NCBI GenBank assembly: GCA_038212175.1
Contig: JBBQUU010000021.1
Span: forward strand, 1,969 to 65,968
Reading direction: 5' to 3'
Source of the DNA: Opitutales bacterium
Lineage (GTDB): Bacteria > Verrucomicrobiota > Verrucomicrobiia > Opitutales > Opitutaceae
Length of the DNA stretch: 64,000 nt
Below the pieces are notes generated by a model. That model was given only the letters and a program-made list of their open reading frames with translations. It did not search any database and was not told the origin of the DNA. Shown here in pieces: positions 1 to 64,000 of this stretch. Position 1 is the stretch's first letter. Each line of letters opens with the position of its first letter. The translations under genes and the position numbers were made by a program.

Positions 1-1
1 T

Positions 2-787
2 TCTCCAGCGATGGACGTTCAGCCGGAACGGGCCGCGCAGCCGTTCATTCAATTCAACCGGCACGAGCATCCTCCCCACTTGGCGGTACGCGAGGAAGGT
101 CGTGTCGACGTGAGCTCCACGGGTGCCTCGAAAGCCATCGACCGTCAGGTGAACGCGAAACAGGCGGTCGTTGTCCGGGTGAATCCAGAGCACCACGTCA
201 TCCTGCGGTGAAAAGCCAAACCCGGGACGCAACGTGGTCAGCAAGCGACGATAGGTGACTCCGTCCTCCCGACGGTCCTCCAACCGCACAAACTCCGCGC
301 GACGCATCGCGAGAAACGACGGGCCAAGATGAAAAAGCTGGGTCGCGTCGGCGGTCATGGCGGAGGCCTCGCGCGCAGCCTCGTCGGATTGACGAAGGCC
401 GTTGGTGTAAACCTCGATGGTCTCTGGTGTGCGCACGACCTGCTTCGTTCCCTCTGGCCCGGTCCAAAACACACTGTAAAGCTGTTCAGACGGCCGAATG
501 CGTTCCTGTGAACGCTCGCGGAACGACCCATCAGCCACCAAAGGTTGGATACGCTGGACGAGAAAATCCCACGTGCCATCCACCGAGAAGTTCAGGTCCT
601 GCGCCCACTCCCGCACATCCCCGCCGTGCGCCGCCAGGCAGCGGTCGAAGATCGACTGCGCCTCGAGGCCATCGTCGAAACGAAGGGTGGAATCGGCCTG
701 CGGGAAAGACGAGCAGCCGCCGAACAGGAGCCCCGACGCCACCGCGATGATTGCCGGTGCCCGCGATATGAAAAAGGGAAAGACCAT
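2..787 (-). CDS. Putative lipoprotein, first 262 codons (runs off left edge; absent from supplied ORF track)
   Basis: Own reverse-strand reading from ATG at 787-785: MVFPFFISRAPAIIAVASGLLFGGCSSFPQADS... Signal peptide plus lipobox-like FGGC. I checked that no tta/cta/tca triplet occurs in this frame down to position 2. Confidence 0.6.
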   Translation of the reverse strand, partial: MVFPFFISRAPAIIAVASGLLFGGCSSFPQADSTLRFDDGLEAQSIFDRCLAAHGGDVREWAQDLNFSVDGTWDFLVQRIQPLVADGSFRERSQERIRPSEQLYSVFWTGPEGTKQVVRTPETIEVYTNGLRQSDEAAREASAMTADATQLFHLGPSFLAMRRAEFVRLEDRREDGVTYRRLLTTLRPGFGFSPQDDVVLWIHPDNDRLFRVHLTVDGFRGTRGAHVDTTFLAYRQVGRMLVPVELNERLRGPFRLNVHRWR

Positions 788-1025
788 GCCATACCCTGTC
801 CCCACCCGACGAAATCGCAAACGCCCGGTGGCGGCCCATCGCGACAGACTGGCCTGGCATGTCCTCCATCTCGACGGGGGCCCTCCCCGCCTACAGGGCT
901 GAGGTAGTGTAGCAGGCCCGGTCCCCGACCGGGCGCTTCCGTGATGAAACGTCAAAGTTGGACGTGAAGACAGCATCCCCCTCGGCGTGCGGCCAGGCTG
1001 ACCCCATCGCGTATTCAAGAATACA

Positions 1026-1057
1026 TTTTACAGGAGGGCGCAGAGCAGCCGCAGGGG
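1026..1057 (+). repeat. Family-B GC-rich intergenic repeat (TTACAGGAGG-N-CGCAGAG type)
   Basis: ttttacaggagggcgcagagcagccgcagggg. Related copies at 9077, 25166, 30791 (forward) and 9004, 25038, 31218 (reverse). Confidence 0.6.
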
Positions 1058-1150
1058 ACGTACCTTAACACTGGGCGCCACAGACGTCCTTCGTCCTTCG
1101 GGTGGGGCAATTTCAGGAGAAGCATCCTGCTCATCTACAGCATTCTTTTT

Positions 1151-1756
1151 GTGTTCACTCCGTTCCTGGTGCTGGCCCTGAGAAAGTACCGCGGCGGAGC
1201 CATGGTTGGACTCATCGGACTGGCATGGGGAGCGTGGGCTCTCTTTCACCGAACGGACCAGTCCAGTTTTACGCTCTCCTTCCTCTTCGGGCTCGGTGAC
1301 GAGTTCGGCCCCAGCATCCTGCAGGGATTGACGTTCGTCGTTCTCGGCTACGCGCTGGGCACCCCTTCGTGGCAGCGAAGCGGGCGGGTGATGGCTCTGG
1401 TGCTGCCCGGTGCGGCGCTGCTGGTTCTCGCCCATCAAGTCTTGAACAGCGGAGTGGGCGGAGTGATCGGCGGGGTCAGCACGCTGGATTTGAGGCAGGA
1501 CAACCATCCCTACTTTTATGCCTTCGGGATCATCGCAGCCCTCGCTTTGCTTGGATTCGCGCGGCTCATCACCCCGCAGGGGCCGCCGCGGTTCGACGTC
1601 AGCTATTTCCATGCGCTCGGAGCCAAATCGATCTTTGCGTATGGCTTCGGCAACATGGTGCTCAACCTCATGCCGCGTCTGGATCGTCGTTGGGGTGGGG
1701 GTCGGCGCTTTCCGTGGGGTTTCTGGTCGCGCTCGCGGCGCTGCCGGCGGATGTAG
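1151..1756 (+). CDS. Hypothetical polytopic membrane protein (3-prime end uncertain, possible frameshift)
   Basis: 201-aa ORF with several hydrophobic segments (LIGLAWGAWALF, FVVLGYALG, MALVLPGAALLVLA, FGIIAALALLGFA). The Arg-rich tail RRWGGGRRFPWGFWSRSRRCRRM looks out of frame, while another frame continues hydrophobic (SALSVGFLVALAALPA). Confidence 0.4.
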   Translation: MFTPFLVLALRKYRGGAMVGLIGLAWGAWALFHRTDQSSFTLSFLFGLGDEFGPSILQGLTFVVLGYALGTPSWQRSGRVMALVLPGAALLVLAHQVLNSGVGGVIGGVSTLDLRQDNHPYFYAFGIIAALALLGFARLITPQGPPRFDVSYFHALGAKSIFAYGFGNMVLNLMPRLDRRWGGGRRFPWGFWSRSRRCRRM

Positions 1757-1862
1757 GTCGGTCGCAACCGCGGGTCTTCGGACGCTTCGCCACGGCGATC
1801 CGGTGGGTGATCGCGTGGCTGAGTTCGTGGCAAAAGCACGGGCGGCGGCTGCTTCCATTTTG

Positions 1863-1925
1863 AACCACGGATTGCAGGATGATACGGATACAGAGGGAGA
1901 AGTCCGGAGCGCCGCGTGGGGCACG
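1863..1925 (+). repeat. Repeat R1 (63 nt), left flank of GT39-like gene
   Basis: aaccacggattgcaggatgatacggatacagagggagaagtccggagcgccgcgtggggcacg. Near-identical 64-nt copy at 3666-3729. Confidence 0.85.
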
Positions 1926-2003
1926 CGGCCTACACGACCGGGGAGAACCTTGTTTTTAATGACAGATGTTCAACCACAGATGCGCCCAGCGGAGACGGGA
2001 CGG

Positions 2004-3509
2004 TCAGGGTGCGCGGGCGAACAGATAGGCGCCGGCGCCGGGGACTTTGTGCGCCTTGATGGGGACGTAGCCCAAGTCACGCTCGATTTTCGCAAGCAGG
2101 TCCGGCACCACCTGATCCCTGTGCGCCGTGAGCACCCAGAACCGGGGTGCCGTGGTCAAGCGGCTGATTTCACGGACGGCGATGTCAAGGTCGGGCGCGG
2201 TCATTGGGGTGGTTCGTTCGCGGGCGCCAGGCCCCCAGACGCGGTGGTCGCCGCCGAAGTCGTAATGCGCGGAGACATCCTCATGCGCCGACCGGTAGAA
2301 GCGCAGGGAAGGTTGCGCGTGGTGAATGACATGGACGGGTTCGTCGGCTTGCCGATGCTCCACCAGATAGTGGATGGTTTCACGCGCGTTCGGGACCAGA
2401 ATGGGTGAGGTGGAGCGTCGGATTTGCCCGAAAGCGGAGAAGAGCAGGAGTAGAACGGCCAGTGCCCGCGGCACTGTCATCCAGCTGGTGCGCGGGCCGG
2501 CCAGGCTGAGGCCGCCCGCGGCGAGGAGAAGGGCCGGCAGGAAAAGAAACAAGGTCAAGCGCCCGTGAAACGGGGCCAGGCCGGCCAGCACGGCGAGGCC
2601 GAAGCACGCGATCGCCGTGACCGACGCGAGCAGCGCGGGGTTGCGGGTGCGCAACGCCGCGACCACCCCCGCGAGCCCGAGACCGGCGAAGACCACCTTG
2701 AAGAGACCGCTGTAGCCCAGATAGCCGAGGTATTCGTTCAGCAGGAGGTACCAGGCGCGCAGTCCCTCGGCCGAGACGGGCGGGGGCGGATAGGCGAAGG
2801 CCCAGAACTGCCGCATGAACGGATTCGTGGAGGCGGGGTGGATGAAGACGAGGTAATTGACGGCAAAGAGAGCGCCCCAGGCGCCGCCGCCGACCAGGAG
2901 GGCGCGCCAGGAAAGCATGAGGCTGCCGCGGACCTTGGCGAACAGGGCGGTGAGACCCGCCCCGGCGAGGACGAAAGGGGCGGTGTGTGAGGCAAAGAGG
3001 ACGATGGCACCCGCCAGCCACAGCCACGCGAAACGCCGGCTCGCGTCGCTGCGGCCGGAGTGAAGCCTCGCCGTCAGGTGCAGCACGAGCACGCTCGCGA
3101 GGATCTCGAAGGAATACTGCTTGAACTCCTGGGCGTAGTAAACCAACTGATACGCAAAGGCCGCCGCTGCCACGGCCACGGGGACGGCCCACGGCGTGAG
3201 GCAGGTCCGGGCCAGCCGCCAGAAGAGGACGAGCGTGGCGAGGGAGGCGGCGAGCGGAAGCAGGCGCAGGACCCGCTCGTCGTACCCGAAGAGGGAGGTG
3301 ATGAGGTCGGTGCCGGCCAAGAAGAGGTAGGGCGCGCTCTGATTGTACTCCAACGGTTGGAGCAGGCCGCCCAGGCCGCGCGTCTGCACGTTGACGGCGA
3401 GGAAGGCCTCATCCACCCAAAGGCCGCGGCCGAGGCTCCACTGGTAAAGTCGGAGTCCGGCGCCCCCGGCGAGGAAGGCGATGCTGGCGAGATCAAGCCA
3501 GCGGCGCAC
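2004..3509 (-). CDS. Glycosyltransferase family 39 / ArnT-PMT_2-like membrane glycosyltransferase
   Basis: 501 aa with many TM segments. N-terminus MRRWLDLASIAFLAGGAGLRLYQWSLGRGLWVDEAFLAVN... is typical of ArnT-like lipid-carrier-dependent glycosyltransferases, followed by a soluble C-terminal tail. Confidence 0.7.
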   Translation of the reverse strand: MRRWLDLASIAFLAGGAGLRLYQWSLGRGLWVDEAFLAVNVQTRGLGGLLQPLEYNQSAPYLFLAGTDLITSLFGYDERVLRLLPLAASLATLVLFWRLARTCLTPWAVPVAVAAAAFAYQLVYYAQEFKQYSFEILASVLVLHLTARLHSGRSDASRRFAWLWLAGAIVLFASHTAPFVLAGAGLTALFAKVRGSLMLSWRALLVGGGAWGALFAVNYLVFIHPASTNPFMRQFWAFAYPPPPVSAEGLRAWYLLLNEYLGYLGYSGLFKVVFAGLGLAGVVAALRTRNPALLASVTAIACFGLAVLAGLAPFHGRLTLFLFLPALLLAAGGLSLAGPRTSWMTVPRALAVLLLLFSAFGQIRRSTSPILVPNARETIHYLVEHRQADEPVHVIHHAQPSLRFYRSAHEDVSAHYDFGGDHRVWGPGARERTTPMTAPDLDIAVREISRLTTAPRFWVLTAHRDQVVPDLLAKIERDLGYVPIKAHKVPGAGAYLFARAP

Positions 3510-3665
3510 GACGGTAGGGTGATGGTGGCATGCGCTGGGTTTTAGACTATCGTGTGGTTAAACGAGGATTGGAACTCGGCTATCGTTTAACCTGAGCCGA
3601 TTCAGTTCAACCACAGATAAACCCAGAGCGGCTCCGCCACCGTTTCGCAGCAAGGCATTTTGTTT

Positions 3666-3729
3666 AACCACGGATTGCAGGTATGGCACGGATACGGAGG
3701 GAGAAGTCCGGAGCGCCGCGTGGGGCACG
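3666..3729 (+). repeat. Repeat R1-prime, right flank of GT39-like gene
   Basis: aaccacggattgcaggtatggcacggatacggagggagaagtccggagcgccgcgtggggcacg. Same orientation as 1863-1925. Confidence 0.85.
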
Positions 3730-3806
3730 TACGGATTCTTGCAGGCCGCGTGCCCCGCCAAAAGCGGGCAAGCCCCACGCGGCGGTTCGGACGCCCGGTA
3801 GGGGAA

Positions 3807-3843
3807 CCGGACCTGCAGAACCGCGGTCGGCGCCCGCGGCTAC
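3807..3843 (-). repeat. Family-A hairpin repeat, single inverted copy
   Basis: ccggacctgcagaaccgcggtcggcgcccgcggctac is the reverse complement of the gtagccgcgggcgccgaccgcgg unit seen in tandem at 8850 and 14089. Confidence 0.7.
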
Positions 3844-3908
3844 CGGGGACGTCTGTGTCTCCAAGGCGGAAACCTTCGCGAATGTTACTGGAGATGCCGT
3901 CCCGCCCT

Positions 3909-4871
3909 TCACAGGCGTTTCGCCCAACGGCCGGCGAGCACTCCGCAGATGATCAGTTGCAGCGGATGGTAGATCATGATCGGGAGCAAAATCAGCCCGA
4001 TGCCCGGGTGCGCTCCAAAGATCAGCTGCGCCATGGGCACCCCTGACGCCAGGGTTTTCTTGGATCCGCAAAACACCGCGGCGATGCGGTCCTCCACCGG
4101 AAAGCCGAGCAGGTCACACACGGCGCCCACGATCGCCATCACGACGAAGAACAGAATCGCAGCCCCCGCCACCGTGAGCGCTATCATGCCCCAGCCGTGG
4201 TCGGACCACACGCCTTCCTTCATCGAGTCGCAGAAGGACGTATAGACCAGCACGAGAATCGTTGCGCGATCGATCGTACCGATCCGTTTCCTGTGGCGCC
4301 CGGCGAACGCGCCGAACAACGGCCGGCAGAGCTGGCCCACGACGAGCGGCAGGATAAGCCAGAGGACGAGATCGAGGATCACCGGGCCCAACGCCATGCC
4401 CTGCCCGCCCGATTTCAGCAGCAATCCTATCCACAGCGGCGTGAGGAACACCCCAATCAGGCTCGAAAGCGTTGCGTTGAACACCGCCGCCGGCACGTTG
4501 CCGCGCGCCGCCGCAGTCAGGGCAACCGACGACGAGACCGTCGACGGCAGCACACACAGATAAAATACGCCCAGCCGCAGGTCGTCCGAGAGCCCGGAAC
4601 CGACCGTATTGAGAAAAACCAGGCCGATCAGCGGAAAGAGCAGAAAGGTGGAAAGCTGCACCACCAGATGCAGGCGCCATTGCAACGTGCCCGCCTTCAG
4701 CGCGGCGAACGAGAGCGCCACGCCATGCATGAAGAAAATCAACGCCACGCCCGCTTTCGTCAGGATTTCTGGATACAGCCAGCCGCCCCGCGCCCCAGGC
4801 TCAGGAAAGAGCCAGGCCAGCGCGACGGCCGCCGCCATCCCCAGCAGGAACCAATCGAGTTTCAGTTTCAT
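3909..4871 (-). CDS. Bile acid:sodium symporter (BASS/YfeH-like) family transporter
   Basis: 320 aa, about 10 TM segments. MKLKLDWFLLGMAAAVALAWLFPEPG...ALIFFMHGVALS...VLPSTVSSSVALTAAARGNVPAAVFNATLSSLIGVFLTP is typical of the SBF-like family. Confidence 0.8.
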   Translation of the reverse strand: MKLKLDWFLLGMAAAVALAWLFPEPGARGGWLYPEILTKAGVALIFFMHGVALSFAALKAGTLQWRLHLVVQLSTFLLFPLIGLVFLNTVGSGLSDDLRLGVFYLCVLPSTVSSSVALTAAARGNVPAAVFNATLSSLIGVFLTPLWIGLLLKSGGQGMALGPVILDLVLWLILPLVVGQLCRPLFGAFAGRHRKRIGTIDRATILVLVYTSFCDSMKEGVWSDHGWGMIALTVAGAAILFFVVMAIVGAVCDLLGFPVEDRIAAVFCGSKKTLASGVPMAQLIFGAHPGIGLILLPIMIYHPLQLIICGVLAGRWAKRL

Positions 4872-4884
4872 GCGCGCAATCTTT

Positions 4885-6480
4885 TCACGGTTTGGAAGCC
4901 GGTCGAACGCGACGGGTAAGCAGCGCCATGAGTTCGTGGCGGCCTTCGATCTTCAGCGCCCAAAGTACGCCACCATAGACCGCCACACCCAGGGGAATGA
5001 GGATCGCCAGAGCCCCGGCGTCCGCCCAGCCGCCGCGTCCGGCCCACATCGACCAACTTCTCCACCCCAGCCACACCGCCCCGCCCATCGCCGCCGCCGC
5101 AACCAACACGCGACCGACGCTGGGCCAGATCGCCCCAAACCCGAGGGAGCCGCGTTTGCGGGTGAGGAAATATTGCAGGTGCACCGCCTGCACGACCACC
5201 GCGAGGTTGCTGGCCAGTGCAAGTCCCACGGTGCCGAACCGACGCATCAGCGCGATGCTCAGGGCAACGTTGACGACGAAACTCAGCAAGGCCGCCCACA
5301 CCGGAGTCATCGTGTCCTTCTGCGCATAGTAGGCGCGAAGAACGAGGTTCACGAACGAGAAGAAGGGCAGCCCGAACGCGAACACCGCCACCACCGGGAT
5401 CATCATCTGCGTATCCTCCGGACGAAACGCGCCGCGCTGGAACAGCAGGCGGATCACGGGTTCGGCCAACACCGTCAGCCCAACGGCTGCGGGAATGTTG
5501 ATGATCAAAATGAGACGCATGCCCTGCCGGTACGCCGAGGTGAGATTCTGCCAGTCGCCCTGCGCCGCGTACCGCGAGATCAGCGGAAACACGACGGTCG
5601 ACACCGCCACCGCGAAGACTCCGATGGGCAACTCCATCAGGCGCGTGGCAAGGTTCAGCACGGCCGCCGCCTGATCGTTCACGGACAATCCCATGAGCCG
5701 CGACACCGACATGTTGATCAAATACACGGCCGAGCCAAACACGGTCGGTCCCATCAGTCTCATGATCGCCCTGATCTGCGGACTCAAACGCAGGTCGAAG
5801 GCCGGGCGCCATCCTTCGCGCATGAGCACCCAGGCCGGTACCGCCATTTGCAGAAAGCCGCCCACCAGCACGCCGGAGCAAAGCCAGCGCATCCGGGCAT
5901 CGTCGCCGTCCGCCCATCCGAGGTATGCCGCCCCTCCGAGCATCGAGATCATCGCCACGTTGAGCCAGACGGGCGAAAGGGCCGGCTCGAGGAAGCGATT
6001 CAGCGTTTGCAGCGCCGCGCTGAAAACCGCGGCCAGACACACGAAAATCATGTACGGAAACAAGAACGCCGCGAGTTCCGCCCCCGCCAGCCACCGCGCC
6101 ACGGTCGACGCTTCCGCGCCCCACCCGCGCATCTGCGCCTCAAGAAAATCCGTCCTGCCCAAGACCCACACGGCCACGCCCACGAGCGCGGTGGTGGCCA
6201 CAAGCAGCCAGCTCGCCACCTGGCTCACGAGCACAAAGGCTCCGGCGCGTTGCCTTTGCGTGAGCTCCTCGTTGAGCGTCGGCACGAAGGCCGCCGTGAG
6301 CGCACCCTCGCCCAGCAGGCGCCGAAAGAGGTTGGGCAGCGTGAAAGCCGTCACGAACGCCGATGCCAGCGCGGTCGTGCCAAACACCGCGCTCAGCAAC
6401 ATATCCCGCCCGAGCCCGAGCACGCGCGACACGAGGGTGACGGTCGCGACGACGCTGATGTTCCGAAGGCTCTTGGACAC
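4885..6480 (-). CDS. murJ: Lipid II flippase MurJ
   Basis: 531 aa. The N-terminus VSRVLGLGRDMLLSAVFGTTALASAFVTAFTLPNLFRRLLGEGALTAAFVPTLNEE is characteristic of MurJ/MviN. Confidence 0.9.
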   Translation of the reverse strand: MSKSLRNISVVATVTLVSRVLGLGRDMLLSAVFGTTALASAFVTAFTLPNLFRRLLGEGALTAAFVPTLNEELTQRQRAGAFVLVSQVASWLLVATTALVGVAVWVLGRTDFLEAQMRGWGAEASTVARWLAGAELAAFLFPYMIFVCLAAVFSAALQTLNRFLEPALSPVWLNVAMISMLGGAAYLGWADGDDARMRWLCSGVLVGGFLQMAVPAWVLMREGWRPAFDLRLSPQIRAIMRLMGPTVFGSAVYLINMSVSRLMGLSVNDQAAAVLNLATRLMELPIGVFAVAVSTVVFPLISRYAAQGDWQNLTSAYRQGMRLILIINIPAAVGLTVLAEPVIRLLFQRGAFRPEDTQMMIPVVAVFAFGLPFFSFVNLVLRAYYAQKDTMTPVWAALLSFVVNVALSIALMRRFGTVGLALASNLAVVVQAVHLQYFLTRKRGSLGFGAIWPSVGRVLVAAAAMGGAVWLGWRSWSMWAGRGGWADAGALAILIPLGVAVYGGVLWALKIEGRHELMALLTRRVRPASKP

Positions 6481-6582
6481 GGCCGTTGTTCTCGCCGTCC
6501 GTCCGCCGGCTTACAAGTTAAGTTATTCACCGGGCATGGCATTGACGATGCTTCGGCTCGTCCGCACCGTGACGTCCTCGCC

Positions 6583-7614
6583 ATGTCTCTCGTCCCGAAA
6601 CTCACCGAAAAACTTCAGCGCCACCCCAAGCGAATCGTTTTTCCCGAAGGTGCCGACCCACGCATCCTTCAGGCCGCCCGCCAGTGGGTGACCCGCCGCA
6701 TGGGCGTGCCGATTCTGCTCGGCGACCGCGCCGCCATCAAGGCCACCGCCAGCCGGTTGGATCTCAACCTTCAAGGCATGCGGTTGATCGAACCCGATCG
6801 GAGCGAGGATCTGGACAACTTTGCCCACCAGTTGGCGGAGCTTCGCCGCGATAAGGGCATGACGCTCGCCGACGCGCGCGACGCGGTGCGTCAAAACAAC
6901 TATTTCGCCACCATGATGCTGGCCGGCAGCCAGGCCGATGCGATCGTCTCGGGCGCCACCGTCACGGCGTCCAGCGCCCTTCGCCCGCTCTTCCAGATCA
7001 TTCCGCGGCTCGCGCACGTTCAGACCGCGTCGTCGCTCATGATTCTCGACTTCGACGAGAGCAAGGTCGGCAGCGAGGGATCGCTCTTCCTCGCCGACTG
7101 CGGCGTCATTCCAGAACCGACCGCCGAGCAGCTTTCCGACATCGCCGTGTCCACCGCGATGATTGCCCAGCATCTCACCAACGAGATTCCGCGGGTTGCA
7201 ATGTTGAGCTACGCCACGCGCAGCACCTCAAATCATCCCTCGCTGGTCAAAGTTCGCGCCGCCACCGAGCTTGCCCGCGCCAAGGCCGCCACCGCCGGGC
7301 TAGTCATGGAAATCGACGGCGAGATCCAGGTCGACGCCGCCCTCGACACGGTCGCCGCCAGCATGAAGAACGTCACGAGTCCCGTCGGCGGTCACGCCAA
7401 TGTACTCGTGTTCCCGGACCTCAACTGCGGCAACATTGCCTTCAAGCTCGTGCAGGCCCTCGCCGGCGCGAATGCCTTCGGCCAGATCCTCACCGGACTA
7501 AGCCGGCCCGCCGCCGAAATCAGCCGCGGGGCCAGCGCGCACGATGTCTTTGGCGCCGCGGCCGTCGTCGGCTGTCAGGCCATCGACCAGCGCCTATTGT
7601 TCGGAACGAGCTAA
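6583..7614 (+). CDS. pta: Phosphate acetyltransferase, catalytic PTA_PTB domain only
   Basis: Last 343 codons of the 4609..7614 ORF, starting at ATG 6583 (MSLVPKLTEKLQRHPKRIVFPEGADPRILQAA...ANVLVFPDLNCGNIAFKLVQ). The upstream two thirds of that ORF is antisense to murJ. Confidence 0.85.
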   Translation: MSLVPKLTEKLQRHPKRIVFPEGADPRILQAARQWVTRRMGVPILLGDRAAIKATASRLDLNLQGMRLIEPDRSEDLDNFAHQLAELRRDKGMTLADARDAVRQNNYFATMMLAGSQADAIVSGATVTASSALRPLFQIIPRLAHVQTASSLMILDFDESKVGSEGSLFLADCGVIPEPTAEQLSDIAVSTAMIAQHLTNEIPRVAMLSYATRSTSNHPSLVKVRAATELARAKAATAGLVMEIDGEIQVDAALDTVAASMKNVTSPVGGHANVLVFPDLNCGNIAFKLVQALAGANAFGQILTGLSRPAAEISRGASAHDVFGAAAVVGCQAIDQRLLFGTS

Positions 7615-7649
7615 AGTCCGTAAGCAACGCCCCGTCGTCCCATCCCGCC

Positions 7650-8834
7650 ATGGATTCCCGACCCGTTCCTCCTCCGCACCACGGTACGCGCAATCCGTTC
7701 GCCCTGCCCGAGCTCCCGCTGCTGACCGCACCGACCAATACGCAGACCAAGCGTCTTTTCGTCGCGGCCACGCGCATGAACGATGGCAAGACCACGACGT
7801 GCCTCGGTCTCTACGCCGCCCTTCAGTCCATTCACCGGCACATCGGCTTCATCAAACCCGTCGGGCAGCGCTTCGTGCAGGTGCAGGGACATCAGGTCGA
7901 CGAAGATTCGTACCTGCTCGACACGATCTACGACGTGCATGTGCCGATCGAGAGCATGAGTCCCGTCACGGTCGACTCCATGTTCACCCGCCGCTTCCTG
8001 AAGACGCCCGGCCCCATGCTCGCGCAACTGGAGGACAAGATCTGCCGCGCCTTTGATCGCGTGTCATGGGAGAAGAACTTCACTCTGATCGAAGGCACGG
8101 GCCACGCGGGAGTCGGCTCGGTCTTCGATCTCTCCAACGCCCGCGTCGCCCGGCTGTTGAAGGCCAAGGTCGTCATGGTGTGCCCGGGTGGAATCGGACG
8201 TCCCGTCGACGAGATCGCGTTGAACAAGGCGCTCTTCGACCAGGAAGGCGTCGAGGTCATCGGCGCGATCCTCAACAAGGTTGAGCCCGAAAAAATCCCG
8301 ACGGTCGCCGAGTACGCCGGCCTCGGCCTCGCCCGCCTCGGTGTGCCGCTGCTCGGCGTTCTGCCGGTGCAGAAAATGTTGTCCGCCCCCAACCTTTCCC
8401 AAATCGCCTTGGAGATCGACGGTCAGTGGATCAACGCGCGGGAACGCGGACTCAACCAGCGCGTCAACCGCGTCGTCATCGGCGCGATGACCGCGAAGGG
8501 CATCATCGATTTTCTCGAACCCGGCACGCTCATCATCACCCCCGGCGACCGCGACGACATCGTGCTCGCGGCGATTTCAAACGCCCGCCAGGCCGGCGAA
8601 ACCATCGCCGGCCTCGTGCTCACCAACAACCTCAAGCCCCACGGCAAGCTCCGCGACTTTCTTTCCGAGACCCAAATTCCCGTCATCTCCACGGGCGAGG
8701 AAAGCTATGCGGTTACGTCGAAGATCCACGGCATGACGGTCAAGACCCAGCCGCAGGACACCGACAAGATCCCCGTGATCAAGCGCCTCATCATGGAGCA
8801 CGTCGACATGAAGGCCCTGCTCGGCGCGCTCTAG
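7650..8834 (+). CDS. Pta N-terminal-like protein (BioD/CobQ-like P-loop domain + DRTGG domain) encoded as a separate gene
   Basis: 394 aa. KRLFVAATRMNDGKTTTCLGL (P-loop-like), IEGTGHAGVGSVFDLSNA, and LIITPGDRDDIVLAA (DRTGG-type). Confidence 0.65.
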   Translation: MDSRPVPPPHHGTRNPFALPELPLLTAPTNTQTKRLFVAATRMNDGKTTTCLGLYAALQSIHRHIGFIKPVGQRFVQVQGHQVDEDSYLLDTIYDVHVPIESMSPVTVDSMFTRRFLKTPGPMLAQLEDKICRAFDRVSWEKNFTLIEGTGHAGVGSVFDLSNARVARLLKAKVVMVCPGGIGRPVDEIALNKALFDQEGVEVIGAILNKVEPEKIPTVAEYAGLGLARLGVPLLGVLPVQKMLSAPNLSQIALEIDGQWINARERGLNQRVNRVVIGAMTAKGIIDFLEPGTLIITPGDRDDIVLAAISNARQAGETIAGLVLTNNLKPHGKLRDFLSETQIPVISTGEESYAVTSKIHGMTVKTQPQDTDKIPVIKRLIMEHVDMKALLGAL

Positions 8835-8849
8835 GTCCAATTAATTTCT

Positions 8850-8945
8850 GTTGTAGCCGCGGGCGCCGACCGCGGTCCGGTGGCGTTGTTGTAGCCGCGG
8901 GCGCCGACCGCGGTCCGTTGCCTATTGTTGTCGCCGCGTGCCCCG
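8850..8945 (+). repeat. Family-A tandem repeat, 2 full + 1 degenerate unit (~38-bp period)
   Basis: ttgtagccgcgggcgccgaccgcggtccg occurs twice, then tgttgtcgccgcgtgccccgcc. Each unit has two CCGCGG arms able to pair around GCGCCGA. Confidence 0.85.
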
Positions 8946-9003
8946 CCAAAAGCCGGGTAAACCCGCCAGAGACGAGCAAGCCCAACCGCCCCCCCGCATC
9001 CCA

Positions 9004-9107
9004 CTCTCCGCGCTCTCCGCGCCCTCCTGTAAAACCTGCTTGGTGGCATCGCTCGATCATCGGATCACAAGCCGTTCTCACAGGAGGTCGCAGAGAGCGC
9101 AGAGCTC
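9004..9107. repeat. Family-B repeat pair (reverse copy 9004-9034, forward copy 9077-9107)
   Basis: ctctccgcgctctccgcgccctcctgtaaaa ... ctcacaggaggtcgcagagagcgcagagctc. The inner segment contains ctcgatcatcgg, the reverse complement of the ccgatgatcgag core at 25137-25148. Confidence 0.6.
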
Positions 9108-9227
9108 GAACCCAGCATTCCTGAAACGGAGATCAACCCGCTTGGCTCCGCCGTGCGCAATTGATAGAAGTGGTTCGTAAAATGCCCCAGGCTGCTCCGG
9201 CTCGAAACCAAAAAAAAGGGCCGCGAA

Positions 9228-10109
9228 TCATGCCCCAAGCAAGAACGCCTTGATCAACGGCACCACTTCGGCGTTCGCATCCGCGAGCACGTAGTGCCCG
9301 GCATCCGCAAGATAGTGAGTCGCCGCCTGCGGCAAACGCCGGCGCCACTCCTCGTAGAAGGAATCGTCGAAGCAAAAATCGCGTCCGCCCCAGACGATCA
9401 GAGACGCGCGATCCCGAAACTGCGCCAGCCCGTCCGCCACACCCTGCAAGGTCGTCCACGTCGGATGATCCACGCCCATGGGAATGTCCTTCACGAACGC
9501 GTTCACCGCCACGCGGTCCGCCCACGACCCGTACGGAAGCAGGAACGCCCGTTTTTCCTCCGCGCTCAGCGAGCGCCGATGCATCGCCATCCTTATGGCC
9601 GGGCCGGCAAATCCGTTGGCACCGCGCACGATTGCCGTGCCGAGGCCGCGGGTCTTGCAGAGCGCGATGCGCGCGGGAATGCGTGACGATGGAAACGCCG
9701 CCGTATTCAAAATCGCAAGACGTCCGATCAGTTCCGGCCGGCGCGCCGCCAGCCCGAAGCCGATCGCCCCACCCCAATCGTGCACGACAAGATGCACCCT
9801 CGTCAGCCCGAGCTTCACGACCAGCGCCTCAAGGTCGTCGATGCGGCTTTTCAGCGTGTAGGGATAATTCTCGGGCTTCTCGGACAACCCCATGCCGATG
9901 TGATCCGGCACAATGCAGCGACGCACCGGCGCGACGGCGGACACAAGCTCCCGGTAATAAAACGACCACGTCGGATTGCCGTGCACCATGACCACCGCTT
10001 CGCTGCCCTCTCCTTCGTCGACGTAGCTCATGGCCGCGCCCCGCGGCGTGACGAACGTGCGCGGGGCAAAGGGATAGAGCGGCCGGAGCCAGTCGGGAAC
10101 GACGGACAT
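9228..10109 (-). CDS. Alpha/beta hydrolase, haloalkane-dehalogenase-like / OleB-like
   Basis: Start taken at MSVVPDWL (ATG 10109, 2 nt after the upstream stop). VMVHGNPTWSFYYRELV, VPDHIGMGLSEKP, HLVVHDWGGAIGFGLA, ILNTAAF. Confidence 0.75.
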   Translation of the reverse strand: MSVVPDWLRPLYPFAPRTFVTPRGAAMSYVDEGEGSEAVVMVHGNPTWSFYYRELVSAVAPVRRCIVPDHIGMGLSEKPENYPYTLKSRIDDLEALVVKLGLTRVHLVVHDWGGAIGFGLAARRPELIGRLAILNTAAFPSSRIPARIALCKTRGLGTAIVRGANGFAGPAIRMAMHRRSLSAEEKRAFLLPYGSWADRVAVNAFVKDIPMGVDHPTWTTLQGVADGLAQFRDRASLIVWGGRDFCFDDSFYEEWRRRLPQAATHYLADAGHYVLADANAEVVPLIKAFLLGA

Positions 10110-10111
10110 GG

Positions 10112-11152
10112 TCACCACTCCAACGCGAGCATGAGGCAATTGAGCCCGCTGCCGATGCCGAGCAACCCCACCTTGTGTCCGGCCGACACCGCGCCCGCGT
10201 CGATGGCCTGCGCGAGCGTGGCCGGCAGCGCAACCGAGCCCGTATTGCCCAGCGTTTCAAACGTCGAGAAATCCTTGGCCAGGTCGAGCCCGAGCGCTTC
10301 GTACAACTTTCGCCGATGCGTACTGCCCACCTGGTGGCAGATGAAGCGGTCGATGGACTGCGCGTCCCATCCGGTGTTCGCCGTGAAGGCGCCCCAGGTG
10401 TCGCGGGCCAGCGCGAGGCCCGCCGTGAGCAGCGCCTCGCTGTCGGTCTGCATCGCGAGCGCATCCGCCCCGTGCGAATCTCCCTGGCACAAATCGCTGT
10501 GCTCCGTCGCCGCCCGCGCAATGCCACCGAGCAGCCGATGCGGCCGCGCTCCCGCCGGAAGCAAATCGCGGTGACAAACCAACGCCGCCACGGCGCCGGA
10601 GCCAATGGTGAGGTTTGCGAAATACGGCTTGATCGCGTTGCGATCCAGCGGCTGCGTCAGAAGCGTTCGCAATGTCTGCTCCACCAAGGGACGCCCATTT
10701 TCACCTGATGAAATCAAGGCGCAGCGAATCTGTCCCGATTCGATCATCCCCGCCGCCAGCGTCAGCGCGTTCAAGAACCCGAGGCACGCGTTGGAGACAT
10801 CGAGAATCTGCGCGGTCGGCGGCAGCCCGATCTTGCGGTGGGCAAACGACGCCGTGGCCGGCTCGAGCATGTCGCGGCAGACGGCGCTATGGATGAACAA
10901 CTCCACCTGTCCGGCCTTTAAACCGGACTTCGCCAGCACCGCGCGCCCGGCCGCCGCGCTTGCGTCCGACGGACGTGTTCCCTCGGGCCAGACGCGCCGT
11001 TCGCGAATCCCGGTCATCAACTCAAGCCGCCCGAACGGCAACCGCAGCCGCTCGTACAGCGGCCGCAACCGTTCCTCGATCTCGGTCGTGCTCAGCACCT
11101 CGTCAGGCAAAGCGACGGCGAGGGATTCGAGGCAGGTGTTTGAAAACTTCAT
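10112..11152 (-). CDS. KAS III-family thiolase, OleA-like
   Basis: Start taken at MKFSNTCL (ATG 11152). LDVSNACLGFLNALTLAAGMIESGQIRCALISSGE, ICHQVGSTHRR, GNTGSVALP, C-terminal LLGIGSGLNCLMLALEW. As I recall OleA sequences, the layout and C-terminus match them better than housekeeping FabH. Confidence 0.7.
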   Translation of the reverse strand: MKFSNTCLESLAVALPDEVLSTTEIEERLRPLYERLRLPFGRLELMTGIRERRVWPEGTRPSDASAAAGRAVLAKSGLKAGQVELFIHSAVCRDMLEPATASFAHRKIGLPPTAQILDVSNACLGFLNALTLAAGMIESGQIRCALISSGENGRPLVEQTLRTLLTQPLDRNAIKPYFANLTIGSGAVAALVCHRDLLPAGARPHRLLGGIARAATEHSDLCQGDSHGADALAMQTDSEALLTAGLALARDTWGAFTANTGWDAQSIDRFICHQVGSTHRRKLYEALGLDLAKDFSTFETLGNTGSVALPATLAQAIDAGAVSAGHKVGLLGIGSGLNCLMLALEW

Positions 11153-11160
11153 CAAGAAAA

Positions 11161-11273
11161 CGCCAAACGTCCAAAACCCAAACGCCAAATAAATCCCAAG
11201 GCAAAGAAACCCCAACAATCGTGGCCGTTCGTCATTTATTTGGCGTTTGGCTCTTTGGCATTTGTGATTTCCC
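11161..11273. repeat. Family-C CCAAACGCCAAA palindromic element (17-bp perfect inverted repeat 11178-11194 / 11234-11250)
   Basis: ccaaacgccaaataaat ... atttatttggcgtttgg separated by 39 nt. A related imperfect palindrome lies at 32866-32963. Confidence 0.8.
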
Positions 11274-12114
11274 GAGCCGCGCTGCGCGGCTCGGGTCTCA
11301 TTGCCAGCCGGACAATGTCCTTGTCGTAGAAATTGCTGCCGAGCCCGGCGTCGACGATCAACGTGGTGCCGTTGAGGCCACTGCTGCGTTCGCTGAGGAG
11401 AAACAGGGCGGTGTCGGCGATCTCCTGCGTCGACAGATTGCGGCGCCGGAAGGTGAGCTTCTCCGTGAAAAGGTAGCTCTCGAGGTAACCGGGAATGCCG
11501 GCGGAGGCACTCGTCTTGAGCGGTCCGGCTCCGACCACATTGAAGCGCACCTCACTGTCCCCACTGAACGATTTCGCGAGGAACCGCGCGGACGATTCGA
11601 GCGCGGCTTTGATCGGTCCCATATAGCCGTAGTTGTCGGGCGTGACGGTGAGCGACGAGATGCCGATCGTCACCACCGAGGCAGTACGGGCGAGATGCGG
11701 TTTGAACGCCCGCGCCACCTCGACCAGCGAAAACGCGGAGATCGCCGTGGCCTGCAGGAAGTCCTTTCGCTTGGTCTCGTGGAACGGCTTGAAACCTTCC
11801 GCGTAGTTCGCAAACGCGATCGAGTGCACGAGCCCGTGCAGCGGTGCGTGTCCCGCGGCGGCGACCTCCGCGGCCAGCCGCTCGACCGCGCCTTCCTCCT
11901 CGACGTCGCACACGAACACCGGCTTTCCCGCGAGTTGCGTCTCGAGCGACTTGCGGCGCGCCTCGGAGCGCACGCTGTAGATCACCTTTGCGCCCTGCTC
12001 CTCGAGCGACTTCGCGACGAACCACGCAACGCTCTTTCGGTTGGCCACCCCGAGAACGAGGAAGGACTTGCCGGTCAGTTGAAGAAAGTCAGGCACAGGA
12101 GGAAGATTGGCCAT
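11236..12114 (-). CDS. fabI: Enoyl-ACP reductase, FabI-like SDR
   Basis: Start at MANLPPV (ATG 12114, ATGA overlap with upstream stop). FLVLGVANRKSVAWFVAKSLEEQGAKV, Y-x6-K motif YGYMGPIKAALESSARFLA. The last ~10 codons (ITNAKEPNAK) lie inside the family-C repeat. Confidence 0.75.
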   Translation of the reverse strand: MANLPPVPDFLQLTGKSFLVLGVANRKSVAWFVAKSLEEQGAKVIYSVRSEARRKSLETQLAGKPVFVCDVEEEGAVERLAAEVAAAGHAPLHGLVHSIAFANYAEGFKPFHETKRKDFLQATAISAFSLVEVARAFKPHLARTASVVTIGISSLTVTPDNYGYMGPIKAALESSARFLAKSFSGDSEVRFNVVGAGPLKTSASAGIPGYLESYLFTEKLTFRRRNLSTQEIADTALFLLSERSSGLNGTTLIVDAGLGSNFYDKDIVRLAMRPEPRSAAREITNAKEPNAK

Positions 12115-12569
12115 CACGCGGTCGGGCTGCCTTCCGGGGTCTTCCACGCCACGGAAAAATCCAGACTGAGCACACGCGTGCCATCCGCCTTCTTGACCGC
12201 TCCGCTCATCATCGTGAAGCCGGCCATCGCGTCCTTTTTCTTCACATCGATCAGGATCTCGTCGCCGGGATAGACGGGATTGCGGAACCGCACGTCGGAA
12301 ATCTTGGCGAGCAACGGCACGCCTTGACCGGGTTTCGCCCCCGCCGCTCGCGCCTGACGCGCGAGGAACAAGGCTCCCGCCTGAAATACGGCCTCGCACA
12401 ACAGAACGCCGGGCGTGATGGGCGCACCGGGATAATGCCCTTTGTAGAAATCTTCGTCGGACCGCCAGACCCGCCGCGCTTGCAAGCCGTCTGCGCTTTC
12501 GGCGACAATGGCGTCGACAAACAGAAACGGAGGTCGGTGGGGAATGAGATCGGTGACGGCGTCTGACAT
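12114..12569 (-). CDS. FabZ/FabA-like hotdog-fold 3-hydroxyacyl-ACP dehydratase
   Basis: 151 aa. LIPHRPPFLFVDAIV...FYKGHYPGAPITPGVLLCEAVFQAG (catalytic His and Glu context). Confidence 0.75.
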   Translation of the reverse strand: MSDAVTDLIPHRPPFLFVDAIVAESADGLQARRVWRSDEDFYKGHYPGAPITPGVLLCEAVFQAGALFLARQARAAGAKPGQGVPLLAKISDVRFRNPVYPGDEILIDVKKKDAMAGFTMMSGAVKKADGTRVLSLDFSVAWKTPEGSPTA

Positions 12570-12714
12570 GGAATCGAAACGAGAAGCCAGCCCCTGCGCC
12601 CGTGCAAGGTTGGAAATGGATTGGCCCGCGCGGATGGAACGCTACGTTGAATGGCATCCGTACGGTCGTTCCCCAGCCGCGACCACCCGTCCACCCCGAT
12701 CCGATCATCTGCCC

Positions 12715-14037
12715 ATGAAATCCACCTTGATTCTATTTTGCAGCCTGCTGGCCCTGATCCCTCTCCGCGCCGCCACCACCGGCACCACCGTGGCCTTTGT
12801 CGACGTCACGGTCCTGCCCATGGATTCCGAGCGAACGCTGTCCAACCAGACCGTGCTCGTCCGGGGCGATCGCATCATCCACGTCGGTCCGGCGACCGGC
12901 GCCTCGATCCCGTCCGACGCGGTGCGCATCGACGGCCGGGGAAAGTTCCTGCTGCCCGGCTTGGGCGAAATGCACGGACACAACCCGCCGCCCGGTTCGT
13001 CCGCGCAGTACATCGCCGACACCTACTTTCTCTTTCTCGCCAACGGCGTGACCACGGTGCGCAGCATGCTCGGCTGGCCCGGGCAACTCGAGTTGCGCGA
13101 TCAGGTGAAAACCGGCGAATTGCTTGGCCCCAACCTCTACCTCGCCGGACCCAGCTTCAGCGGTCAGAGCACGCCCACCCCCTCCGCCGCCGAGCAGCGC
13201 GTGCGCGAACAAAAGGCCGAAGGCTGGGACTTGTTGAAAGTCCACCCGGGCGTGCGTCGCGAGAGCTACGATGCCATGGTCGCCACGGCGCGCGAAGTCG
13301 GCATCGCGTATGCAGGCCACATCCCGTCAGACGTCGGCATCCTGCACGCGATCGCCAAGGGTCAGGAAACGGTCGACCACCTGGATGGCTACATCGAACA
13401 CCTGCAAGGCGACCGCGGCCCGCTCGATCCCGGAGCCCTCACGGAGGCCGTGCGGCTCACGCGTGAAGCGAAGATCGCCGTCGTCCCGACGATGGTGCTC
13501 TGGGAAACGATCATCGGCTCCGGAGACCAGGCGGGCATGCACGCGTTCCCCGAGCTGAAGTACATGCCGAAGGAGGAGATCGAACGCTGGAAGAGCACTT
13601 ACGAACGCCGGATCACGGCGCCGAATTTCGACGCGGCACGCGCCCAGCGTATCGCCGCCAACCGCAAGGTGCTTCTCCGCGCCCTCAACGAAGGCGGTGT
13701 TACCATCCTTTTCGGCACGGATGCGCCGCAACAGTTCAGCGTGCCCGGCTTCTCGATCCACCGCGAAATCTCGGCGATGTCTGAGAGCGGAATGACGCCG
13801 TATCAGATTCTGCACAGCGCCACCAAGGCCGTCGGCGACTACCTGGGCACGAAGGACACCTTTGGCACGGTGACGACCGGTTCTCGCGCCGACCTGATGC
13901 TCGTCGATGCGAATCCGCTCGCCGATCTTGGAGCACTTTCACGTCGCAGCGGCGTCATGATCCGCGGCCGCTGGCTGCCCGAGGCGGAAATCCAGCGCGG
14001 CCTCGCCGAGATCGCCGCCCGCAACGCGGCGAACTGA
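12715..14037 (+). CDS. Secreted amidohydrolase-family protein
   Basis: Start at MKSTLILFCSLLALIPLRAA (signal peptide). LLPGLGEMHGHNPP metal-binding motif; the C-terminal ADLMLVDANPLADL is typical of the family. Confidence 0.8.
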   Translation: MKSTLILFCSLLALIPLRAATTGTTVAFVDVTVLPMDSERTLSNQTVLVRGDRIIHVGPATGASIPSDAVRIDGRGKFLLPGLGEMHGHNPPPGSSAQYIADTYFLFLANGVTTVRSMLGWPGQLELRDQVKTGELLGPNLYLAGPSFSGQSTPTPSAAEQRVREQKAEGWDLLKVHPGVRRESYDAMVATAREVGIAYAGHIPSDVGILHAIAKGQETVDHLDGYIEHLQGDRGPLDPGALTEAVRLTREAKIAVVPTMVLWETIIGSGDQAGMHAFPELKYMPKEEIERWKSTYERRITAPNFDAARAQRIAANRKVLLRALNEGGVTILFGTDAPQQFSVPGFSIHREISAMSESGMTPYQILHSATKAVGDYLGTKDTFGTVTTGSRADLMLVDANPLADLGALSRRSGVMIRGRWLPEAEIQRGLAEIAARNAAN

Positions 14038-14088
14038 CGGTTATTACAGGAGCAGCTCTCCGCGAGCCAAGCCGTCCGCTGGCATTAT

Positions 14089-14285
14089 TGTAGCCGCGGG
14101 CGCCGACCGCGGTCCGTTGGCTGCTGTAGCCGCGGGCGCCGACCGCGGTCCGTTGGCTGTTGTAGCCGCAGGCGCCGACCGCAGTCCGTGCGCAGTTGTA
14201 GCCGCGGGCGCCGACCGCGGTCCGTGGGCAGTTGTAGCTGCGGGCGCTGACCGCGGTCCGTTGCCTGCTGTAGCGGTCCGTGAGC
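14089..14285 (+). repeat. Family-A tandem array, 36-bp period, 5 full + 1 truncated unit
   Basis: tgtagc unit starts at 14089, 14125, 14161, 14197, 14233 and 14269. Unit tgtagccgcgggcgccgaccgcggtccgttggctgc with a few substitutions. There are no unique spacers. Confidence 0.9.
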
Positions 14286-14392
14286 TTCCGTTGTAACCGC
14301 AAGCAAGCCCGCCAAAAGCTGAGGCGGACAAACCCGACCGCGGCTTGCTTGTTGCCTTGCTGCGGTGATTCCCCACACGCGCCAGGCCGCTC

Positions 14393-16177
14393 CTACCGGA
14401 TCCGCGCGGCGAATTCGGCCATTTCGCGGTCAAGCTGCCGCCCTGGCTCGACGGCGAGGACGGCTCGCGCGCGCTCCATCGCCCTTCGCGCCTCGCCGGT
14501 CTCACCGCGCGCCATGAGGTGTTTCACGAAGGGCGCCACGACCCGGTCAAAATACTCCATGCCCGCGCCTCGGCCGTACTGATCGAGATTGAGGTTGTAC
14601 ACGCGCACCTGCTCCGACAACGGCGCCGACTTCACCGCCCGCTCCAGCGCCTCCGCCGCCTGCGCGACCGTCAAATCGCTGCGCGAACTTTCGTACTTTC
14701 GTGCGAGCATGCGCTCCTCCTGCTCCGCCGCGCTGATCGCTCCCCGTTCGCGCAGCGCCCCGGCGACGCGCTTCAAAAAGCTGACGTTGAGATCTGGATA
14801 CCGCTGAAACGCCAGCGCGGCCTCGCGCAACACTCCTTCCCGCGCGCGCGGTTCGTCCCCTTCCCGGGCATGGATCGCCAGCAACAGTTCCCACGCCGCG
14901 AGATGCCGACGCTCGATGTTCACCGCCTTGCGCGCCGCCGCCTTGGCTTCGTCCAGCCGGCCCAGCAGCAAATACTCCTCCGCCATCCAGCGATGTTGCC
15001 GCGACTGGCGATAGGTGGGCAAACGGCGAAACCCCTCGGCCAGAAACGAAATCTCGTGGTCGCTGATGTTGGCCCAGGTCTGCGGATCGAACGCATATCC
15101 GGACACATACCGTTGCTCCGCATGCCGCCCGGCATCCATTTCCCAGCGCTCACCGGCCCCGAGGTATCCGAACCAGGCATGGCGTCCGTCCATCCCCGCC
15201 CCGCGAAAGATCAGCGTCGGCACACCTCGCGCCTTGCCGGCCTGGGTGGCGAAGTAGGCCTGATCCACACAGATCCCTCCTTCGGCGTAAATCGCGGGCA
15301 GCGTGTACGCCCGGCCCGGCCACGACGTGAGATTCGCATCGACGCGGTCCTGACGGTACCGCACCGCGTCGTAGGTGGCGCCAAACTGCTCCAAGGGAAA
15401 CTTCACCGATTGCCGCGCCCACACGAGTTCGGGCAGCGGTGCGGGTGAATCGACGAGGAACTTGAGTTCGCCCACCGAAAGTCGGTGAAGGCGATGCGGC
15501 ATCTCGCCGCGTTCGTCTCCTTGCGACCAATACGCAAACGCCGTTTCCGCCGGCAGCAGCGTACGCGCCAACACATGGGGACCGACTTGGGCGTGCGGCC
15601 AGTGGGGCGGAGGAGGCACATCGTGAACCAAGGCCAGCGCCAGCGCCAGCGACGCATAACGCTCAAACCGCCGCGGGTCGGCGCGATGAAGGCGGTCGAG
15701 CAGCTTCAACGCGGCCGGAAGATAATCCACCGGCGCGAGCGTCTCGAAAAACATTCTCGAGAAATCACGATGCGCGAACAACCAGGCGCCCAATTGCGGA
15801 TTGATCAACGCGCTGAGCGGCGCATCGGGCGGAGTGTAGCGCTCTTCCATGTTCGGATGACCCACCCGCGCCGCATTGACGGCGTCGATCCAACGCGAGA
15901 CGAACGAACGTTGATTCTCTCCCAGCAGCCGGGCCCAGCGGGACACCAGCAGCCAGGCCTCCGCCGAGTCCATGCGATTCGCCGCGTAGGCATCCAGCGC
16001 CGCCGTGCGCGCCCCGGCCTCCACCACACCCCAGCCCGCCCCTGTCACGACCTCCGAAATCTCGCCGAGGCGTGCAGCCGTGGGCGGCGCCAGGGCTTCC
16101 TCCAAGGGAATGCTCCATTCCGCCGCACGCGCGGCCAGCATCCCGGCGATAAAAATAAACCAGCCCCGAAGCACCAT
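14393..16177 (-). CDS. Secreted transglutaminase-like cysteine-protease-domain protein with C-terminal TPR-like repeats
   Basis: Start taken at MVLRGWFIFIAGMLAARAAEW (ATG 16177). Core GGICVDQAYFATQAGKARGVPTLIFRGAGMDGRHAWFGYL...WEMDAG (Cys-His-Asp). Helical repeat tail. Confidence 0.7.
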   Translation of the reverse strand: MVLRGWFIFIAGMLAARAAEWSIPLEEALAPPTAARLGEISEVVTGAGWGVVEAGARTAALDAYAANRMDSAEAWLLVSRWARLLGENQRSFVSRWIDAVNAARVGHPNMEERYTPPDAPLSALINPQLGAWLFAHRDFSRMFFETLAPVDYLPAALKLLDRLHRADPRRFERYASLALALALVHDVPPPPHWPHAQVGPHVLARTLLPAETAFAYWSQGDERGEMPHRLHRLSVGELKFLVDSPAPLPELVWARQSVKFPLEQFGATYDAVRYRQDRVDANLTSWPGRAYTLPAIYAEGGICVDQAYFATQAGKARGVPTLIFRGAGMDGRHAWFGYLGAGERWEMDAGRHAEQRYVSGYAFDPQTWANISDHEISFLAEGFRRLPTYRQSRQHRWMAEEYLLLGRLDEAKAAARKAVNIERRHLAAWELLLAIHAREGDEPRAREGVLREAALAFQRYPDLNVSFLKRVAGALRERGAISAAEQEERMLARKYESSRSDLTVAQAAEALERAVKSAPLSEQVRVYNLNLDQYGRGAGMEYFDRVVAPFVKHLMARGETGEARRAMERARAVLAVEPGRQLDREMAEFAARIR

Positions 16178-16349
16178 GGTGCAAGCCAACGCAAACCGGG
16201 CGCGATGGCAACGCTGCGGGCCACGCCGCGGCACTTTCACGAAGCTGTGACTTCGCCGGGGCCGCAACGGTGCGCGCTCTTGTTGCGGGCTTGCGCTGCC
16301 GATGCCGGTCGCAACCCTGCTTTTAAGTCCGATGCCATCGCACCGCCTC

Positions 16350-16636
16350 TCCACCGAACGCGACCTCGCCCACTGGCTGCGGCTGCGCGCCGGAAGTTGC
16401 ACGATCACGGTGCCGCCGCGCCCGGGGCCACCACCCGGCAGATTTACTTCGGCAGTCACCATGGCCTGGGCACTTTGTACTGGGAGAACGCGAAGGGCCT
16501 CGAACGTCTCGCCGCCTTTTACGCCGCCCGAAGCGACGGCGAGGCACGCGCGGCGGCGCAGGCTGCCGGACTCACCCACATCCTTTTTCTGTCGTGGGAC
16601 GCCTTTGAGATTCCGCTGATCAAACTCCTCCGTAAC
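16350..16636 (+). pseudogene. Orphan coding-like fragment on plus strand (unknown family)
   Basis: Frame of the 15485..16918 ORF reads IYFGSHHGLGTLYWENAKGLERLAAFYAARSDGEARAAAQAAGLTHILFLSWDAFEIPLIKLL, which is far more protein-like than the overlapping minus frame. No start or N-terminal part is present. Confidence 0.3.
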
Positions 16637-17396
16637 GACACGGATCAAAAGCCACGTCGCCTCGACGACATTGCCGTAGTCGAACACCAACGGAGTCGGC
16701 CAAAGACTGAAGCCGAGGTAGCGGATCACGGCCTCGAACTGCGTCAGCCAAAAACCAAGCCACGAGACGCCGAGGTCGAAGCCCATGGTGTCGCCCCGAT
16801 TCCCTCCGGCGCCCAACACCAGCCAAAGCAACGGCACCCACGAGAGCGCCAAAGGCGTAGAGCGACGCAAGAAACCAAAGCCCCATCAACGACTCCGCGC
16901 GCTGCACGACATAGGTGACCGACTCGGTCTGCAAGGGATGCAGCGCCCAGATCAAGGCGATCACCAACGCAAGAACGTCCGCCTTGTCGCCGAAACGGAC
17001 TTTCCAGCCGGGAAGCGCCAGCGTGCACCGGACCAGTCCGTAGAGGGCCAAGGCCGCCAGCAGGTGAATCGTTAGGTTGAGAACGTGATAGCTCCAGACG
17101 TCCAGGCCGCTGATGGCGTAGTTGATCGCCAACGACAGATTGAGCCGCGGTCGCCCGCTGACGGTCAGGCCCCAGCCGGCCGGCGGCGCGAGCGCGTCCC
17201 CCGGCGGCCACAGGTGTCGGATCGTCGGGTTATCCACGATCGACGCAACGTCATCGAAGACAAACGGCACCGAGAACGAGTTGGCGTAGGCCGCCGCGAT
17301 CGCACCGATGATGATGAGCGGCGCCCACGGTCGCAAGGGGTGGCGTGCTCTGCGCACCATCGGACGGCCAGGATCGTTCGATTGCTCAGGGGCCAC
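16620..17396 (-). pseudogene. Decayed TMTC/PMT_2-like membrane glycosyltransferase (N-terminal ~170 aa; a later piece continues in another frame at ~16640-16870)
   Basis: The N-terminus has family-typical motifs: YANSFSVPFVFDDVASIVDNPTIRHL, VWSYHVLNLTIHLLAALALY, ALHPLQTESVTYVVQRAESLMGL. Near 16870 the frame becomes Arg-rich. The frame of ORF 14393..16870 then gives WLTQFEAVIRYLGFSLWPTPLVFDYG, a motif that normally lies ~150 aa further on. Confidence 0.5.
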
Positions 17397-17537
17397 GGCC
17401 AGGGCTGCGTTGGAGTTGGAGGGCGTTCGCGAGGTTCTCCTGCACGAGCTGGTCGGAGGGATTTTGCCGCAGCACCTCGCGTCGCTACGCGCGTTAACAG
17501 CGCGGGTGCCCCAAGGGCTTCAGTAGTTATTATTCCA

Positions 17538-19373
17538 CTACACCGCTTCGAACAGTGGGATCCGCTTCATGCCCGGCACGGTCACGAGACCCTTGTTCGT
17601 AATACGAACTTCCGGAATCACCGATAGCGGAATCAGGTTAAACCCCATGTACGGGAGCGTGCAGCCCGCCTCCACCCAGGCTCGTTTGAGGGCGGTCGTC
17701 TCCTTCGCCACCGTGCGCGCGCGCAGATCGGAGAGCAGTCCCGCGACGGGAAGCGCGACCTTGGCGCGGACCTTGCCGTCGCGCACGACGCACACGCCCC
17801 CCCGCATCGCCTTGATCGTCGCAAGGGCGAGCCTCAAGTCCGCCTCATTGGTCCCCGCGAGGATGATGTTGTGGGCGTCATGTCCGACCGAACTTCCCAC
17901 CGCCCCGTGTCGCAGCCCAAAGTCCTTGAGCAGGCCATGGGCCACCGCGCCCGACTTCCCGTGGCGCTCCACGATGGTCACGAAACAAAGCCCGTGCGCC
18001 TCCAGCAGTTCCGGCCACGCCTGTCCCGGTTGGGGATTCAGGGCGACCCGGTCGTGAAACAGGATGATGCCGGGAAGGGCGGTGCGGATGACATTCGCTG
18101 TGACCGGGCCATCCGGGAGCGCCGGAGCGAGCGGTTTTTCGCGCCCGAGCCTGATCGTAGTGTAAGCGGTGCGCGGATACTTATACCGACGCTGCAGCGA
18201 CTTTTCGAGCACGGGCGTGATGCGGCGGTTCTTGACCACCAGCTCCCCGCCGTACCACGTGCATTGCGGCTCGAGGTCGTCGTTGAGCAGCACCAGGTCG
18301 GCGCGTCGTCCGGGCGCGATTCCACCGATTTCGCCATCGAGGTGGTAGCGCGTTGCGGGATGCAGCGATCCCAAGCTCCACGCCGTGACCCGTGGAAGAC
18401 CGGCCACCACGGCCTGGCGCGCCACCCAGTCGAGACCGAAAAGGAAGAGGTCGTCCGCATCGCGGTCGTCCGTGCAGACGCACACCCGTTTCGGATTCGC
18501 CCCGAGTTCCGTGACGGCCTTGATGGCCTGCGGCAAGGAATGCCATGGCGTCGTCGGCGGACCGCCGCGCAAAAAGATCCACATGCCGTTTTCGAGAAAG
18601 TCCCCTGCGATTTCGCGGTCGATCGACTCGTGCGTGTCGGTGATGCCGCTCGCCGCTCCCGCCGCCACGAACTCCCGGCCATAAATGTGCCCGCAAACCG
18701 GCCGCCCGCGTTGCAGAGCCGCGGCGAGGATCGCGTGGCTGCGGGGATCGCCCATTGCGACCTGCACGAAATCCATTTTCTCGCCCAAGGCCACCGCCTC
18801 CGGCCAGCGATCGAAGAGCCGGCCGATTTTCTTCGCCGTCAGATCGCCCCCTGCCGTCTCGAATTCGGATGTCGTGGCCGGAACGGTGCTGGGCACGGTC
18901 AGGTAGATCGAGAGCGGCGCCTGCCGCGCGTCCTCCAGCATCCATTCGATGCCCGCCGCATCGCACACGTTGCCGATCTCATGACTGTCGCAGAACACGG
19001 TCGTCGTGCCGTTGAGCAACGCGCCCTCCGCGTAGGCACAGGCGGTCATCATCGAACTCTCGATGTGTACGTGCGGGTCGACCAGGCCCGGGGCAATCAA
19101 CCCGCCTCGAGCGTCAAAGGTCGCCGCTCCGAGGCGCAGCTTTTTTGCCGTGCCAGCGGGTTGCACGACGGCGATGCGCCCGGCCTTGACCCAGACCTCC
19201 CGTCCTTCGTGAATCCGTTCGGTGTAAGTGGACAACACCCGAGCGCCGGTGACAACGAGATCGGGCGCCTCGCGCCCCATGGCCACGGCGGCCAGCGTGC
19301 GGGTGAGCGTGTGGAGAGGGGCAACGGAGAATCGATTCAGGGCCATGCCCAAACGAAGCAGCCCGGATGCCAA
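17538..19373 (-). CDS. ade: Adenine deaminase
   Basis: 611 aa. [35 protein letters not shown]; the two-domain length is typical of Ade. Confidence 0.85.
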
Positions 19374-19560
19374 CGGGCCAGCCCGGATGCATCGCGTTCA
19401 GGCTTCCCGTTCGTCGCTGGACTTACCCGTCAAGTCAATCGATCAGGCCCCGAGCATGCCAAGGGGCTCAGTGACCTGCGTGCTCCTGTTCCGCACACTC
19501 CTCGCGGGCCGTGAGGAATTTCAAAAGGAGGTGGAAAGGTCCGTTCCTTGATTCTACTCG

Positions 19561-20583
19561 CTACCCACCACCCGCTACTTTGGTGGGGGCACCGCCGCGC
19601 TCTGAAACATGTCTTGGCAGATTTGGGGGTGCACTATCCAGCTTCCCACCCTGCCCACGGCGCCAGCGCGAAACCAAGCCCTCGCGCGGGGCAAACACCC
19701 AGACAAGTCCGAACAACGTGGAGCCCGCGACCACCATCGCCGCGGCAATCGAACACTCCAGCCAGACACCGAGACTCACGCCGAGAAACGAGCTCACGGC
19801 CGCGTGTGCCACGCTGAGCAGATGGATGACCCAAAGCCTCGTGCTGAGGAACCCGGCCGTGGCCCCGGGCAGGATGAGCATGGCAACGACGAGGATTGCC
19901 CCCACCGACTCAAACGCGCTCACCACCACGAGTGACAACACCGCCATCAAGCCGTGGTGCATCCACGCCGCATTGATGCCGAGCGATCTCGCCAAACCCG
20001 GGTCAAACGCGCTCACCAGCAGTTCCTTGAAAAAGACGCCCAGCAAGACGAGCACGCCCAAAAGCACCGCACCCATGCGCACCACGGGTTCCGGGCCGAG
20101 CATCAGGCCGCCCACGCTCACCATGGGTTCGAGCGGCACGAGCACGATCTCGCCGTAGAGCACGCAGTCCGCGTCGAGGTCGATCTGCCCGGTGTACGCG
20201 ACCGTCAGCACCACGCCGATCGCGAAGAGGGTTGAAAAGGCGATGCCGATCGCCGCGTCCTGCTTCACCCGGCTCTTCTGGTGGATGACGCCGATGATCA
20301 GCGTCGTCACAACACTCGCCGCCAACGCACCGGTGAACATCGGCATCGTGCCGCGACTGCCGGTCAGCAAAAAGGCGATCACCAGGCCGGGGAGCACGCT
20401 GTGGCTGATCGCATCGCCCATCAACGCGAGCCGGCGCAGCATGAGGTAGTTGCCCACCAGCCCGCAGGCGGCGGTCACCAGAAAGCCCATCAAACCCACC
20501 CATCCAAAGAGCGGCAGATTCTCGGTCCATGTGACCACAAACACCTGGTGGGCATCGAACGGCGGAAACAGCGGCTCACTCAT
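19561..20583 (-). CDS. Metal ABC transporter permease (ABC-3 family, TroD/MntD/ZnuB-like)
   Basis: 340 aa polytopic protein. LALMGDAISHSVLPGLVIAF motif. 4-bp overlap with the upstream permease gene. Confidence 0.85.
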   Translation of the reverse strand: MSEPLFPPFDAHQVFVVTWTENLPLFGWVGLMGFLVTAACGLVGNYLMLRRLALMGDAISHSVLPGLVIAFLLTGSRGTMPMFTGALAASVVTTLIIGVIHQKSRVKQDAAIGIAFSTLFAIGVVLTVAYTGQIDLDADCVLYGEIVLVPLEPMVSVGGLMLGPEPVVRMGAVLLGVLVLLGVFFKELLVSAFDPGLARSLGINAAWMHHGLMAVLSLVVVSAFESVGAILVVAMLILPGATAGFLSTRLWVIHLLSVAHAAVSSFLGVSLGVWLECSIAAAMVVAGSTLFGLVWVFAPREGLVSRWRRGQGGKLDSAPPNLPRHVSERGGAPTKVAGGG

Positions 20584-21995
20584 CTCGCCTCCCCTTCCCC
20601 ATCGCCGCGATGAATCTCCCGCGGTCCCGGAATGACCTTACCGTGCGGATCGACCCGCGCGTAGTTCAGCCGGCGCTCCAAGTCCCGCACCACGTTCTCG
20701 CCGAGCACGTGCTCGATGCGCTCGGCGTCCTCGTGCACGTGATCCGCCGCGATGTTGGCGGAATTGGTCAGGTAGAGCTCCCACAGACGGTGGTTGCGCA
20801 CGATCTCGCCCGCGCGGCGGCGTCCCGCCGGGGTAAAATGCAACACCTCGCCATCCCAGGTCGCGAGTCCATGCCTCACCAACTCTTCGCCCTGCCGGCG
20901 GGCGTCGACCGGCGTTTCCTTCCGCCGCAGCGCGATCTCGCCGAGCCCCACGCCGTCGCCGTGGGCCCCGCCGGACTCCTGCACATGGAACATCGCCTTC
21001 AATGTATTCTCGCGCCGGGTACGCGCGGCGCCCGAGCGCTGACGCCACATCCGGGCCACGACCCCGTGACGCGGCCCGAGCAAAAACGCGCCGGCGAACA
21101 CGACGCTCGCCGAAAGCACCATCAACGGCCCGGTGGGAAGACCCGGGCGCAGAAATGACAGGAACGCCCCCAGCACGCCCGCGAACACGCCGAAGGCGGC
21201 GGCGAGCACCAGTAAACGATGCAGCCGGTCGGTCAGCAGGTAGGCCGCCGCCGCCGGGGTGATCAGCATCGCCGACACCAGCACCACACCCACCGCCTGC
21301 AACGCGATGACGATCGACGCCGCCAGCAGCAGCATGAGACCGTGGTGTATCCAGTTTGCTGGCACGCCGCTCGACCGGGCGAAACCCGGGTCAAAACTGG
21401 TCACGAGCAGTTCCTTGTAGAAGGCGATGACGAGACCGGTCACCGCCACCGTGACGATCGCCATCAACGTCAGGTCGTCCGGCCCGATCGCCGCCGCCTG
21501 GCCGAAGAGAAACTTGTCGAGCCCGCTTTTGTTTCCCGTCGGCAGCCGCTGGATCATGGTCACCAGGCAAATGCCAACCGCGAAGAAGGACGCGAGCACG
21601 AGACCAAGGGCCGCGTCTTCCTTGATCCGGGTGGTCCGGGTCAGGGCGCTCACCAACCCCGTGCCCAGCAGCCCCGCAATTGTGGCGCCGACGAAGATCG
21701 CCAGCGGATCCTTTGTCATGTTCCAGAGAAAGCCCAGCGCGACCCCCGGCAGCACCGCGTGCGAGAGCGCATCGCCGACCAGCGCCATCCGGCGCACGAC
21801 CAGAAACCCGCCGAGCAGCCCGCAGCCCAGCCCGAGCAGCACCGAACCGGCAAGCGCATAGCGCACGGACGGATCCTGCAGGCTGAAGAAACGCGCGGCT
21901 TGCTGCGTCCAGTCGGCCGCGGCGGCGGTGTTCGCGATGATCGCGAACATCGTCGCGTAGATCGTAAATCGTGGATAGTGGATGGGGCCGCTCAT
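20580..21995 (-). CDS. Metal ABC permease fused to a C-terminal DtxR/MntR-type repressor domain (YtgC-YtgR-like)
   Basis: ABC-3 permease (MALVGDALSHAVLPGVALGF) followed by ENTLKAMFHVQE..., LTPAGRRRAGEIVRNHRLWELYL and HVHEDAERIEHVL...VDPHGKVIPG. Confidence 0.8.
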   Translation of the reverse strand: MSGPIHYPRFTIYATMFAIIANTAAAADWTQQAARFFSLQDPSVRYALAGSVLLGLGCGLLGGFLVVRRMALVGDALSHAVLPGVALGFLWNMTKDPLAIFVGATIAGLLGTGLVSALTRTTRIKEDAALGLVLASFFAVGICLVTMIQRLPTGNKSGLDKFLFGQAAAIGPDDLTLMAIVTVAVTGLVIAFYKELLVTSFDPGFARSSGVPANWIHHGLMLLLAASIVIALQAVGVVLVSAMLITPAAAAYLLTDRLHRLLVLAAAFGVFAGVLGAFLSFLRPGLPTGPLMVLSASVVFAGAFLLGPRHGVVARMWRQRSGAARTRRENTLKAMFHVQESGGAHGDGVGLGEIALRRKETPVDARRQGEELVRHGLATWDGEVLHFTPAGRRRAGEIVRNHRLWELYLTNSANIAADHVHEDAERIEHVLGENVVRDLERRLNYARVDPHGKVIPGPREIHRGDGEGEAR

Positions 21996-22001
21996 GGTAT
22001 C

Positions 22002-22319
22002 CTACTCTTTCCCGCAAAATTTTCCCGCCGGCGTGTTCATGCTTCCCAGCATTGCCCCGATGTGCTGCCACGCGTCGTCGCACCGTCGATGCGCCGCGGC
22101 CAGGCGGAAGAGAATAGAAGGTAGAACACCTTCGTAACGGCGGCGCGCCCATGCTTCACCGATCATAGCCGTCACGGCGCGCGACGAACGTCGGATCTGA
22201 TCCACCAGCGAATACCGCTCCTCGGCCGGAAACCTCACCGTGATCTTAAAAACCCGCCGAGCCTCACTCCGGGCACGCTGGTAGGTTTTGAGCTCTCTGA
22301 ATGACATGATCTTTGCCAT
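22002..22319 (-). CDS. Four-helix-bundle protein (23S rRNA intervening-sequence protein family)
   Basis: FRELKTYQRARSEARRVFKITVRFPAEERYSLVDQIRRSSRAVTAMIGEAWARR matches the family signature. It sits between the ATPase and permease genes of the metal operon. Confidence 0.75.
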   Translation of the reverse strand: MAKIMSFRELKTYQRARSEARRVFKITVRFPAEERYSLVDQIRRSSRAVTAMIGEAWARRRYEGVLPSILFRLAAAHRRCDDAWQHIGAMLGSMNTPAGKFCGKE

Positions 22320-22355
22320 GAATTTTTTCCGGTTCTATCCTCCATCCTCTACCCG

Positions 22356-23129
22356 CTACTCGCGCCTATCCTCCCCCGCCCCGAGCGCCTGCGCCACTTC
22401 CGAAAGAATCGTCAGCCGCCCCCCGTAGGTCTTCTGCAGCAACTCCGCGGTGTACACGTCCTTGGTCGGCCCAAACGCCACCACGTGCATGTTCAAGAGA
22501 AGCAGCATGTCGAAATACTGTCGCGCGGTCGGCAGGTCGTGGTGCACGACCAGGATCGTCTTCCCGCGGTCGCGCAATTCCCGCAGCACGGTAATGATCG
22601 CCGCCTCGGTCGCGGCATCGACCCCGGAGAAGGGTTCGTCCATGAAATAAAGGTCGGCCTCCTGCGCGAGCGCGCGCGCAAGGAAGACCCGTTGTTGCTG
22701 CCCGCCGGAGAGATTCGAAATCTGACGATCAGCCATGGGAAGGAGATTCACTTTCTCCAAACAGGCACGCGCCACGTCGCGATCGTCGCGGCCGGGCCGG
22801 CGGAGCAGTCCGAGGCGTCCGTAGCGTCCCATGAGCACCACATCCCTGACACTCACCGGAAAATCCCAGTCGACCGATTCCCGCTGCGGCACATAGCCGA
22901 CGCGCGTGGGCACCTCGCGAAACGGTCGTCCGAAAACCTTCACCCACCCGCTGTGCAAGGGCAGCAGCCCCATGCAGGCCTTGATCAGCGTCGACTTGCC
23001 CGCGCCGTTCGGACCGACAATCCCGATCAGCTGGCCTTGCGGGATCGCCAAGTCGATGCCCCACAGCACCGGCTTCTTGTGATAGGCGACGGTCAGGTCG
23101 TGGACTTCGAGCGGAGGAGCGCTGCTCAT
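22356..23129 (-). CDS. Metal ABC transporter ATP-binding protein (TroB/ZnuC/MntB-like)
   Basis: Walker [10 protein letters not shown], signature LSGGQQQR, Walker B LYFMDEP. Confidence 0.9.
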
Positions 23130-23135
23130 GTGTTA

Positions 23136-23936
23136 TCAATACCGATAAGCCAACCCGGCAAAAAGGGTCAAATCGTCGGCGGCGCGCGTCACCCCCACGT
23201 TCGCGCCTACGTCGAGCTGAAGGTTGTCGCCGAGACCGTACGTCGCTCCGGTATTCAACGTGATCCCCGGTTTGCCGTCGCCCACCTCACAGGTGATCTC
23301 CGTGAAAACGCCCAACCGTTCACCCAGTGACCGGCTGATCGTGGCAGTGAACAAAGCGAAAGTCAGATAACGGGTGTTGTCCGCGTTACGCGCAACAGCG
23401 ACGTCCGTCATGGCGCCAAAACCCCACGTTTCCGAAATCTCATAGGCAAAGGGAAGGATGATCCCACCCTCGACCTTGTCGTTGCCCAGATCCCTGGCCG
23501 CCGTTGGAAGCTTGAGGTAAGGCATGATACCCACGCCAAGTCGTCCCTCATCGTTGCCTCGAAAATTCGCTTTGAAGCGAAGCGTCAGATCTCCGAGTCC
23601 GCGGGTACTCGTCGTCGCGACCGAGGAACGATCCCTGACCTCCTCTCTGACGTAGCCGTCGTGGACGATCTGCAGTTCCGTTCGCGCGGAGAGGCCGAGC
23701 CGCACATTGAAGGGTGCCAGGTTCCATGTCTCGGTGCGGGTTCCATCCTGATCCGGGGTGTGCGCATCTCGCGTCCACTGCGCAGCGCTTACTTCGAGCT
23801 GAACCCGTTGCGGCTCGACCGTGAACGGGCTCTCGGTCGCATCCGGCCGATCCGTGGTGAGAGGACGAGCGGCCTCGGACACAACGGCGGAAAGAGCAGC
23901 GAGCCCCATTGAAACCCACATGCCACAACGTTTCAT
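23136..23936 (-). CDS. Outer-membrane beta-barrel protein (MetA-pathway/transporter-like family)
   Basis: Signal peptide MKRCGMWVSMGLAALSAVVSEA, then TDRPDATESP. Alternating beta-strand pattern and aromatic C-terminus LAYRY. Confidence 0.6.
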   Translation of the reverse strand: MKRCGMWVSMGLAALSAVVSEAARPLTTDRPDATESPFTVEPQRVQLEVSAAQWTRDAHTPDQDGTRTETWNLAPFNVRLGLSARTELQIVHDGYVREEVRDRSSVATTSTRGLGDLTLRFKANFRGNDEGRLGVGIMPYLKLPTAARDLGNDKVEGGIILPFAYEISETWGFGAMTDVAVARNADNTRYLTFALFTATISRSLGERLGVFTEITCEVGDGKPGITLNTGATYGLGDNLQLDVGANVGVTRAADDLTLFAGLAYRY

Positions 23937-24850
23937 TTCAGTGCCTCCACGATGGTTGTAAGATTGTGTTTCACCATGCCTTCGTAGGTGCCGAGATCAT
24001 AACCATTCTCCATCTGGCCGGGGGTGCCCATGGCGTCGGAGAAGAGTTCGCCGCCGACGCGCACGCCGGCGTCCTGCGCGAGACGGTTGATGGTGTCGGG
24101 CGCCACGCTGGACTCGACGAAGATCGCCTTCACGCGCCGGGCCCGGATGAAGTCGACGAGGCGCGTCATGTCCGCCAACCCCGCTTCGCTCACGGTCGAG
24201 ATCCCCTGCAACCCGACCACCTCAAACCCGTAGGCGCGCCCGAAATAGTTGTAAGCATCGTGGCTCGTCACCAGCACACGCCGTTCCGCCGGCAGTTCGC
24301 CCGCCTTCGCGAGCGCCCACGCCTGGAGGTCGGCCAGTCTCCCACGCACCGCACGTCCCCGCTGCTCGTAGTGGGTCCGGTGAGTCGGATCCGCCGCCAC
24401 CAGACCCTCCACAATCGTTTCCACACACCGCGACCATAACGCGACATCGAACCACACGTGCGGATCGTAGTGGCCTTCGTAGCCTTCGGGTTCGAGCAGC
24501 ACCTCCGGCGGAATGGACTCCGCCAGCGCGTAAACATGACGTTTCGTCCGGGCCATCTTGGTGAAGAGGTCGGCGAGACGCCCTTCCAGCATGAGCCCGT
24601 TGTAGAAGATGACGTCGGCGCGCTGCAGTTTGATCACGTCGGACGCCGTCGCCTTGTAGAGATGCGGATCGACGCCCGGCCCCATCAGGCCCTCGACCTG
24701 CGCCTGCTCCCCCGCCACCTGGCGCACCAGATCGGCCACCATCGAGGTCGTCGCCACCACCCGCAAGGGCGCCGCTCCGGCCCCGGACGCCACCGCCAGC
24801 GTGATTCCCCACCCCGCCAACCCCATGAGAAGAAAGCCTCTTCGTTTCAT
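23933..24850 (-). CDS. Metal ABC transporter substrate-binding protein (TroA/ZnuA/MntC cluster)
   Basis: Start taken at MKRRGFLLMGLAG (ATG 24850). VVATTSMVADLV, DPHLYKAT, DPHVWFDV, VTSHDAYNYFGRAYG. Confidence 0.85.
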   Translation of the reverse strand: MKRRGFLLMGLAGWGITLAVASGAGAAPLRVVATTSMVADLVRQVAGEQAQVEGLMGPGVDPHLYKATASDVIKLQRADVIFYNGLMLEGRLADLFTKMARTKRHVYALAESIPPEVLLEPEGYEGHYDPHVWFDVALWSRCVETIVEGLVAADPTHRTHYEQRGRAVRGRLADLQAWALAKAGELPAERRVLVTSHDAYNYFGRAYGFEVVGLQGISTVSEAGLADMTRLVDFIRARRVKAIFVESSVAPDTINRLAQDAGVRVGGELFSDAMGTPGQMENGYDLGTYEGMVKHNLTTIVEALK

Positions 24851-24893
24851 ATTCCTCGAACAAAGGCGGGGAGACATTAATGTCAAAGAATAA

Positions 24894-24911
24894 AATTAGG
24901 TATGGCTAATT
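24894..24911. promoter_or_regulatory. Candidate DtxR-family operator in an AT-rich promoter region
   Basis: AATTAG-GTATGG-CTAATT inverted repeat. The overlapping TTAGGTATGGCTAATTAA resembles the DtxR consensus TWAGGTTAGSCTAACCTWA. It lies ~45 nt upstream of the SBP start. Confidence 0.35.
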
Positions 24912-25037
24912 AAATAACCCAACTAGCTTATTTATTGTGTCTTAACGGCCTCGAATTACACGGCATTGCGAACGCCGGTGGCGGAATTCGCTCAGCGTCG
25001 CTCTCACCGCTGCGAGGCAACAGACCACCAGGATTGA

Positions 25038-25186
25038 TCTCTGCGATCTCTGCGACCTCTTAACAAACAGCCACTGTTTCTTCTGGTCGGAGCCAAAACT
25101 TGTTTTGGGTTGGGCTCCTGTGAAAACGGATTGGGTCCGATGATCGAGACAGGCGTTCCAGCAGGTTTACAGGAGGACGCAGAGAG
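25038..25186. repeat. Family-B repeat pair (reverse copy 25038-25065, forward copy 25166-25186)
   Basis: tctctgcgatctctgcgacctcttaac ... tttacaggaggacgcagagag. Inner segment 25133-25173 resembles the reverse complement of 9026-9068. Confidence 0.6.
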
Positions 25187-25309
25187 TGGCATGCAGGGCT
25201 GACCACCCGGTCAGGTTTACCCGCCTCTGGCGGCGCCCGCGGCTACAGCTTACGGCGGCAACTGACCGCGGCCGCAACGTCCGGGAGCGGGCCGTCGTGC
25301 CGGTAAGAA

Positions 25310-25905
25310 TGTCGGCGGGTCCCCGCGAAGCTCGTCGCCACCCTGGTCGGCAAACCCTTTACCGTCACCGGCTACGCTCTCGTGGTCACGAGGTCGCGGA
25401 TCGAGCAGATGGCGGCACCAACGGCGCCCCTCTCGCCCGTATCGTCCTCGAGGACTACACCTTCACCCTCATTAACAACGTGCCCGGCATCCCCCAAGTG
25501 CAGCTTACGGATCGCCTCAATGCCACTGCTAAAGCCCTCGCCCTCCTCACCCCCGACGCCGCCCACTTCTCCGGCAACCTTGCCGACCGCCTCGTCATCG
25601 TCTCCGACGGCATGCTGAGTTTCTTCGCCCGCACCGCCTGCGAGATCGCCCAGCACGTCCGCATCAACGACGCCACTGGCACCGCCTCCGAAGGCGGTCT
25701 CTTCAACCAAGAAAACGTCCCCGCCGACACCCTCTTCTACGCCGTCCTGCACGCCACCCCGGCCCGCTCCGACCACCATCGCGACAAGACTCGCGCCGCT
25801 CAACACACACCCGAAGCCGCCTTCACCGCCCTCACCACCGTCGTCCACACCATCCAAATCGGCGGCGACGCCACCACCGGTTTGCGGCTACTGCACCGCC
25901 CACCT
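25310..25905 (+). pseudogene. cmr4: Type III-B RAMP protein Cmr4 remnant (N-terminus missing, frameshift near 25420, 3-prime end truncated)
   Basis: RLVIVSDGMLSFFARTACEIAQHVRINDATGTASEGGLFNQENVPADTLFYAVLHATPA and IQIGGDATTG parallel, from memory, P. furiosus Cmr4 [59 protein letters not shown] and LQIGGNETVGKG. An upstream piece in another frame reads TGYALVVTRSRIEQM. Confidence 0.7.
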
Positions 25906-25921
25906 CTCGCCTGCCTAAACC

Positions 25922-25956
25922 TTGACTGCCCACAATATCTAGCTAACGTAGCTAAC
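25922..25956 (+). promoter_or_regulatory. vapBC-1 promoter/operator: TTGACT-N12-TAGCTAAC-G-TAGCTAAC
   Basis: A -35-like TTGACT (25922-25927) and tandem octamers at 25940-25947 and 25949-25956 lie directly before ATG 25958. Confidence 0.4.
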
Positions 25957-25957
25957 T

Positions 25958-26206
25958 ATGATCACCGTCAACATGCACGAGGCCAAAACCCGCCTCTCCG
26001 CCTTGGTCGAAGCTGCCGAACAAGGTGAAATCGTCATCCTCTGCCGCCACGGCCAACCCGTCGTGCGCCTCACCCCCGAACGCGCCTCCGCACCGCTCGA
26101 CCGCACCTCTCTCCCGCCCAACCCGAAACTGCAAGGCACCCACGCCCCCGGCTTCGATCCCGCCGAGCCCCTCAGCGAAGACGAATGGCCCGCCGAGCTC
26201 CAATGA
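25958..26206 (+). CDS. Phd/YefM-type antitoxin (VapB-1)
   Basis: MITVNMHEAKTRLSALVEAAEQGEIVILCRHGQPVVRLTP is a classic Phd/YefM N-terminus. ATGA overlap with the toxin gene. Confidence 0.8.
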   Translation: MITVNMHEAKTRLSALVEAAEQGEIVILCRHGQPVVRLTPERASAPLDRTSLPPNPKLQGTHAPGFDPAEPLSEDEWPAELQ

Positions 26207-26589
26207 ACCCCCTTCTCGATACCTGCGCCCTGCTTGGCCTCGCCCGCCTCGGCAGCCCCCTCCCCCGGCCTGCCGCCCGCGCCATTAAAACCGCATCCGA
26301 GCTCTACGTTTCTCCCATCTCCGCCTGGGAAATCGCGATCAAGCAAGCCGCTGGCAAACTCCACCTGCCCGGCCCCGCTCACGCCTGGTTCACCGAAGCC
26401 TGCCGCTACTACCACCTCACCGTCATTCCCCTCGACGCCGCCGTCCTCTGCGCCGGTGCCGCCCTCCCGCTCCTCCACCGCGACCCCTTCGACCGCGTGC
26501 TCATTGCCCTCGCCCACACCCACCACCTTCCGCTGGTCACCTCCGATAAAATCATCCCCACCTATCCGGGCCTCACCGTGCTTTGGTAA
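26203..26589 (+). CDS. vapC: PIN-domain toxin VapC-1
   Basis: MNPLLDTCALLGLA..., SPISAWEIAIK, HRDPFDRVLIALA, LVTSDK (PIN acidic residues). Confidence 0.85.
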   Translation: MNPLLDTCALLGLARLGSPLPRPAARAIKTASELYVSPISAWEIAIKQAAGKLHLPGPAHAWFTEACRYYHLTVIPLDAAVLCAGAALPLLHRDPFDRVLIALAHTHHLPLVTSDKIIPTYPGLTVLW

Positions 26590-26697
26590 CCCGCCCCACC
26601 CGCCACCATGCAAAACCTCGACCAGCGCAGTACGACGAATGGATCAGCTCGCGCGACGAGCCCGCCCCACCCGCCACCATGCAAAACCTCGACCAGC
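26590..26697 (+). repeat. Two identical 37-bp direct repeats separated by a unique 34-bp segment
   Basis: cccgccccacccgccaccatgcaaaacctcgaccagc at 26590-26626 and 26661-26697. Spacer gcagtacgacgaatggatcagctcgcgcgacgag. Confidence 0.9.
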
Positions 26698-27114
26698 TCC
26701 GCGCCGCCCACGCCGTATCCACCGCCGAGCTTCCCGGCCGCGATCAAGGCCCCAAAGCGCGGGCTTCAAAATTGAGCGACGCACGGAGACCAAGGGCGAC
26801 TTTGCCCAACTCGCGAAGGACATCGGCAACCTTGTAAAAGGCACACGCAAAAAAGAGGGATTTCTCATCATCCAGAAAAAGGGAATCTCCACTCCATCTC
26901 CCTTTGGTGCATCCGAATCCCGCCAGACCAGCGCCGTCTATCTTCGACCTATTCGATCCGCGCCCAACCAGCTCGGGCTTATTGTTTTCGAAGTCCCTCA
27001 ATCGAGGGTATTGGGTATGGAATCGCGAACCCACAAACCAATCGTCGACCAGTCTCCATCACGCCTCATTCTACCCGAACGCCATCGTTATCCCCGCTCA
27101 GCCTCGCACCACCC

Positions 27115-27148
27115 TTGACCCACTCCACAACCTAGCCAACATAGCCAC
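27115..27148 (+). promoter_or_regulatory. vapBC-2 promoter/operator: TTGACC-N12-TAGCCAAC-A-TAGCCAC
   Basis: Same architecture and spacing as 25922-25956. A third AGCCAACATAGCCAC copy lies inside the first codons (27158-27172). Confidence 0.4.
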
Positions 27149-27457
27149 ATGCTTACAGCCAACATAGCCACGGCTAGAAACGAACTCTCCCGTCTGCTCC
27201 GGCATGTCAAGCGCGGCGAGACCGTGCTCATCACCGAGCGCAACCACCCCGTCGCCCGCCTCGAACCCATTCCCGCCTCTACCTCCGATACCCCTGCCGC
27301 CCTCGCTCCGCTCTACGAAGCCGGCCTGCTCACCCCACCGCAAAAATCTTCTTGGGACGCGCAAGCGTTCCTCTCCTCTCTTCCTGCCACCGCCCCCCTC
27401 GCGCCCGGACGCGACCTCGCCTCGGCGGTCGTCGCCGACCGGGAGGAGTCCGCATGA
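27149..27457 (+). CDS. Phd/YefM-type antitoxin (VapB-2)
   Basis: MLTANIATARNELSRLLRHVKRGETVLITERNHPVARLEP. ATGA overlap with the toxin gene. Confidence 0.75.
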   Translation: MLTANIATARNELSRLLRHVKRGETVLITERNHPVARLEPIPASTSDTPAALAPLYEAGLLTPPQKSSWDAQAFLSSLPATAPLAPGRDLASAVVADREESA

Positions 27458-27876
27458 GATTTTGGGACAGCTCCGCTGTCGTCACCCTGCTTCTCGCCGA
27501 GGCCGATACCGAGCTGCGCCGGCGCCAACTCGCCGAAGACCCCTCCCTCGCCGTCTGGTGGGGCACCCTCCCCGAGTGCGAATCCGCTCTCGAACGCCGC
27601 CGCCGCGACCAATCCCTAACCGCCGATCAAGTCCGACTTGCCCGCACCCGCCTCGCCGAACTCTCCGCCCACTGGCACGAAGTCGCGCCCTCCGTACCGC
27701 TTCGCACCCTCGCCGTCCGCCTGCTTCGCACCCACCCTTTGCGCGCCGCTGATTCCCTGCAACTCGCCGCCGCCCTCACTCTCGCCCAAGCCGGACTCCC
27801 TGGTCTCCCCTTCCTCACCGCCGACACTCGCCTCGCCAACGCCGCCGAGATTGAAGGCCTGCCCGGCGGACGATAA
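27454..27876 (+). CDS. vapC: PIN-domain toxin VapC-2
   Basis: Start at ATG 27454 (MRFWDSSAVVTLLL...). AADSLQLAAAL and FLTADTRLANAA motifs. Confidence 0.8.
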   Translation: MRFWDSSAVVTLLLAEADTELRRRQLAEDPSLAVWWGTLPECESALERRRRDQSLTADQVRLARTRLAELSAHWHEVAPSVPLRTLAVRLLRTHPLRAADSLQLAAALTLAQAGLPGLPFLTADTRLANAAEIEGLPGGR

Positions 27877-27943
27877 CCGACGCCGAACTCAAGGCGGCTA
27901 CACAGGACGACCAGACACGCCCTTAACCCTAAACCGTGGCTCG

Positions 27944-28108
27944 ATGCCTTCCCTCCTCGTCTCCCTCGGCACTTCCCCGGCCATCGTGCCCGAGGCCTTT
28001 CTTCTGCCCGATGTGACGTTTGAGGCCGTTCATGTAATCACGACGGAGCGGCCCGACATCGCTCCAATCCATGATTTCTTCGCCGGCAGGTTTCCGAAGG
28101 TGGCCTGA
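27944..28108 (+). pseudogene. Cas_NE0113-family (CARF-like CRISPR-associated) N-terminal fragment, 54 codons
   Basis: MPSLLVSLGTSPAIVPEAFLLPDVTFEAVHVITTE matches the family N-terminus (L..LGtSPqVvTEtl ... v.viTT). It terminates early; full-length members are ~200 aa. Confidence 0.55.
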
Positions 28109-28266
28109 CTCGTCTCGACCTTCTTCGCCTCCAGCGCAACGCCCTCGATGCCGCCTTTGTGAGTCCTCGCCTCAGGCGATTCTTGGGCAATCAACTTTCC
28201 GGCCGGCTGGTCCCTTCAGCGACTCGAATCGCGAATTAGTCTTCAGCCCGCCCCGCTCCCCGCATC

Positions 28267-28312
28267 TTGACACCTGTGCACCACTGCACCATGGTGCTCT
28301 TACACCACTACA
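28267..28312 (+). promoter_or_regulatory. vapBC-3 promoter/operator with perfect palindrome GCACCATGGTGC
   Basis: TTGACA 28267-28272, palindrome 28286-28297, CACCACT(G/A)CA direct repeats at 28279-28288 and 28303-28312, then ATG 28318. Confidence 0.4.
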
Positions 28313-28317
28313 TCATC

Positions 28318-28656
28318 ATGCGCCTCTCCATCACTCTCGACGACGATCTCCACCGCATCGCCTCGACCCGTGCCCGCGCCCGGCGCACGTCCATCTCCAA
28401 GGAAATCAACGCCCTTCTCCGCCAGGCCACGATGCCTTCCCCGCCCCAGTTCGTCGTTCCTGTCCACGCCTCCGTCGATCCCGCCAAACACACACCAGAC
28501 TCAGCCACCGGCCTGCTCATCAGCCACGGACGTCTCCGATTTCCAGTCAGCCCGGGTCGTCCCGGCCTCACCCTCGCAATGCTTCAACAGGCTGAGAACG
28601 ACGAAGACTTCCGTCACATGGCCCCGGGCCTTCCACCCGGCGGGCAAACCCCATGA
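28318..28656 (+). CDS. Ribbon-helix-helix antitoxin (VapB-3)
   Basis: MRLSITLDDDLHRIASTRARARRTSISKEINALLRQA (CopG/RHH pattern). ATGA overlap with the toxin gene. Confidence 0.7.
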   Translation: MRLSITLDDDLHRIASTRARARRTSISKEINALLRQATMPSPPQFVVPVHASVDPAKHTPDSATGLLISHGRLRFPVSPGRPGLTLAMLQQAENDEDFRHMAPGLPPGGQTP

Positions 28657-29063
28657 GCTCAAGCCCCGTCTGGCTCGCCGATGGCAACGTGCTCATCGCC
28701 GTCGCTCTCGCCACTCACCCCCACCACCCGCGTGCAATCCGCTGGTTCGATGCCCTCACAACCCCCTTCGCCACCTGCGCCATCACTGAAGGCACTCTCT
28801 TGCGACTGCACATGCAGTTTGCCGCCGACGCTTCCCCAGCCGCCGCGTGGGCCGCGCTTCAGCGCCTCTGCGCCTTGCCTCACCACGTTTTCTGGGACGA
28901 AGCATTCTCCTATCTCGAAATCGATCCCACCGGTCTGTCCGGCCATCGCCAGGTCACCGACGCCTGGCTGGCCCACCTCGCCCGCCGCCGTGGAGGCCGG
29001 GTAGCCACCTTCGACACCAGCTTTGCCCATAACCACCCCGACGTCGCCACACTGCTCCCCTGA
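28653..29063 (+). CDS. vapC: PIN-domain toxin VapC-3
   Basis: WLADGNVLIAVALATHPHHPRAIRWF...FATCAITEGTLLRL...QVTDAWLAHLARRRGGRVATFD is typical of VapC. Confidence 0.8.
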   Translation: MSSSPVWLADGNVLIAVALATHPHHPRAIRWFDALTTPFATCAITEGTLLRLHMQFAADASPAAAWAALQRLCALPHHVFWDEAFSYLEIDPTGLSGHRQVTDAWLAHLARRRGGRVATFDTSFAHNHPDVATLLP

Positions 29064-29426
29064 CCCCATCGCAACCCTGCCGCCCTTTCTTGCCGCCCTA
29101 CCCTCGAACAATGGCATGCGGAACGCCTCGCCCTGCACAGTAACCTCCAGAATCTGGAAAACCGCTTTCGCGACATGCGTCCCGGTTCCCCGGGCGACCC
29201 ACCGCCGCCTCCCTCTTCACCGACGCCCGAGCCCACCTTCGATGACTCGCGCCGCGAATTCGCCGATCCCGCTGTCGACCCGGTTCGCGAATGCACCGAG
29301 ATCGTCGGCAACAGGGCTGAGGAAAAAGCGGTCGAGCCGTTACACGTTACATTCTCTGGCAAAGCGGTGAATTGCCACGCGCCCTGCCGCCTGGCTTCCC
29401 ATGGCGAGGTGATCCGTGTACAACCC

Positions 29427-30767
29427 TTACAAACCGCCCATGTCGGCGAATTGTTCGCTCTGGGCGCGCTCGCTGCCGTCCGGCCAGAGGATCATGCCGG
29501 CGCCGACGGTCGCGTTGGTAAACTCGTCGACCAGGATGAAGCTGCCCGTGGTGCGATTGCGTTTATACGGATCGATCATGAGCGGCACGGCGGTCCGCAC
29601 ATGGATGCGGCCAATGTCGTTCATGCCGATCGTCAGGTCGTCCTCCTTCTTGTGCAGGGTGTTGATGTCGACCTTGTACCGGACCGACTTCACCATCGCC
29701 TTCGTTTCGCGCGTGGCGTGCCGGAGGATGTATTTGCCACCTGGATTCAACGGCTTCGCGTTGAACCAGCAGACCATCGCCTCGACGTCCTGGGTGACGA
29801 CAGGCTGGTTGTGCAGCTTGGCGAAAAGGTCTCCGCGCGAGCTGTCGATCTCCCGGTCGAGGGTGATGGCGACGGACATCGGCGCAAACGCCTCCGCGAC
29901 CTCACCCTGGGGGCCGTGAATCGACTTGATGCGCGCCGGCAGACCGGACGGCAGGCTGACGATCTCGTCACCCGGCTTGAACACCCCTCCGGCCACGCGT
30001 CCCGCGAAGCCGCGGAAATCGTGATGCTCGTCGCGGTTGGGCCGGATGACGGTCTGGATGGGAAAGCGCGCGTCGACGTGGTTGAGGTCGGACCCGATGT
30101 AGACGGTCTCGAGCGTGTAGAGCAACGAGCCGCCGTGGTACCACGGCATGCGCACGGACTTGTCGACCACGTTGTCGCCGTGCAGCGCCGAGATCGGGAT
30201 GAATTTCACGTCGGCGATGTTGAGCCGCGAAGCAAACTGCGAGTACTGGTCGACAATCTCGTTGAAACGCGCCTCGGAGAAATCGACGAGGTCCATCTTG
30301 TTGACCGCGACGACCACGTGCGGAATCCCGAGCAGGGACGCGATGAACGAGTGACGGCACGTCTGCTCGATCACACCCTTGCGGGCATCGATCAGAATGA
30401 TGGCGAGGTTGGCCGTGGAGGCGCCCGTCACCATGTTGCGCGTGTACTGGATGTGCCCCGGCGTGTCGGCGATGATGAACTTGCGCCGCGGCGTGGCAAA
30501 GTACCGGTAGGCGACGTCGATCGTGATGCCCTGCTCGCGCTCGGCGCGCAGGCCGTCGGTCAACAGGGAAAGGTTGAGCGTTTCCTCGCCGCGCTGCCCG
30601 GTGACGCGTTCAAGATTCTCCAGCGTATCCTCGAAGATCGCCTTGGAATCGTACAGCAGACGTCCGATGAGCGTGGATTTGCCGTCGTCGACGGACCCCG
30701 CGGTCGTGAACCGCAGCAGATCCATGGATAGGTAATGTTCGTCAGTGTGTGGGGCGGAAGCGGTCAT
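29427..30767 (-). CDS. cysN: Sulfate adenylyltransferase subunit 1
   Basis: 446 aa. GTPase motifs GSVDDGKSTLIGRLL, DTPGH, NKMD. Confidence 0.9.
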   Translation of the reverse strand: MTASAPHTDEHYLSMDLLRFTTAGSVDDGKSTLIGRLLYDSKAIFEDTLENLERVTGQRGEETLNLSLLTDGLRAEREQGITIDVAYRYFATPRRKFIIADTPGHIQYTRNMVTGASTANLAIILIDARKGVIEQTCRHSFIASLLGIPHVVVAVNKMDLVDFSEARFNEIVDQYSQFASRLNIADVKFIPISALHGDNVVDKSVRMPWYHGGSLLYTLETVYIGSDLNHVDARFPIQTVIRPNRDEHHDFRGFAGRVAGGVFKPGDEIVSLPSGLPARIKSIHGPQGEVAEAFAPMSVAITLDREIDSSRGDLFAKLHNQPVVTQDVEAMVCWFNAKPLNPGGKYILRHATRETKAMVKSVRYKVDINTLHKKEDDLTIGMNDIGRIHVRTAVPLMIDPYKRNRTTGSFILVDEFTNATVGAGMILWPDGSERAQSEQFADMGGL

Positions 30768-30790
30768 TTTTTGAAAATCGGAAGGGGAGT

Positions 30791-31248
30791 ATTTAACGCA
30801 GAGGCGCGAAGGCGCAGAGGAGAAGGCGGGTCAGAGTCGATTCACGATGCGGTGAATGCCGTCCTTCACCAAGCGCTCGCCGAAGTTGATCACAAGGCCG
30901 AGTTTGAGGCCTGTCAGGCGCAGGTACCTGAGCATCTGGGCGTCAAAGATTTTATTGTATTCAGTAACGGCCTTGAGATCGACGATCACCAATCCGTTGA
31001 TGCGCAGGTCGAGTCGAAGGGGGGTCGCGAGCAATTTGCCCTTATAGCGAATGGGAACCTGCTGCTGCCGCTCGACCAAGAGTCCGCGGAGAGTGAGTTC
31101 CTCCACCAGCGCTTCTTCATACACGCTTTCCAAGAGCCCAGGGCCGCCCAGTTCGCGATGCACTTCAATGGAGGCGTCCACGATAATTCGGCTAAGGGCG
31201 TTTTCGTCCATGGCTGGCTCGTTGCGGCTTCGCGTCTTTGCGTTAAAT
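30791..31248. mobile_element. Putative mini-cassette: GxxExxY gene bounded by 26-bp imperfect terminal inverted repeats
   Basis: Left atttaacgcagaggcgcgaaggcgca (30791-) versus the reverse complement of the right end, atttaacgcaaagacgcgaagccgca (-31248): 23 of 26 positions match by my alignment. It fills nearly all of the 486-bp cysD-cysN spacer. Confidence 0.4.
30831..31211 (-). CDS. GxxExxY-family protein (PD-(D/E)XK nuclease-fold mini-protein)
   Basis: 126 aa. IVDASIEVHRELGGPGLLESVYEEALVEEL (GxxExxY), RLDLRINGLVIVDLKAV, and the GLVINFG tail. Confidence 0.8.
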   Translation of the reverse strand: MDENALSRIIVDASIEVHRELGGPGLLESVYEEALVEELTLRGLLVERQQQVPIRYKGKLLATPLRLDLRINGLVIVDLKAVTEYNKIFDAQMLRYLRLTGLKLGLVINFGERLVKDGIHRIVNRL

Positions 31249-31253
31249 CCGGT

Positions 31254-32159
31254 TCAGAAGTACCCGGCCTTCTTGCGGTCCTCCATGGCGGTCTCGGAAC
31301 GTTTGTCGTCGGCGCGGGTGCCGCGCTCGGTGAGGCGGGCGCTCGCCACTTCCTGGATCACCTCGGCCAGGGTGCTGGCGGGCGACTCGACGGCACCGGT
31401 GCACGTGGCATCCCCGACGGTGCGGAAGCGCACCATGCGATCCTCGTAACGCTCGCCGTCGAGAAGAGTGATGAAGGGCGATTCGGCCAGCAGTGTGCCA
31501 TTGCGATTCACCACGCGGCGGGTGTGGCTGAAATAGATCGCCGGGATGTGCAGATTCTCCCGGGCGATGTACTGCCAGACGTCCATCTCGGTCCAGTTGG
31601 AGAGCGGGAAGACGCGGAAGTGCTCGCCGATCGCCTTGCGGCCGTTGAACAGGTTCCACAGCTCGGGGCGCTGGTTCTTCGGATCCCACTGGCCGAACTC
31701 ATCGCGATGGGAAAAGAAACGCTCCTTGGCGCGGGCCTTTTCCTCGTCGCGGCGGGCACCGCCCAGACAGGCGTCGAATTTGAATTCCTCGATGGTATCG
31801 AGCAGCGTGACCGTCTGCAGTCCGTTGCGCGAGGGATTGGGCCCCTTCTCCTCCTGCGCGCGACCGGCCTTGATGGAGTCCTCGACATAGCGAACAATCA
31901 GACGCGCGCCGACGTCCGCCGCGAACCAGTCGCGGTACTCGATCGCTTCGGAAAAGTTGTGCCCGGTGTCCACGTGCACGAGCGGAAACGGAATCTTCGC
32001 CGGTGCGAACGCCTTTTGGGCGAGGCGGGCCATCACGATGGAATCCTTGCCGCCCGAAAAGAGCAGCGCGGGGCGCTCGAACTGGGCGGCGACTTCGCGC
32101 AGGATGAAAATGGCCTCGTGCTCCAGCTGGGCGAGGTGCGTGAGATTATAGGAACTCAT
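31254..32159 (-). CDS. cysD: Sulfate adenylyltransferase subunit 2
   Basis: 301 aa. PALLFSGGKDSIVM PP-loop, with the C-terminal EDRKKAGYF typical of CysD. Confidence 0.9.
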   Translation of the reverse strand: MSSYNLTHLAQLEHEAIFILREVAAQFERPALLFSGGKDSIVMARLAQKAFAPAKIPFPLVHVDTGHNFSEAIEYRDWFAADVGARLIVRYVEDSIKAGRAQEEKGPNPSRNGLQTVTLLDTIEEFKFDACLGGARRDEEKARAKERFFSHRDEFGQWDPKNQRPELWNLFNGRKAIGEHFRVFPLSNWTEMDVWQYIARENLHIPAIYFSHTRRVVNRNGTLLAESPFITLLDGERYEDRMVRFRTVGDATCTGAVESPASTLAEVIQEVASARLTERGTRADDKRSETAMEDRKKAGYF

Positions 32160-32770
32160 TGCGAAAGACGAAGACGCGGGACGACGAAGGCATGCAGGCG
32201 ATCAAGCGACGCGGCCGGCGTTTCGGCTTCGGTCGCAATCTCCAACGCGGCCTCACCCGCCAGCGGCGCCTCGAACGCCGAATCGCGTCCGGTGAACTGC
32301 CCCACTCCGCCCGCCGCCGCCTTCGCGTAGAGGCCTTTGGGATCGCGCTGCGCACACGCCTCGAACGAGGCCGCCACATGGATTTCGAGAAAGTCATCCG
32401 CCCCGATGATCTCGCGGGCCAGCTGCCGATGCGCGCGCAGCGGTGTGATGAAGGAGCACACCGTGACCACGCCTGCCTGCACAAACAGCTTCGCCACTTC
32501 GGCGACGCGCCGCAGGTTTTCGGAACGATCTGCCTCGCTGAAACCCAGTCCACGATTGAGCCCCGTCCGGACGTTATCGCCGTCAAGCAGATGGGTTGCA
32601 AAACCCTCCCCGGCCAGCCGACGCTCCAGCGCCACCGCCAAGGTGCTTTTGCCCGCGCCCGACAACCCATAAAGCCAGATCACCCGCGCCCGTTGCTGCA
32701 GCCGCGCCTCCTTTTCGGCCCGCGAAAGGACGCGATCAAAGATCGGGTGGAGGTTGTCAGCGGCGGCCAT
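32156..32770 (-). CDS. cysC: Adenylyl-sulfate kinase
   Basis: 204 aa. VIWLYGLSGAGKSTLA P-loop, LDGDNVRTGLN. 4-bp overlap with cysD. Confidence 0.9.
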   Translation of the reverse strand: MAAADNLHPIFDRVLSRAEKEARLQQRARVIWLYGLSGAGKSTLAVALERRLAGEGFATHLLDGDNVRTGLNRGLGFSEADRSENLRRVAEVAKLFVQAGVVTVCSFITPLRAHRQLAREIIGADDFLEIHVAASFEACAQRDPKGLYAKAAAGGVGQFTGRDSAFEAPLAGEAALEIATEAETPAASLDRLHAFVVPRLRLSQ

Positions 32771-32865
32771 TATCTTAAGTGAGTTGATGAACTTTTATAA
32801 GTAATGACAGACGGGCAAGTCAAATTCCCGCGGACGCCTCTGAATCCACCTATGCCGGCGAAGCC

Positions 32866-32963
32866 GGAAATCCCAAATCACAAATGCCCAAATCCCAATC
32901 AAAAGTACGCCGCAGGCGCTCTCGCTTGTTTGGCGTTTGGACCTTTGGCGTTTGGAATTTCCC
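32866..32963. repeat. Family-C imperfect palindromic element
   Basis: ggaaatcccaaatcacaaatgcccaaatcccaa ... ttgtttggcgtttggacctttggcgtttggaatttcc. The arms are ~75 percent complementary. Confidence 0.7.
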
Positions 32964-33021
32964 GTCCATTATCGTCTCAAACCTGCACGTTCCTCACAGG
33001 TGAGGGACTAACTCGCCAGGT

Positions 33022-33756
33022 TCATTGAGCTTCCAATTCCCGACGCCACGCTTCGATGCGATGTCCGACGGTTGCGACGAGTTCCGGGTCGACGGCTTCC
33101 ACGCCGGTTTGAACCAGCCACTGGTGATGGTTCTCAAGGACCTGGAGGCCCTCCGAACGGCGTCCCAACCGCCACAGGAGCCCCGCCCGAATTCGCTGGG
33201 TGTACAACGGAGCGGCGGGATGCCGCGCCGCGCGACCATAGCACGCCGCCGCCTGCTCCAAATCGTTCCGCCGATGAAGATGAATGTTGCCCATCTCGAT
33301 CAGCAGGCGCGGATCGTCGGGGTGGTGGTGCAATGCGGCTTCCAGGCGCCCTAGCGCGAGCCGCGCCTGTTCGCGATCGATTTGCCCGCGTAGTGCCTCC
33401 GTGGCGACACCACGCTTTGCCGCCTCGCGCAGCCGGACATCGGCAAAATCGTAAGCCAGCATGCGCGCTCCATTGGTCCAATAGGCCACGACCTGCGGGT
33501 CCAGCGACGTGGCGAGGGCGCTCCAGCGCATCACCGACGCTTCATCGCCCCGCTCCCACGCCAGCTGCACGCGCAGCCAGACCAGCCCGGCCGCGACGCC
33601 GCGGAAGCCGCCCAGCACGAGCGGGAGCGTTCCGCTCGACGCCTCCGCCGGCGCCGTCCACGACGTGGTGGGCAGATCCCGCGACTTGGGATTGCCCAGC
33701 CAGACACCGGCCGCTCCGAGAAGCAGAGCACCGGTGCAGACCCACACGGTTGCCAT
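33022..33756 (-). CDS. Membrane-anchored helical-repeat (TPR-like) protein, function unknown
   Basis: Start taken at MATVWVCTGALLLGAAGVWL (4 nt after the permease stop). One or two TM segments, then a helical-repeat region. Confidence 0.55.
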   Translation of the reverse strand: MATVWVCTGALLLGAAGVWLGNPKSRDLPTTSWTAPAEASSGTLPLVLGGFRGVAAGLVWLRVQLAWERGDEASVMRWSALATSLDPQVVAYWTNGARMLAYDFADVRLREAAKRGVATEALRGQIDREQARLALGRLEAALHHHPDDPRLLIEMGNIHLHRRNDLEQAAACYGRAARHPAAPLYTQRIRAGLLWRLGRRSEGLQVLENHHQWLVQTGVEAVDPELVATVGHRIEAWRRELEAQ

Positions 33757-33760
33757 CGCT

Positions 33761-34570
33761 TCACGGCTCACGATGACGAAACGCAACCGTGGCTACGGCC
33801 AACGCGATCAAGGTATGCCCGGCGCCATAAATAAAAAGCCGCCCCACCTGGGCCCACGACAACGGCTCGCCCGCCGCCAGCGCCGCGGTCACGTCAAACG
33901 CCTGGAAATTCGGCAGCAACGACACCACCACGGCACCCAGGGCCCGCGGCACCCTGCCCTCCGTCTGCGCGACCAGCTCCGTCAGCACGGGATGCAGCTG
34001 ACAAATCACCAAGGCGAAAAGCGCGAGTGCACCCGTGAGCAGGGCGGTCCGGCAAATCACTGCCAGCGCGAGGGTGATCGCGGCGAGCAACCACAGTTTA
34101 ACTCCCTGCAACAGGCCGCCGAGCGCGACGTCGCCAAGACGGAGGTCCGCGTCGCCTCGCGCCGCGAGTAGAGCGACGAGCATCACGGTGATCGCCAGCA
34201 CATACACCGCAAACAATCCGGCGAGCCCGAGCCATTTTCCCACGAGAAACGTCCCGCGGGCCACCGGCCGCGCGAGCACCGTCAGCACAGTGCGTTGCTC
34301 GAATTCGTTAAAAATCAGCAGCGTGGTCACCGTAATCACCAGGCCCGCACCGAAGAGACCGAGCACGCCGAAGCCAAAGTTGAGCACAAACGCGGTTTCG
34401 GCCGTTCCGAAGTTGAACTCTCGCAGCCCCTGCACCGCAAAGACGAACGCGCCCGCCACCAGCACGACGCCAAAAAACCACCGCTGACGAATCGCCTCGC
34501 GCAGGGTCATGCCGGCGATGAGCCACGCACACATCGCCTGAGACCCGACGAGGTGCGAAACCGGGGTCAT
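33761..34570 (-). CDS. ABC-2-type transporter permease
   Basis: Start at MTPVSHL (ATG 34570, ATGA overlap with the ATPase stop). Six hydrophobic segments. Confidence 0.7.
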   Translation of the reverse strand: MTPVSHLVGSQAMCAWLIAGMTLREAIRQRWFFGVVLVAGAFVFAVQGLREFNFGTAETAFVLNFGFGVLGLFGAGLVITVTTLLIFNEFEQRTVLTVLARPVARGTFLVGKWLGLAGLFAVYVLAITVMLVALLAARGDADLRLGDVALGGLLQGVKLWLLAAITLALAVICRTALLTGALALFALVICQLHPVLTELVAQTEGRVPRALGAVVVSLLPNFQAFDVTAALAAGEPLSWAQVGRLFIYGAGHTLIALAVATVAFRHREP

Positions 34571-35445
34571 GCGAGCGTCTCCTTGCCCTCGGACGCGGGT
34601 GTCAGCGCGCGGATCACAACGTCCTCCAGCCCCATTCGCGCGGCCGCGACGTGGTCGAGGCGACTGCCACGTTGCTCCAGCCAGACGCCGAGATCGGCGA
34701 GGACCGCGGGTTCCATCGCACGCACGCGCAGCGATTGCATGCCGGCCTCGGGGGACGCGAGCAGATCGGACAAGGCGCCTTCGGTCACCAAGCGCCCGCG
34801 GTGGATGATCGCGACGCGATCGCAGAGCGTGTCGATCGAGGACAACTGATGCGTCGTGATGACGATCGCCTTGCCTTCGCGTTTCAGGCGCACGAGCAGG
34901 CCCGACAATTCCGCCAACGCCACAGGATCGACGCCGGCCGAGGGTTCGTCGAGGATGACTAATTGCGGGTCGTGCACGAGCGCTTGGGCGAGCCCGATGC
35001 GTTGCAACATGCCCTTGGAGTACGTGCCGATGCGTCGGTCCGACGCGCCTTCCAGCCCGACCCATGCGATGACCTCGCGTACGCGCGCCTCCAATCCCCG
35101 CCGGGGAAATCCGCTCAGGCGGCCGTGGTACGCCACGAGTTCCGCCCCGGTGACAAAACGGGGAAACTGCGGGGCCTCGGGCAGGTAACCGATCCGGCGC
35201 CGCGCCTCCAGCGATCCGGCCGGGGCACCAAAGACCCGCACCGTGCCTGCCGTGGGCGCGATCAGACCGAGAATCAACTTGATCGTCGTGCTCTTGCCCC
35301 CGCCGTTGGGGCCGAGCAGGCCGAACACACCCGAGGCCGGCACGGTCAATCGAAGCGCGTCCACGGCGCGCACCCGCACGCCTCGCAGGTTCACCGGGTA
35401 GTCCTTGGTAACGTCGATCAGCTCGATGGCCGCATCCATGCGCAT
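34567..35445 (-). CDS. ABC transporter ATP-binding protein (ABC-2 exporter type)
   Basis: Start at MRMDAAIEL. Walker A GPNGGGKST, signature YSKGMLQR, Walker B LVILDEP. Confidence 0.9.
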   Translation of the reverse strand: MRMDAAIELIDVTKDYPVNLRGVRVRAVDALRLTVPASGVFGLLGPNGGGKSTTIKLILGLIAPTAGTVRVFGAPAGSLEARRRIGYLPEAPQFPRFVTGAELVAYHGRLSGFPRRGLEARVREVIAWVGLEGASDRRIGTYSKGMLQRIGLAQALVHDPQLVILDEPSAGVDPVALAELSGLLVRLKREGKAIVITTHQLSSIDTLCDRVAIIHRGRLVTEGALSDLLASPEAGMQSLRVRAMEPAVLADLGVWLEQRGSRLDHVAAARMGLEDVVIRALTPASEGKETLA

Positions 35446-35449
35446 GGCC

Positions 35450-35725
35450 TCACCGAATCGAAAAGCCCTGAAACTGCGGCCCGCGTTTTGCGCTGCGCCG
35501 CTCGGTTTTTCGGATATAGCCGTGCAGGCGTTCCTCGACTGCCGCGACAAACGCGGCGACCTCGGCGGGGGAACCCTCCGCCTCCAACTGCACCCGCCCG
35601 TCAGGCAGATTTTGCACGCAGCCCGTCACCTCAAACTCCTTCGCGACCTGCAGGGTTTGATAACGGAAGCCGACGCCTTGCACACGACCTGCGAAAAACA
35701 CCGTCTCGAGATGCACTTCGACCAT
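35450..35725 (-). CDS. acyP: Acylphosphatase
   Basis: 91 aa with the GRVQGVGFRY signature. Confidence 0.85.
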   Translation of the reverse strand: MVEVHLETVFFAGRVQGVGFRYQTLQVAKEFEVTGCVQNLPDGRVQLEAEGSPAEVAAFVAAVEERLHGYIRKTERRSAKRGPQFQGFSIR

Positions 35726-35772
35726 AGGGGATGACGGACCTTACGTGCGCCTCCGCCCCCGGTTCAATCCGT

Positions 35773-35806
35773 AAAAAAAACCGGCGCGAATCCGTGCCGG
35801 CTTTTT
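35773..35806. terminator. Bidirectional intrinsic-terminator-like hairpin in a divergent intergenic region
   Basis: A8 tract, 7-bp stem ccggcgc/gtgccgg (one G-U pair), 6-nt loop, then cttttt. No convergent gene on either side. Confidence 0.35.
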
Positions 35807-35864
35807 CGTTGCATTTTGGACCTTCCCTCCCAACTTGCTGAAAGGTCCCTGACCTTCTTTTTTA

Positions 35865-36569
35865 ATGAGCAATTTTGATCCCAACGGCCCCTCCGACAAC
35901 GAGTGGGAAGATCGAGGCGAGTTGGCATGGAACGAGTTCGACTGGGAAAACTACCTGCGCGAACAAGACGAAGTCATCCACCGCTACATCGGTCACTACG
36001 AAAAACTGAAGGGGCATTCGGAGCGCATCGACGAGGTGGCGCACCGCATGGGTTGGGATGAAGACAACTGGAGTTCCGACGCCGATTTCGAGTCGGGGTC
36101 CACCGAGGTGGTGGACGCACCGACGGACAACGAGGCGCCGTCCGATTTCGATGCCGAACCGTACACCCTGCACAAGAATCCCGTCTTCATCGCGACGAAG
36201 GGAATCTACCTGGGTCTGAAACGCGCGTGGGAACGGCTCGCCGGCGATGGTTCGCGCGTGCCGCAGTCGCTCGCCCTCCGTTTCCACGCTTCGTTGTATC
36301 GCGGCGAGGAACAGGCGATGCTTGCGATCCAGGCGCTCGACTTTGGCGACTACGCGATGGCGATCAGTCTCTTCAAGCGTTCGCTACGCGAGCTCAACCA
36401 ATCGCTCGCCCTCATCGCCGCCGAGTCGGCCGACGAAAGCCGCGGTCTCAAGCACTATCGGGAGGACGCCGTGCCGCGTCTGTTCGATTTGCGCGAAGTC
36501 TGGCTTCGCGTGATGAACGAGTGCCGCGCCGAGCTCGAACGCCCGGCTGACAGCGACGACGAGAGCTGA
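35865..36569 (+). CDS. Hypothetical acidic protein
   Basis: 234-aa ORF with coherent coding character (MSNFDPNGPSDNEWEDRGELAWNEFDWENYLREQDEVIHRYIGHYEKL...). I do not recognise a family. Confidence 0.6.
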   Translation: MSNFDPNGPSDNEWEDRGELAWNEFDWENYLREQDEVIHRYIGHYEKLKGHSERIDEVAHRMGWDEDNWSSDADFESGSTEVVDAPTDNEAPSDFDAEPYTLHKNPVFIATKGIYLGLKRAWERLAGDGSRVPQSLALRFHASLYRGEEQAMLAIQALDFGDYAMAISLFKRSLRELNQSLALIAAESADESRGLKHYREDAVPRLFDLREVWLRVMNECRAELERPADSDDES

Positions 36570-36796
36570 GTCGAACGTCCGTCCGCCCATGGGGCGAGAC
36601 AGGTGCTTCCTGGGCCGCATCGCTTCTGCTGAATCCGCACGGCTAAGCGAAGGCTCACGTTCTTGACCACGAGGACGTTGTGGCCCGTGGGGCAAATGCC
36701 ATGGGGCCTGCGGGCCTGGACGTAGGGGAATTCCCCATGGCAATTCATCGAACGCCGCCCCATTCCAGAGTCGTTTGGCATTTGGTAAAGTGATGC

Positions 36797-37486
36797 ATGG
36801 TCGCTTCAAACGTAAACCAATCCTCCTCCCTCCGCCGCTCCCCCGCCCACCCGGTAAAGCCTGTGGGACCAGCCAAGACCCAGTCCGACGAAGTTTCGGA
36901 CGCCGTGCTTGTTCAACTGTTCAAAGCGGGCGACGAGTCCGCCTTCCTCGAGATCATGGCGCGCCACCACCGCCGCCTTCACTCGGTTGCCGAGAAAATT
37001 CTCAACAACCACGCCGACGCCGAAGAAATCACCCAGGACGTTTTTGTCCGCGCCTATCGGGGTCTGGCCTCGTTTCGCGGCGACTCCTCGCTCGCCACGT
37101 GGCTGCACCGCATTACCATGAACCTCGCGCGCAATCGCTACTGGTATTTTTTCCGCCGCCGGCGGCACAACACCGTCTCTCTCGACAGTCCCTGCAGCCC
37201 CGACAGCACGGAGACCCGCTTCAACCTGACGGCGAGCGACGCCCTCGATCCTTCCGACGAGACGGCCAACAACGAGTACGATGAATGGGTGAAGATCTGC
37301 TTCGTCCAGCTGGAGGAACCTCACCAGGAAATCCTGCGGCTGCGCAACTCGCTCGATCTTTCCTACGACGAGATTGCCCGTCAACTCAGCATCAAGATTG
37401 GCACGGTCAAGAGCCGCATCGCCCGCGCCCGCGAAGACCTGAGGGCGTTGCTCTCACAAACCTGCCCCGAGCTGATGCGCAAGTAG
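36797..37486 (+). CDS. ECF-type RNA polymerase sigma-70 family factor
   Basis: Region 2 DAEEITQDVFVRAYRGLASFRGDSSLATWLHRITMNLARN. Region 4 LSYDEIARQLSIKIGTVKSRIARARE. Confidence 0.85.
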   Translation: MVASNVNQSSSLRRSPAHPVKPVGPAKTQSDEVSDAVLVQLFKAGDESAFLEIMARHHRRLHSVAEKILNNHADAEEITQDVFVRAYRGLASFRGDSSLATWLHRITMNLARNRYWYFFRRRRHNTVSLDSPCSPDSTETRFNLTASDALDPSDETANNEYDEWVKICFVQLEEPHQEILRLRNSLDLSYDEIARQLSIKIGTVKSRIARAREDLRALLSQTCPELMRK

Positions 37487-37568
37487 GCGGGAAATCCGCG
37501 CGCCTCCCGGGACTGGACTGCCCCTCGCTCTCGTGATGTTGGGTTCTAAACCGCCCGATCACAACCGT

Positions 37569-37590
37569 AGCCGGCCTGCGCAGGCCGGCT
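37569..37590 (+). terminator. Hairpin downstream of the sigma factor gene
   Basis: agccggcctg/caggccggct palindrome followed by cttctct. The U-tract is weak. Confidence 0.4.
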
Positions 37591-37620
37591 CTTCTCTGCC
37601 CGAATCCCTACACTGGAGTA

Positions 37621-38166
37621 GTGGCAGCGTCTGATACCGCCTTCGATCCGCCCGCACTAAACTTTCTCAACATGAGTTTCACATCGGGCAGTACGGAACC
37701 GGTCGATCCGCACCACCCTCTTCGGTCGGAGAGTGACGCATACGCGGTGAGGCACGCCGAGACGGCCACCCAACATCGATCCGCGCCTCCCACCGCTCGC
37801 CCTATGCGGCGGGTGTTGGTGGCGGATGACGAAACTCACATCCGGGACCTGGCGGAGCTTGTGCTCCGAAACTCGGGGCTGGAGGTCGACTGCGCCCGCG
37901 ATGGCGAGGCGGCATGGGAGCGTTTGTCCAGCAACCGGTATGACTTGGTGATCACCGATCATGACATGCCCCTGCTCAAGGGATTGGATTTAATCGCGAG
38001 GATCAAAAAGGAGTCGATCGCAGTGCCCGTTATTCTCATGTCGGGCACCATTGGCTCTTCGTCCCAGGAGTTGGCGGGAAGAGCAAGGCCCGACGGGTTT
38101 CTACCCAAGCCTTTCTCCGTCGCCATGCTCCTTGCCCTCGCCTCCGACTACTTGGAGATGCGCTAG
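37621..38166 (+). CDS. Single-domain response regulator (start uncertain; receiver begins at MRRVLVADDE, ATG 37804)
   Basis: RRVLVADDETHIRD...DLVITDHDMPLLKGLDLIARIK...PVILMSG...LPKPF. Confidence 0.8.
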   Translation: MAASDTAFDPPALNFLNMSFTSGSTEPVDPHHPLRSESDAYAVRHAETATQHRSAPPTARPMRRVLVADDETHIRDLAELVLRNSGLEVDCARDGEAAWERLSSNRYDLVITDHDMPLLKGLDLIARIKKESIAVPVILMSGTIGSSSQELAGRARPDGFLPKPFSVAMLLALASDYLEMR

Positions 38167-38256
38167 CATCCTGTCGGACTTAGCTTCAACGGCCTCGGTT
38201 GACGAGAGATGATGGGGCGTGCGCGGCTGGCCTTGCCGACAGGCTGCTAAACGAAA

Positions 38257-38545
38257 ATGCCCGGGGCATTCTCGATAAAAATCGAGTCGGAGGCCGGGCA
38301 GTTATGTTTCATTATCGATGTGGTCGAGTTGCTCGACCTGCGTGCGGTCCAGCTCAACACCCGCGGAACCGGCGGCGCCCAGTATCCGCCGACCATGCTC
38401 CTTGGCTTGCTGGTCTACAGCCATGCGACCGGCACCTTCGGTTCCCGTCGGATTCGAGCAGGAGTTGAAGCTGGCCAAGTTCGGCCAGGTGAGCGTGAGC
38501 ATCGACGGGGCCAAGATCCTGGCCAACAGAAAATCCACCCAGGCG
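38257..38545 (+). pseudogene. IS5/IS1182-type transposase remnant (N-terminal piece plus an out-of-frame internal piece)
   Basis: LNTRGTGGAQYPPTMLLGLLVYSHATGTFGSRRI resembles the DUF772-type transposase N-terminus. In another frame, LAKFGQVSVSIDGAKILAN resembles the DDE-region motif. No intact ORF or inverted repeats seen. Confidence 0.55.
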
Positions 38546-38619
38546 CCGCGCTTCGCGCGGCTGCCCGTTGGCGCAGGCACTCCCTTCGCCGCATCGGAAT
38601 ATTCGAGAGCGCGTGACGC

Positions 38620-38650
38620 AAAAAAAGACCGCAGGCAAGGCCTGCGGTCT
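38620..38650 (-). terminator. Strong intrinsic terminator for the PRC-barrel gene
   Basis: Perfect 11-bp stem agaccgcaggc/gcctgcggtct with a 3-nt loop, followed on the minus strand by T7. Confidence 0.8.
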
Positions 38651-38692
38651 TTCGAGTCTGTGGAAAGCTTCTACAGCTTTGTCCGAGGATGA

Positions 38693-39484
38693 TTAACGAG
38701 TGCTCGACACGCTGCCGGCCTGCTTGCCTTCACGCAAAGCCTTCCATTCATCTTCGGTGACGTTAAGGCGGATTTCCTTCTTGTCGGAATCAAAATTGAT
38801 TTTCGACATCGGAACGCGGATGAGGTCGTTGCCAATACCCATCAGGCCGCCCGTGGACACAATGACGGCAGGTTGTTGCATGCCGTGCATGGAACCCATG
38901 GCCGAGCGTCCATCCGCTGCGAGAGAGCCGGAAGAACGGGCACCTGTCGTGCCGGTCTCTGAATAGTTGGAATCCCGGGAGGTGGATGGCGACGTGTTCG
39001 AGGTTGAACCGGTTGTTCCCCTGGCGGCGGATGCCGTCGTGTTCGAGGTTGAACCGGTTGAGCCCTTGGCGGCGGATGCCGAGGTGTTGGAGGTTGAGCC
39101 CCGGTTGGCGGATGCCGACGTGTTGGAGGTTGAGCCCCCACGCATGTCGGTTTTCCCCATGGACAGCGACGACGAGAGGACCACGTCCACCACCGAGCCG
39201 ACCTTCTTGCCGTCCGAACCATTAACGTCCATGCCGATCAAGGTCTTGGCCGTCAATTGGTTATCGAGCTGATCGCTGGTGATCCGCTGGAGGTGGCCGC
39301 CGCTCGCATCGCTGGCGGAATAGCCGGGCGACGACATCGTGCGGTCATGGGAAGACGGCGTGGATGACGGTTTGGTGGAAGACGAGCCGGCTTGGGCGAA
39401 CGCGAGGCAAGGCAGCGCAAGCGCAACAGCAGGTGTGAGAATCGAACGAACGAGTGTGTGTTTCATAGGAGTTTTAATGTGCAT
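38693..39484 (-). CDS. Secreted PRC-barrel-domain protein with Ser/Thr-rich tandem repeats (alternative start MKHTLV at 39466)
   Basis: Signal peptide ...LALPCLAFAQAG, then LIGMDVNGSDGKKVGSVVDVVL (PRC-like), GSTSNTSASA-type repeats, and C-terminal VIVSTGGLMGIGNDLIRVPMSKINFD. Confidence 0.7.
   Translation of the reverse strand: MHIKTPMKHTLVRSILTPAVALALPCLAFAQAGSSSTKPSSTPSSHDRTMSSPGYSASDASGGHLQRITSDQLDNQLTAKTLIGMDVNGSDGKKVGSVVDVVLSSSLSMGKTDMRGGSTSNTSASANRGSTSNTSASAAKGSTGSTSNTTASAARGTTGSTSNTSPSTSRDSNYSETGTTGARSSGSLAADGRSAMGSMHGMQQPAVIVSTGGLMGIGNDLIRVPMSKINFDSDKKEIRLNVTEDEWKALREGKQAGSVSSTR
38984..39139. repeat. In-frame coding tandem repeat (units 45, 45, 36, 30 bp)
   Basis: ggatgNcgNNgtgttNgaggttgaNcc... 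repeated four times. Encodes the STSNTSASA(A/N)(K/R)GST repeats on the minus strand. Confidence 0.85.
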
Positions 39485-39881
39485 TTGGTTATTGAGTTCC
39501 GTGTGAGTGCATTAGCACTCGGGTAACTCGCTTTGACGCCATGAGATTAAACCAAATCGGGCTGCGTGGACATCAGGGGGAGCGAGGAGAGGGCAATAGA
39601 GGAGAACACGCGCGACCCACCCGGGCTTCGCGACGGCCGGGCAACCTGAGGTTGACCCTTTCGCGGAACGCTGGACTTTAAACGAGTGTGCTTCACCTGT
39701 CCACCGCCGGAGCGATGGGACAACCTATTTTTACACCCATGACAGCCTTCTCCCCTACGAGTCACGGCGCGTTCGGGAAGGTGTTGCTCCGGCTTGGAAA
39801 TTCCCCGCAAGGGCAGACTTCCCCTTTATCAGCAAGACGTTCCACTCATCAACCGTTCCTGGCCAGCCACCGACGAACTCC

Positions 39882-40460
39882 GTGGATGTGACGAAGAATA
39901 CAGCCCATCGTTGGCCTCCAACACTCCGCTACCTGTGGGCCGTGACAATGGTCGCCGTGACGACCGCATGCGCCTGCCCCGCCCAAAGCCCTCCGACCGA
40001 AGGCTCGGCCAAGGCCGTGTTCCTCTTCCATTTGACCCAATTCGTCATTTGGCCGGAAAAGGAGGAGGAGCGCGAGTTTCGCGTGGGCATTCTGGGGCCT
40101 GATCCGTTTGGGCCGGCATTGGAAGAAGTGTTCCGAGGCGAGACGGCGGGAGGACGTCCCATCGTGATCCGCCGGGCGAATACGGCCGCCGCCCTTGCAG
40201 ACTCGGACCTGGTGTACGTGAGTCCGCGGGCGCGCGAGTCGTTGGAGCGGATTCTCCGCGTCTTTCGCGGCAGGGCTGTACTGACCGTGGGCGAAGAGCG
40301 TGAGTTTTTGGATACGGGTGGGATCGTCCGTTTCGCGCGCGCCCCGACGGAGAGGATTCGCCTCGAAATCGACCGCAACCATGCGAAGGCCTCCGGTCTG
40401 CGCATCAGCGCCCAGTTGCTGCGGGTCGCCGATGTCAGAGGAGAGGTGGATGTACCATGA
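39882..40460 (+). CDS. YfiR-family (DUF4154) periplasmic protein
   Basis: AVFLFHLTQFVIWPE, FRVGILGPDPFG, VLTVGE...FLDTGGIVRF, LEIDRNHAKASGLRISAQLLRVA. Confidence 0.7.
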   Translation: MDVTKNTAHRWPPTLRYLWAVTMVAVTTACACPAQSPPTEGSAKAVFLFHLTQFVIWPEKEEEREFRVGILGPDPFGPALEEVFRGETAGGRPIVIRRANTAAALADSDLVYVSPRARESLERILRVFRGRAVLTVGEEREFLDTGGIVRFARAPTERIRLEIDRNHAKASGLRISAQLLRVADVRGEVDVP

Positions 40461-41896
40461 GCATGCGTGACTGGCCCATGGCCCGGAAATTTTTTGCCAG
40501 CACGGTGGCCATCACGCTGACGGCGCTGGCCTTCAGCGCCGCATTCTTGCTGGTGATCGAGAAAAAGAAACAACGAGAGATCATCCTGCGGCATACCCGC
40601 ACGGTGGTCGGAATGGTGGCGAACAACGCCGTGGCCGCCCTGGTCTACGATGACGAGACGGTCGCCCGGCAGATCCTGCTCACGGCCAGCGCCGATCCCA
40701 ACCTGCTCGTTGCGGCACTGTACGACGCTTCCGGCGAGCTCTATGCTTGGTACCCTCGCGCTCATCCACGGGAAGACCTGCCCCGGGCCCCTCACGGTGC
40801 TCAAGCGATCTTCAGCTTGAACCATCTCGACTCCTTTGCACCTGTGATGGTGAACGGACGCAACGTGGGCACGGCCTTGATTCGCTCCGACCTGAAGGCA
40901 ATGTACGACCGCTTTGATCGCTATGTCATGACCGTCGCCGCCATCGCGATCGCCGCGCTGGGAATCGTGTTCCTCCTCTCGCGTGGCGTGGAACGATGGA
41001 TCACCCGTCCACTCGGCTCCCTCGCCGAGGCGGCCCAGGCGATTGCACGAGGGGGCGATTACGGCATCCGCGTCGAAAAACAAGCTGAGGACGAAGTCGG
41101 CGCCGTGGTGGATGCTTTCAATCGCATGGTGCGCGAGATCGAGATCTCGCACGAAAAAATCCGCGCCCACACCACGAACCTCGAGAGCGAAGTGGAAGCC
41201 CGCACCGCCCAACTGACGGAAATCATCGGAGAGCTGGAATCGTTTTCGTATAGCATCTCTCACGACATGCGTGCGCCCCTTCGGGCGATGAAGACCTATG
41301 CGGACCTGCTGCTCACCGACCTGGCGCCTAGCCTGGATGCGGACAGCGCACACCAACTTGCCCGGATCAAGCATAACGCCGCACGCCTGGAGTTGCTCGT
41401 GCGTGACATCCTCGCCTACAGCCGGATGAACAAGGAGCGGCTCGAACTCCGCCCCATCGAGCTGGCGTCTTTCCTGCCTCCCGTGATCGAGCAATTCCAG
41501 CACGATTCGAAAGCTCCCGTCATCCACCTCAACCCGCCCCTGCCGGCAGTGAAGGCGCACGAAGCCTACCTCTCGCAAATCTTCACCAACTTGATCAGCA
41601 ATGCGGTCAAGTTCACCGCGCCCAACGTCACTCCGGTCATTGAGATCAGCGCGATCAACGAAGGGTCGGACGTGAGGATCTACGTACGCGACAATGGCAT
41701 CGGCATCGCTGAAGCGCACTTCGACCGGATCTTCGAGATCTTCGGCAGGGTCCACGGCGAATCGACCTACGAGGGCACCGGCATCGGGCTCGCCATTGTG
41801 AAGAAGGCCGTGCAACGCCTGGGCGGAAGCATTGTAGTCAGCTCGCAAAGCGGCCGCGGAACCTGCTTCGAAATCATACTGGCGAACGGCCGCTGA
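40457..41896 (+). CDS. Sensor histidine kinase (periplasmic sensor - HAMP - HisKA - HATPase)
   Basis: Two TM segments, then HAMP (ITRPLGSLAEAAQAIARGGDYG), H-box FSYSISHDMRAPL, and G-boxes DNGIGI and GTGIGLAIV. 4-bp overlap with the YfiR-like gene. Confidence 0.85.
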   Translation: MSMRDWPMARKFFASTVAITLTALAFSAAFLLVIEKKKQREIILRHTRTVVGMVANNAVAALVYDDETVARQILLTASADPNLLVAALYDASGELYAWYPRAHPREDLPRAPHGAQAIFSLNHLDSFAPVMVNGRNVGTALIRSDLKAMYDRFDRYVMTVAAIAIAALGIVFLLSRGVERWITRPLGSLAEAAQAIARGGDYGIRVEKQAEDEVGAVVDAFNRMVREIEISHEKIRAHTTNLESEVEARTAQLTEIIGELESFSYSISHDMRAPLRAMKTYADLLLTDLAPSLDADSAHQLARIKHNAARLELLVRDILAYSRMNKERLELRPIELASFLPPVIEQFQHDSKAPVIHLNPPLPAVKAHEAYLSQIFTNLISNAVKFTAPNVTPVIEISAINEGSDVRIYVRDNGIGIAEAHFDRIFEIFGRVHGESTYEGTGIGLAIVKKAVQRLGGSIVVSSQSGRGTCFEIILANGR

Positions 41897-42027
41897 AAGT
41901 TCCGCCTCGGGCGCCCATCGATTCGGCTCATACCGGCGGCTTCATTCCCTCGCGCGATCCCCGGGGCATCCCTCCGTGACAGACCCGATGCCGCGGTCAT
42001 CGGCGAGGCGGTAATCTGTCCAATCCT

Positions 42028-42981
42028 ATGACGCCTACGTCTCTCCAGCCTTCACCCAGCGGCCATCTGACCGTCCGGGTCGGCTGCAAACTCATCTATC
42101 AAGTACGCGAACCCACCGCCGCGCTCCTTTGCCTTCGGGTTCGGTTGAACCCGCAGCAGACGCTCATCGGTGAAAGTCTGACGTTTGCCGGGGGGGCGCT
42201 GGCCTCTCCGACCTACACCGATCCGCATGGGAACACCGTCAATCGCATCCTCCTCCCTCCCGGACCGATCGAAATCGTTCACGACGCCGTCGTCACGGTC
42301 CTGCCCGAGCTGGACAACTTCGACCATCAAGGCCCGGCCGCCGTGCCTCCCGAGCGTCTGCCCGACGAGGTCCTGCGCTACACGTTGCCCAGCCGGTACT
42401 GCGATTTCGACAAACTTCTCCAATTCGCGTGGGACCGCTTCAGCCCCTTCGAGCCGGGCCTGCCCCGGGTGCATGCCATCAGTGACTGGCTCCACCACAA
42501 CATTGAGTATCGTTTTGGCTCGGGCAGCCCTGACCTCACGGCATGGGACATCATTCAGCGAGGCCATGGGGTCTGTCGCGACTTCGCCCACATGATCATC
42601 GCGCTCTCACGCGCCATGAACATGCCGGCGCGCTATGTCGTCGGGCATCTCCCCGACATCGGATACGAAGATCCAGGCACACCCATGGACTTCCATGCCT
42701 ATGCCGAAGTCTACCTCGAAGGCGGATGGTATACGATCGATCCCCGTTATAATGTGCCCCGCATCGGCCGCGTAACCGTCTCCCAAGGTCTCGACGCGGC
42801 AAACTGCGCCTTCACGACGAGCTTCGGGCCTCTCCCTCTCAATCATTTCGAAGTGTGGGCATATCAAGTCGAACCCGGCACCGTTCGCACCGGGGATCCG
42901 ATCGACTTGTCCGTGCGGTTGGACGGAACGCCAGAAATTCGGCCTGCGAAATCCGATCCTAGCAGTTTGGTGCAGGCATAA
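42028..42981 (+). CDS. Transglutaminase-family protein (Bact_transglu_N + transglutaminase core)
   Basis: GHGVCRDFAHMIIALSRAMNMPARYVVGHL...FHAYAEVYLEGGWYTIDP (Cys-His-Asp core). Confidence 0.8.
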   Translation: MTPTSLQPSPSGHLTVRVGCKLIYQVREPTAALLCLRVRLNPQQTLIGESLTFAGGALASPTYTDPHGNTVNRILLPPGPIEIVHDAVVTVLPELDNFDHQGPAAVPPERLPDEVLRYTLPSRYCDFDKLLQFAWDRFSPFEPGLPRVHAISDWLHHNIEYRFGSGSPDLTAWDIIQRGHGVCRDFAHMIIALSRAMNMPARYVVGHLPDIGYEDPGTPMDFHAYAEVYLEGGWYTIDPRYNVPRIGRVTVSQGLDAANCAFTTSFGPLPLNHFEVWAYQVEPGTVRTGDPIDLSVRLDGTPEIRPAKSDPSSLVQA

Positions 42982-43369
42982 CGCCCCTTGGGGAAAATCA
43001 AGGCACGTGAAACCTTGCGCGCTTTGCTAAGCCAGGATTGCCCGGACTTTGCGCGGCGGACCGTGTCGGCGTCCGAGCGGGGATGAAATCCGGGTGAGGA
43101 TCGAGGATCCGGCTCCGGTCGGCCCCGCCCCAATGACCGCCAAGGTGGCAAGCACCTGCCGGCCGGGCCGGGTCGCGCTCCGTTTCCGCCCGCTAAAGCG
43201 CCAGAAGCACGTTGCGTCGGATCAAAAGGGCTTCCAATCGACGACCGTCACCCGCGCGAGGCGGGCTGTAATTCGCGGCAGAAGGCGAGCCCGGCAAAAC
43301 CGGCGCCGAGCACGCCCCATGAGGCAGCCCGGACACGGATTCGGCGAGGGTCGGGCACCACAGGCGAAC

Positions 43370-43687
43370 TCAGTTGCGCCGGAGCAGAACGCCGATGAGC
43401 ACACCCACCCCCAGCGAAACGGCCATCGCTTCGTAAGGATGGCTGCGGATCGCCTCATCAGCCCGCTTCGCCCGAACCACGACCTGTTCGCCACTTCGGT
43501 GGAGAACATCGTCGACGTCACTCCGCAGATGGCCGAAACGGTCACGCAGGGTGCTCCAGATTTTCTTACTCTCCTCGGTGACGCCATGGGCGAGCGACCG
43601 TTCAGCGTCGCTCAAGAGGACACGTAATTGATGGAGCAATTCGGCGGGTGTGGGATCCTGGGCAAGGGAGGCGATTTTCTTTTTCAT
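43370..43687 (-). CDS. DUF883 (ElaB/YqjD-like) membrane-anchored stress protein
   Basis: 105 aa from MKKKIASL. Helical N-terminal part and C-terminal anchor HPYEAMAVSLGVGVLIGVLLRRN. Confidence 0.7.
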   Translation of the reverse strand: MKKKIASLAQDPTPAELLHQLRVLLSDAERSLAHGVTEESKKIWSTLRDRFGHLRSDVDDVLHRSGEQVVVRAKRADEAIRSHPYEAMAVSLGVGVLIGVLLRRN

Positions 43688-43935
43688 GTAATGAATTTTA
43701 ATTGGGTCTTCGTTGAGGTGGTTGGCGCAGCGCCTCTCCGGCCCTGCGTGAGGGCTGCCAGACTTTACGCGGTCAACGCGGCCTGCGGGATCGGGTGAGT
43801 GAGAGCAAACATCATGGGGGATTTCCAAGCACGGGTCTGCTGCCCGGCAGCCGCCCCGCCCTGTGGCTCCCCGGTTCAAGGATGGGGGCGGGCTCCGATA
43901 CCCAGCGATTCCGGTTGCCGTTATAGTGGTGCTTA

Positions 43936-44445
43936 ATGCACGCCCAATCCGTTGCTTACGCCCGGCCTTCGTTCGTCCCTGTTCTTGCAGCTCCGCGCCT
44001 TACGCGATCAACCTCGGCGACGCGCAAACCGAATGCGTTTCCTGGGGCAGCCATCCCGAGCCGGGATTCCGAACGCCTGATCGGCAAGAGGATTCTCGTC
44101 GTCGAAGATGACGCCACGGTCCGAACACTGGTGCACCGGATTTTGGTGAATACCGGTTACCACGTGGACTGCGCGGTGAACGGGGAAGAGGGTTGGGAGG
44201 CGTTGCGCCAATATCCGTACGATCTGATGATCACGGATCATGAAATGCCCCTACTGACGGGTTTGGATCTGATCGCGAGGCTGCGCCACGCAGCGTTTTC
44301 TCTCCCTGTGATACTGATGTCGGGTGCCGTTGTGACGGCATCCCTTGCGAACCTGGATGAAAATCAACCCAGCGTTTTCCTGCAAAAACCATTCTCGATC
44401 GACGAATTGGTGCGCGAGGTCGAACATCAACTCATTGCGGCCTGA
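43936..44445 (+). CDS. Single-domain response regulator (paralog of 37621..38166; ~50-aa N-terminal extension, start uncertain)
   Basis: KRILVVEDDATVRT...DLMITDHEMPLLTGLDLIARLR...PVILMSG...LQKPF. Confidence 0.8.
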   Translation: MHAQSVAYARPSFVPVLAAPRLTRSTSATRKPNAFPGAAIPSRDSERLIGKRILVVEDDATVRTLVHRILVNTGYHVDCAVNGEEGWEALRQYPYDLMITDHEMPLLTGLDLIARLRHAAFSLPVILMSGAVVTASLANLDENQPSVFLQKPFSIDELVREVEHQLIAA

Positions 44446-44548
44446 CCGCTGGGCGTCCCGCCTAGGCCGCGTACTCCTCTTCCCCTGACGCGATCTCCGA
44501 GGGCGGCGTTTCCTTGTGCTGCAGCCCTTCCCCCTCCACGCTTCCGCA

Positions 44549-45025
44549 ATGAAGCGACGACACTTTCTCAAGTCTGCGCTGAAAGCTGGGGGCGCGCTGA
44601 GTGCAGGCGTCGTTCTGGCGCCCGCCGTGATCCACGTCGTCTCGCCCGCTTGGGAAACACGGAGGGAGGGAACGTGGGCGGCCATTGGCCCCTTGGCGGA
44701 CATCGCTTCGGGTGCTGTAACGCTCGCGCTGGTCACGGTGCCGCGGGATGACTGGGCCCAATCATTGCGAAAGCGCGGCGTGTTTGTCTGGCGGCCCACG
44801 AACGACGAGGTCGTCGTCTATTCTCGAAGCTGCACCGACCTGGGCTGTCCGGTCACGTGGGACCCTGGGAGCGGATGGTTTTTCTGCCCCTGTCACGGTG
44901 CAATCTTTGACCAGGAAGGTGTCCCTCAGAAAGGCCCGCCGAAAAAACCACTCCACCGATTCCGACATCGCGTGACCGACGGTACGCTCGAAATCGACCT
45001 CGACTCCGTCCCCCCTTCCGCGTGA
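44549..45025 (+). CDS. Rieske-type iron-sulfur subunit of a cytochrome bc complex, Tat signal
   Basis: MKRRHFLKSALKAGGALSAG twin-arginine signal. Box I reads CTDLGC and box II CPCHGA. Confidence 0.8.
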   Translation: MKRRHFLKSALKAGGALSAGVVLAPAVIHVVSPAWETRREGTWAAIGPLADIASGAVTLALVTVPRDDWAQSLRKRGVFVWRPTNDEVVVYSRSCTDLGCPVTWDPGSGWFFCPCHGAIFDQEGVPQKGPPKKPLHRFRHRVTDGTLEIDLDSVPPSA

Positions 45026-46449
45026 TGGGCTCGCTCGGGCACCGCCTGGCCCGCTGGGCCTCAGATCGCTTCGGCTGGACCCTGTTTCGCGACAAGGTGC
45101 TTGATCGACGGGTCGCCAAGACCCCGTGGTACTTCGGCGACGGCGCCACCATGATGCTGCTGCTCGGGGTGCTCGTTGTCACCGGCGTTGCGATGATGTT
45201 CACCTACACGCCGCACCCCGACGCGGCGCACCTCAGCGTGCGGAGCCTGAGCGAACAGCAAACCCTCGGTTGGTTCATTCGCGCCATGCACTACTGGGCC
45301 GCCGGCCTGCTGATGGTGATGACGCTCTGGCATGTCCTCCGCCAGGTATTGATTGGCGGATACAAATTTCCCCGCGAAGGCACGTGGCTGGTGGGGGTGG
45401 GGCTGTTTGTCGCCATCGTCGTGATGGGATTCACGGGCTACCTGCTGCGATGGGACGAGCGCGCAATCTATGCGGTGAAGGTGGCACTGCATATTATGGA
45501 ACGCGTGCCGCTGATCGGGGAGCACCTCGTCGTGCTGGTGCAAGGAGGCCCCCAACCGGGCGCCCGCCTGCTCACCCGCCTGTTCGCCCTGCATGTGGCC
45601 GTCATTCCCCTTCTGCTGGGCTTCCTGGTGATGTGGCATCTGTACCTCGTGATACTTCACGGCATCACGTCGCGGGGCGAACGCCGCCTTCCGACTCACA
45701 CGGCCGAGCAGCAAAAGCGGCGTTACGAGGCGGATGCCGACGATCCCGAACGCGGCGAAACGTTTTACCCCGACACCATGGTGCAGTCGGGCCTCATGGC
45801 CGGTATCGTCCTGGTCGGCGTCCTCCTGCTCGCCGTTCTGGTCGGCGCGCCGCGTCTTATGCCCGAGGCCAACCTCACCGCCACCTCTTTGCCGGCGGAG
45901 GAATGGTGGTGGTGGTGGTTCAGTGCGCTCGTCGCGCTGTTGCCGCAAGGCATCGCCCATGGATTCGTGGTGGTGTTTCCTTTATTCGTCCTGCTTGGCA
46001 TGGTGCTGCTGCCCTTGCTCGATCGCGGACCGGACCGCGGCTATAAGAAACGCCCTCTCGCCGTGGGGTTCGTGGTGTTTACGGTTGTCATGGTCGTGGC
46101 GCTGAGCGGCCTCCGACTCCGCTCGGCGTGGACGGGCTGGCCCGGGAGCGACCCTCCCGCCCTGCCTCCAGGCGCGACCCTGAGCCATGAAGCCGAACGG
46201 GGACGGCAACTCTTCGCCATCCATGGGTGCACCAGCTGCCATTCCGTCGCGGGGGCGGGAGGCCGCAAGGTGGCGGTCGACCTCGCCGACATGGCAGAAC
46301 CGCGTTCCCTCCGCTATCTGCGCGACTACATCCGCCAACCGCCTCCCGGCATCGCCATGCCCGCGTATGAAGGTTGGGCCGACAGTGAGGAGATAGACCG
46401 GCTGGCGGACTACGTGCTGGCGGCCCAAACCTTTGGCACGGCCCGCTGA
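45022..46449 (+). CDS. Cytochrome b fused to a C-terminal mono-haem cytochrome c domain
   Basis: Cyt b N-terminal motifs (FIRAMHYWAAGLLMV, GYLLRWDERA), further TM segments, then CTSCHSV (CxxCH). Confidence 0.8.
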   Translation: MMGSLGHRLARWASDRFGWTLFRDKVLDRRVAKTPWYFGDGATMMLLLGVLVVTGVAMMFTYTPHPDAAHLSVRSLSEQQTLGWFIRAMHYWAAGLLMVMTLWHVLRQVLIGGYKFPREGTWLVGVGLFVAIVVMGFTGYLLRWDERAIYAVKVALHIMERVPLIGEHLVVLVQGGPQPGARLLTRLFALHVAVIPLLLGFLVMWHLYLVILHGITSRGERRLPTHTAEQQKRRYEADADDPERGETFYPDTMVQSGLMAGIVLVGVLLLAVLVGAPRLMPEANLTATSLPAEEWWWWWFSALVALLPQGIAHGFVVVFPLFVLLGMVLLPLLDRGPDRGYKKRPLAVGFVVFTVVMVVALSGLRLRSAWTGWPGSDPPALPPGATLSHEAERGRQLFAIHGCTSCHSVAGAGGRKVAVDLADMAEPRSLRYLRDYIRQPPPGIAMPAYEGWADSEEIDRLADYVLAAQTFGTAR

Positions 46450-47462
46450 TGTCACGCGTTCCCCGACGCCCCTTTGCCCGGATCGCCCACGCTTCCGCGT
46501 GGCCTTGCCTCCTGGTGCTCTGCGGATGCCACTCCCAGCACCGTCAATCGGTGCTTCATCCCGACAGTCGGGCGGCGGACGCCATTGCCTCCCTGTGGTG
46601 GGTGATGTTCGCGGTGCTCGCAGCGTCGTTCCTTTTCGTCATCACGCTTCTGGCGATCGCGATCCGTCGATCTCCCCCGCAGACGGACGGCGAGGCGGCG
46701 TCCCGGCGCCGCACCCGCTGGCTCGTTTTCGGCGGAGGCATGGCGTTCCCCGGTGTGATTTTGCTTGGCCTGCTTTTTTATTCGCTCGGAACGTCGATGA
46801 CCCTGCGTCGCCCCTTCGTCGGTATGGAGATTGTGGTTACAGGCCACCAGTGGTGGTGGGACGTGCGCTATCCCGAATCCGGGATCGTAAGCGCCAACGA
46901 GATCTATCTCCCGGCCGGCGAACCCGTGGTGATCACCCTCCGGGCCGCCGACGTCATTCACAGCTTTTGGGTTCCAAATTTGCACGGCAAGATCGACGTC
47001 CTCCCCGAGGTTGAAACGCGGATCGTCCTGGAGGCGGACCAACCCGGCGTCTGGCGGGGACAGTGCGCGGAGTTTTGCGGCCGGCAGCACGCCTGGATGG
47101 CCTTCAAGGTCGTCGCGTTGTCGCGGGAAGCGTTCGACGACTGGGTGGAGACCCGCCGCTCGCCGCCCAGACCGGAAGACTCGACGCTGCTGGCTCGCGG
47201 AGAGCAGATCTTTTTCGAAGCCTCCTGCCACACCTGTCACGCGATCGCGGGAACGCCCGCCCAGGCAACGCTCGGGCCAGACCTCACCCACATCGGCTCA
47301 CGTCTGACCCTCGGCGCCGGGAGAATCGACAACACCGACGAGCACCTCGCCCGATGGTTGCTGGATCCCCAGGGCCTGAAGCCGGGCAATCTGATGCCTG
47401 AAACCCGGCTGGAGCCCGACGAGGTCACCGCGTTGGTCGCCTATCTCCGCGCGCTGCAATGA
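46449..47462 (+). CDS. Cytochrome c oxidase subunit II with C-terminal cytochrome c domain (caa3-type)
   Basis: CuA site HSFWVPNLHGK...CAEFCGRQHAWM, then CHTCHAI haem c motif. Confidence 0.9.
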   Translation: MSRVPRRPFARIAHASAWPCLLVLCGCHSQHRQSVLHPDSRAADAIASLWWVMFAVLAASFLFVITLLAIAIRRSPPQTDGEAASRRRTRWLVFGGGMAFPGVILLGLLFYSLGTSMTLRRPFVGMEIVVTGHQWWWDVRYPESGIVSANEIYLPAGEPVVITLRAADVIHSFWVPNLHGKIDVLPEVETRIVLEADQPGVWRGQCAEFCGRQHAWMAFKVVALSREAFDDWVETRRSPPRPEDSTLLARGEQIFFEASCHTCHAIAGTPAQATLGPDLTHIGSRLTLGAGRIDNTDEHLARWLLDPQGLKPGNLMPETRLEPDEVTALVAYLRALQ

Positions 47463-49969
47463 AACCTTCAGCCCAACAACTCGAAGCGTTCGAAACGGAA
47501 TGGCGGGGGCCGCCCGGTTGGAGAGGGAGTCTCGCCGCCGTGAACAACCAGCGGCTGGGAGTCCGTTTCATGCTCACCTCGCTGGTCTTCTTCGGCGCAG
47601 GCGGCGTGCTCGCCCTGCTGCTGCGACTCCAGCTGGCCGTGCCCGAAAACACCTTGATTGGGCCCCAGGCCTACAACGAACTCTTCACTCTCCACGGCTC
47701 GACGATGATGTTCCTCTTCGCGGTGCCGTTTCTCGAAGGCCTCGCACTGTACATCCTTCCGCTCCTGATCGGCTCGCGCGACGTGGCCTTCCCTCGGCTG
47801 ACCGCCTTCAGCTACTGGACGTACCTCTTCGGCGGGCTTGTCTTTTACGCCAGCCTGCTGACCGGATCGCCCCCCGATGCCGGTTGGTTTGCCTACGTCC
47901 CCTTGTCCGGTCCGATCTACGCCGGGGTCGGCATGGATTACTGGGTGATGGGCCTCGCGTTGGTGGAGTTTGCCGGACTGGCGGCGGGAGTGGAGATCGT
48001 GGTGACCATTCTCAAATTGCGTGCGCCGGGCATGTCGCTTGGGCGGATGCCGATGCTCGCCTGGACGCTCCTGATCTCCGGCGTGATGATGATCTTTGCG
48101 TTCACAGTCCTGCTCGTGGCCACGATGCTGCTCGAACTCGACCGCATCGCGGGAACGCGTTTCTTCGACCCGGATTATGGTGGCAGCACCTTATTGTGGC
48201 AGCACTTGTTCTGGTTCTTCGGGCATCCCGAGGTGTATATCATGTTTCTCCCGGCGACGGGTATCGTGTCCACCCTGGTCGTGACCGCGGCGCGACGGAC
48301 CCTGGCCGCCTACTCGCTCGTCGCGATGGCGGTGATGGTGACCGGCTTCGTCAGTTTCGGCCTCTGGATGCATCATATGTACACGACCGGCCTGCCCGAG
48401 CTCGGCATGAGCTTTTTTGCGGCGGCCAGCCTGATGATCGGAGTGGCGAGCGGCATCCAGATTTTTTCCTGGATCGCCACGCTCTGGGGCTCACGGCCCG
48501 TATTCACCACTCCGTTTCTCTACGTTCTAGGATTCTTCTTCGTCTTCATCGTCGGCGGATTCACCGGCGTGATGATCGCCGTGGTCCCGTTCGACTGGCA
48601 GGTGCACGACACCTTCTTCATCGTCGCACATTTTCACTACGTTCTGATTGGAGGCGTGGTGTTTCCCATCTTTGCCGCCCTCCATTATTGGCTGCCGAAG
48701 ATCACCGGACGCATGATCGGCGAAACTCTGGGACGCTGGGGCTTTTGGCTTAACTTCATCGGGTTCAACCTGACCTTCCTTCCCATGCATCTCATGGGCT
48801 TCTTGGGAATGCCAAGGCGCGTGTACACCTACTCGGCGAGCCTGGAGATCACGGGCTACAATGTGGCGGCGACGATCGGGGCCTTCGTCATGGCGGCCGG
48901 ATTCGTGGTGATGGTCGTGGCGTTCTTGAGATCCTTCGGCCGGGGCCCACGGGCGGGAGACAATCCCTGGGGGGCCGGAACGCTCGATGCGTCGGTCAGT
49001 TCGCCTCCTCCGGTCTATAGCTTTCTGCGTCCGCCCATCGTACGGGGGCGCGATCCGCTTTGGGAATCTTATGACGAGCCGCCCGACCCCAAGTCCCTGC
49101 GTGCCGTCGAGGCCTTGACGGCGGCGCCCTCAAACTGGCGCGCGACCTTGAGCACCGATGCCATCACCGGACGGCCCACGGGCATTCAGGTTCTCGCGGG
49201 ACCCTCCTTCCACCCTCTGCTCGTCTCCGCGGGATTGCTGCTCGCTTTCCTGGGCGTGCTCACAAAGTCGTTCCTTCTCCTCCCGCTGGGGCTCATTTTT
49301 GCCGTCGCCGCGCTGGGCGCGTGGCTTTATCCCGACGCTGATCGGTTGAAAATGATCGCGGAGAGCGGACTCGATCAAGCCTCCGGCCTTCCCTTGCAAC
49401 TCACGGGACGTGACTCCTCCGTGTGGTGGGGGACTTTGGGCTTTGTGACGATCGGGGGCACCGCCTTCGCCGCGTTGTTCTACTGTTATTTCTACCTTTG
49501 GTTGTTCTCGGACCAGTGGCCGCCGCAGGGTGTGGCCACGACGGGTCTCGTCCCCGCCCTCCTCTCTGCAACCTGTCTCGCTCTTGCCGCGATCGGAGCA
49601 TGGCTTGCTCAACACGGCTTCCTCACGAGGACGAGGATCCGTCCCTTGCCCGCTCTGCTTGCGGCGCTCGCGCTGGTGCTCATTTCGTTTGGCCTCGAGG
49701 GCTGGCGCCTGTCGCAGTTGACGTATGGTCCCACCGATCACGCCTTCGGATCGATCTCCTGGACGCTGTCCTGTTTTCTCCTCGTCTTCGCCTTGATCAC
49801 CGCCCTCCTCCTCGGCACAGCGGCCGTCCGAGTCCAGCGCATGGAACCATGGGAGAGCCGTTCGGTTCTCCTGCAATTACAACTCACTACCCAGATCAGC
49901 GTTCTCACGGGTCTCGCCGCTTTGGCGGTGTTCGCCGTCCTCCAACTCTCGCCTCGCTTGCTCGGATGA
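47459..49969 (+). CDS. Cytochrome c oxidase subunit I fused to subunit III
   Basis: 836 aa. YNELFTLHGSTMMFLFAVP, WFFGHPEVYI, HFHYVLIGG, then ~250 aa of additional TM helices. Confidence 0.9.
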   Translation: MKPSAQQLEAFETEWRGPPGWRGSLAAVNNQRLGVRFMLTSLVFFGAGGVLALLLRLQLAVPENTLIGPQAYNELFTLHGSTMMFLFAVPFLEGLALYILPLLIGSRDVAFPRLTAFSYWTYLFGGLVFYASLLTGSPPDAGWFAYVPLSGPIYAGVGMDYWVMGLALVEFAGLAAGVEIVVTILKLRAPGMSLGRMPMLAWTLLISGVMMIFAFTVLLVATMLLELDRIAGTRFFDPDYGGSTLLWQHLFWFFGHPEVYIMFLPATGIVSTLVVTAARRTLAAYSLVAMAVMVTGFVSFGLWMHHMYTTGLPELGMSFFAAASLMIGVASGIQIFSWIATLWGSRPVFTTPFLYVLGFFFVFIVGGFTGVMIAVVPFDWQVHDTFFIVAHFHYVLIGGVVFPIFAALHYWLPKITGRMIGETLGRWGFWLNFIGFNLTFLPMHLMGFLGMPRRVYTYSASLEITGYNVAATIGAFVMAAGFVVMVVAFLRSFGRGPRAGDNPWGAGTLDASVSSPPPVYSFLRPPIVRGRDPLWESYDEPPDPKSLRAVEALTAAPSNWRATLSTDAITGRPTGIQVLAGPSFHPLLVSAGLLLAFLGVLTKSFLLLPLGLIFAVAALGAWLYPDADRLKMIAESGLDQASGLPLQLTGRDSSVWWGTLGFVTIGGTAFAALFYCYFYLWLFSDQWPPQGVATTGLVPALLSATCLALAAIGAWLAQHGFLTRTRIRPLPALLAALALVLISFGLEGWRLSQLTYGPTDHAFGSISWTLSCFLLVFALITALLLGTAAVRVQRMEPWESRSVLLQLQLTTQISVLTGLAALAVFAVLQLSPRLLG

Positions 49970-50367
49970 AAGCCCGTCGCGCTCCGTCCTCCCCGCCCCG
50001 TGCCTCCCTCTGGCGGCTTGGTTTCATTCTTCTCGGAGGTGGTACCGCTTGGTTCGGACATCTCGTGTTCGCCTACCTCATCGCCGAGTTCGGTGTCCTG
50101 ACCCACCTCCATCGAACGACGTGGAGCGGCGTCAGTGCCGTGGTCTGGTTGATCGCTGGCCTAAGCGTTCTCATGTTCCTAATCGCCACTCTGGCGTCCT
50201 GGGCGGCGTGGAACGAACGCGCCCGCGATCCGGGCCGGGTCGGCGACGCGGAGGACGTCACTCATGCCGGGCGTTTCTGCCGCCGCTTTGGCCTCGCGAC
50301 CAACCTTGCCTTCACGGTGGTGATCGTGATTCAGACGATTCCGATCTTCTATTTTCTTCGTCCATGA
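49966..50367 (+). CDS. Small membrane protein in the oxidase operon (subunit IV-like position)
   Basis: 133 aa starting at MKARRAPSS (ATGA overlap with subunit I/III). Four hydrophobic segments. Confidence 0.55.
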   Translation: MKARRAPSSPPRASLWRLGFILLGGGTAWFGHLVFAYLIAEFGVLTHLHRTTWSGVSAVVWLIAGLSVLMFLIATLASWAAWNERARDPGRVGDAEDVTHAGRFCRRFGLATNLAFTVVIVIQTIPIFYFLRP

Positions 50368-51323
50368 AGCGTGGCCTGCAGCGGATTTTCATTCTGGTCG
50401 GGCTGGCCATGATTCCGCAGGCGGCGTGGTCCCATGGCCCTCACGCACCGGATCCCTCGGCCCGGTGGTGGACGCTGTGGAACGTCGATCCGTGGATCAT
50501 CATCAACCTCGTCGCGTTGTCCGCGCTCTATGCAGGGGGGTACGCGCGAATGCGTGCGCAACGCGCCGAGCGCCCGACGATCATGCGACGACAGGCAGGT
50601 CTGTTCTGGGCGGGCGTAGCCTTCCTGATTCTCGCCCTGCTTTCGCCCATTGACGTCCTGGCCAGCGAACTCCTTTGGGTGCACATGGTGCAGCACATGG
50701 TCCTGATGAACCTGGCCGCGCCCTTGGTCGTGATGGGGGCTCCCATGCGCATCATGATCTGGTCTCTTCCTCCCGAATACCGCCAGCTCGCGGGCCGCTG
50801 GAGGCAGGCGCTGGGAGAACAGGGTGTGCCCCGCTACCTCCTCTGGCAGCCCATCGTCCTCTGGTGTTTGTATGCGCTTGTCCTCTGGACGTGGCACCTG
50901 CCCTCCCTTTACGAGGCCGCCCTCCGAAGCGAGATCGTGCACGATCTTCAGCATCTCATGTTCTTCGCCGTATCGTGCCTTTTCTGGCGGGTTTTGTTCG
51001 ATCCGATCGGTCGGCTCCGCTTGTCGCGAGGCGCGGCGGTCGTCTATTTGTTTCTGACGTCGCTCCACGCCACCGTGCTGGGCGTCTTCATGGCGCTCGC
51101 CCCATCATTGTGGTACCCGACCTACGCCGGCCGGACGGAGCCGTGGGGGCTCAAAGCGCTCGAAGATCAACAATTCGCGGGCTACATCATGTGGATGCCT
51201 GCCTGCATGGTGTATGCCGTGATCGCGGCGGTGCTGTTTGTTCGTTGGATTGGCGAAGCGGATCCTCGTTCAGCGACCACGGCGCTCGCCCCCCAGCCGC
51301 GCCCGAACCCTTCTTCAAGGTAG
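50364..51323 (+). CDS. ctaG: Cytochrome c oxidase assembly factor CtaG (caa3 type)
   Basis: Start at MKRGLQRIF (ATGA overlap). WVHMVQHMVLMNLAAPL, HDLQHLMFF, FAGYIMWMP. Confidence 0.75.
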   Translation: MKRGLQRIFILVGLAMIPQAAWSHGPHAPDPSARWWTLWNVDPWIIINLVALSALYAGGYARMRAQRAERPTIMRRQAGLFWAGVAFLILALLSPIDVLASELLWVHMVQHMVLMNLAAPLVVMGAPMRIMIWSLPPEYRQLAGRWRQALGEQGVPRYLLWQPIVLWCLYALVLWTWHLPSLYEAALRSEIVHDLQHLMFFAVSCLFWRVLFDPIGRLRLSRGAAVVYLFLTSLHATVLGVFMALAPSLWYPTYAGRTEPWGLKALEDQQFAGYIMWMPACMVYAVIAAVLFVRWIGEADPRSATTALAPQPRPNPSSR

Positions 51324-51352
51324 AGCGGTCAAGCATTCACGGGCTCCTGCAC

Positions 51353-51535
51353 TCAAGGAATCGGCGTCGAATCAGGCGGAGTTTGCGGCGGATCGCGATC
51401 AACCGAACACATCGCGAGGCCGCCGACGACGAAGAAGGCGAGCACGCCGAGCACCAGTCCCATGTTCACCTTGGTGGAGCGTTTCTGGGGATCAACGAGC
51501 TGATCGGGTGAGTCGTTACCTTTATCAAAGCTCAT
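51353..51535 (-). CDS. Small single-TM protein
   Basis: 60 aa. 4-bp overlap with the upstream PRC-barrel gene. One TM segment, GLVLGVLAFFVVGGLAM. Confidence 0.4.
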   Translation of the reverse strand: MSFDKGNDSPDQLVDPQKRSTKVNMGLVLGVLAFFVVGGLAMCSVDRDPPQTPPDSTPIP

Positions 51536-52332
51536 GAGGAAACGTCTCCCCGTCCGTCAGCTTCTTTCCAGTCGTACCGATCCTTCCCGTAGTGACCGTG
51601 GAGACGGTCGATGTAGTCCGGACCCAAGGGAGCGGACGGATCGTACTCCGGGCTCGCCTTGATGGCTTCGCGGGTGAGGTCCATGACCACCCGGGCTGCG
51701 TCCCATTGGATGTCGCTAATCCACAGTGGTGAAACCAAGACCTTTTTCCCGGGCCACCAGTTACGGGTGTCGATCACCAAATGGGAAATTTGCCAAGACT
51801 GGTCGTCGAAAAGGAAATCCTCGGCATGCCCGATTGAACCATCGGTCGCCTCGATATCATAACCCATCGCTTCGTGGGTCGTGCGAAGGGCCGAGCGGTC
51901 GAGGTCGACCGCAGATCGTTCTTCACGAGGATTCACCTCCACCGGCATGGGATGGACTGGAATCGCTCCGCCCCCGATGATCATCGGCGCGCCCCCATAC
52001 ATGGGCGCGCCCCAATAGAGCGGCCATCCGTAATAATCGTTCAAGGCAAGTTCCTGCCGGCGCACGACACGCTGTTCGGTGTCGATTTCAGGACTGTTGC
52101 GAATCTGTTCGCGCGTGAGGTCGACGTTCACCGTCTCATTGAGCCACTCGGACCCCAAGATGGAGCTCGGCGAAATAAGAACCTTGCGACTATTGAAAAA
52201 GGATCCCGTTTCGACGACGAGGTAACGGAGGTTCCATTCCTGCTCGTCGAAATAAAGACCTTTCACCTTACCGATTTCCCCATCCCGCGCTTGCAGGCTG
52301 TGTTTTTCGAGATCTTTGGCGCTTCGGATCAT
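51532..52332 (-). CDS. Tandem PRC-barrel-domain protein
   Basis: Two PRC-like modules: DGEIGKVKGLYFDEQEWNLRYLVVETG...VLISP and DGSIGHAEDFLFDDQSWQISHLVIDTR...VLVSP. Confidence 0.75.
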   Translation of the reverse strand: MIRSAKDLEKHSLQARDGEIGKVKGLYFDEQEWNLRYLVVETGSFFNSRKVLISPSSILGSEWLNETVNVDLTREQIRNSPEIDTEQRVVRRQELALNDYYGWPLYWGAPMYGGAPMIIGGGAIPVHPMPVEVNPREERSAVDLDRSALRTTHEAMGYDIEATDGSIGHAEDFLFDDQSWQISHLVIDTRNWWPGKKVLVSPLWISDIQWDAARVVMDLTREAIKASPEYDPSAPLGPDYIDRLHGHYGKDRYDWKEADGRGDVSS

Positions 52333-52585
52333 GGCAAATAGTGTTTGGTTTGAAGGTTGATGGGCGCTAGTAACGCGGAGGCTGCAACTTAGGTCACATT
52401 CTAGACTGCGGGGCCTATGCGCGAAATCGGAGGATGCGCGGCTGGCTCCATGGGGCCTGCCCCCTAGGGCAATGATGACCAGCGTTGTTTAAGGCTCCCG
52501 CCCGATGGTAGCCCCGCCCGGCTCCAGCTAGTTTCATCTAACGGGGTCGCTCGCCCTCCCTGCATCCCTCAACCCATTCGTTCGC

Positions 52586-52795
52586 ATGCCAAATCACGTA
52601 TATAAATCCATTGACCTGACCGGGACGTCTGGGACCTCGGTCGAGGATGCCGTAAATCGCGCCTTGGCGACGGCTCACCGCACCCTGCGCAATCTGAGCT
52701 GGTTTCAAGTGGTCGAAACCCGAGGCAGCATCAGAGACGGTCGCGTCGGTGAGTGGCAGGTGACCATCAAGGTGGCCTTCGCCATCGAGGAGTAG
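52586..52795 (+). CDS. Dodecin-family flavin-binding protein
   Basis: 69 aa. VYKSIDLTGTSGTSVEDAVNRALATAHRTLRNLSWFQVVETRGSI...WQVTIKVAF. Confidence 0.8.
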   Translation: MPNHVYKSIDLTGTSGTSVEDAVNRALATAHRTLRNLSWFQVVETRGSIRDGRVGEWQVTIKVAFAIEE

Positions 52796-52819
52796 CCGCG
52801 GCCACATCCCGCCGCGCTC

Positions 52820-53010
52820 ATCGGCGCCGCCCAGAAGGTCGGGCACTACGAGACTGCCGGTTATCGCACTGCCCGTACCTTCGCCGAGCTGCTAGGTGAC
52901 GAGGTAGCGTGCGAGCTGCTCGCTTTGCGGCCTCTGCAGGTTCCCGGGCTTTTTTTCGCTCGCTCCACGAGGGCGTGATCAACGCAACCGACCGCACTCA
53001 GGCTGCCACC
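52820..53010 (+). pseudogene. DUF892 (YciE/YciF-like ferritin-fold) C-terminal fragment with a frameshift at a T7 run
   Basis: AAQKVGHYETAGYRTARTFAELLGDEVACELLA resembles the family motif (Q.vEHYEIa.Ygtl...A..LG.......LL). After the T7 run at 52950-52956 a plausible continuation (SLHEGVINATDRTQAA) is in another frame. The N-terminal two thirds are absent. Confidence 0.45.
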
Positions 53011-53038
53011 CGGGTGGTCATGGCGGAGAAACACCCCC

Positions 53039-53893
53039 TTGCCGCCCGGCGTGCATCCGGATGCCCACGGTTCATCGGATCTGCGAAGATGGCGCGTGCG
53101 TCTATCCACCCATTCTCTCGAAGGCCGGACCGCGCTCGTGACCGGCGCCGGATCCGGGATTGGCAAAGCCACCGCAAAGTTACTCGCCTATTCCGGAGCA
53201 CGCGTCGGGCTGCTTGGCCATGGTCGCGAAGACATCGAAGCCACGCACGCCGAGATTCTTTCCTTCGACGGCGTCTCGCTTCCGTTGGTGGCGGATGTCT
53301 CGGATGAACGCGCCATGGCGGACGCCGTGGGGCGCATCGAACAGGAATGGAACGCGCTCGATATCGTGGTGGCGAATGCCGGGATCAACGGCCTCTGGGC
53401 TCCGCTGGAGGAACTGACGCCGGACGAGTGGGACCGCACGCTCTCGGTCAACCTGCGCGGCGCCTACCTGACGGTCCGCTCCTCCCTGCCGCTTTTGAAA
53501 CGAAACGGCGGCGCAGTGGTCATTGTCGCCTCGGTGAACGGAACCCGCATGTTCAGCAACACCGGCGCAAGCGCCTATGCGGTCTCCAACGCGGGTCGGG
53601 TGGCCTTCTCGCGCATGATGGCCCTCGAGCTCGCTCCACATGGCATCCGGGTGAATGCCATCTGTCCCGGAGCCATCGAAACCCAGATCGAGGACAACAC
53701 CGAGCGAAAAGACCTCGCCCGCATCCGGGTGCCCGTCGAGTTCCCTGAGGGCAAGGTTCCCCTCAACAAAGGCGCGCCCGGCACGGCTGGCCAGGTCGCC
53801 GAACTGATCTGGTTCCTGGTCGGAGACGCGGCGACCCACATCACCGGCACCGAGGTCTTCATCGATGGCGCCCAATCGCTGCTCCAAGGCTGA
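53039..53893 (+). CDS. SDR-family oxidoreductase (likely start GTG 53096)
   Basis: TALVTGAGSGIGKA, NAGI, and SAYAVSNAG at the catalytic Y-x3-K position (reads YxxxN), then IRVNAICPGAIET. Confidence 0.8.
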   Translation: MPPGVHPDAHGSSDLRRWRVRLSTHSLEGRTALVTGAGSGIGKATAKLLAYSGARVGLLGHGREDIEATHAEILSFDGVSLPLVADVSDERAMADAVGRIEQEWNALDIVVANAGINGLWAPLEELTPDEWDRTLSVNLRGAYLTVRSSLPLLKRNGGAVVIVASVNGTRMFSNTGASAYAVSNAGRVAFSRMMALELAPHGIRVNAICPGAIETQIEDNTERKDLARIRVPVEFPEGKVPLNKGAPGTAGQVAELIWFLVGDAATHITGTEVFIDGAQSLLQG

Positions 53894-53937
53894 AGGCGCT
53901 TCGAGGTCTCAGCGAGCCTCCCGCCCCGGCAGCCCGT

Positions 53938-54813
53938 TCAGACGGCACCCAGCCCGGGCCGTCGTATCCGTTCGGTAAACACAGTCGCCTTGAGAGAGGT
54001 GGTTTTGATGCCGTCTCCGAAATAAAGTCCGCTGACGGGCATCACGCCGCGCGGATGATTGCTCACGCCGCAGACGATGTGGCTCGCCGTCGACGAGCGC
54101 CCGAGCATCGGATCGAACCCCCGCCATCCCAACTCCGGCAGGTACGCCTCGACCCACGCATGGGTCGTCGCTTTGCCCTCCCGTGAAGCCTCACCTTCCA
54201 GATAGCCGCTCGCGAATCGCATGGGGTAACCCATTTCGCGGCCGGCTTCGAGAAACAGCGCCGCCATGTCGCGGCAGGATCCTTTGCGCAGAGCGAGGGT
54301 TTCGGCCGGCGATTGCACGCCTTTCTCCTCGCGCCGCGTGTAGCGGATCTCCTCGCGGATACGGTCGCACAGCGTCCCCAAGGTGCCGCCCCCGCCCTCC
54401 TTGACGGTCACTGGCGACGCTTCAAGCCACGATCGCACGGCAGCGCGATCGTCGGGGTAAACGGAGGCACGGTAAGCATCGGCCACCGCCGACTCCAAAG
54501 GAGCGTAACTCACCGCGTCGTCCCAAAAAGCAGGCAGCGGCGGAGACGGATCGGCGAGGCTGCGCCAGAGGATCGACTCGGCCACGATCGAGAGGTGATC
54601 GGATCGGCAGGCAAACTCGGGGATGTGTGCCACCGAGTTCCCAAAGATATCCCGGCACCATTCGACCTCCCCCTCCGGCTCGCACCGCAGTTCAAAATCC
54701 TCCACCCGAACATCGTGGCCCTCCCGGGGGCGCACCACCAGACGATGCGGCCCGATCGTGACGAGATCGGAATAGTGATAGACGGTGGTGTGTCGTAGTC
54801 GCAGCCAGCTCAT
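53938..54813 (-). CDS. Transglutaminase-family protein (Bact_transglu_N + core)
   Basis: MSWLRLRHTTVYHYS..., GSCRDMAALFLEAGREMGYPMRFASGYL...THAWVEAYLPELGWRGFDP. Confidence 0.8.
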   Translation of the reverse strand: MSWLRLRHTTVYHYSDLVTIGPHRLVVRPREGHDVRVEDFELRCEPEGEVEWCRDIFGNSVAHIPEFACRSDHLSIVAESILWRSLADPSPPLPAFWDDAVSYAPLESAVADAYRASVYPDDRAAVRSWLEASPVTVKEGGGGTLGTLCDRIREEIRYTRREEKGVQSPAETLALRKGSCRDMAALFLEAGREMGYPMRFASGYLEGEASREGKATTHAWVEAYLPELGWRGFDPMLGRSSTASHIVCGVSNHPRGVMPVSGLYFGDGIKTTSLKATVFTERIRRPGLGAV

Positions 54814-54904
54814 GATCGAATCCTCGGGACGCGACTTCCTTGGTGGAGGCGCCCTCGCGTTTGTCCCTGCCCGAGCCCGAGGGTTCCCTCCGCGGAAAGC
54901 GCCA

Positions 54905-55063
54905 CTAGATGTGCCCGAGCAACATCATGATCAAGAGGACGACCAAAATCAGCCCCAGGATTCCGCTGGGCCCGTAGCCCCAGCTACGACTGTAAGGCCA
55001 GCTTGGGATGACACCGATCACCAAGAGAAGGAGGACGACGAGGAGGATGGCAGTGGTGCTCAT
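54905..55063 (-). CDS. DUF3309-family small membrane protein (52 aa; below the ORF-track cutoff)
   Basis: Own translation: MSTTAILLVVLLLLVIGVIPSWPYSRSWGYGPSGILGLILVVLLIMMLLGHI. The central PxWPYSRxWGYxPSG motif is family-typical. Confidence 0.65.
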   Translation of the reverse strand: MSTTAILLVVLLLLVIGVIPSWPYSRSWGYGPSGILGLILVVLLIMMLLGHI

Positions 55064-55118
55064 GATGGAATGCAGGGTTGATTTTGAGGTTTGCGAACGA
55101 GCGAGAGGATAAGACGTC

Positions 55119-56483
55119 CTACCCCGTCAGGGACGCTCCGACATCGGGATCGAAAGGAACCGTGGACCCGCCCTGTTTGCGCCGACGGCGGTAAAGCGTG
55201 GTTTTGTCGATGCCCAGGAGGCGCGCCGCCTGGACAAAGCTTTCCGCCTTCTCGAGCACGCACCGAATGTGCGCGTCTTCGAGGGCGGCAAGGGTCACGA
55301 AGTCGCCCACCTGCGGCACGGACGCAACACCACTTGCCGTCAGTTCTCCCAGATCGTCCAACCCCACGCGATCATCCTCGCACAGGATCACCGCCCTCTC
55401 GACGTAGTTGCGCAATTCGCGGAGGTTGCCGGGCCACGGATGCCGCAGGAGTGCGGTTCGCGCCTCCTCGGTGAAGTCCCGAGGCAGTTTTCGTCCGCTC
55501 GCCGCCACGAACTCGGCGAGCAGATGTTCGGCCAGAGGCACGATGTCCTCCGGTCGATGGCGAAGCGGAGGCATTTCGATCGCGATCACGTTCAACCGGA
55601 AGTACAGATCTTCCCTGAACCGGCCCGCCGCGACTTCCGCGGCGAGATCGCGGTTCGTTGCCGCTATGATCCGCAGGTCCGCCACGCGCGTCCGGGCCTC
55701 ACCCACCCGTTCATAGCGCCGCTCCTGAATCAACCGCAGAAGCTTCGATTGAATGGGGAGGGGCAATTCACCGATCTCATCGAGAAAAAGAGTTCCCCCT
55801 TGCGCCGCCGCCACCAAGCCCGCCGCATCGGAGACGGCGCCCGTAAACGCGCCCCGCACGTGGCCGAAGAGTTCGCTTTCCAAGAGCTGCGTTTGCAGAC
55901 ACGGGCAGTTCACGGTGACGAAAGGTCGCGCCGCGCGCATGCTTTTTTCGTGAATGTATTCCGCCAGACGGGTCTTGCCCGTGCCGTTCTCGCCCAGCAA
56001 GAGCACGTTGACCGAGGTCGGCGCCACCTTGGCGGCGACCGCGAGCCGCCGTCGCATCAGGGCGCTGCGCGTGGACTGCGTGTCGTCGGAGGACACGTCC
56101 GGCGACGGCTGCGAACGCATGGGCTCCAGAGCGGTCGACCGCGCGTTGCGTTGCAGCGACGAACGCAGCGCATCGACCTCAACCGGCTTTTCAACCACTT
56201 GGGTGACGCCGGTGAGGCCGGACGCCTTCACGGCGGCCTCGCTCGCCGCCATCACCACCACCGGCATGTGCGGTGCCAGGGTGTGAAGCTCCGTCAACAG
56301 GGCAACAGCGGGAGTCGTCTTCATCTCCCAATCCAACACCGCGATTTCGATTTCACCATCGGCCAGAATGCGACCGACATCGGAGGAAGACGTGGCGACC
56401 CGCGCCTGCTCTTCAGGAAGGATCAGCCCCAACGCCAGCAGGCGCCGCATACGGGCTTCGTCGCCCACGAGTATAATCTTCAT
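55119..56483 (-). CDS. Sigma-54-dependent response regulator (NtrC-family bacterial enhancer-binding protein)
   Basis: Receiver domain, then AAA+ domain (GENGTGKT, ESELFGHVRGAFTGA, LFLDEIGELP) and a C-terminal Fis-type HTH (AARLLGIDKTTLYRR). Confidence 0.9.
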   Translation of the reverse strand: MKIILVGDEARMRRLLALGLILPEEQARVATSSSDVGRILADGEIEIAVLDWEMKTTPAVALLTELHTLAPHMPVVVMAASEAAVKASGLTGVTQVVEKPVEVDALRSSLQRNARSTALEPMRSQPSPDVSSDDTQSTRSALMRRRLAVAAKVAPTSVNVLLLGENGTGKTRLAEYIHEKSMRAARPFVTVNCPCLQTQLLESELFGHVRGAFTGAVSDAAGLVAAAQGGTLFLDEIGELPLPIQSKLLRLIQERRYERVGEARTRVADLRIIAATNRDLAAEVAAGRFREDLYFRLNVIAIEMPPLRHRPEDIVPLAEHLLAEFVAASGRKLPRDFTEEARTALLRHPWPGNLRELRNYVERAVILCEDDRVGLDDLGELTASGVASVPQVGDFVTLAALEDAHIRCVLEKAESFVQAARLLGIDKTTLYRRRRKQGGSTVPFDPDVGASLTG

Positions 56484-56662
56484 AGGACAAACGTGTCAGG
56501 CTAGCCGTTTGGTTTTCTTGGATGGCACTGAATGAGTATGCCTCGGGACGACGCGCCAGTGAATCGGGGGCACTGCCAAACGCGCCTTGGTGGAAATTCC
56601 CAACCCATCGACGCCGGGCTCCCTGCCGCGGTTTCGCCGCAGCCCGCCTGCGTGCAGCCCGC

Positions 56663-57190
56663 TCAGGCGTGCGCAAACGCGAACGGACTCACCGAACTGC
56701 GCTCGACCGCAGACAAGGCGTGAAGGATATCAATGCTTCGTCGTGTAAGCGGAAGTAGTTCGGCCCGGATGAGACCTTTGCAGCCCAACATCCTCTTTTC
56801 GCTCTCCAAAACCGAAGTGTATCGCTCCAGCGCGCGTTCCTCACGGCTTTGCAGCGCGTCCAAGCTCAGCACCAACGCCGGATCCTCCTGGAAGTCCGCA
56901 GTCTCTTCGGAGATCTCCCCCCATCGGCAATCCTGCTCCCACGAGATCCCGCCCACATCGAGCAGTTTCGTGCGGAGCAAATCAACCGCCCGCTCATGGG
57001 CCGCCTGGACTTTGAATAATCCCTCCGAAATGGGACGCCGACGGGTCGCGCGGGTGGCCCTGCCATAAATACGAACCATCGCGACTTCCTCCCGCAGCAG
57101 ACCATTGCAGAAGTGAATGCAGTCTTCGATGGTAGTCTCGCCTGCTGTGTCGGAAGGGGCGTGCCGCAAAGTTCGAGAGTTCATATTCAA
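56663..57190 (-). CDS. Hypothetical protein, possibly DUF2383/PA2169-like four-helix ferritin-fold
   Basis: 175 aa, helical. The pattern ...CNGLLREEVAMVRIY...QAAHERAVDLLRTKLLDVGG...REERALERYTSVLE... loosely fits that family. Confidence 0.4.
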   Translation of the reverse strand: MNMNSRTLRHAPSDTAGETTIEDCIHFCNGLLREEVAMVRIYGRATRATRRRPISEGLFKVQAAHERAVDLLRTKLLDVGGISWEQDCRWGEISEETADFQEDPALVLSLDALQSREERALERYTSVLESEKRMLGCKGLIRAELLPLTRRSIDILHALSAVERSSVSPFAFAHA

Positions 57191-57344
57191 AGAGAATAGT
57201 CCGATCGACGCGCCTCGGGCATCAGGGATGAATCCGATTCATTCCTAGGGGAGGGGTGCAAAAGGCTCCTGCAATCGTTCGACCCGATGTCTGTTTAAAG
57301 GACCCCCGGTAGAGGATTTTCCACGCGGGCGTAGAATCCGGCGC

Positions 57345-57545
57345 ATGCAAACCAAACTCCTCAGTCGTGATGCGGGCACCGAATATGCGCTCATTTTCGA
57401 AAAGGGCGACGAAGTCGTGTCCCTGCTCACCGCCTTCGCGCGCAAGGAAAAGATTCCCTTGGAATTAATGCTGACCCGAGTCGGTGCCTTGAATCGAACG
57501 TACGACCCCGAAAGTGGCCTGGCTTTAATCGCTCCGGATGCCTGA
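57345..57545 (+). pseudogene. PPC/DUF296-domain gene with an apparent in-frame internal deletion (66 aa versus ~140)
   Basis: The N-terminus MQTKLLSRDAGTEYALIFEKGDEVVSLLTAFARKEKIP joins directly to a C-terminal-type end LELMLTRVGALNRTYDPESGLALI. A family-A repeat follows immediately. Confidence 0.45.
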
Positions 57546-57560
57546 GGCGGCGGACTCTTA

Positions 57561-57635
57561 CTGCAGTTGTAGTCTGCGGTGCAGCTGTAGCCGCCGGTGC
57601 AGCTGTAGCCGCGGCGCCGACCGCAGTCGGTTGGC
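57561..57635 (+). repeat. Family-A variant: three 17-18-bp units, then the hairpin module
   Basis: tgcagttgtagtctgcgg tgcagctgtagccgccgg tgcagctgtagccgcgg cgccgaccgcagtcggttggc. Confidence 0.75.
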
Positions 57636-57767
57636 TCGCCTTCAGGCACAAGGCCGGAGCCCTCATCGCGAAGGCACTGCTCCAAAACTCGCTGCGCATG
57701 CCGAAGCCCGGACCCGGGATCCTCGCCCGGGCCGGAGAGTGCGGCGATGGCTGGCACGGTTCTGCCG

Positions 57768-58079
57768 TCAGCGCAGAAGTTGTTCAGTCCCACGGGGCGG
57801 ATTGCCCAGTTCCTGAATCCTATCGGCTGCGCTCCCGTGGTTGCCCACGAGCGGCGAATCGTCCCCTCCGTTCGTGGCTGCGGCTGGCGATTTGCTCAGC
57901 TGACGTTCGGCTTCAAGCCAGATTTCCTCGTCCCGCCCCACGGGGCTCCCGTTGCTTTCCCAAAGCTCCCTGGCCCGTCGCGTTATTTGTTCATGCGTGG
58001 GCTGAGCGACGGTTGCGGGGCGGCTGGCGCCAGGCGCCAGGGAAGATTTGACGACAGTCTTGGTTCTCATCGCGCGCAT
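57768..58079 (-). CDS. DUF2934-domain protein
   Basis: Start taken at MRAMRTK. ITRRARELWESNGSPVGRDEEIWLEAERQL. Confidence 0.65.
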   Translation of the reverse strand: MRAMRTKTVVKSSLAPGASRPATVAQPTHEQITRRARELWESNGSPVGRDEEIWLEAERQLSKSPAAATNGGDDSPLVGNHGSAADRIQELGNPPRGTEQLLR

Positions 58080-58441
58080 TCTAAATCGGCCACCGCGAAC
58101 CTTCCATCGGGGCGAATCCCAATTCACGATGGGGTGCGACCCCGTGGTCGTTCCAGCACGGGCTAATAGGCCCACCTCGCCATCACCGTCACCGACCTGT
58201 CCACTGCGGTGCGTTGGGTTGAATCACCGTATTCATTGTGTTCGTCATGCAGCAGGTTTCGGCCACTGACGGAGTAACTGAGACGGAGCCATCGGGAAAA
58301 TGCTTGGACACCGTGAGGGATTCCCCCCATGAACAGAGAACTTCACGGTAGACCACGCTGGAATTGCTCACCTCTCTTGTGGCCTATGTGAATGTCAAAC
58401 TACCTTTGCATGGGGTCGCCCCACACACCGCCATCTCCCGA

Positions 58442-58846
58442 ATGCAATCTCCCATCCTACTCGTCGAAGACAATGAGGATGACCGCTTCTTCATGGTGCG
58501 CGCCCTAAAAAAGGCGGGGATCACGCGCCCACTTCACGTGGTCAGCGATGGCCGTGAGGCAATCGAGTACCTGACCGGTGTAGGCAAGAAGCAAGGCACC
58601 CTCGCCAAGCCTCTTCCTCCCGTGGTCTTCCTTGACCTAAAGCTTCCCTTTGTTTCCGGCCACGAGGTTCTCGCGTGGATTCGGAATCAAGCCCACCTCG
58701 CCGACCTAAGGGTGGTCATATTGAGTTCCTCGAACGAAGAGGTGGATGTCACCCGCGCCGCCAAGCTCGGGGCCGACCGTTATCTGGAGAAACCACCGAC
58801 GCCCAAGGTGCTGCTCGAACTCGCGGCCGCCTTCGGTTTCTCCTAG
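58442..58846 (+). CDS. CheY-like single-domain response regulator
   Basis: Start at MQSPILLVEDNEDD (ATG 58442). VVFLDLKLPFVSGHEVL, VVILSSS, YLEKP. Confidence 0.85.
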   Translation: MQSPILLVEDNEDDRFFMVRALKKAGITRPLHVVSDGREAIEYLTGVGKKQGTLAKPLPPVVFLDLKLPFVSGHEVLAWIRNQAHLADLRVVILSSSNEEVDVTRAAKLGADRYLEKPPTPKVLLELAAAFGFS

Positions 58847-59042
58847 TCTGCAGTGCCGCAGAAACGCCGGGGCGCCTTTCCTCCTTCTTAAGCCGGAAGC
58901 ATTCAGCCGTGGCAAACCGCCCCGTCGCCGCCGTATGTCCATGCAGAATGCATCGCCACATCGCGGCAATCGCAACCGTCGTGGAAGAGATCAATTTTAC
59001 TAGTAGCTAAATGGCACTCGCTTACGTCAGCGGAGGTATCGC

Positions 59043-59058
59043 TGGCACGAACAATGCA
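59043..59058 (+). promoter_or_regulatory. Sigma-54 (-24/-12) promoter candidate upstream of the csbD-like gene
   Basis: TGGCACGAACAATGCA versus consensus TGGCACG-N4-TTGCW. GG and GC have correct spacing, with one mismatch. It lies 79 nt before ATG 59137. Confidence 0.55.
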
Positions 59059-59136
59059 ATCGCTGGGAACGAGGTTGATGGTCACATACGGCCAGCCCTC
59101 GTCTTGTTAAAGAGCAATCCTCAATCCACACCGCTT

Positions 59137-59331
59137 ATGAATAAGACTTCGATGAAAGGAAACTGGAACATCACCAAGGGAAAACTGAAGCAAAAGTACT
59201 CCCAATTGACCGACGACGATCTGAAGTACGTCGAAGGCAAGGAGGATGAGCTGATCGGACGCATCCAAAAACGCACCGGCGAGACCCGCGAGAATCTTGA
59301 CCGCATGATGCGCGAAAATTCAGACACCTGA
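59137..59331 (+). CDS. csbD: CsbD-family stress protein
   Basis: 64 aa. KGNWNITKGKLKQKYSQLTDDDLKYVEGKEDELIGRIQKRTGETRE. Confidence 0.85.
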   Translation: MNKTSMKGNWNITKGKLKQKYSQLTDDDLKYVEGKEDELIGRIQKRTGETRENLDRMMRENSDT

Positions 59332-59616
59332 GTCCGCGTTTATTCGCGGGTGACGAATGAGACGCGGCGCCCGGCTCGGGTCGCCGCGTCTTTCTAACCT
59401 CCGTAACCATTCTTCTCCACTGCAGGGAAGGTGGATTTACGGTCTTGCAGGATGGCCAGTTGAAAACTCGAGAGTGGCTTCACGAAATACCCGGTCGCCC
59501 CGTGCTGCGCCGCCTGCTCGCGATCGCGCGTTTCGTCGGAAGAATGAACGTTTTGACCGCCGAACGCGCACAAGGCAACGCCATCCCGACAAAATTGTGG
59601 CTAATCCGGCCGACCG

Positions 59617-60840
59617 CTATCCGGTCGCCCCGGCCTCGGGCTCTCCGCCATCCGCGTTACTTGCCTCATAGGCGGGGAGAACCACCCAGAAAATCGACCC
59701 TTCGTCCAAGGCCGAATCCACCCCGATCGCCCCCCCCATTCGTTCGACGGCCTTTTTTGCAATAGCCAAACCGATACCCGTTCCGGGAAAAGGGTTTCGG
59801 GACGCGCGCTCAAAGATGCCGAAAATACGCGCGTGCTGTTCCGGCGCCACACCGACTCCGTGGTCGCTCACGGTGATTCGAACCTGCCCCTCCCGGGTGG
59901 ACGCACTGATCACCACGCTCGGGTCCTCGCCTTTGCGGACAAATTTGAGCGAGTTTTCGATGAGGTTGGAGAAGATTTGCGTCAACGAAGGGTGGTGCCC
60001 CAAGACCACGCCCAAGGGACGGTGGATCGTGATGCAATTCTTGAGGCGCAGGATGGTCGGATACTGTTCGATGACATCGGCCAGAACCATGTCCAGATCC
60101 ACCGGCTGTAGAACCAGCTCCGCGCGGGACACCCGCGTGTACGCGAGCAAATCCTGTGTCAGGCGATCCATCCGCAGCGCCGTTTTCGAAATGCGGTTCA
60201 ACAGTTCCTGTGCCCCGGGGGTCAAGGTATCGGCGTAATCTTCCATCAACACCTGGGCGTAACCGCCGATGATGCTCAGCGGACCGCGAAGATCATGCGA
60301 AACACTGTAGGAAAAAGCCTCAAGCTCCTCGACCATCAGACGGAGGTTCTCGGTGCGCTCGGTCACCCGCTGCTCGAGGCTGTCCAAGAGTCGCTGACGT
60401 TCGGCCAGCATGTCGCGCAATTGATATTGTCGCCGTCGCGCCCGCAAGGCGGTGTTCACCGCGGCAATCAACGTGGGAATCCGCAACGGCCGCTCGACCA
60501 GCGCGAGATTCATATCCGGCCCCAAATGCCTGACCAGTTCCGCGCTGTAGTGCCCGTTGCGTGCACCACTCACGATCATGACAACGGGCAGGTCTGACCA
60601 CGGAGGTTGGCCCGTTAAACCGTCGATCAGCAGCTGGCGTCCACTCCCAACAAAACCGTCCTCGGTCAGCAAAAGAACCCCGCAGCCCTCCCCGACCGCC
60701 TGCAGGCCCGAACTCAAGTTCGGCTGAACCACCGACGATAAACCGGCTTGCTCGAGTACGGCTCGCATATTTGCAGCGTCCGAACCGATCGGCGCGACAA
60801 TGACTATCCGACACTCCAGCGTGTCGTCCGGCTCACTCAT
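59617..60840 (-). CDS. Histidine kinase with an N-terminal receiver-like domain (REC-like - HisKA - HATPase)
   Basis: H-box FSYSVSHDLRGPL, plus DHGVGV and GTGIGLAIAKK. 8-bp overlap with the upstream KaiC-like gene. Confidence 0.85.
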   Translation of the reverse strand: MSEPDDTLECRIVIVAPIGSDAANMRAVLEQAGLSSVVQPNLSSGLQAVGEGCGVLLLTEDGFVGSGRQLLIDGLTGQPPWSDLPVVMIVSGARNGHYSAELVRHLGPDMNLALVERPLRIPTLIAAVNTALRARRRQYQLRDMLAERQRLLDSLEQRVTERTENLRLMVEELEAFSYSVSHDLRGPLSIIGGYAQVLMEDYADTLTPGAQELLNRISKTALRMDRLTQDLLAYTRVSRAELVLQPVDLDMVLADVIEQYPTILRLKNCITIHRPLGVVLGHHPSLTQIFSNLIENSLKFVRKGEDPSVVISASTREGQVRITVSDHGVGVAPEQHARIFGIFERASRNPFPGTGIGLAIAKKAVERMGGAIGVDSALDEGSIFWVVLPAYEASNADGGEPEAGATG

Positions 60841-62374
60841 CGGTCAGCATGTGTTCGGACTTACCCGTGAACGTGGGCACGCCGGTCAACACACCTTGGA
60901 ACTCCTCCAACGGACCACCGACCTGTATGCCAAGGTGATTTATTTTCAACTCGCGCAGGGTGTTTTCGTGCCCACCCAGGCGCTTCTTGATGACAGAGAC
61001 CGCCTTTCGCACCCGACCCTGGTGCTCGAAATAGCGCAGCAGGATCACCGTATCGGCCAGGTACGTCATATCGACAGGGCTCTGCGTGCGTCCAATTATC
61101 CCGGCTTGGGCCATCGTAATTAAGGTCACTACACCATGATGAGATAAGAACGCAAAAAGATCATGCAACTGAACCTTCAAGAACTTCACGTCCGGCATCG
61201 CTTCGAAATATCCGTTGACGCTGTCGATGATCACAACCCGAACGCCTGCATTCTCGACCCGATCCCGGATCATGTGACTGAACTGTCCGGGCGCGATCTC
61301 TGCGGCGGGAACCTCCAGCAACTCCATCAATCCTGCGTCCACGGGACCGTCGAGGCGCATTCCCGACGTTGCGGCCCTGGCGAGAACAGCGCGTCGATTC
61401 TCTTCAAAGAGGACGACGAGCGATTTTTCTCCTCGGGCCGCGGCGGCAAGGGCGAATTGCAGGGCGAGGGTCGATTTTCCGGTGCCGGCAGGTCCGCTCA
61501 ACAGGCAACTGGTGCCAGAATTCAAACCGCCCCCGAGCAGCTCATCCAAGGCGGGCACGCCGCTACGCGCGACCCCCCCTTCAAACGGCTCCAATTGATC
61601 GTCGGGAATCAGCCGCGAAAAAACTTGAAAGCCTCCCGGAACGATCACGGCGTCATGGTAGCCATCGACGAAGTTCACCCCACGCACCTTCACGATCTTG
61701 ATCCGGCGCAATGACGCCCCGTATTCGGACTCGACTTGCTCGAGTTTGATTACGCCGTGCGCGATGCTCTGCACCTGTGGATCTCCCCCCTCCGACACGT
61801 GATCGTCCAGCAGAATGGCGGTGATCTTTCGTCCGGCGAGAAATTGCTTCAGGGAGAGAATCTGCCGCCGGTACCGCAGCGGAGTATCGGAGAGCAAACG
61901 CAGCTCGGACAACGAATCGATGACCAAGCGTGCCGGCCGCGATGCGATGATGCGTTCCTGCAGGATCTCCGTCGTCCGGTTGAGTTCCAATTCCGAGGGA
62001 TGAAACACGGTGTTCTGCGCTTCTTGCGCCAACTGCTGTTCCAGAGCGGAGAGTTCAAAGATATCGAGCCCGCTCATGTCCCATCCGTGCGACGTTGCCA
62101 CGGCCTCGATCTCCTCACGCGTCTCGGAGAGCGTGATGTAAAGGCTGCGTTCGCCCCGTTTCACGCCTTCGAGCAGGTACTGCAAACCCAAGGTTGTCTT
62201 ACCGACACCCGGGCGTCCTTTAACAAGGTAAATACGATGCGCGGGCAACCCGCCCCCAAGGAGCGTATCCAGCCCCTTCACCCCCGTCGCAGACAGTTCG
62301 ATCAGGGCACGTTCGTCTAGGTGGTATTGGCGTTTCATAAATCGATTAAACCCACTGAAGATTCTATGCTCCAT
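60833..62374 (-). CDS. kaiC: KaiC-family double RecA-like ATPase
   Basis: 513 aa. Two Walker A motifs (GRPGVGKTTLGLQYL and GPAGTGKSTLALQFA), two Walker B-like motifs (RLVIDSLSEL and VVIIDSVNGY), and acidic pairs after each (LSETREE, LFEENRR). Confidence 0.8.
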   Translation of the reverse strand: MEHRIFSGFNRFMKRQYHLDERALIELSATGVKGLDTLLGGGLPAHRIYLVKGRPGVGKTTLGLQYLLEGVKRGERSLYITLSETREEIEAVATSHGWDMSGLDIFELSALEQQLAQEAQNTVFHPSELELNRTTEILQERIIASRPARLVIDSLSELRLLSDTPLRYRRQILSLKQFLAGRKITAILLDDHVSEGGDPQVQSIAHGVIKLEQVESEYGASLRRIKIVKVRGVNFVDGYHDAVIVPGGFQVFSRLIPDDQLEPFEGGVARSGVPALDELLGGGLNSGTSCLLSGPAGTGKSTLALQFALAAAARGEKSLVVLFEENRRAVLARAATSGMRLDGPVDAGLMELLEVPAAEIAPGQFSHMIRDRVENAGVRVVIIDSVNGYFEAMPDVKFLKVQLHDLFAFLSHHGVVTLITMAQAGIIGRTQSPVDMTYLADTVILLRYFEHQGRVRKAVSVIKKRLGGHENTLRELKINHLGIQVGGPLEEFQGVLTGVPTFTGKSEHMLTDE

Positions 62375-62633
62375 GGGTTTCCTTTAGAAACCAGCCAAGT
62401 CAACTATGTTCCGAGCCTGCGTATTTTCAGTCTCCGTTTGATTCATTGCTGATTGTAAGGGAGGAAGAGCTCGCCACCCATCCGGCATCAACCGGACTTT
62501 GAGGTAAGGAAACGCAGTCCTCTGTTGTTTTCGCCCGGTGGCGTCTCCCGCCGGGTCCAAGTGACCGATTCATCTCCCCGGAATCTACCCGATGGCCGCG
62601 ACATCGTCGACGAATTAGAATGAAGTTCATCCT

Positions 62634-63020
62634 ATGAACTCCGTGAACCCCTCGCGCCGAAAGCAGAATTCCACCGCAGCCGGAAACGTTTCCAGCGACC
62701 CGTCGCGCAACGACGCTCCGCCGCAGACTTCAGCAGCCTCGGGCGGGCTTCGCACTCAACCGCTGCAGGAAAAAATCACCCGTGCGGCGCGGGATCTTTG
62801 GCAGCGGTACGGCTCCCCCGCGGGACGCGACGAGGAGATCTGGTTGGAAGCCGAGCGCCAAGTCCTAGGCACGGATCCCGAAATCGCCCGGGTGGAGGGT
62901 GGGAGTGTGTCAGCCGAGAACCTGCGGGAAGCAGGCTCGGCCGCGCTCAAGCCACCCTCTGCGGCACACCCTTCGTCCCCGGGCGGCACGAAGCCTCCCA
63001 CCCGCCGGCGCTCAGTCTAA
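62634..63020 (+). CDS. DUF2934-domain protein (paralog of 57768..58079)
   Basis: ITRAARDLWQRYGSPAGRDEEIWLEAERQVL. Confidence 0.7.
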   Translation: MNSVNPSRRKQNSTAAGNVSSDPSRNDAPPQTSAASGGLRTQPLQEKITRAARDLWQRYGSPAGRDEEIWLEAERQVLGTDPEIARVEGGSVSAENLREAGSAALKPPSAAHPSSPGGTKPPTRRRSV

Positions 63021-63129
63021 ACCGACGAATCGGAAGCGTTGTGTTTGCATACCGGGAAATCCCCCAACCTCTCCCTCATGTCGCACCGGATACTCACAAT
63101 GCGTCTGGCTGGGTTAATCTCCATTCCCG

Positions 63130-63738
63130 ATGAAATCCCAAAAGTTATTCTCCTATCTGTTCGCCGTCGGTGGCTTCGGGCTGGGGCTCGCCCACGCTCA
63201 AGCCAGCGACCGCGGTGCTGCCGGGCATCACGCTCCCGCTGACGCCCTCGATCGGCCCGCGGCCCTGCCCGAGAACAGAGGCGTGACCCCGGTGGCGTCC
63301 GGCGATCAGGTCAGGAAAGAGGATCGCGATTTTCTGACGAAGTCACTCCGGACCGGTGAAGATTTGGTGGACCTGGCGGACATCGCCTCAAGCCGGGCCG
63401 TGTTTCCTCAGGTGCGCGAGTTTGCCGAAGAAATCGCCTCCGCCTACACCAAGGCGAATAAGGAGCTGGAGGCCATCATCCTGCAAAAGGGTCTGCGTAT
63501 CGGGAGCCGCGATACGATCGCCGCGCGCGAACAGACGAAGAAATGGAATGAGAAGAGCGGCAACGAATTTGATGAGGACTACCTTGAGGCGATGATCGAC
63601 CTCCAAGAGGACTTGATCGGTCTCATGGACGATGTCGACGACTCAGAGGCCGACGTCGCCGCCTATTCGCGCCGGCATTTGCCCACCATCAAGGCGTACG
63701 TGGAACGCGCCAAAGCCATCCTGAAAGCCATCGATTAA
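63130..63738 (+). CDS. Secreted DUF4142-domain (ferritin-like) protein
   Basis: Signal peptide MKSQKLFSYLFAVGGFGLGLAHA. DRDFLTKSLRTGEDLVDLADIA..., VREFAEEI, FDEDYLEAMIDLQED. Confidence 0.7.
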   Translation: MKSQKLFSYLFAVGGFGLGLAHAQASDRGAAGHHAPADALDRPAALPENRGVTPVASGDQVRKEDRDFLTKSLRTGEDLVDLADIASSRAVFPQVREFAEEIASAYTKANKELEAIILQKGLRIGSRDTIAAREQTKKWNEKSGNEFDEDYLEAMIDLQEDLIGLMDDVDDSEADVAAYSRRHLPTIKAYVERAKAILKAID

Positions 63739-63799
63739 GCGTCGCCGTTCGATCCGTCGTTTTTCCCACCCATTTCGTCCACCCCTTTCCCCGCTCATC

Positions 63800-64000
63800 A
63801 TGCCCCAAGACCTTGCAGATTTCCTCGATGACCTCGGCAGTTACATCGAACAGCAAATCGCCCGACTTCCCGCTCCTCTCGCAGAGGCGCTTTCAAGAGC
63901 CGGCACCTTCTTGCCCACGCAAGACCTTCTAAACTTATTAAACCATCCCGAGGAAGCGGACCGGTTTTTGAAATCCGCTTCGGGAGCCCCGTCCGTCGCT
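63800..64000 (+). CDS. Hypothetical protein, first 67 codons (runs off right edge)
   Basis: ATG 63800. MPQDLADFLDDLGSYIEQQIARLPAPLAEALSRAG... stays open to the window end. Confidence 0.4.
   Translation, partial: MPQDLADFLDDLGSYIEQQIARLPAPLAEALSRAGTFLPTQDLLNLLNHPEEADRFLKSASGAPSVA

Follow-up and report, generated by a model that had tools for sequence, protein, structure and literature searches.

A stretch of broken cas genes interspersed with intact toxin-antitoxin (TA) genes raises the question of whether TA modules destroyed a CRISPR-Cas locus by inserting into it or belonged to that locus and outlived it. We addressed this in a 64,000-nucleotide stretch of an Opitutales bacterium contig (JBBQUU010000021.1; hereafter the window), in which the region at ~25.3-29.1 kb is very probably the remnant of a type III-B (Cmr) locus with a Cad1 effector and with TA pairs native to it. 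Read across 25319-29063, the relic opens with a cmr3 stub and the 3' half of cmr4. Next come vapBC-1, a cmr5 start that is duplicated, and a cmr1 3' stub, followed by vapBC-2, a cad1 gene without ~1.56 kb of its middle, and vapBC-3. The succession of cas fragments (cmr3, cmr4, cmr5, cmr1, and cad1) is the same as in intact loci. A sequence-only reading had proposed a relic type III-B locus here; our analysis agrees and enlarges it by cmr3, cmr1, and cad1 3' pieces.

Results

The relic, all of whose features lie on the + strand, begins with a cmr3 remnant of ~40 codons (25319..25437) that corresponds to about residues ~370-408 of a ~470-aa Cmr3. Although the sequence-only reading had listed cmr3 as missing from the window, Cmr3 proteins of two loci (L002 and L008) matched the stub in tblastn searches (E 6e-4 to 5e-8), and a 23-aa piece of it matches the equivalent Cmr3 position in 26 loci. 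Upstream of 25319, homology was sought and not found; cas10 and most of cmr3 have been lost from the 5' side of the stub by a left truncation. The stub is fused to a cmr4 remnant (25438..25918; Cmr4 residues ~125 to the end) through a deletion of ~0.88 kb, measured against L164, with its junction at ~25437. The earlier description of a readable Cmr4 C-terminal half without an N-terminus was borne out, since residues 105-232 of the ORF at 25186-26028 match positions 157-278 of 283 in TIGR02580 (Cmr4, E 9e-18) and intact Cmr4 queries match 25435-25884 by tblastn (E 3e-34 and 2e-41). A frameshift placed near 25420 does exist, but it lies between 25381 and 25387, within the cmr3 stub, while ~25437 is the cmr3/cmr4 deletion junction. 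The end of cmr4 was thought to be cut by the vapBC-1 promoter; instead, intact relatives share the layout of cmr4 stop and TTGAC motif, and one surplus base at ~25881-25885 puts the last 12 codons out of frame, so that the stop (a would-be TAA at 25916-25918) is lost.

Downstream of vapBC-1, the vapC1/cmr5 junction, which is single-copy in relatives, is present in two perfect 37-nt copies that form a rearrangement scar (26590..26697). A repeat search placed the copies at 26590-26626 and 26661-26697, each including the cmr5 ATG, with 34 nt of filler between them. The cmr5 remnant (26679..26756) retains approximately the first 26 codons. The Cmr5-like start reported at this position is genuine, as 26679-26726 matches residues 1-16 of L001 Cmr5 (75% identity, E 1e-3, tblastn); the remnant DNA is 86% identical to L003 667-744, and the start shows 85-95% DNA identity to the cmr5 starts of many loci. 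In a different frame from the cmr5 stub lies a cmr1 remnant (26762..27118) of the C-terminal ~100 codons, with homology as far as 27067, which the sequence-only reading overlooked. L001 RAMP286, which like its L163 homologue matches TIGR01894 (Cmr1), matches 26762-27067 over residues 183-276 (E 4e-21, tblastn). A deletion of ~2.44 kb, measured against L164, has taken out cmr6 altogether, along with the rest of cmr5 and two-thirds of cmr1 from its 5' end. Across the entire window, tblastn gave no match to cas10, cmr6, cas1, or cas2, consistent with their reported absence, and a CRISPR array was looked for there and not found.

The last cas gene is a remnant of Cad1 (also CAAD), a CARF-adenosine deaminase effector of type III systems (PMC11645235, PMC12669630; PDB 9C67, 9EBT, 8Z3K). 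Its 5' remnant (27944..28108) encodes 54 codons of the CARF N-terminus and ends at a TGA formed by the deletion junction. Here the premature stop at 28108 described earlier stands, while the label of NE0113-like N-terminus needs revision: the 54-codon fragment alone (27944-28105) has no match in Pfam or NCBIfam and is the N-terminus of Cad1. It matches residues 6-54 of the CARF-adenosine deaminase structures 8z3p/8z3k (E 3e-14) and, in L011, the beginning of a Cad1-type gene of 609 aa (66% identity, E 3e-20), and it is only through the CARF part of that gene that PF09623 (Cas_NE0113) is matched. The full-length L011 homologue (6014-7843) matches 8z3p at E 1e-252. The 3' remnant (28105..28239), in a different frame from the 5' remnant, comprises the last ~44 codons; its DNA is 77% identical to L011 7730-7801, and it matches residues 592-623 of PDB 8z3k at E 0.03. 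Compared with L011, an internal deletion of ~1.56 kb has left little of the CARF domain and nothing of the deaminase domain. The 54-aa and 44-aa pieces are thus the extreme N- and C-termini of Cad1, and with ~520 codons missing, including the whole deaminase domain, no activity is possible. All cas genes of the relic are inactivated, and the Cmr complex, cyclic oligoadenylate, and Cad1 can no longer be made.

On the other hand, the three antitoxin-PIN pairs noted earlier, each with an ATGA overlap, were confirmed by profile matches and by the overlaps themselves. In vapBC-1, vapB1 (25958..26206) is an intact 82-aa Phd/YefM-family antitoxin (PF02604, E 5e-9) with 90% identity, gapless, to its L006 homologue (dN/dS 0.21), and vapC1 (26203..26589; overlap 26203-26206) encodes an intact 128-aa predicted PIN-domain toxin (PF01850, E 7e-15) with 91% identity to that of L006 (dN/dS 0.16). 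VapC1 retains D6, E43, D97, and D115, each present in at least 99% of 120 homologues, and window DNA at 25546-26624 is 87% identical to L006. The VapC1 family is widespread and, at ~56% identity, is found apart from cas genes too, an occurrence that counts against the reading of a relic with native TA pairs. In vapBC-2, vapB2 (27149..27457) is an intact 102-aa Phd/YefM-family antitoxin (PF02604, E 7e-8; dN/dS 0.39) with homologues in L163, L165, and L077, and vapC2 (27454..27876; overlap 27454-27457) encodes an intact 140-aa predicted PIN-domain toxin (PF01850 positions 3-119 of 120, E 6e-5) with 69% identity to its L163 and L165 homologues, which are likewise 140 aa long (dN/dS 0.43). In vapBC-3, vapB3 (28318..28656) encodes a 112-aa antitoxin of ribbon-helix-helix (RHH) type, with a weak FitA-like RHH match (E 0.012) and 61% identity to a 115-aa protein, the partner of VapC in L176 (dN/dS 0.23). 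Its partner vapC3 (28653..29063; overlap 28653-28656) encodes an intact 136-aa predicted VapC-family PIN toxin (TIGR00028 positions 4-139 of 143, E 8e-24, above the cut-off) that retains D10, D103, and D121 and is 76% identical to its L176 homologue.

Each pair is preceded by a putative promoter/operator. For vapBC-1 (25922..25957, directly 5' of the vapB1 ATG), TTGACT at 25922-25927 is followed by two TAGCTAAC repeats at 25940-25956, and the TTGAC and both repeats are kept in five relatives (L006, L178, L179, L163, and L165). For vapBC-2 (27115..27171; TTGAC at 27115-27119), the repeat search found two perfect 15-nt AGCCAACATAGCCAC repeats at 27134-27148 and 27157-27171, on either side of the vapB2 ATG, and DNA homology to L163/L165 begins at 27112. 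For vapBC-3 (28267..28317; TTGAC at 28267-28271), the palindrome GCACCATGGTGC lies at 28286-28297, 5' of vapB3, and homology to L176 starts exactly at 28266, taking in both TTGAC and palindrome. The idea that every pair has its own TTGAC-type promoter holds for the motifs, which are present and conserved in relatives, but a scan with the sigma-70 consensus found no promoter-like site. Since vapBC-1 lacks a sigma-70 match, its upstream region is a candidate promoter/operator, and the motifs upstream of vapBC-2 and vapBC-3 likewise suggest such a function. Autoregulation and toxin activity are predicted for the three pairs.

The six toxin and antitoxin genes are full length relative to their homologues and free of frameshifts, and the acidic residues of the PIN domain are retained. 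With dN/dS of 0.16-0.43, the three operons appear to be under purifying selection, although these ratios span whole lineages and so cannot demonstrate that selection continued after the decay. In the conserved core of cmr4 the ratio is 0.22, which argues that the decay is recent and not that the TA genes receive special protection.

Intact relatives carry homologues of two of the three pairs at the same positions. The order cas10-cmr3-cmr4-Phd-PIN-cmr5-cmr6-cmr1-Phd-PIN is present in L163, L164, L165, L178, and one 12.4-kb MAG contig, with 82-92% identity to the window for VapC1 and 69% for VapC2. In intact verrucomicrobial III-B loci (L006, L163-L165, and L178), the Phd/PIN pairs occupy the cmr4-cmr5 gap and the position after cmr1, which establishes the native placement of vapBC-1 and vapBC-2 in relatives. 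Verrucomicrobiota III-B loci with embedded VapBC (L163-L165, L178, L006, and the MAG contig with RL077_4546/4547) resemble the window in gene order, in the intergenic placement of two shared TA cassettes, and in a C-rich coding strand; they have full-length cas10, cmr3, cmr4, cmr5, cmr6, and cmr1, whereas the window has only cmr3/4/5/1 stubs. The earlier suggestion that successive insertion of TA cassettes wrecked a working cmr operon is thus contradicted for vapBC-1 and vapBC-2, and we regard it as highly unlikely. The vapBC-1 cassette is indeed polymorphic, being carried by 6 of the 76 loci that span the cmr4-cmr5 junction, and in the closest Cmr4 relatives (L003-L005 and L007-L010) cmr4 and cmr5 are only 22-30 bp apart, so an insertion must have occurred at some point. 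Even so, cmr4 and cmr5 are both full length on either side of the cassette in L006, L029, L043, L065, L163-L165, and L178, a second cassette follows full-length cmr1 in intact loci, and every base at the cassette borders is identical between the window and intact loci. The destroying junctions lie within cas genes and at a distance from the cassette ends, which do not coincide with the truncation points.

The third pair has a different setting. As regards the active defense-island slot proposed earlier, a vapBC-3 homologue adjoins cysN in L176, on a contig that stops 400 bp beyond, and in other Opitutaceae MAGs the genes 3' of cysN are unrelated. The counterpart of vapBC-3 within cmr loci is only distant (31%). 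Given this distance and the cysN neighbor in L176, vapBC-3 may be a longer-standing occupant of the site rather than part of the cmr island. The island itself is foreign in composition (GC3 skew -0.62, versus -0.05 in host genes); the closest foreign loci are skewed in the same way (-0.26 to -0.38), and the III-B locus is horizontally acquired.

Altogether, what destroyed the cas genes was the left truncation together with two small frameshifts and the three internal deletions of ~0.88, ~2.44, and ~1.56 kb, and all gene-destroying junctions lie off the TA boundaries. We simulated random placement on a 12.25-kb ancestral map, a composite because the cmr1 stub is nearer to L017, L001, and L021 than to L164 and no one reference is colinear with the entire window. 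Four deletions missed all TA pairs in ~5% of trials and the internal deletions alone in ~10%, a post hoc result that is only suggestive (P 0.05-0.1). Deletion bias could have eroded the cas genes and missed small TA operons by luck, with no selection, and a simulated chance of 0.05-0.10 of missing all three pairs is not negligible; decayed III-B loci with no TA exist (contexts P0022 and P0105), and the decay looks recent. We nevertheless consider pure chance improbable, as six TA genes are full length while all five neighboring cas genes are broken. Over 659 bp, vapBC-1 has no gap against L006, whereas the adjoining ~170 bp of cmr4 has about a dozen indels, and a truncated cad1 beside an intact vapBC-2 homologue recurs independently in L077.

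An assembly artifact, in which a cmr locus was collapsed or chimerized in what is probably a metagenome contig, would find some footing in the closest relatives all being MAGs and in related populations holding both intact and decayed variants. It is barely conceivable here, since assembly collapse does not yield a perfect 37-nt duplication with filler, a one-base insertion, and a frameshift on top of four separate junctions, and the junctions fall in unique sequence. Homology, colinearity, deletion junctions, and TA integrity are all directly observed.

Discussion

Our findings fit the proposal that the TA modules of a type III locus survived its decay, since vapBC-1 and vapBC-2 are native in intact loci and the cas junctions miss all three pairs; the pairs may once have stabilized the locus, as that proposal also held. 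III-B loci of this clade carry type II VapBC in intergenic gaps, with Phd/PIN pairs in the cmr4-cmr5 gap and downstream of cmr1, and a third pair (RHH/PIN here) would sit beside accessory genes. Loss of an antitoxin gene would free a stable PIN RNase toxin, and deletions reaching into a TA pair would be counter-selected through post-segregational killing or addiction, whereas deletions limited to the cas DNA between pairs would be tolerated. Because only deletions that reach TA genes would be counter-selected, the pairs would guard only themselves and short flanking stubs. We give about even chances that addiction is the reason the TA pairs survived. It is doubtful that they were instead kept for their own use, as abortive-infection phage defense, in stress dormancy, or as a VapC-like off-switch. 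TA systems are reported defense elements, a dN/dS below 1 is compatible with any function, and the VapBC-like module of III-D2 systems has been proposed to act on signaling molecules and not as a toxin (PMC13294483); on the other hand, all three VapCs show canonical PIN active sites and apparently canonical autoregulated-operon layouts, and without cas10 no cyclic oligoadenylate or SAM-AMP signal remains to be switched off. Benefit and addiction are not separated by the present data.

Similar associations have been described in other systems. In Sulfolobales (Acidianus hospitalis W1), vapBC pairs lie in cmr/cas cassettes, and they have been proposed to aid in keeping those cassettes on the chromosome (PMC3119797, PMC4390879). 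Like the pairs in the window, these are PIN-toxin TA modules in or beside type III interference cassettes, some partly defective, but they are archaeal with AbrB/CopG/DUF217 antitoxins, whereas the window is bacterial with Phd/YefM and RHH antitoxins. Decay has also gone further here, with all cas genes dead and all TA pairs alive. The III-D2 systems are likewise bacterial type III loci that carry a VapBC-like pair, reported to lack toxin action in E. coli (PMC13294483), but differ from III-B/Cad1 in subtype and effector (CorA with SAM-AMP). CreTA, an RNA toxin-antitoxin under CRISPR regulation that safeguards Cascade (PMC10097628, PMC9458426), is also an addiction module in physical linkage with cas genes. 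Its antitoxin RNA needs Cascade, so the cell is addicted to the Cas effector, whereas VapBC pairs are self-contained protein TA, and cas genes can therefore be lost without toxin release, as seen here. Since vapBC in type III cassettes and the maintenance idea have already been published for Sulfolobales and III-D2 systems, the relic is not the first such case. It is a tidy, unsurprising example of addiction modules outlasting their neighboring genes.

Remnants of a type III-B/Cad1 locus

The C-terminal half of Cmr4 recognized in the sequence-only reading was borne out by profile and translated searches. The plus-strand ORF at 25186-26028 matches TIGR02580 over positions 157-278 of 283 (E 9e-18), and with tblastn queries supplied by the intact loci L001 and L002, the piece at 25435-25884 was recovered with E values of 3e-34 and 2e-41. 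A protein search returned 106 Cmr4 homologues, mostly 265-280 aa long; a full-length Cmr4 is not present in the window, where ~125 residues are deleted from the N-terminus and a +1 frameshift lies in the tail. We also found a plus-strand cmr3 stub of ~40 codons in two frames (25313-25464; tblastn E 6e-4), with a 23-aa piece that has matches at the corresponding position of cmr3 in 26 loci, while nothing credible for cmr3 was found 5' of 25319. The proposed Cmr5-like start was likewise recovered as a plus-strand stub of ~26 codons (26679-26726; tblastn E 1e-3), followed on the same strand by ~100 codons from the C-terminus of the final RAMP gene (26762-27067; tblastn E 4e-21). The position of this last stub had suggested cmr6, which was ruled out since, by NCBIfam, this clade has Cmr1 (TIGR01894) as its final RAMP and Cmr6 (TIGR01898) as the 440-450-aa RAMP before it; we therefore assign it to cmr1. 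Nothing credible of the relic was found within 29064-29426.

An 882-aa Cmr2 query for Cas10/Cmr2 reached a best E of only 1.5 across the whole window (tblastn), and nothing similar to cmr6, cas1 or cas2 was found anywhere in it by tblastn. The absences noted before thus held for cas10, cmr6 and cas1/2 but not for cmr3, which survives as a stub. The 64-kb window contains no CRISPR array and no Rfam match. It does not encode a functional type III-B (Cmr) system: Cas10 and a full-length Cmr4 are lacking, cmr3, cmr5 and cmr1 are present only as stubs, and cmr6 is absent.

Since Pfam and NCBIfam gave no match to the Cmr5-start fragment or to a 54-aa fragment previously described as NE0113-like, homology of both was established through related loci and PDB sequences. 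The family label did not stand for the 54-aa fragment on its own, but the fragment does correspond to the CARF start of a Cad1-type gene, with 66% identity (E 3e-20) to the beginning of a 609-aa gene carried by the intact locus L011. That gene combines a Cas_NE0113-type CARF region with an adenosine deaminase domain (PF00962, E 3e-31) and aligns end to end with solved CARF-adenosine deaminase (Cad1/CAAD) structures (8z3p, E 1e-252; also 9ebt and 9c67) (PMC11645235, PMC12669630). The 54 aa of the window align with residues 6-54 of 8z3p (E 3e-14), and the next 44 codons, in another frame, align weakly with residues ~591-622 (E 0.03); their DNA shares 77% identity with the end of L011 cad1. Because the two fragments align to opposite ends of Cad1, the window holds a cad1 gene that has lost ~1.56 kb of its middle, including the deaminase domain; no intact Cad1 is present, with only residues ~6-54 and ~591-622 left. 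Together, the cmr3, cmr4, cmr5, cmr1 and cad1 pieces (E 1e-3 to 2e-41) follow the gene order of the intact loci L163-L165 and L011, and this significant homology in matching order argues that the remnant derives from a type III-B/Cad1 locus.

Two further features of these loci were observed. A 197-bp stretch of the window's cmr4 (25546-25742) is 94% identical to positions 669-865 of L014, a locus that is only 58% identical overall at the protein level, which suggests mosaic recombination among cmr4 alleles. In L011, the interval between cmr1 and cad1 (4009-5998) carries a four-helix protein of the 23S rRNA-intervening-sequence type, an RHH/PIN pair and a YbjN-like gene, which are further non-cas passengers of these loci.

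Three whole toxin-antitoxin pairs

The three antitoxin-PIN pairs reported earlier were confirmed, all on the plus strand and all (3/3) with an ATGA overlap read at the toxin/antitoxin junction. vapB1 (25958-26206) and vapB2 (27149-27457) match Phd/YefM antitoxins above the cut-off, and vapB3 (28318-28656) matches RHH antitoxins only weakly (E 0.012). The toxins vapC1 (26203-26589), vapC2 (27454-27876) and vapC3 (28653-29063) all match PF01850, vapC3 also exceeding the cut-off of the VapC model TIGR00028, and their lengths are those of their families. Acidic residues are kept in VapC1 (D6, E43, D97, D115), VapC3 (D10, D103, D121) and, judged by eye from the translation only, VapC2 (D5, E42/E44, D100, D124), and dN/dS of the TA genes against their nearest homologues is 0.16-0.43. 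By their PIN active sites, all three pairs are predicted type II VapBC modules, each with a putative upstream DNA-binding antitoxin translationally coupled to its toxin, although the RHH match of VapB3 is weak; by homology, they would be protein-protein systems. As for the TTGAC-type promoters ascribed to them, the motif is present and conserved, but a scan for sigma-70 promoters and terminators returned 0 sites. The TA operons have conserved repeats and palindromes in the interval from TTGAC to the ATG; these are putative operators and point only indirectly to autoregulation.

vapBC-1 and vapBC-2 have counterparts in intact loci

The sequence-only reading offered TA insertion that overwrote the locus as one of two explanations for pairs lying between cas fragments. 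In a metagenome scan anchored on Cmr4 (80 loci), L006 (90/91% identity), L029/30, L043/44 and L065/66 have a vapBC-1 homologue between cmr4 and cmr5 genes of full length. In L037, the pair is directly 3' of cmr4, with cmr5 missing and the start of cmr1 next; in L059 and L082, the homologues are just 5' of cmr4; L031 has a partial VapC at the contig start, and in L036, the homologues adjoin an NE0113 gene. Overall, a cassette of ~0.67 kb occupies the junction in 6 of the 76 loci covering cmr4-cmr5, and the others have a gap of 3-93 bp. The reverse search, with VapC1 as the query, found contigs at 83% identity with the order cas10-cmr3-cmr4-Phd-PIN-cmr5-cmr6-cmr1-Phd-PIN (L163-L165; also L178), and in L163-L165, this is the order of the window with every gene whole. 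At 62% identity, an intact locus has a pair between Card1 and NE0113, and at 56%, a pair has no cas neighbors. vapBC-2 shares 61-70% identity with the second pair in L163 and in L165. The junctions of the window match intact loci in sequence, down to the TTGAC at the cmr4 stop and the two TAGCTAAC repeats that precede the ATG. Since homologous pairs occur in intact loci between cmr4 and cmr5 and after cmr1, vapBC-1 and vapBC-2 belong natively to the intergenic gaps of the loci in this clade, and the idea that TA insertion overwrote the locus fails for these two pairs, whose homologues sit in intact loci at matching junctions.

vapBC-3 and the cysN junction

vapBC-3 has only a distant counterpart in cmr loci (31%). 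In the related MAG contig L176, a 76%-identical homologue adjoins cysN-PDDEXK-cysD together with its antitoxin and promoter motifs; the region is also of foreign composition there, and the contig ends 400 bp upstream, with no reliable cas homology in those 400 bp. Given the distant cmr-locus counterpart and the cysN-adjoining homologue, vapBC-3 may have occupied this site before the cmr island, or L176 may be a relic that is reduced even further. CysN is closest to that of Opitutaceae/Opitutales MAGs, at identities of at most 88%. Synteny across the junction in species-representative genomes gave no information on the site: the closest MAG (88% CysN) ends at cysN, the downstream genes of the others are unrelated, and only the cysD side is syntenic. 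A 126-aa PDDEXK_3-family gene lies between cysN and cysD (30831-31211, minus strand), in the same place as in L176.

Composition of the island

Between 25.25 and 29.25 kb, GC skew on the plus strand is -0.23 to -0.40 (500-nt windows), compared to an absolute skew of at most 0.16 elsewhere (1-kb windows). Third codon positions of the island genes have 0.39-0.76 C and 0.08-0.19 G, giving a GC3 skew of -0.62 against -0.05 for 11 host genes, and the closest foreign relatives of the island are likewise negative (-0.26 to -0.38). Since this composition is unlike the rest of the 64-kb window and common to foreign relatives, the segment looks horizontally acquired. The extreme excess of C-ending over G-ending codons (GC3 skew ~-0.6) was observed for cmr/TA cassettes in the window (25250-29250), L003-L010, L163-L165, L178 and L176 (1-1200), thus spanning several host contexts, with unbiased host genes flanking them.

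Tandem repeats occur elsewhere in the window. At 14088-14274 and 8849-8945, a 36-38-nt unit with an internal palindrome, TTGTAGCCGCGGGCGCCGACCGCGGTCCGTTGGCTG, is repeated head to tail in 5.2 and 2.5 copies; these arrays look like REP-type elements, and a CRISPR was ruled out since they have no spacers. A possible coding repeat lies at 38984-39138, where tandem units of 45 and 36 nt (GGATGCCGACGTGTT...) recur in 2.3-3.1 copies.

Deletions removed cas genes around the pairs

Measured against the reference loci L164 and L011, the locus has lost all sequence 5' of Cmr3 residue ~370, ~0.88 kb from cmr3 to Cmr4 residue ~125 (junction ~25437) and ~2.44 kb from cmr5 codon ~26 to cmr1 codon ~183, in addition to the loss inside cad1. 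A frameshift lies at 25381-25387, the last 12 cmr4 codons are ruined by an additional base at ~25881-25885, and the vapC1/cmr5 junction is duplicated perfectly over 37 nt, with 34 nt of filler. Over the 659 bp of vapBC-1, the alignment to L006 has zero gaps, while the adjacent cmr4 tail has about a dozen indels. Since dN/dS of the conserved cmr4 core is still 0.22, the decay appears recent relative to the split from L006. Overall, every cas gene is broken, every TA gene is whole, and short cas stubs remain on both sides of the cassettes, which is what selection against antitoxin loss would yield. In a simulation on a composite 12.25-kb map, the probability that four deletions miss all TA pairs was ~0.05, a post hoc value that is suggestive only. 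The same data fit addiction and independent usefulness of the pairs, and the two cannot be separated.

Other loci are also decaying. L178, a cmr locus intact in other respects, has a whole RHH antitoxin 3' of cmr1, with its PIN toxin cut down to a 58-aa C-terminal piece (3660-4358); this toxin-first loss is a safe route, the opposite of the forbidden one. In L077 (4955-5900), an intact vapBC-2 homologue precedes a 23-codon cad1 start joined to a C-terminal csx3 fragment, an independent accessory-gene truncation beside a surviving TA pair. The contig of P0012 (ERZ1426755, 9355 bp) and contig cc6D57pe both start with a minus-strand pectinesterase gene. In one, this is followed by a complete locus from cas10 to cmr1 that includes two TA pairs; in the other, by a frameshifted Cmr4 piece of 99 aa, Cmr5, one TA pair and a Cad1 broken into three ORFs. 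They may be intact and decaying alleles of one site in related populations. Further decayed III-B loci are L172-L174 (8001-10938) and L175 (5075-10040), one type having a 129-aa Cmr4 C-terminal ORF straight after GmrSD genes without cas10/cmr3 (24 contigs) and another a shortened Cmr2 with a 103-aa Cmr4. Type III-B relics seem common. The short Cmr4 ORFs P0022 and P0105 lie in independent decayed cmr loci and add no support since TA pairs are absent there.

Relation to known systems

In Acidianus and Sulfolobus, vapBC pairs are interspersed in cmr/cas cassettes, of which some are defective, and have been proposed to maintain these cassettes (PMC3119797, PMC4390879). Modules resembling VapBC have also been described for III-D2 loci (PMC13294483). 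CreTA works on a different principle: its antitoxin, a CRISPR-repeat-like RNA, needs the Cas effector, whereas the pairs here are predicted to be self-contained protein-protein systems. As the island shows, the protection given by TA pairs of this kind covers the pairs and not neighboring cas genes, unlike that of CreTA-type modules dependent on the Cas effector.

The cmr4 stop codon marks the start of the putative vapBC-1 promoter/operator, the gap from the end of vapC1 to cmr5 is 14-20 bp, and vapBC-2 is directly upstream of cad1. Given this placement, TA autoregulation, in which stress or infection would lead to antitoxin degradation and derepression, could bring about the expression of cmr5-cmr6-cmr1 and Cad1. 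We consider it improbable that the cassettes are wired into the operon of this verrucomicrobial III-B clade in this way instead of being mere hitch-hikers; if they were, TA sensing would be functionally coupled to type III immunity, and the window would be what was left after loss of the regulated genes.

The island is a new bacterial example of an already described pattern, with an unusually clear intact counterpart. The analysis documents recurrent vapBC insertion at cmr4-cmr5 in bacterial III-B loci and a Cad1 effector in this clade, leaving current understanding unchanged. The relatives, intact with the same two cassettes, and this locus, where all but the cassettes has been deleted, form a clean natural before/after pair, which supports the view proposed for Sulfolobales that TA pairs inside cas cassettes are hard to lose and marks the limit of the protection they give.
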